DNA of 64,000 nt from Eledone cirrhosa (Eukaryota). Of this stretch, positions 1 to 64,000 are shown in pieces. Where the stretch lies: assembly GCA_964016885.1 (NCBI GenBank), contig OZ024740.1, positions 53,878,001-53,942,000 on the forward strand, given 5' to 3'. Position numbers and translations under genes: made by a program. Each line of letters starts with the position of its first letter. The stretch's first letter is position 1. A model generated the notes under the pieces. It had not been told where the DNA came from and did no database searches. It worked only from the letters and a program-made list of their open reading frames with translations.

Positions 1-439
1 TATCTTTTATAAATTATTATTTATTTTCCAGAATTTTTAATATTTTTTCAATATCTTTTATTAGATTTATAAACACTAACTACTTCTGGCTAAATATAAC
101 TTTAACATTTATACTTATTTTGACAAAATAGTCTCATACTAAAGAATAAATAAACAAAACTGGAGTTTTTTCCGTATCTTCCCATTTTAAAATATATAAA
201 TATAAATATTCTTATTAACTCAGTTAACTTAATTTAATTTAACTTAATATTTACTTAAATAAAATACAAAACTAATAACTCATTAAAACAATTATCTATA
301 ACACGATATACCCATCTATTCATTCATTTATCCATTTATCCATTTATATATTTATTTATTTAAATAAACGGTTGTTTTTCAATTATTTACATATTCATTT
401 GCATAGTCACACATAAGTTTGAATAATCCCTAATATATT

Positions 440-716
440 TCCACTACCCAGTGAATTTCCAACCGATAAGGTATGATTTTCATGGGTATGTCTCTATTTA
501 TAAAACAAATTTTGTATTTTATCTGATGAAAGCGTACCAATGTTGTCTTGGTTACCCTTGAAATATATATAATAAAATGAATATGGTTTTATAAATATAG
601 TTTCCATTTATTTAATATCATTGAATATTTACTCCAGTAAACTGTTGAGTGCTCTAAATCAGTTATAAACATTTATATTTGTCGGACTTCCAACAAATTA
701 ATTACTACTTCTACTT
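440..716 (+). mobile_element. PLE-derived terminal repeat fragment (family F1) ending in a (TA)n/(CA)n microsatellite
   Basis: Homologous to 22630-23050, 45870-45962 and 55385-56400 (shared aaatatagtttccatttatttaatatc...ttgagtgct..agttataaa); carries an HHR. Confidence 0.6.
516..578 (+). ncRNA. Type I hammerhead ribozyme motif in a PLE-type terminal repeat (family F1)
   Basis: attttat-CTGATGA(523-529)-aagcgtaccaa..ttggttaccctt-GAAA(560-563)-tatata-TA-ataaaat: 7-bp stem I, imperfect stem II, palindromic stem III, AUA cleavage triplet. Confidence 0.75.
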
Positions 717-746
717 ATATATATATATATATATATATACATATAT

Positions 747-845
<99 letters not shown>

Positions 846-974
846 CATATATAAGTGTATCGAACTAGACAAATTTACTTTGTGCTAGTACGCCGAAATC
901 TCCCACTTGCTCAATGATTTCACGGGACCCGAATTTCCGAAGTGCCGATCAGTGAATCAGCGCACATATTTAGT

Positions 975-1155
975 TTGGCAGTATCGGGAGAGGGTTGGAC
1001 GCCATGCTTTCTAGCATAGTTACGTCCCTTTACAGTCTGAGTTTAAATCCCGCCGAGGTTAACTTTGCCTTTCATCCTTACGGGGTCGATAAAATAAAGT
1101 ACCAGTAATGTACGGGGTAATTGCTGGCCTTGTGCCTAAAGTAGAAACAATTATT
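975..1155 (+). mobile_element. tRNA-derived SINE (family S1)
   Basis: A-box-like tggcagtatcgg, B-box-like gagtttaaatcc, central aactttgcctttcatccttacggggtcgataaaataaagtaccag, tail gcctaaagtagaaacaattatt; about 10 copies in the window. Confidence 0.85.
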
Positions 1156-1629
1156 AATATTAATGTGCGAGCGTTATTTAAGTCAGACCAGACCAAACGA
1201 AATTAATGAACTGATACACTGTAATTGTTTTAAAGCAAATCGATGATATCTAATAAATGAATGCTAGTGTATACGCTAGGAAGGAGATAATAAGTGTTTT
1301 TGTGCCTCTGCCAGATACAACAGCGGTGATAGCGGAAACGGAACTTATATTTTTAAATTTCTAGCTGTGAGAAATGTTAATAGAAAAGGTGGGTGGGGGT
1401 AAAGTTTTTTGTCTGTGTAAGATAGAAAAAGAGCTAGTGTTACTTGGAATGCATACCGAATATCTTTCATTTTTAATCCAATGGTGCAACTAACAAGCTT
1501 GTATGGAAAAGAGATACATTCTTTTATTCCCTTAATTTTTTTTATTTGCTTATGTTTCATTTTAATTTTCTACATTTTCTTTTAGTTTCTGTCCCGTTTA
1601 TTCTTTATAAACTCACTTCCATACATAAC

Positions 1630-1840
1630 AAATCAATGGGAGAATCCATCTTGTGGTTACTCTATTTACTAGAAATAGCAGCTACTCCACCTTGAAGTCA
1701 TACCATAACATATCAAATAGTTAAACGTACATTAGATAATTAATATATTAATATATGAATAAAAAAAAAATGATTGGATAATTACGGTTGGAATACATTT
1801 ATCATAGGTCTAATATTGGTGTGAGGAAAACAGCAACAAT
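1630..1840 (+). mobile_element. Diverged interspersed repeat (SINE-like family S3)
   Basis: Similar to 50230-50420 and 54010-54190 (ctagaaatagca...atcataggtct...aacaacaa tail). Confidence 0.45.
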
Positions 1841-2071
1841 TATAACGTTTTATGAAAAGATTTCGCCATAAAATATACATACCCATACTTTCAAAAACAT
1901 AAATGCGAATGTGTAGGCAACATCTAAACAACTCTAATGCATGCAAATGTACGCATGCTCCTGCATTTCCACTTCAACGTATTGCATACTTAAGACAATA
2001 CCTTACCGTGTTTATATTTATAACTGGTACTTTATTTTAACGACCCCGGAAGAATAATGGACACATTTAAC

Positions 2072-2174
2072 GAAGAAGAAGAAGAAGAAGAAGAAGAAGA
2101 AGAAGAAAAAGAAGAAGAAGAAGAAGAAGAAGAAGAAGAAGAAGAAGAAGAAGACGACGACGACGACGACGACA
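2072..2174. repeat. (GAA)n-(GAC)n microsatellite
   Basis: Directly visible. Confidence 0.95.
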
Positions 2175-2189
2175 GCGAGTGAGGAGGCG

Positions 2190-3450
2190 AAATCAAAAGT
2201 CCTTGTACTTCATATTTTTAAGGTCGCTACATATACAGGATTTCAGTTCTGGAGTCAATTCTTACGATTTCATTCCCAGAAAAAAATAATGACTGCATTC
2301 CGCCCTTTGAATTCTGCATGTCTTCCATATCTTCCGAATGTCAATCGAATACCGGAGGCAAAATTTGTTAATACAAACATTTAACAATCAATTGACACAC
2401 TAATGTGGCAGCAAATGCTTTTATAAGTTATTTAAATTGATAATGTCCTCCTCAGGATATGAACAGTGCCAGTCAGCTTCACTTGCTATATCTTTTTCGG
2501 AGATGGCTTTCCAACTTTCTGGTCCAAATACTTTTCTGTTCCCTTTATTACCATTTCAATTGCACCGACTATCACTGGTATTGTACAAGACTTTAGATAC
2601 CACATTTTCTCACTTTTAATTATCAGGTCATATTACTTACTGAGCCTTCGTAACTCATTCCAGATATTATGAACTGATTGTAAACTTATGTCAATTAAGA
2701 TGCATGTTTTGTTTTTACAGTCCTTCAAATCCCATCAGGTATATTAGCCTTATATGTATTTGTCTGTGTCCACAGGGAAAACCCATAGGATTTTCGTATT
2801 CTCGCCTTTTCTACTGCATCCGGCTGATGCTTGTACCATTTCCCATCCGTCTTTATGCCGTAAAACCTTCATATTACACAGTTTAAATATTGTTCTTGTC
2901 TATCATGCCTAATTTTATTCTCCTCGATAGTTAATATGTTACATTCTGAAACCAAGTCATCAATGGCCTCAAATACTCATCGCGAAATCGACAGTACAAA
3001 TGTCACACCTTCATCAATGCTGAATACCTTAAACGTCTTCAACACTCCTTGAAACTCGGTGTCAATTGTTGGCATACTGTTTGCTATTTTGTAGCGATTA
3101 TTTCGATTTATTGTGCTCTATTGTCAAAGGTACGAATACAATGCAAAACACCATTTAATTCGTGTAGCACACATTTCTGAGTGAATAAATTATAGGGACC
3201 CGAACCTCTTAGCTTGCTTCTTTTTTCAGAATAGAACCTTCTGTTGCTGTTTAGCTGCAGGTCGGCCATGATCAAACTGATTTACGATCAATGTATTTGT
3301 TATGTTGTGCTTTATTCTCAGGAACGATCATATTATCTAATGTGTTTTTCCCTTTATGAGATAGTACAGTTGAGATGGTATGATTCAAGAGATATTTTGC
3401 TCCTATTTCTAGATCGCAGATGTTTTCTCACTGACTTTGGTGCTTATTAA
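2190..3450 (-). mobile_element. Decayed R4/Dong-clade non-LTR retrotransposon, 3' part (restriction-like endonuclease domain and 3' UTR)
   Basis: Minus-strand translation across stops and frameshifts: KWYKHQPDAV..KILWVFPVDTD..PD..KTCILIDIS..KMWYLKSCTIPVIVGAIEM..LTGTVHILRRTLSI*, the PD-(D/E)xK C-terminal signature of R4/Dong; 5' boundary uncertain. Confidence 0.7.
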
Positions 3451-4737
3451 ATAACGTTAGCGGTGCTTTTAGAAAAGCTCTGATCGTCAATCCTTAACAA
3501 TCTCTTCCCCGTTTCAACTAAAAATCTAAATTTTTCTTCATGTTTTTTATATTTTTTTAGTTATTTTATTTTTATGTTTTTAATCAATTGTATACATCAA
3601 ACAGAAGAAAAATGAGAAACAATCGAATTTTGATTTCTAAAAACAATGCAGGCAGTTTTCTTTAAAACGTCATTAAATAATTATATAACATAGAGATAAC
3701 AGGAAGAATTAACGGTTTGTTTGCAGAGAGGATTCCTATAAAAGGTATAAATAATTGACTGAATTGACTGAATCGATAGCAACACGGGAATCATTAGAAA
3801 ATATAAAAGATATTTATACTAAATTTTACTGAAATTCTACCTTTGTGGTTATGGTTCCAAGATGAAGATTGAATTAATGTATGCTTAGAAGTGAAAATTA
3901 AATATAATTATCAATATCGAAGCATTAAAAGACACATAAATACAAACACTCATACACATACACGCAGTTATACTCAAAACGTTTAGATAGCATAGTGTTC
4001 ATAATAAAGGAAAAAAACAAAACAAATGTAAATTTGATAAAAGAGAATACTTGAGCCGTGCTGAAAATATGAATAATGCAGTTATATACTCACTTCATGA
4101 AGGATATTCACTTTCATGAAATATATTCATTTTCATGTATGTATAGTCGAGTAGAAGCTGCGCATAATCCAGCTAGTTGGAATTAACGAGAATGTTATAA
4201 TACTACTTTGATTTCCTCAGTCACAAATCTATTAGGAGTAGGAAAAAATGGAGTTTATGACTCTCCTTTATGAAATAGTGATGCATATTATACATAGTTG
4301 CCATATTTGTAATAGTGTCGTGTGTCAAGTCACGATGAACTACAAAGTGTCTTCAGTTCTAACACTCGGGAGTATTTTGAGGCGTTACAAAATTTAACCG
4401 ACTTAGAAAGTATGTGTGTTATATCACTGCTGTTGTTATTGTTGTTTATCGCAGGTCAGCAATGAAATTTGCATGATACGTTACTCCTGTTTCCAGCCAC
4501 TAGAAAACAAAGAAGTGAAATATTTTCTGGCATAATGATATTGCTTAAAATAACGGAAAAGTCAATCGGTTGGTGTTCTAATGTAATGGTTACCACAGCG
4601 GTATATTACAGGGAAGTTTTCGAGTCCCACAGGCTGAACTGTACAAATTATATGCCCAACTTATTAGACTACTGCATAATAAAAAATGTTGAAGCAACAA
4701 ATTTTTAAATTTCGATCTCTCTCTCACTCTCTGTCTC

Positions 4738-4796
<59 letters not shown>

Positions 4797-5034
4797 ATAT
4801 ATATATATATATATATAGAAGGATTTAAATGGATACAGTTTAGTTAAAAGGAATTTATTGACATGTGTTTCTATAACAGTTACATAACCTGAAAACAGCT
4901 GCTATCTACAAAGTATTAGTTATGCAGACATTCAATATGTCAATGTTATTATCAACTGTCATTTCATCGGAAATATATAAATATGATACCCTATTGTAAT
5001 TTGTGAGGAGGTATGTAATGTCCAGGTGTAAGAT

Positions 5035-5335
5035 TTCTTTGCCCACTTATTCCTGAGAGGGTCATGGGAGAAGATTCCTTAAACACTTCTTCCAGCGGAT
5101 GCTGTCAAAAGCAACCGTTTCCAACTGATCCTGCTTGAACCCCAAGCGAGACCAGCCAATCTCATGGATGTTATCCAAGCATCTTTCTCGTTGTCAACCC
5201 CAGGGTCTCCTGCTGACTGATTTAGCTCGTAACATCTATCCAGTGATTCTTTCCTGAGATATTCTAACCACATGCCCGTAGTATCGGAGCTCAATAATTG
5301 ATTTTGTTATTGTCTCTGATCTCTTCGATTCTCTG
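5035..5335 (-). mobile_element. RTE-clade LINE 3' end (inverted relative to the adjacent body)
   Basis: Minus strand LRYYGHVVRI.. and terminal catgaccctctcaggaataagtgggc, matching the 3' end of the copy at 8878-9100. Confidence 0.75.
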
Positions 5336-5339
5336 CTGG

Positions 5340-6965
5340 ATGTTGTGTTAAGAGGGGTGATAAGCTGTCAACTGATTTCATTCTAGCTATCTGCAATTTA
5401 AGTCTACCTAAATTCAAAGAAGCCCATAGGTCCAGGGCCACCTACAGGATAAATTAGAAAGCGTTGGTGGATAAGGAAGTCAGGACCAGGTATGCACATA
5501 ATATTGCATCCAAATTTAGATAACTCGCTGAAAAAACTAAGGTTATTGAGACAGAGTCAACATTGTTCAACTCAGTAGTTTCTGCTTCAGCTGTTAAATG
5601 CTGCTCGTGAAAGAGGCAAGCTGAGGCGCCGGATAGCAGGAGAACCCCTTGGATCAACCAAACGGTCAAACCTGCTACAAGAGCAAAGGGGTGAGAGTGC
5701 TATAAAACATGGATTAAAAATAAGTCCCCCTCCTCCTTCATGCATTTGAGGTACAAGCAGTCACGAAAAATCGCAGTAGTGACAGTTAAGGCATTTAAAG
5801 TTAAGGCATGGAATGACTTTGCGTTATGCTCAAAACCGACTTCAGATTAGCAAATAAAGTATTCGAGGAGACCATCCACAATTTCGTAATAGGAACTCCT
5901 CCCCCCACACCTGCTACCAGGAACACGTCTGAATATCTTCTCTCTTCTGGGAGGTGCATCTTCGCGCGGTGGAAACATACTTTGCTGATCTCCTAAACCC
6001 GATTATAAAAGCATATTTTGATGTACAAGAAGGGTATCTGGGAGCGGTGATTAATCTTTCGGAGCCTAAGATCACAGGGGCAGTTAAAAAAGTGGCAAGG
6101 TTGAGTGGTAAGAGTTCAAAAGTGGCAAGGTTGCTGGGTAAGATGAAATCCGGCCCGGGATGTTAAAAGCCTTAAATATAGAAGGTATTCACTGGCTGTC
6201 TCGTGTGTGCCATGTGGCCTGGACCTCTGGAAAGGCACCTAAGCTAGAGTGATAATTCAAGAGGGGAGATAAGCTTCCCCCTTAAAGTATATGCAAAGTG
6301 TCTAGCAAAGAGATAAAAAGATGCAGCGAGATTTTCCAAGGGTGCGTACTCTCAAGCATGTGTACTGTCACCTCTTCTGTTCATTATTTGAACAGGATTG
6401 ATATGCGCAGCCAGGTTGAAAATAGTATCACGACTGGCAGGGATAAAATTAGTCGGCTGGAGTTTGCAGACGACATGTTATTTGTTAACTCGACAGAAGG
6501 TGATCTCCGATTTACACTTGATAGGTTTGATACCGAGTGCTGCATAGCTGAAATGAAAATCAGAGCTGAGAAAACTAAGACGCTCGTCCTCTTAAGTGTG
6601 TGCAGTGCACTCAACATATGAATGGAGTTCCACTGAAGCAGGTGGAGAAGTTCAAGTATCTCGGGGCCGTGTACCCGAGTGATGGAAAGCAGCTGCAGTA
6701 ATGCGTCAGCTTGAGCATTCGGCAGTTAGAAGGGAGATATGTGTAAAAGCCAAACTCGCTAACTTCAATTCGGTATTTGTGCCAACCCTTGCCCTTGATA
6801 ATATATCTTGTGTAATGATCGAACATTTACAATGGCGAATACAAGCGGCCGAAATGGGATTCCTCCGAAGTGTTTTTGAAGTAACGTTATGCAATAGAAT
6901 GCGTAGCTCGGACATCAGAGATTCACTCCAGGTAGAGCTACTTCTCTGAATTGAGAGATCACGGG
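5340..6965 (+). mobile_element. Decayed RTE-clade LINE ORF (RT region)
   Basis: LEFADDMLF RT motif (ORF 6298-6621), QVEKFKYLG, and RIQAAEMGFLRSVFEVTLCNRMRSSDIR (6701-6949); many stops and frameshifts. Confidence 0.85.
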
Positions 6966-7084
6966 TGTTGGACTTGAAATATGAACTCTTCAGGCGAAGG
7001 AAGTTTACAAGGTTTAATTAATATTGTATGACTTAAGTAACATTGTCAAATGTTTCTTTGAGATTTGTATACAAGTACAATTCA

Positions 7085-7205
7085 TAGAATATGCAAACTT
7101 GAAGGAATTGAAATCAGAACTTAAAAGAAGCGTAACTAAACTCCTGAAGCCATATTTTAATCGGTCAGCAGTCGGTCCCTCTACTGAATCTGCTAAACCA
7201 CTACT
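7085..7205 (-). mobile_element. Diverged S1-type SINE head
   Basis: Minus strand gtggtttagcagattcagtagagggaccgac...ttctgatttcaattcc resembles the S1 head. Confidence 0.45.
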
Positions 7206-8360
7206 TTTGTCTCCATAGTGATACTCACAGAATTTCATTTCGAAGCAATTTTACGAGGTAAGATATGATTAGTTATACCGGTATGAATGTCTTAATTAGA
7301 AACCTATCTTACTCTGTAGCTTAATTAATTGTTAAAATTGTTATGCCTTAGAGCTCTGCATCATCTGTTTAAATGTACGCACACACTCAATTAAATTTGT
7401 ATATAATTACATACAACAAGACTGACAAAATCCATCCATTTCCTTCAGAACAAGCATATTATCACATAACGGTTCCATAGTTTTGATTAGTTGTATTTTG
7501 CTTCGATTTTTCTTTATGAGCAACTATTAGCATTCATATATTTAGTGACTCTGAACACTGTGTTTTTTTATTTTTTATTTCTCGACTGTCTCTATCACTT
7601 GTTTCAACCTATTTTAAAATTCATTTGGTAATACTAATCAACAGCTATTATTGACAGGGTCGTATGTTCAAATAATTTGTTTAACAACCAAGTGGTGCAG
7701 GTTGTATCTCGCTGCGTGGGACATTACGTGTTTTCTACAATAGTTATATTGTGTGTAACAATATGTCGACAGGAAATTTGGGGAAAACAGTCGTACGCAT
7801 ATGTATATACAAATGAGTGTGAGTGCGTGTGTATGAGTATGTCTTTCCATATTTATATCCTGTAAGGTAACAGCTCGATGAATATATATATATAATAAAC
7901 AAAATTGAGACATGAAATTTCCTGATGAGATCGCAATGAGGTGTATACCTATACATAGAGACACGCTGTCTGAATATGGAGAGTGAGGGGAAACTTCAAT
8001 CAGAGTTATTCCCTTGATGAGAAGCTAGCAAGTAAGTGACTCTTTGTAGCCTGAGCTGGTTCAAACCTTTAGGAACATTTTGTGACGTGGAGAAGTGTAC
8101 GTGGTGAAAGCAATAGACAGTTTTCAATATCACTAGATATCCTCAGTGAACCATACTCATGCTAAAATATTGAATACGGTATATGTACACCAGGTCGACG
8201 CGCTCCATCATCCACTTTTCTAAAAAATAAATAATACACAAAACGCCAACACCAGTTTTGCAAGAGATGTCAACATGAATGGACCTGTTATTTTTATCTA
8301 AAGACATTTTTTTCCAATTCCAACTCGCTCGTCCTCTCAATCAATCTTATTTCTCATTTT

Positions 8361-8396
8361 TCTTCTGATGAAGGACTAGCGTTCGAAATGTTAAGA
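8361..8396 (+). ncRNA. Minimal type I hammerhead motif (family F2)
   Basis: tctt-CTGATGA-a-ggac tagc gttc-GAAA-tg-TT-aaga; 4-bp stem I; relatives at 11810-11845 (-, truncated) and 52253-52290 (+, decayed). Confidence 0.6.
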
Positions 8397-8509
8397 CTCT
8401 CTTCCTACTATATCAAGCGTTAACCTAATATATCCCTTCCATATACTGTACCGATTGTGTTGTTATTTCTGTTTAGCTTTTACATACACATATATATATA
8501 TGTTTGTTT

Positions 8510-8598
<89 letters not shown>

Positions 8599-8877
8599 TG
8601 TGTACGTGTGTACCTTTGTACGTGTGTGTGTGTGTATGTTATTTTAAAGTAAGCTGCTTCCACGAAAACAGTTGAACAAATTGGGTATATACGCCCAAAT
8701 AGTTCGACAATTTACGTAGTCTAAATCACCTATGTTGAAACATATATATCCACAGATAAATCCACCAATTAATGGTATAATTTGTATTATATATATATAT
8801 AGAGAGAGAGAGGGGTGGGGTGGGGGGGGAGCGAGAGAGGTGGGTGGATTAGGTGAGTTATAAATATATCTTCTTCG

Positions 8878-9525
8878 CCCACTTTTCCTTGCGAGGGTCG
8901 TGAGGTGGATTCCTCAAACATTCCTTCCAGTGGATCCATTCAAAGCAACCTATTGACCCAGGTGATTTCTTAACGGGGACAAATGAGCCCGTGGATATTA
9001 TCCAATCAACTTTCTCGGCGTCTATCCTGGGTCTCCAACAAATTGGTTCTGCCCATAAAATCTGTTGAGTCATTCCATCCCCAGACATTCTAACCACATG
9101 TTCTTAGTATCAGAGCTGTGATCTCTCAATTCGGAGAAGTAACAGCCCCCCATGGTCCGACTCTCTGTTCACCGAGAAACAAACTCTATCGAGCAACCTT
9201 TCTCCAATAAGCGTGCGACAGGATTTCATTTCTGCCGCTTGTATTCAGGATTGTATTCTTTCTGTCATTACACAAGATTCATGAACATAGGTATGGCTCG
9301 ACACGATTACCGAACTGTCGATAGCGAGGTTGGCTTTAACACCTGCCTCCCTTTTTCTGATGAGCGAATACTTATACTGGCGCATTACTACACCAGCTGC
9401 TACAATTCTTGCCCTTAAATTAGCCTCGTGCTTTCGAAAACTCGAGGACACGGCCATGAAATACTTGAAGCTCTCTATTTACTTCAGTTGAACTCCACTT
9501 ACATTTAGAATGCACTGCGCAGCCT
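8878..9525 (-). mobile_element. RTE-clade LINE, 5'-truncated 3' end
   Basis: Minus strand VEVNRELQVFH.., LLLRIERSQL, VRMSGDGMTQQILWAEPICWRPR; same family as 5035-6965. Confidence 0.8.
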
Positions 9526-9526
9526 T

Positions 9527-9563
<37 letters not shown>

Positions 9564-9579
9564 TATATATATATGTATA

Positions 9580-10019
9580 TTTTTACTGCCTCCCCTCTCT
9601 CTGTATCTCTCACCTTCTTTTTACCCCCTCTGCCAGTAACACTCTCTCTCAGCTGGCCTCTTCCTCACACTTCTACTCACTCACTCTCTTCTTCTCCCCC
9701 TCTCTCACTTCCTCCCGTTTGACTTGTGTGAAAACCTTTTCTCGCTCACATCTCACCCAGGACGGATGGTCTGTATCTCTCGTCCATGATTTCACCAAGC
9801 TTAAGCTTATAGATATCATGTAGATATCATGTAGATATCATTCCTATCTTTCCGTTGCAATACCATCTTTGTTTGTTTACATGTCTCGCTCGTTTCACCT
9901 ATTTTACTTGTCCCAATAACTTTATTTAGCTATTGCTCGTACCAACCAGAAGTATATGATTTCTAAAGCGATGAAATACCAATGAAGGTTGGAAGATCAC
10001 TGATGAAGGACTAATTTTA

Positions 10020-10022
<3 letters not shown>
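9580..10022 (+). mobile_element. Non-coding element (family N3) ending in a permuted hammerhead, inserted in (TA)n
   Basis: Pyrimidine-rich body homologous to 38490-38830 (tctctcacttcctcc...tttgtttac.tgtctc...tcccaataac); flanked by TA arrays. Confidence 0.6.
9942..10010 (+). ncRNA. Non-circularly permuted hammerhead motif (copy A)
   Basis: agta-TA-tgattt..gcgat-GAAA(9973)-tacc..agatca-CTGATGA(10000-10006); stem I tgattt/agatca. Confidence 0.6.
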
Positions 10023-10053
<31 letters not shown>

Positions 10054-10153
10054 AAGCATCTACTTCCAAAGTGAAGCGTGTTGGGGTATATATATATATA
10101 TATATATATATAAATATATGTATGTATGTGTGTGGGGGGGGGGTGTACGTGTG

Positions 10154-10184
<31 letters not shown>

Positions 10185-10907
10185 TTTTGTAGTGTATGAG
10201 TCTGTGCGAAGTATCAACAATAAATTAAGACTGCCCCATAAGACCCACAGCCAGCCCGGAGAGAGTGAAATAGACTTAGCAAAACGTTACGGATTAGACA
10301 AATAATTCCTTTAGTTCAATTATATAAATTAGCACAATATTGTGAAAGACAATAAACGTGTTTTCTACGAAAAGGAGAATGTAGGAATACAATTTTATTT
10401 GTGCTTTTATATTTGGTTCTTCTGGGGTTTTATTTTTGCGCACGTCTATGATACTCAACAGGTATTAGCTGCTGTGTGGCTTCCATGCAACATTCGTGGA
10501 TCATCTGAACATTATAAGTATCGTTTAAAAGTAAATTACCCAAAATATAGTGAACATAGGGAATAGGTGAGGTTTTATAATTTAGTTGTTAATAAACTCA
10601 GGATATACATATAGGGTATAAATCGCAGTATGGGAGTTAACAATCGAGTTATTTGAGGTAGTTACAAAGCACTCGATGGTGGGAAAAGTTAATACAATTC
10701 TCGCCCAGTTAAGGAAGTGTCACACTTGAATAAACACATGTGTATATATATACATGAAATCCACCCAGCTTATGCTGACCGGACAACCATGTTGCTTGTT
10801 TTTTTTTCTCATCTTTGGTTCGCTTTTATCCTTCTATATTGTTTACTTGTCCCCCGCTCTTTACGCAATTTACTGGTCCCAATAACTTTTTTTAGTTATT
10901 GCTCGCA

Positions 10908-10976
10908 CCAACCTGAGGTATATGATTTTTAATGCGATGAAATACCAATGATGGTTGGAAAATCACTGACGAAGGA
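10908..10976 (+). ncRNA. Non-circularly permuted hammerhead motif with kink-turn (copy B, apparently intact)
   Basis: ccaac-CTGA-ggta-TA-tgatttt-taatgcgat-GAAA(10939)-tacc-aatGATG-gttgg-aaaatca-CTGACGA(10966-10972). Confidence 0.7.
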
Positions 10977-11056
10977 CTATTTTTATCATATGTAACCCAT
11001 GAGCAACCACGCAGTATTCATCTTTCTTCTCATGTTTGTTATGTATATATATATAT

Positions 11057-11751
11057 ACTAGCAGCAGTACCCATCGTTGCCTGGGTAGGTAAAATAATAT
11101 CTGCTTTGATGAAAAGTTGTTGATCTTAGCGACTGCTTCTCGATGACTCATCTATGGCCACACACAGGCCATGCGGGGGAGGGTGGTGATGACCTCTATC
11201 ACTGAGAAACGCGGGTGACTGGCGAAGCGGCATGCTGGGGGAGGGAGGTAATGACCTCTAACACTAAGACAAATTTCCTCACGCTACTTGATTGGACACC
11301 GATGAATTCTCAAATGCACAACTAAAAGCTCAGACGACGTCAGTGGCCATCGTTTTGCCTTTGACCATCTATAAGATGTGCAATGATAGTCTAAAAGTGG
11401 TATTTTTGAATATTTAAGCGGCTGCCACGCCGTCCCTGAACAACAAATGCAAAATATAAAGCCATTACAGGATGTGCAATGATAAATTCTATTTTGCTTT
11501 AAAATTTGAACGAAATCAGTGGCAAAATGTGGGAGATAGAGCCAAATATCTTATTTTTCGATACCTAAAAACAGGTTATCCCCCGCCTATCGATTTTTAT
11601 CTGCAGAATGACCCCGGAATAAAAAAAAAAAGATACGCTGATATATAGAAAACACTCCCCGATGACTAATCTATGAGCCTGTAAAGTTTCATAAAAATCG
11701 GTCGTAAGATATAGACCCCTATAGGTAATACACCGAAACACACACACATAG

Positions 11752-11770
<19 letters not shown>
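11057..11770 (+). mobile_element. Helentron-associated non-autonomous element (HINE/DINE-1-like)
   Basis: 5' tactagcagcagtacccatcgttgcctgggta (short hairpin); 3' aaagtttcataaaaatcggtc...(CA)n..ttttatatatata; inserted in TA context. Confidence 0.65.
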
Positions 11771-11790
<20 letters not shown>

Positions 11791-11939
11791 TTTAACGCTT
11801 GAACTAGCTGGAAGAGAGTCTTAACTATTCGGACACTAGCCCTTAAACACACACACACACACACACATATATGTATATATATATAAATTAATAAAATAAT
11901 GAATAAACAAAGAAACAGTTCCTTATATTAAAAAAATTC

Positions 11940-12077
11940 ATCATTTTACGATCGTTTCTAGGATATATATGTGTTAGAGTTGGTATGCATATTCTATAGA
12001 TCTATGTACAATATTTATACAAACTATCAGAGGGAATATACATACCTACACATATATATGCTGTCTTCAGAAATAAT
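11940..12077 (-). ncRNA. Type I hammerhead with long stem II
   Basis: attattt-CTGAAGA-cagcatatatatgtg...cacatatatatccta-GAAA-cgatcg-TA-aaatgat: 7-bp stem I, palindromic ACGATCGT stem III, GUA triplet. Confidence 0.8.
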
Positions 12078-12800
12078 GATATTTGTTTATTGAAAAAAAC
12101 AAAGATTCAATACAATAGGTCTGTTTGGGAACAGGTTTTGAATTGACCAATAGAGAGATAGTGAGGGTCAAGATAGTAATATAGTAGTAGAAGAACCTTA
12201 AATTATGGGTAGAGGAAGGTAGATTTCAGTTTTGGATGGAAAAGAATATTATGAATGAAGGAATATTTTAGGGAAGAAATAGGTCTTATGCTGACCTCAG
12301 AAATAATTTTATTTGTTCATTGAATAAAACTAACAAAGATCTAATATATTCTGTCTGTTTAGTAAGAGGTTTAGAATTAACCAATAGAAAGTTAATAATT
12401 GGCCAAATGGTAAAATAGTAGTAATTGAAGCTTATTTTAGGGCTGAAAATAGGTCAGGTGGTCAGTAAAAGGTATACAAGCAGTTGCTGTTATAAAATAG
12501 TAATGCCAATACAAATATCTAAGGTGACTAAAGTTTTACGATAAGAATGTTAGTGAAAAAAATACATCTATGAAAATAAAATAAATTAATTTAATTGATG
12601 GGTATATTTATATTGATAAAATTATACTAATACATATAGATATGATAAATAAGAGTTAGATGCAGTCGAAAAGTGCTGTTAAAGATGAGGGGAAATTAAA
12701 AGAATATAAACATAATATATATATATACTTATATATATATATATATATATACATATATATACACATACACACACACATATACACACACATATATATATAT

Positions 12801-12851
<51 letters not shown>

Positions 12852-13151
12852 CATGCATATATACATACATACATATATATATATACACACATACACACTT
12901 ACATATACATATAATTATTGGGGGGCGGGATTAAATTTATTAGTGAGAAATAATAAATATATATAGTTTTCAAGGAACATAGAGTCATAACCTGAAGTTA
13001 AAGCATTATATATGTTTACTTAATGGTATCAGTTTTAGGAAATGATAGTTGTAAGAAGGAAAGCAAAATTATGTAGTTCATCAGTAGTAGAATATTAATT
13101 ATAGGTTATCTAAATTAAAAATAGTTTATATATTAATTTCTAAAGTGTATA

Positions 13152-13517
13152 TTAATTAGGTTTATAATATTTAAAGGTTTTTCTCAGTTTATGATTACAC
13201 GATATTATTAATTCCTGTCGCTTATTTAATAGGATATCCTTAGATTTCATTATTTCAAAAAGTTCTTGGGAACATAATCTACATTCATATCTACTATTTT
13301 GATAAGGGGTGGCCCTTTTGAGCACACTCCAGGTCAGGTCATAATCTATATTCCTCTTTCTATAACTATTAATTATTTCAGCTAGAGATGTTGTATTAGC
13401 TAGTGCGGCATTTTTAAAACTATGTTTGTGGATATTAAATCTTACCTTAAATTTGTTAGAGGTAGCTCCTATATATGAATAAATTGAGTCCTTAGTGTTA
13501 ACTTTACATTTATATAC
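13152..13517 (-). pseudogene. GIY-YIG endonuclease fragment of Naiad-like PLE (open frame of about 121 aa, no start codon)
   Basis: VYKCKVNTKDSIYSYIGATSNKFKVRFNIHKHSF..WSVLKRATPY..CRLCSQE..LLNKRQELIISCNH..*; absent from the ORF track. Confidence 0.85.
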
Positions 13518-13726
13518 ATTTAGGAACTGTTTCTTCGTTTATTCATTATTTTATTAATTTATCTTGACTCTGTTTTCCGTTTATTTTTCACCGAAAAGAG
13601 TTTTTGAATGCATCTTCTCTTTTCATGATATCCGGATTACATTGAGTTCTTCATACGGATTGGACATACCGTAAACTTTTGGTAGATTTATCTACATGTA
13701 TATATATATATATTTTTTTTTTTTAT

Positions 13727-13930
13727 GGGCTAAATCAATACAAATCGAACCTTGAGCTGATCAGTGGCGAAACGCGCGTCACCAACCAATAAACGTAATG
13801 AAGGAGTAACCACTCGTCCTTATTTTATTTTATTATACTACCCTCTGTCTAGCTCTACACCTCTACACAGAAGTGAACCTAAACATCGAGTGCTCACCCG
13901 GGTGAAATTACAGTTACTCCACGTTACATA
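13727..13930 (+). mobile_element. PLE-type terminal repeat fragment with the 3' half of an HHR (GAAACGCGCGTC); inverted copy at 15365-15566
   Basis: Near-identical reverse complement at 15365-15566 and a direct copy at 15580-15688. Confidence 0.65.
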
Positions 13931-13938
13931 CCCTGGAC

Positions 13939-13971
<33 letters not shown>

Positions 13972-14001
13972 AAGAGGAAGAGAGAGTGAGTGAGAGATTG
14001 C

Positions 14002-14059
<58 letters not shown>

Positions 14060-14196
14060 CTGCGCTGCTGAGACCGTAGAGACCACTAATCATGTGAGTA
14101 CTTGTTACATGAGATGTGTAAAATATCGACCGCGGCAACAATAAGTCTGAAACCGCTTGGCGCCGCGGTTGGGATTTACACATCTCTTTCTCTTTC

Positions 14197-14241
<45 letters not shown>

Positions 14242-14286
14242 TTTCCGACGGAAATACTTCATTCACACACACACAAACACACACAA

Positions 14287-14361
<75 letters not shown>

Positions 14362-14410
14362 TATATATATATATATATATATATATAGGAAGAAAGGAAG
14401 AAAGGAGTTT

Positions 14411-14482
14411 CTATCATCAGCTGTAAATGTATCCTGAACCGATGTTTCGGCGCTGAATTACAGGACATCGGTGTAGTTCGGG
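14411..14482 (-). ncRNA. Non-circularly permuted hammerhead motif (copy E)
   Basis: Minus strand ccgatg-TC-ctgtaa-ttcagcgcc-GAAA-catcgg-ttcaggatacat-ttacag-CTGATGA. Confidence 0.75.
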
Positions 14483-15163
14483 TGCGCCCGAGGCCTTTTA
14501 TTAATCAAAAGGCCAGGTGGAAAAGGAGAGAGAAAAGGAAATAGAGGGATAGGAGGAAGAACAGGGGGGGGGGGGGAAGAAGGGGAAAATAGGAAAGGAA
14601 TAGAAGAAAAAAAGTGTACAGATTCCATCGTGGGAAGACACAGGTGAAAGAAACATGCAAAAAAGTAACCGTGGAAAAATAGGGAAAGTTTTGTGGTCAA
14701 CTTTAGCCTGGTGGTCAGCTACGACTCTGAGCTTGTATAATCGTGCTGCCACTCACATAGACAGGAGAAAGTGAGAGAGAGTCACGGGCAACCAAATGTG
14801 AGGAGAAGAAGGGAAAGGGAGATAATCCAGAAGGTTTTTTTTACAACGGTGGTAAAAACATGCCGCAAAGATTGCGGACAGAGAGGCCACCACGCCACGT
14901 GTAAACATGTCAACAATCAAAACCGAACGGATGGATAGAGAGAGAGAGAGGGAGAGAAAAAAAAACGAGAATGAGGAGGAGAAGGGAAGAGAGAAGGGAG
15001 GGTCGATGCGAAAGTGTGGAGGGTACACAGATCGACCAAAGCAGGTAGGGTCACAGCGATTAATACAAAAAGTTATGAAACGAAAGGAGCTGTGTGGTTA
15101 CTAAAAACAATGCTTAGGATGGTGGTTAGGACGGAACAGGGGGAGAAAGGAAGAAGAGAGTTT

Positions 15164-15235
15164 CCATCGTCAGCTGTAAATGTATCCCGAACCGATGTTT
15201 CGGCGCTGAATTACAGGACATCGGTGTAGTTCGGG
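15164..15235 (-). ncRNA. Non-circularly permuted hammerhead motif (copy F)
   Basis: Minus strand cccgaactaca-ccgatg-TC-ctgtaa-ttcagcgcc-GAAA-catcgg-ttcggg-atacat-ttacag-CTGACGA-tgg. Confidence 0.78.
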
Positions 15236-15364
15236 TGCGCCCGAGGCCTTTTATTATTCAAAAGGCCAGGTGGAAAAGGAGAGAGAAAGAGAGAAAAAAA
15301 AGGAGAGAGAAAAGGAAAGAGGGGGAAAGGAGGAAGAACAGGGAGAAAAAAGATGAGTAAGAGA

Positions 15365-15683
15365 GTGTAACTTGGAGTTACTGTAGGTTCACCTGGGTGA
15401 GCACTCGATGATTAGGTTCACTTCTGGTAGAGGTGTAGAGCTAGACAGAGGGTATTATAATAAAATAAAACAACGACGATAGGTTACTCCTTCATTACGT
15501 TTATTGGTTGGTGACGCACGTTTCGCCACTGATCAGCTCAAGGTTCGATTTGTATCGATCTAGCCCGACTCTGTAAGTCGGGCTAGATCGATACAAATCG
15601 AACCTTGGGCTGATCAGTGGCGAAACGTGCGTCACCAACCAATAAATGTAATGAAGGAGTAACCTATCGTCCTTGTTTTATTT

Positions 15684-15688
<5 letters not shown>
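15365..15688. repeat. Fold-back (palindromic) PLE-terminus element centred at ~15573
   Basis: tagcccgact-ctgta-agtcgggcta centre; arms of about 110 bp match. Confidence 0.85.
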
Positions 15689-15749
<61 letters not shown>

Positions 15750-18689
15750 GCGTGTGTTTATGTATTTATATATGTGTGTATGTACGTTTGTATTCATGTG
15801 TGTGTGCGTGTATGTGTCTATGAGTGTGTGAATAAAGTGATCTATCTATATTCGAGTTCTGGACTGTTAATATGTTTTATTTATTGAATACAAGTTTCGG
15901 TATGTTCTTGCTATGTATATATCTGTCTTGGTATATGGCGATGTTAATGACGAAGACTGGTCGGAGGCACGGACGAAAATGGAACTGTTTAATGCTTTAC
16001 AGTGAGTCGCTTAATTAGCGACAAGAGCAGGTGTGTGCAGGCATGCAGAACAAATAAGTACCCAGTTTAGTTGGGGCTTATGTTCACACACGTGGAACAA
16101 ATAATTTAGACGATGGCCTCAGCTAGCTCAGCTATAATCTGAGTTGAGGGTTCTATTCACTAAAAAATTTGATGCTCCACTGCACGTCATCATGAAATGG
16201 GTTGCTGCATATATCGACAAGGAGATTAAAGAAGGAAGAGGATGCAGTTAAGTCTGTAGATAAATGTTTTCTACTTTCTTCTTCGTTTCTTTTTATCTCT
16301 CAGCCTCTCTCCTCCCCCTCTCACACCCTCCTTCTCCACCTCTTCTCTTCTTCTCCTCCTCCTTCATCTTCATCTTCATCTTCTTCTTCTTCTTCTCCTT
16401 CTTCTTCCTCCTCATTCCCGCCTTCTACCCCCTCTCTCTCTCTCTCTCTATATATATATATTATTTTTTCTTCTATTTTTACTCTCATAATATTATGTTT
16501 TCTGTTTTTAATTTTCTACTTTTTGCCAGACTTCCTGTATATATATTTTTTCTTCACGTCCCTCCTTTTTTCTTAAGCTTCTATTTCTTTGCCAGCCTTT
16601 CTGTAACTTTCTTACCCTTCTTTCTCCCTCTCTCTATCCTTTCTTTCCCTCTCTCTCACTTCCCCTCCCGCTCTACTACACATACTCATACTACTTCTCT
16701 CCTTTTTCCATTATTTTTCTCACTGCTTATTTTTGTCGCTCTCGCTATCCACCCCTTCCCCTTCTGTCTCCTTTCCTCCATCTATTCTCTATACCTCCTC
16801 CCTCTATAAATCACTTCATATTTTAATGACTGTTGCTAATGCAAGGCGTCATCGTCAATATCGTGTTTCTTGCACCATTATGCTGCCGTGTCCAGCGTTC
16901 ACTCTTATTGTTCAAAAGGCATTATGCTATAGGCATATTTTCCAGTGCGAATAAGAGGAGATTATTTATTTTTTTATACTTCTAAGTAGCTATTTCACTC
17001 ATATTTATTACAGAATAATAAAATCCAAAGTTAAGTATACGCATTCGGCAGTTACACGTTGTGTCGAATTGCGGAATTACCATGCTTGTCTTATGTGCTC
17101 ATTGTTAAAGAAAATGGTGCATGTGTATATGCGTGTATGTTTATGCAAACACACCCATACACATTTGAAATGTAGCCGTTCCAACGTAAATGACTATAAA
17201 AATATTTGATCATTATAAATTATATTTAATAAAATCAGGTAAATTACAGACGCGCCTCTGTTCATTTTTTCCTCTCTAAGGCACTTTACCCGATTTCCTC
17301 AACTAATATAGTGATCAACTATTGTTATATATATATATGCATATATGTGTATGTATATATATATATATATATATGCATTCATACATTCATGTATTCATAC
17401 ATATATATATCTATGCATTCATACATTCGTGCAAGCTTGCAAGAGTTTTGATAACATTCACGATAAAATCCTTGGCTTATTATTGTCTTCGTATAGATCC
17501 ATGATCACAACGATATGTACGGAATATACACCATGAGGACGGCAGACGATTACTGGGAAGACTACTACCTAATACTGTCTAACCGGCTAATCAGAAACAA
17601 AGCCAGTGAAGAATCAAATCTCACTCATATGAAATAAACTTAGATCAACTACAGCAGTGCTAGATCATTAAATGTCATCCATCAACCCAGTGCAGAAACA
17701 TGAACGTCCATTAAATTCAGAGACTGGCTGATATACGAGTTTTGTTTCTGTATGATTCAAGTAACGTATGGTCTTAGTATAACAGGTCTAACTCCCACAT
17801 TTCTATGGATGGTATAAGATATAAAAGTGGAGAATCATCTAACAATAATGATTAGGAAGAGTATTTTGAATAGTTAATCGTGACTGCTGTGCATGCTCAA
17901 TGAAAGGCATCTGGGAAACATCACTTAAAAATAAATGATAATCACGAATTGAACCCCCACCCCCACCCCTGACTTTCTATATCCAAACAAAAAAAGCTAT
18001 GCACCGTCTATTAAAAGGGGTCAGATCCGACGAAATTCTGTCTCGAGTATATAACCTTGTGAATAGAGCCCTAAGTCCGAAGCTTCATGCCCGGTTTGTG
18101 CTAATCTGGGTAACCGAAGGCATACCAGCAACAAGAGAAGCACCATTAAAGCCTCAGTATGTTACCAGTTCTTCAACTACAGAGCAGTTCTTAATGAGTA
18201 TTATTCGAGTAAAGCAGATATGCTTTTAATTAGGTCACGTTCCTTTCAGATATATTTGACCCCACTCAGAGTAAAGATCTGCCTAGATTTTACGAATGAG
18301 ACGTCAACTGGAGATTGTCATAACCTTATACTTGTCTCAATAGTAAATGTCACCACTGACACCTACAAACATGTTGCCTCTTTTTGACTCTTCTGCTGTT
18401 ACTACAATGTTCTCTACACTTCATGATTTTGTAGTTTCATTCAGCTCCAGTCAAACATTTCCGACACATTATTCTATCCTCCACGCAGTGCCTATGTTAT
18501 GTTCACCCCACCTGACCTTGCATTGACGACTACGCCTCACCTTTCCTGCCCAGATCCTCGTCCATCTGGAACACTCACTTCATTCTTGTCTTTACAAAAT
18601 GAGTGTATTTGTCACAGTTTAAGCTTAACACCAACGATATCTTTGTCTCGTGTTCAGAGTGTTTGTGAAGGCGATGGTTACATACATTT

Positions 18690-19250
18690 CCTCTAATGGA
18701 TCTCCAAGCGCGAGCGACCGATCTTATGGATATTATCTTAACATTGTGCTCTTGTTCTACCTCAGGGCATGCTACCCGCTGAATTTACCCATAAAATCTG
18801 TCCAGCGAGTCTTTCCTTAGACACTCTAACCATATGTCCATAGTACCGGAACTGTGACATCTCAATGTGGAGAAGTAGTGACGCTACTTGTAACGATTAC
18901 ATGATCTCCGAGCTACGCACTCTATCAAATAATGTTGCCAAGGAACCTTCGCTGCACTAATTTTCATTTCTATCGTGCTGTACTTGGTAGAAATATATCA
19001 AGTCGGTGTCGGAGATTATATTGCGACGAGTTAAGTAACACTATGCCATCTGTAAATAGCAACAGAGGTATCCTAAACCCACCAATTTTGATACTACTTC
19101 CAACCCGGTTGCACATGTCAATCCTGTTCATGAGAAGTGATATGTACGCTTGGCGGAATCTGACACGCTCATTAAATGGCTTCGTCGTACCATACATGGA
19201 AAATTCATTATTGAGGTGTGGTGCCAAATAGGACTGGATGGGGGTGAGGT
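18690..19250 (-). mobile_element. Decayed RTE-clade LINE fragment
   Basis: ORF 18970-19227 PFNERVRFRQAYISLLMNRID..IPLLLFTDGIVLL (degenerate LFADD); downstream LLHIEMSQFRYYGHMVRV. Confidence 0.7.
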
Positions 19251-19667
19251 GGGGGTTTATACATACAAGTCTCCCGCGGTCGGAATATGTTATGGCAATT
19301 GATCCTATTGTTAGGAATGATTGGCTTTTTAATGATTAGGCTGAAAAAAGCCTCTGTAGATGGGTATGCGCCAAATAGTGTGTCTGAATGCTTGATTAAG
19401 TCACTATAACGGTAGATATAGTTATGAATGAGACATATATTGCGCTGGGAGCCCTCAATACACACGTTGGCACTGATCATCTGACAATGACAGTCACTAG
19501 AAGGGACGGTGACCCCGGTCTATACGGGAATGGATAAATCTTATTAGAATGCGCTAGTAATGGACTCTATTATGAAAAGCTTTTTCCAACACAAAGATAT
19601 CCATACGTATGCTTGCTATAAGAGAAATCGGGAACAGAGATCAGTGATTATTTTTTTTTTTTAAAGG

Positions 19668-19852
19668 GCGGTGGATTGGCATATCGGTAGAGGGTCGGAC
19701 GTCATGCTTTGACGCATAGAATCACGGCCCTTTCCATTCTGAGTTCAAATCCCGCCGAGGTCAACTTTGCCTTTCATCCTTACGGGGTCGATAAAATAAA
19801 GTACCAGTAATGAACTGGGGAATTGCTGGCCTTGTGCCAAAAGTAGAAACAA
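19668..19852 (+). mobile_element. tRNA-derived SINE S1
   Basis: Full head, central domain and tail. Confidence 0.88.
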
Positions 19853-19878
19853 TTTTTTTTTTTTTTAAATAATCACTG

Positions 19879-20064
19879 GGCAGTGGATTGGCAGAATTGG
19901 TAGAGGGTCGGACATGCTTTCCAGCATAGTTACGTCCCTTTACGACCTGAGTTCAAATCCCGCCGATGTTAACTTTGCCTTTCATCCTTACGAGGTCGAT
20001 AAAATAAAGTACCAGTAGTGTACTGTTTAATTATTGGCCTTGTGTCGAAAGTAGAAAGAATTAT
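19879..20064 (+). mobile_element. tRNA-derived SINE S1 (adjacent second copy)
   Basis: Full head, central domain and tail. Confidence 0.88.
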
Positions 20065-21049
20065 TTTTTTTTAAAATGCTATGTAGTTCCGTTTATTTAA
20101 TTTCTTTCATTCTTTTTCTTTAGTTTACTTATTGTTAATGCTTTGAACTAAAACAATACCTTTGGGGAATTGGATTTTCGTGTTTTGGAGCCATGATGCC
20201 TTGTTAATAGTATCACCTTACCAGTCAACTGCTCTTTAGGTTAGCTAGTGCACATTTGCTATTCACCAAGGAAAGACAACATCCACGCCCATTTTGCTCG
20301 TCTACTTAACCGTTTAAAAGAATAAAAGAATGATGGCGCTTGCCGCCATCTGTAATCAATCAACAGTGACAAGCGAAAGGAGGAGTGATAAAAGATTACA
20401 AGATGCAATAACACACATTTGTCAATGGCTTCGTTCACATAAATGCTCTGATCTTTGACTTAGCACATTAATCAAATATTATTTACACCGCTGTCTACTC
20501 ACACTGGGCGGGCTTTATGTCGAAATGTTATGATGCTATCGCTTTTACCTCGTTGCGGTTGACTAAATATTATGGCAGTTTAAGTGAAGAATTAGAGTAG
20601 ACAGACACGCTCTTATGACTTAATGTTTATTGGCGGTCGACCGCCAATTGTTAAGGCTGAAAGAAAATAATGCATTAAATCCGTATACAATCAATGGACT
20701 CGGTTTACAAAAGATATAATAAGCATTCAATTACCGCAGAATTATAGGTAAATAAATGGTTAATTATGCGGCAATAAATTACTGAAAACTAGAGGTGTAA
20801 AGATTATAATAATCTATTTCGTAAAGCCGTTACTCTCCTACCCTGCTGTTTTATCGCCTTACTTCGCTATGTTAGGATGTGACGTAGATGACATTTTAAA
20901 AGTAAACTGGCTTTCATGCAGAGACAGCTTAATCGTGTTGACAAGTCAGATGAAATATAGAGTAAGTAAATTAGTGGCTGCCCAAACAGCTTTACAAAAA
21001 CCAAATTATTTTATAGAGAAATAAGGGAATGTAAGTTAAATAGAAGATA

Positions 21050-21248
21050 TTAATTGTTTCTACTTTTGGCTCAAGGCCACCAATTATGCAAGTGTATTAC
21101 TGGTACTTTATTTCATCGACCCCCCCCCCCGTAAGGATGAAAGGCAAAGTTAACCTCGGCAGGATTTGAACTCGCACCATAAAGGGCCGTAACTCTTTGC
21201 TGCAAAGCATGGCGTCCGACCCTCTACCGATTCTGCCAATCCACCGAC
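21050..21248 (-). mobile_element. tRNA-derived SINE S1
   Basis: Reverse complement of the S1 consensus. Confidence 0.88.
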
Positions 21249-21800
21249 CTTTAAATAGAAGATATTAATGAGAGTGTGACTGAGAGATCGAGAGAGGAAA
21301 AGAGGGATGAGTGTATTAGAGGAGAGAGGTAACACTGAATAAATGAAAATATGTCATCAAATAATTAATTAATAAATCTTATATGTGTGTGTGCATATGA
21401 GCATATATGCATGTGTGCCTATGTGTGTGCGTATGAACATATGTGCATGTGTGTGTGTGTGTGTGTGTGTTTGCGAGTATGTATTTGTATAAATATGGCG
21501 ATTCACTTTGCTGCTTTATGTAAGAAACTTATCGTCGCAAATGAGTCACCTGATTCTTATAAAAAGAAAATACCCTGTGGCATGCATTGAGTACCGTTTC
21601 TTTTATGTACACGTGTATAAGTTATTTAAGTACACACAGAAACACGCACCCACACACACACACATCTATACGTGTATATATATATATTTATTATTATATC
21701 TGTTATTTTAATAAATATTTGCTCTATGTTTCTTATATATTTGATATATATTTATCCTTATCGACCCCTCTTTGGAATTTGGTCTTCGCATTATTATTAT

Positions 21801-21881
<81 letters not shown>

Positions 21882-22365
21882 TATATGTATGTATGTATTT
21901 ATGAGTGTCATATCGAATAATTATTATTCGATTCGTTTGCAAGCAAACAACTTCATTACGCTATGACTTTTAGATGACAGAAGTCATACGTTAGTTCTAG
22001 CAGTTGAATAGATAAACATTCAGCATATTTCTGGGTTATTGCCCTTTGTCAAGAATGTGTTTCCCTGTCTGCCACTTGCTTGAACTGTTGAAAATATATT
22101 ATATTTTCTAAAGTATACACGAGCTGATTACCTTATTTGAATATCGAGTGATTTTTCGGCTGGGGAGGAACCAAACTGTAATTTATTATTAATTTTCTGT
22201 ATGGCCAGCCGTAAATTTACTCCGTGTGCAAATAAGGCTAATGAGAAACATGTTCACTGTTTCTCTCTGCCACTGCTAGAAAAAACGGATGATGGGTGGT
22301 CATCTAAAAAACATAGTGAATTGAGGCTGTTTGTTTGCAAATGAATCGAATATTATTATCATTAT

Positions 22366-22550
22366 TAGATTGGCAGTATCGGTAGGTGGTCGGACGCCAT
22401 GCTTTCCAGCATAGTTACGTCCCTTAACGATCTGAGTTCAAATCCCGCCGAGGTTGACTTTGCCTTTCATCCTTACGGGGTCGATAAAATAAAGTACTAG
22501 TAATGCACTGGGTAATTGCTGGCCTTGTGCCAAAAGTAGAAACAATTATT
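22366..22550 (+). mobile_element. tRNA-derived SINE S1
   Basis: Matches the S1 consensus. Confidence 0.88.
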
Positions 22551-22629
22551 AGATATAAAACTCAAATACATTTATGTAACCAACTTTGTGAGCGCAAGGA
22601 ACAAAATTCTAATTATATATATATATATA

Positions 22630-23050
22630 AGCAAAAGGGATATTTAATTTGTTGGTAATTCAACAAATATATATGTTTATAACTGATTCGAAGCACTCGA
22701 GAAGTTTTCTGGAGTATAATATCAATGATATTAAATAAATGGAAACTATATTTATAAAACCATATTTATTCAATTATATATATTTCAAGGGTACCAAAAC
22801 ATTGGTACGTTCTCATCAGATAGAATATAAAGTTTGTTTTATAAATATTGACATATCCAGGAAGATCTTAACGGTTCAAGGAAAAACTTGAACCGTTAAG
22901 ATCTCCTTCTTGGATATATCAATATTTATAAAATCAACTTTGTATTTTATCTGATGAGAGCGTACCAAAGTTTTGGTACCCTTCAAAATATATATAATAG
23001 AATAAATATGGTTTAATAAATATAGTTTCCATTTATTTAATATCATATAT
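22630..23050. mobile_element. Fold-back element of family F1 with two inverted HHR motifs (22768-22826 -, 22944-23003 +)
   Basis: Centre agatcttaacggttcaag-gaaaaa-cttgaaccgttaagatct; arms ~150 bp; flanked by TA repeats. Confidence 0.85.
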
Positions 23051-23139
23051 ATATTTTTGAAACGATCGACTTTCGTCAAATCGGACCGAGGGAACAATGT
23101 TTCCGTTGGTCTTTCCAATTGCTAATACTATCTATCGGT

Positions 23140-23270
23140 CGCAACTCCAGGTAGAAAGAGCGACGTGAAATAAAGTGTCTTGCTCAAGGACATAACGCAT
23201 CGCCTGGTCCAGGAATCGAACTCACAACCTTACAATTGCGAACCCAATTCTCTAACCACTCAGCCACATA
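23140..23270 (-). mobile_element. CORE-type tRNA SINE 5' part (family S2)
   Basis: Minus strand gtggctgagtggttagag..gagttcgattcc..ccttgagcaagacactttatttcacg, matching 61170-61300. Confidence 0.8.
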
Positions 23271-23427
23271 AATTAATAACAGAACACACTCACTGTTTGG
23301 TTGGTTTTCGCTTCTGTGTCTTTTATATCGGCAATCTAATTTATTCGGTCCTCAATGTTGCCATTGACTGACCAACTGTCAAAAATAATACAGATACAAT
23401 ATAGGCACAAACACATATATATAGTTT

Positions 23428-23468
23428 ATCAAAGTTCTTTCGTTGCACATCTGCAACATCGTCAGTGG
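23428..23468 (-). ncRNA. Type I hammerhead motif in the 3' pLTR of the PLE at 23410-25275
   Basis: cca-CTGACGA-t-gttgca gatg tgcaac-GAAA-gaac-TT-tga; perfect 6-bp stem II, stems I and III partly decayed. Confidence 0.65.
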
Positions 23469-23749
23469 TGCTATTGTTTCCTCCCGTTACATTGTATGTC
23501 TACGCCATTTTTATTTAGTCTGTCTATATATTTATTTATTTATTTGTTTGTTTGTTTGTTTATTTTATTTTGTCTTCTTTGCGCATGCGTTTGCGTGTGT
23601 GTATAGTGTTTTGTTTGATGTGTGTTCGTGATTGGGTGACTGTGTATCGGTTAATGTATTCCATCTTTACTAGTGTGTGCTTATATGTGTTTGTTGTTAT
23701 AGTGCTTGTGTATGTATTTATTTATTTATTTATCTATTTATTTATTTAT

Positions 23750-53575: not shown

Positions 53576-53804
53576 TTATTTATTTTAATTATCAAAATAC
53601 TTTTACATTAACATATTGACAAAGAACAGAAAAACAGATTAAAAGAAAATAAATAAAAATGTAAACAACAAACGGGTAATGAGGACGGAGATAACTCTAT
53701 ACCGTTGGCTGGACAATCTCTTTCAGTAGCGCTCTCATCAGAAGTATTATTTACGTCTGATTGATATAAAATGAAATGTTCTATTATTATTTTCGGCGTT
53801 CATA

Positions 53805-53910
53805 GAAGAAGAAAAAGAAAAAGAAAAAGAAAAAGAAAAAGAAAAAGAAAAAGAAAAAGAAGAAGAAGAAGAAGAAGAAGAAGACGACGACGACGACGAA
53901 GATGAAGAAT
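53805..53910. repeat. (GAAAAA)n-(GAA)n-(GAC)n microsatellite
   Basis: Directly visible. Confidence 0.95.
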
Positions 53911-54312
53911 AAGAAAGAGAAGATAGTTATATTATAATTCTCTCATCCTAAGACTATAAAAACATTAACGCTAAAAACACTGAACTTCGAACAAACGAAA
54001 AAACGCATACATGGTCGTACGATATGCTAGAAATAGCAACGAGATAAAGCGAATAACATGTACTAGATTTTTCAAAATAAAATCGTTAGATGCATTATTG
54101 TATAAGGTATACCGTATCTGAATCAACTAAAATATTCGTCATAATAGGTCTGCTCTATCGGGGCCTAATTTCGGACTAAAACAACCACAGCATTAACACC
54201 ATTATCGATATTGAGATCCACTTGGAGCCTCTCAGTCGCAAACAATTTTTTATTCTTGTCACATAGAACAGGTAAAATTGCTTTGGCGGTTAGTTTAGAT
54301 GCATATCATTAT

Positions 54313-54500
54313 TGGTGGATTGGCAGCATCGGTAGAGGGTCGGACACCATGCTTTGCAGCATAGTGACACTCCTTTATGGTCTGAGTTCAAATCACGCCG
54401 AGGTTAACTTTGCCTTTCATCCTTACGAGGTCGATACAATAAAGGACCAGTAATGCACTGGGATAATTGCTGGCTTTGTGCCTAAAGTAGAAAGAATTAT
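54313..54500 (+). mobile_element. tRNA-derived SINE S1
   Basis: Matches the S1 consensus. Confidence 0.88.
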
Positions 54501-54876
54501 TAACTTTATTGCAAAAGTCATTTTGTAATTTTACACATTTTGAAATAGAAACTTGCTTTTTATTGGTGAACCTAATTATATCAGACAGCACACAAAAATG
54601 AAGAATTGGAGACATTTGAAGATAGGTTAACCCGAAAACTAATCACCATATATAATAAGTCAGGAAATGGACAAAGAAAAAAAATGAACAAAAATGTTTG
54701 CAGAAATTAAACCACATACTACTAGGATACATGAGGAGTGCATTTCACCGATTCACTAACACGTAATACGCCTCCGTTAGAAGCTTCACATTCGACGCTA
54801 AAAACATAAACAATATTCCGTTAATTTGCGACTATTAATTGTCAGCTATTGATTATAGTTTTCAAGTATTATTTAT

Positions 54877-55060
54877 GAATTGGCAGTATCGGTAGAGGGT
54901 TGGACGCCATGTTTTCTAGCATAGTTACTTCACTTTACAGTCTGAGTTCAAATCCCACCGAGGTTAACTTTGCCTTTCATCCTTACGGGGTTGATAAAAT
55001 AAAGTACCAGTAATGTACTGGGTAATTGCTGGCCTTGTGCCTAAAGTAAAAACAATTATT
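54877..55060 (+). mobile_element. tRNA-derived SINE S1
   Basis: Matches the S1 consensus. Confidence 0.88.
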
Positions 55061-55337
55061 TACAGTTACCCACCTTACGGTTAAAATATTTTCAAATTTC
55101 AAATTACTGCAATACTTCGGAAATTAACCAAATATAGTTTAGAAATTGGTGCTCAGTAGTGCTGGTGTTTTAGTGCAATGGTTAAATGTACTCTTTCGAG
55201 ATGTGAGATAGGCGTGGTTTGATTTTTCAGCCATCTCTATCCATATTTCTCCGTCTCCTGGGGTACTATATTTAACTAATTCAACAATTATTTATTGTTA
55301 TCAATTATGGTTTATCTGCATTGTTGAGAACCTAATT

Positions 55338-55381
<44 letters not shown>

Positions 55382-55385
<4 letters not shown>

Positions 55386-56399
55386 GATATTAATAAATGG
55401 AAACTATATTTATAAAACCATATTTATTTCATTATACATATTTCAGGGAAACCACATTAAATTATGGTATGCCTTCATCAGACAAAATACAATATATAAC
55501 AGTTTTACAAATAGCTTTGACGTACCCTTTTAAAATGCAACCATTACTTTTGGGGGCTGTCTGGATAGTGATTTGTTTATATTATTTTAATAAGTCATAG
55601 TGTTAAGCACAATTAGAAAAAGACGGAGAGAAAGAAAAAAAGAAAAAAAGAAAAAAAGAAAGAAGACGGAGAGAGAGAAAGAAAACCTGGAGAAATATCG
55701 GAGAGAGAGAGAAATGTATGGAGAAAAGAAAGAGATAAATAAAGATAGGAGGAAATAAAAAAGAAAGAAAAAAGGAAGAAATAAGAAAAACAAAGGAAAG
55801 CAACAGAGATATATCAAGTCATCATACAGATAGAAAAACTCAAGAGAGAGAAATACTATATAGAGAGAGGGGGAGACAATGAAAACTTTATCTCTCTGTT
55901 GCTTTCCTTTGTTTTTCTTATTTCTTCCTTTTTTCTTTCTTTTTTATTTCCTCCTATCTTTATTTATCTCTTTCTTTTCTCCATACATTTCTCTCTCTCT
56001 CTCTCCGATATTTCTCCAGGTTTTCTTTCTCTCTCTCTGTCTTCTTTCTTTTTTTCTTTTTTTCTTTCTCTCTGACTTTTTCTAATTGTGCTTAACACTG
56101 ACTTATTAAAATAATATAAACAAATCACTATCCAGACAGCATCCAAAAGTAATGGTTGCATTTTAAAAGGGTACGCCAAAGCTATTTGTAAAACTGTTAT
56201 ATATTGTATTTTGTTTGATGAAGGCATACCATAATTTAATGTGGTATCCCTGAAATATGTATAATGAAATAAATATGGTTTTATAAATATAGTTTCCATT
56301 TATTAATATCGTATATCTACTCCAAAAACTTGTTGAGTGCTTTATAGCAGTTATTAAAATATTTACTTGTTGTATCCCAACAAATTTAAATAGAACTTT

Positions 56400-56402
<3 letters not shown>
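55382..56402. mobile_element. Fold-back element (F1-related), ~430-bp inverted arms with HHRs at 55426-55488 (-) and 56207-56270 (+)
   Basis: 55382-55812 is the reverse complement of 55890-56315; CTGATGA-aggcataccat..gtggtttccct-GAAA-tatgta-TA; flanked by pure (TA)n. Confidence 0.88.
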
Positions 56403-56489
<87 letters not shown>

Positions 56490-56492
<3 letters not shown>

Positions 56493-57310
56493 ACATACAT
56501 ATATGTATACAGACGTACAGTAGTATGTATATATATATACATACATGCACACATATATATATATATGTACGTATGGATTCACCGAACATTTATTAAAATG
56601 TTTGGTTTGTTTGTAAACAAACAGCCCGAATTAAGCCGTACAGTTTTCGGCAACCTTTTGTTCAACACTGACAAAGGAACGATGAACTAGTTTCAAGCTT
56701 ATTGGCTATCGTCAGCATCGTATACCTTCCTGTCAGATGATTGAACGTTTGAAAGTGTATACTTTCCTTATGCATATTAACGGCTGAGTAGCCTAATTTG
56801 CATATCGAGTCAGTTAGTTGCCCGGCCGTACCGAAAACGATAAATGAAAAAGAATGAAACGAAATTTCATTTCTCACTCTTAGTACGGCTGATACTTAAA
56901 TATAAGTATGTATACGTATATACATATATGTATACAGACGTACAGTAGTATGTATATATATACATACATGCACACATATATGTATATATGTACGTATGGG
57001 TTTACCGAACATTTATTATAATGTTCAGTTTGTTTGTAAACAAACAGCCCGAATTAAGCCGTACAATGTTCGGCAACCATCGTTGCCCTTTTGTTCAACA
57101 CTGACAAAGGAACGATGAACTAGTTTCAAGCTTATTAGCTCTCGCCAGCATCGAATACCTTCCTGTCAGATGATTGAACGTTTAAGTATCAGCCTTACTA
57201 AGAATGAGAAATGAAATTTCGTTTAATTCTTTTCCATTTATCGTTTTCGGTACGCCCGGCCGACTAACTCACTCGATATGCAAATTAGGCTGCTCAGCCG
57301 TTAATATGAG
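56490..57310. repeat. Tandem duplication (~420 bp) whose distal 130 bp is inverted in the second copy
   Basis: 56495-56750 matches 56920-57183; 56773-56900 is the reverse complement of 57181-57308. Confidence 0.85.
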
Positions 57311-57314
57311 TGTG

Positions 57315-57380
<66 letters not shown>

Positions 57381-57555
57381 AACAAGTATGACCCCGACGG
57401 CAGAGCTCAAGCCGTATCGATGGCTAATTCAGGACGTCGAAACGGCTTGAGCTCTGCTGTTGGAGCCATACTTGCTCCTATTACCCACTCTACTACCCTA
57501 AGTATTGAGTACTTGGTGCGTTGTAGTCCATCTGGTTCCTTACCACATTTCCTTC

Positions 57556-58859
<1,304 letters not shown>

Positions 58860-58860
<1 letters not shown>

Positions 58861-59915
58861 GGTGGCTGCCAACTCGTTTTCGAGTATGGCCACTACTTTA
58901 TATCCATGTAGGAGAACCCCTACCGATGCGCTGAACGAGTGTGGCCTTTTAGTCCAGCTAGCGACTTGAAAACTCTGGTACAAACACTACACTTGTGACA
59001 ATTATTGACACCTAGTGCTGGGCCCATGGTACCATGTGACCCAAGGTGTCGTGTGAGATCACTACTCGACCTGCATATCCTTCCACAAACATCACATGTC
59101 GTCGTCTGATGAACACTTATAGCTCCACAGGTGCCTGCTTCCCTGTTCTTGTGCACTCTCAGGTGACTCTTTAGACCTGCCATGGTCAGACAAACCCTAT
59201 TACAGGTCTCACATGTCAGGTTAGGCCGTCTGTCAATGCCTTCGGGAAGGCCAACATGGATTCCTTTCCGGACATATCTTTTTTATGTCGCGTGCCTTCT
59301 TCTTGTTTCCTCAAATAGACTCTTTCCTCTAGCCACTGCTTTCCACCAATGCGATCGGTCGCTAGCGCATGCTTCCCAGTGCTCACAAGGGATGTTACTT
59401 TTCTTGAGTGCCCCCTTGATGCAGTCCTTAAAACGCATCTTGGGTTTGCTCGCGTTCCTTTTTCCCATTTGGTGGTACCATGTGACGACAAGTGCAGAGA
59501 GATCTCCAGATATAAAGCAATGCCTGTGCCGTGAAGCTTTTATAGTGAGCAAAGGCACTGCACAGAGCCAGTCCCACTCTCTTGACCAAGATGATATTTA
59601 CGAAAAAGAAGAACAAGTCAACCTCATTGGATACCATCAGGGTTGCAGGTGTTATATCAGAGTTTTCCTTCTCCTAGAATTCTGCCTTGACAAAGGCTAA
59701 GGGGTCATCTCTCATGGTGATTTTGGATGGCCATTGACTCTTAAGAGCTCCTTTGCCCTTTGACAGGTTTTGTTTTTAGTCCTGCAGGATGTCCAAAGTC
59801 ACCCGCCTCACCAAGAAACCTTGGTGGGGTTGCCAGTTTAGTCGCCAACGACCCGACCATGAGACAGGTTGTACTGGAATACATGTTACCAATAGCACCA
59901 ACTGGTGACCTGACA
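58860..59915 (-). mobile_element. Internally deleted RTE element: 5' region plus ORF C-terminus with three C2H2 zinc fingers
   Basis: GKRNASKPKMRFKDCIK..WEACASDRSHWWKAV (RTE C-terminus), then [51 protein letters not shown]. Confidence 0.82.
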
Positions 59916-60100
59916 TACACATATATACATATATATATATATGTATAAATATATATACATATATACATATATATATACATATATACATATATATATATAC
60001 ATATATACACATATATACATATATATACATATATATACATATATATATATATATAAATATATACATATATATACATATATATATATATATACATATATAC

Positions 60101-60143
<43 letters not shown>

Positions 60144-60198
60144 TACATATATACATATATATATATATACATATATACTTATATATATATACATATAT

Positions 60199-60229
<31 letters not shown>

Positions 60230-60239
60230 CATATATATC

Positions 60240-60295
<56 letters not shown>

Positions 60296-60299
60296 TAGT

Positions 60300-60333
<34 letters not shown>

Positions 60334-60343
60334 CATATATAGT

Positions 60344-60375
<32 letters not shown>

Positions 60376-60440
60376 CATATATAGTTATATATATATACAT
60401 ATATACACATATATACATATATATATATACATATATACAC

Positions 60441-60539
<99 letters not shown>

Positions 60540-60602
60540 CATACATACATACAAACATTCTTACTGCTATCAAAAAACCACTCCCTCAACTATTCTTCTA
60601 AC

Positions 60603-60678
<76 letters not shown>

Positions 60679-60912
60679 TTAGAAACACACAGATACATGC
60701 GGACACACACATATATACATGAATGCATCCGCACCCAACTGTGAGTTAAGGGTGCCAACTTCACCGATGTTGCTCAATGAATGACTGGGACAGACTAATT
60801 CAGTTTGAACCAGACTGAACCAGTATCAGATTTAAAAATACATTATGAAGAGAGAAGAAACATTTAGATATAATTAGTAATAAAATGTATCATACCTAAA
60901 CTGTTCCTAAAT

Positions 60913-61000
60913 TCCTCGACTACGTAGTTTCGTGGCATAAACAAAAACAATATATCAAAGATATAGAGTCCTTGCGAGGTCTGCCGACTTATCAAGAGGA
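60913..61000 (-). ncRNA. Type I hammerhead motif, U3-A8 core variant
   Basis: tcctc-TTGATAA-gtcggca...tgccac-GAAA-ctacgtag-TC-gagga; perfect 5-bp stem I, palindromic stem III, GUC. Confidence 0.78.
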
Positions 61001-61106
61001 TACCTCATTTTACTAGTCTCAAGAACGCGTCTACACGACGTGAGAAAGAATCCCAAAGGCGGAGGGGGAGACAGTCACGCGATATAACGGTCGAGAAACA
61101 GAGCTA

Positions 61107-61167
<61 letters not shown>

Positions 61168-61169
61168 CA

Positions 61170-61510
61170 GATGGAGGCACATGGCTTAGTGGTTAGAGCA
61201 TTGGCCTTGCAATCGAAAGGTTGTGAGTTCAATTCTCAGATCGGGTGATGTGTTGTTTCCTTGAGCAAGACACTTTATTTCACATTGCTCCAGTTTACTC
61301 AGCTGTAGAAATGAGATGATAGGGATTGGGGTCCCTAACATTCCACTGGAAAGTGGTCGTGCAGGTGCCACGGCAAAAAAGCACCCAGCACTCACTGTAA
61401 ATGAGGTTGGTGTTTGGAAGGGCATCCAGCTGTAGAAATCAAGCCAGAATCAGTTCCCGTCCCACCCTTGCAAGCAGGGAAAAAGCGGACGTAAAATGAA
61501 ATGATGATGA
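61170..61510 (+). mobile_element. Full-length CORE-type tRNA SINE (S2) with LINE-like tail and (TGA)n end
   Basis: tggcttagtggttagag A box, gagttcaattc B box, ccttgagcaagacacttt CORE-like block, ..aagcggacgtaaaatgaaatgatgatga. Confidence 0.85.
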
Positions 61511-61579
61511 TATATATATATATATATACATACATATATATACATATATATATATACATATATACATATATATATATAC

Positions 61580-61676
<97 letters not shown>

Positions 61677-61757
61677 CATATATATACATATATATATATA
61701 TACATATATATACATATATATATATATACATATATATACATATATACATATATATAA

Positions 61758-61808
<51 letters not shown>

Positions 61809-61809
61809 C

Positions 61810-61860
<51 letters not shown>

Positions 61861-61949
61861 CATATATATACATATATATAAATATATATACGTACATACA
61901 AAAATTCTTACTGCTATCAAAAAACCACTCCCTCAACTATTCTTCTAAC

Positions 61950-64000
<2,051 letters not shown>

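Follow-up and report, generated by a model that had tools for sequence, protein, structure and literature searches.

The question raised by this locus is whether a motif that recurs in a 64-kb stretch of the 3.0-Gb Eledone cirrhosa assembly (the window) encodes a self-cleaving RNA, how such an RNA would be wired and what kind of element carries it. The preliminary description had proposed a permuted hammerhead with a predicted cut after position 10922, belonging to a sub-family (N3) distinct from another one (N1) and represented by two copies, A and B. All elements that it named for the two copies are present at their positions, the core blocks and stems I and III are borne out by the sequence, and N3 stands as a sub-family separate from N1. 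Judged from sequence, the motif is real, larger than first reported, and represents a known ribozyme in a new wiring. The best explanation, which we consider quite likely, is a predicted six-helix self-cleaving ribozyme at the 3' end of a high-copy tandem repeat that probably derives from the terminal repeat (pseudo-LTR, pLTR) of Naiads, which are Penelope-like retrotransposons.

The whole predicted ribozyme of copy B, six helices and the core, covers positions 10876–10977 of the forward strand. At its 5' end, residues 10876–10879 pair with 10974–10977 to form the closing helix, P0, which appears both in the minimum free energy (MFE) structure and in the covariation. These residues are followed by the junction-arm hairpin (10880–10901), in which 10880–10886 makes 7 pairs with 10895–10901. 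The upstream strand of stem II' (10903–10907) makes 5/5 pairs with the linker that contains GCG (10933–10937). The GCG of this linker and the GGA now placed in P0 had been proposed to make a tertiary contact that replaces stem II; both belong to helices instead, and both helices show two-sided changes. The 5' strand of the I–II joining helix (10908–10913) forms 6/6 pairs with 10953–10958. The stem III strand and the cleavage site lie at 10917–10922: residues 10917–10921 form 5/5 pairs with 10942–10946, the AUA triplet is at 10920–10922, and the cut is predicted after 10922. The 5' strand of stem I (10923–10929) makes 7/7 pairs with 10959–10965. Residues 10938–10946 include U11.1, GAAA (10939–10942) and the partner strand of stem III, and residues 10966–10973 include the CUGACGA core (10966–10972) and A10973, which can pair with U10938 to give a one-pair stem II. 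The motif limits given originally are thus too short, as three helix strands and the hairpin lie at 10876–10913, about 30 nt further upstream; the stretch 10900–10985 omits the hairpin and the first strand of P0. The MFE structure of copy B (z -3.1) contains P0 and the hairpin as well as the I–II helix and stem III, and the remaining two helices are pseudoknots, which are beyond the reach of the MFE program. In the same MFE structure the stem II' strand pairs with the core, an alternative to the ribozyme fold. This pairing of 10966–10972 (N7 is C) with 10903–10907 in family B may represent an off state.

Six copies in the window have GCG before GAAA and RGA one base past the core, with core positions 10000 (+), 10966 (+), 14420 (-), 15173 (-), 37949 (-) and 38789 (+). 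The description of these two elements holds for the window; beyond it GCG is not invariant and differs at loci L169, L178 and L168. Copy A (9910–10011, +) has the same layout 966 nt upstream of copy B, with a predicted cut after 9956. Its stem I has 6 pairs, one of them the G–U pair noted before. Its defects are one hairpin mismatch, one stem III mismatch by which the outer pair is lost, and two G–U pairs, and its folding is no better than that of shuffles (z +0.1). An N1 copy (15161–15276, -) is a full six-helix match in which position 10.1 comes from the upstream strand, and its tandem copy 753 nt downstream (14408–14523, -) has breaks in two helices. An N2 copy (37937–38040, -) has GAGA in place of GAAA, and its inverted copy (38709–38801, +) has the strands before the core deleted. 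The copies with cores at 14420, 37949 and 38789 are thus damaged. The stems of N3 and N1 had been regarded as independent, and this does not hold: the two sub-families are homologous and alignable via intermediate sub-families, so their stem differences are covariation within one family.

Core words are frequent in this sequence. The window contains 34 CUGANGA words, compared with a shuffle mean of 16, and a repeat-rich genome of this kind could produce a chance match. The controls argue strongly against this. A descriptor that combines the block order (site, GAAA, CUGANGA) with the six helices fits fully at 3 places in the window, and 50 shuffles (3.2 Mb) yield no such fit. Across 236 loci (771 kb) it gives 152 matches, compared with 0 in reversed and 1 in shuffled sequence; this count is not a frequency, because most loci were picked for the motif. 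Genome-wide, the pattern GAAA-N18-30-CTGAYGA-GG has 14,874 + 18,419 = 33,293 matches, with some minus-strand places doubled and unrelated families included, and the reversed control has 1,855 + 1,707 = 3,562. Twice the forward count minus the control suggests about 26,000 genomic copies. By the descriptor, the pattern and the covariation controls the motif is more than chance, and we give a chance match almost no credence. DNA searches with six sub-family queries returned 363 to 2,296 first-look candidates each, 40 of which were scored per query; among these, family B copies match copy B at 98–99%. Rfam gave no hammerhead match at the gathering score, and no hammerhead family among 132 matches with E<=10 at six loci. 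A canonical hammerhead of type I–III was rejected, as copies A and B have no GAAA within 120 nt past the core and Rfam is negative.

Genome copies were collected and covariation was evaluated, as the preliminary description had envisaged. The alignment has 17 representatives placed by sequence alone, 12 that passed the descriptor and 5 from pattern hits; of 14 clusters, four single-copy or duplicate N5-like ones were given one row or omitted. The named structure is paired in 85.7% of 575 cells. Two-sided changes occur in 24 of the 34 pairs and in all six helices, a number reached in 0/500 shuffles, a control that ignores the kinship of the rows. Partner strands slid out of register give just 4–13 two-sided pairs. 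A measure of further pair types shows no excess over shuffles (476/500). Both the pairing and the invariance of the core are in part a consequence of how the rows were chosen, because 12/17 rows passed the descriptor and all come from core-containing queries. Stem I has two-sided changes in 6/6 pairs and the I–II helix in 5/6. Stem II' is paired in 98.5% of cells over 4 pairs, its outer pair being formed in 8/17 rows, and the hairpin is the weakest helix, with 77% paired. The core letters CUGANGA, GAAA and the NUH site are invariant in 17/17 representatives; in two N1-type rows the alignment shifts the site U to another column, and it is conserved when these rows are checked individually. The core lies between stems I and III as in a hammerhead, and A15.1–U16.1 is present. 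With a profile restricted to the upstream module, where no core letter lies, 33 flank copies are recovered; both core blocks are intact in 24 of them, one change off in 6 and deleted or displaced in 3.

In the proposed fold, stems I and III would be normal hammerhead helices, and stem II would consist of one pair (A10973–U10938) that opens into a four-way junction with P0, the hairpin and stem II'. The second strand of stem II' would come from upstream of the cut site and continue into the helix that ties stem I to stem II, as in type SGC. P0 and the hairpin would project from the A9/10.1 side of the hammerhead core. The helix stacked at positions 10.1–11.1 that defines a hammerhead stem II is provided by the upstream strand together with the one-pair start. 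The base past A9 pairs with 11.1 in 13/17 rows (A–U, U–A, G–C or G–U). In the other four rows, all N1-type, the upstream strand gives a G–C pair in place of this pairing, which would shift the junction inwards by one pair, to the gap between A9 and position 10.1. A viroid hammerhead tolerates a single additional base at this place. The wiring of the motif could be obtained from an SGC ribozyme if its ends were joined and the molecule reopened inside the two-helix insert.

Among the closest known systems is HRIMA-1 (type SGC), compared here by its description in the available text of PMC10085705. The block order site–GAAA–CUGANGA is the same, the link from stem III to the I–II helix is similarly short, and the 3-nt link from stem I to II and the I–II helix are found in the tested SGC ribozymes as well. 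Other features differ. In our motif a junction that adds two helices breaks stem II after 0–1 pairs and thereby interrupts block C, the stem II and I–II strands lie upstream of the cut rather than at the 3' end, and the motif is present in the genome of an animal, with a copy number in the tens of thousands. Hammerhead variants with extra helices exist (PMC13725137, in the part available). One could still read the motif as a plain SGC hammerhead whose stem II is ordinary and contiguous, and treat the upstream pairings as incidental, given the common block order, the pair past A9 in 13 representatives and the single-pair stems II described in PMC3088659. This we find very improbable, since the strand past CUGANGA gives at most 2 contiguous pairs with the strand before GAAA in 17/17 representatives, and the upstream strands covary and always travel with the core.

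The six-helix motif sits at the 3' end of a repeat with Penelope-like anatomy. The host repeat of copy B (10753–11040, +, 3' limit approximate) is 5'-truncated and ends in (TA)n, as defined by BLAST to the tandem copies L026 and L028; that of copy A (9580–10020, +) runs into (TA)n at 10021. Host units are about 500–750 nt long and often tandem, with the motif at the 3' end and a (TA)n terminus. Tandem spacings fall at 500–574 nt in 17/35 cases and at 750–774 nt in 3. A (TA)4+ run lies within 160 nt downstream of 121/146 copies, compared with 347/2000 random places, and an inverted partial partner is present in 24/160 loci. The repeat thus has the tandem units, 5' truncation, inverted partial copies and microsatellite targets of Penelope-like elements and retrozymes. 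Hammerheads of Penelope-like pLTRs and non-LTR retrozymes also lie near the 3' end of tandem non-coding units, with the same truncation and inverted partial copies (bioRxiv 10.64898/2026.07.22.740005; PMC11167929). As described in the available text of these sources, those hammerheads are type I (CUGANGA–GAAA–site), whereas the present motif is non-circularly permuted and matches no Rfam model. An ORF attached to a copy occurs at 0/110 and 0/50 loci, and motif scans of 160 loci for a parent gave Penelope-type peptides solely from unrelated neighbours.

The window holds other repeats of related interest. Broken Penelope-like ORFs, with a reverse transcriptase (RT) followed by a C-terminal GIY-YIG region, lie at 23750–25318 (-), 25872–27884 (+) and 34179–35210 (-), and all three have Pfam support except for the piece 23750–24262. 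Canonical-order cores, with GAAA close behind CUGANGA, occur in other Penelope-like families at 8365 (+), 23465 (-), 33788 (-) and 37549 (+). One repeat family has CUGAUGA followed by a conserved hairpin-like stretch, at 523 (+), 22819 (-), 22951 (+) and 55481 (-). Another, at 46695–46830 (-) and loci L166, L176 and L177, has GAAA before CUGAYGA and falls outside the six-helix layout. The regions 41000–48000 and 56000–64000 are very long (TA)n-rich arrays with GC down to 6%.

Which Penelope-like clade the repeat belongs to is addressed by the published Naiad consensi (PMC8557442). Naiads have (TA)n targets and, in the available text of that study, no canonical hammerhead; eight have a 'half core', and the only annotations are 'HHR_core' or 'HHR_half_core'. 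The consensi were built without regard to any ribozyme. We read the last 300–600 letters of 53 of the 54 by eye, and everything said below of their ends is on that basis. The six-helix layout is clear in 7/53 (Obim, Ovul, Amil, Aacu, Anas, Chem-3 and Movir-2), from octopus, coral, hydrozoan and box jelly hosts; these count as four independent lineages, the two octopus sequences being near-identical and the three coral ones likewise. It is partly present in Bfor (stem I of 2 pairs) and Esco (two helices mismatched). Six nematode Naiads (Nbra-1, Nbra-2, Nbra-3, Hcon, Hpol and Asuum) end in clean type-CSG hammerheads with the I–II helix. The ends of Smim and Dst-4 read as SGC with block C uninterrupted, and those of Ptep, Sdum, Dst-1 and Dst-2 show parts of such an SGC. 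The other 32 consensi show no such layout in the stretch read, and many of these stretches are too short to decide. The octopus consensus has a 12-nt hairpin-loop sequence in common with N2 and a 6-nt linker in common with copy B. In the bivalve and hemichordate consensi the ends read have no CUGANGA and carry two other conserved structured motifs.

In E. cirrhosa itself Naiads are represented by remnants. An exact pattern made from the 3' end of the octopus Naiad consensus has 0 matches in the genome, and an RT-motif pattern has 3, two of them decayed Naiads. Protein searches of the genome (150 of 3256 candidates scored) found Naiads that are all decayed, with a longest open frame of 298 aa; 20 weaker matches gave no intact ORF, and three equal-scoring ones are duplicated remnants. 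No ORF with the N-terminal GIY-YIG and RT of the Naiad clade is attached to the repeat, and remnants of it occur only elsewhere. In 22 stretches downstream of Naiad remnants the descriptor found no intact motif. Seven Naiad remnants align on a site–GAAA–core stretch near the 3' end, four of them with UUGANAA, and the stem II region of the UUGANAA remnants is unlike that of the motif studied here. Old Naiad 3' ends at L223, L224, L225 and L185 have a decayed site–GAAA–core stretch in which the core is UUGANAA (U3–A8) and GAAA is preceded by a hairpin. This core variant also occurs in Sdum, the consensus from a spider. The U3–A8 variant is known from natural hammerheads (PMC3088659). The repeats studied here share with Naiads the (TA)n targets, the pLTR anatomy and the ribozyme layout at several 3' ends; unlike the published Naiads they have no ORF, and the genome search found no intact Naiad. 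The mobiliser of the young families may be a Neptune-type element, or a Naiad family outside the scored candidates.

The predicted ribozyme would act on tandem transcripts. Read-through RNAs of tandem units would be cut to unit-length RNAs (about 500–550 nt, or 750 nt for N1), which may be circularised. A Penelope-type reverse transcriptase would copy uncut or circular RNA in trans and insert it into (TA)n, with reverse transcription starting about 115 nt downstream of the cut site. Internal initiation on uncut RNA is described for a Poseidon element in the available part of PMC11167929. We think there is a good chance that a lone monomer self-cleaves at the predicted site after A10922. Alternatively, the fold could be real and cut only as a dimer or with the help of a protein, the lone monomer being slow or inactive. 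The Poseidon hammerhead is described as protein-assisted, with no reads ending at the site in the data reported there (PMC11167929), SGC ribozymes are slow (PMC10085705, as far as its available text goes), tandem and inverted copies make pairing between units possible, and the MFE structure of copy B has the alternative pairing with the core. This alternative is disfavoured by the closure of all six helices inside one unit of about 100 nt and by a stem III of 5 pairs with no palindrome, and we consider it unlikely. Less probable still is a non-catalytic relic, in which the junction persists because the reverse transcriptase uses it for recognition or priming, and the core letters are passengers. 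The copies do have their 3' end shortly downstream of the motif, Poseidon insertion in vitro proceeds with no need of cleavage as described in PMC11167929, and no accumulation of 5' ends is seen at the predicted cut (0/25 copies with a 3'-only query; 4/71 overall within -3 to +4 nt). A relic is hard to reconcile with a core, site U and GAAA that stay fixed as the helices change two-sidedly, in distant phyla as well, and with the natural U3–A8 swap in four of the seven old Naiad remnants. The reading that we prefer is the self-cleaving monomer.

From its sequence the motif is likely the self-cutting RNA that Naiads were reported to lack, because the same layout is seen by eye at published Naiad tails, and for much of the Naiad clade it is probably the ribozyme that had seemed absent. 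In the available text of PMC10085705, the six hammerhead permutations are defined on the assumption of uninterruptible blocks, SGC and CSG are validated in vitro, SGC is described only from metatranscriptomes, CSG is known from two sequences only, and no non-circular permutation is reported from the genome of a known organism, apart from one doubtful GCS case. The literature that we covered, thin for subscription papers, contains no report of permuted hammerheads in Naiads or of such a junction. SGC, CSG and the form studied here are cyclic rearrangements of one another, and tandem retroelement repeats may thus offer a testable route of interconversion. We lean towards a broader view in which non-circularly permuted hammerheads have their genomic home in Naiads, with CSG in nematodes, SGC in arthropods and the junction-opened wiring in cephalopods, cnidarians and a ctenophore; in this view the junction-opened wiring lies outside the six permutations thought possible, is active and reaches tens of thousands of copies in the genome of a single animal. 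If true, this would contradict the published absence of hammerheads in Naiads, which PMC8557442 used to argue, in the text available, that ribozymes may be dispensable to the elements or parasites of them. It would also contradict the view that non-circular permutations are confined to metatranscriptome RNAs with uninterruptible blocks, and it would provide many natural covarying sequences for the study of a four-way junction in place of stem II.
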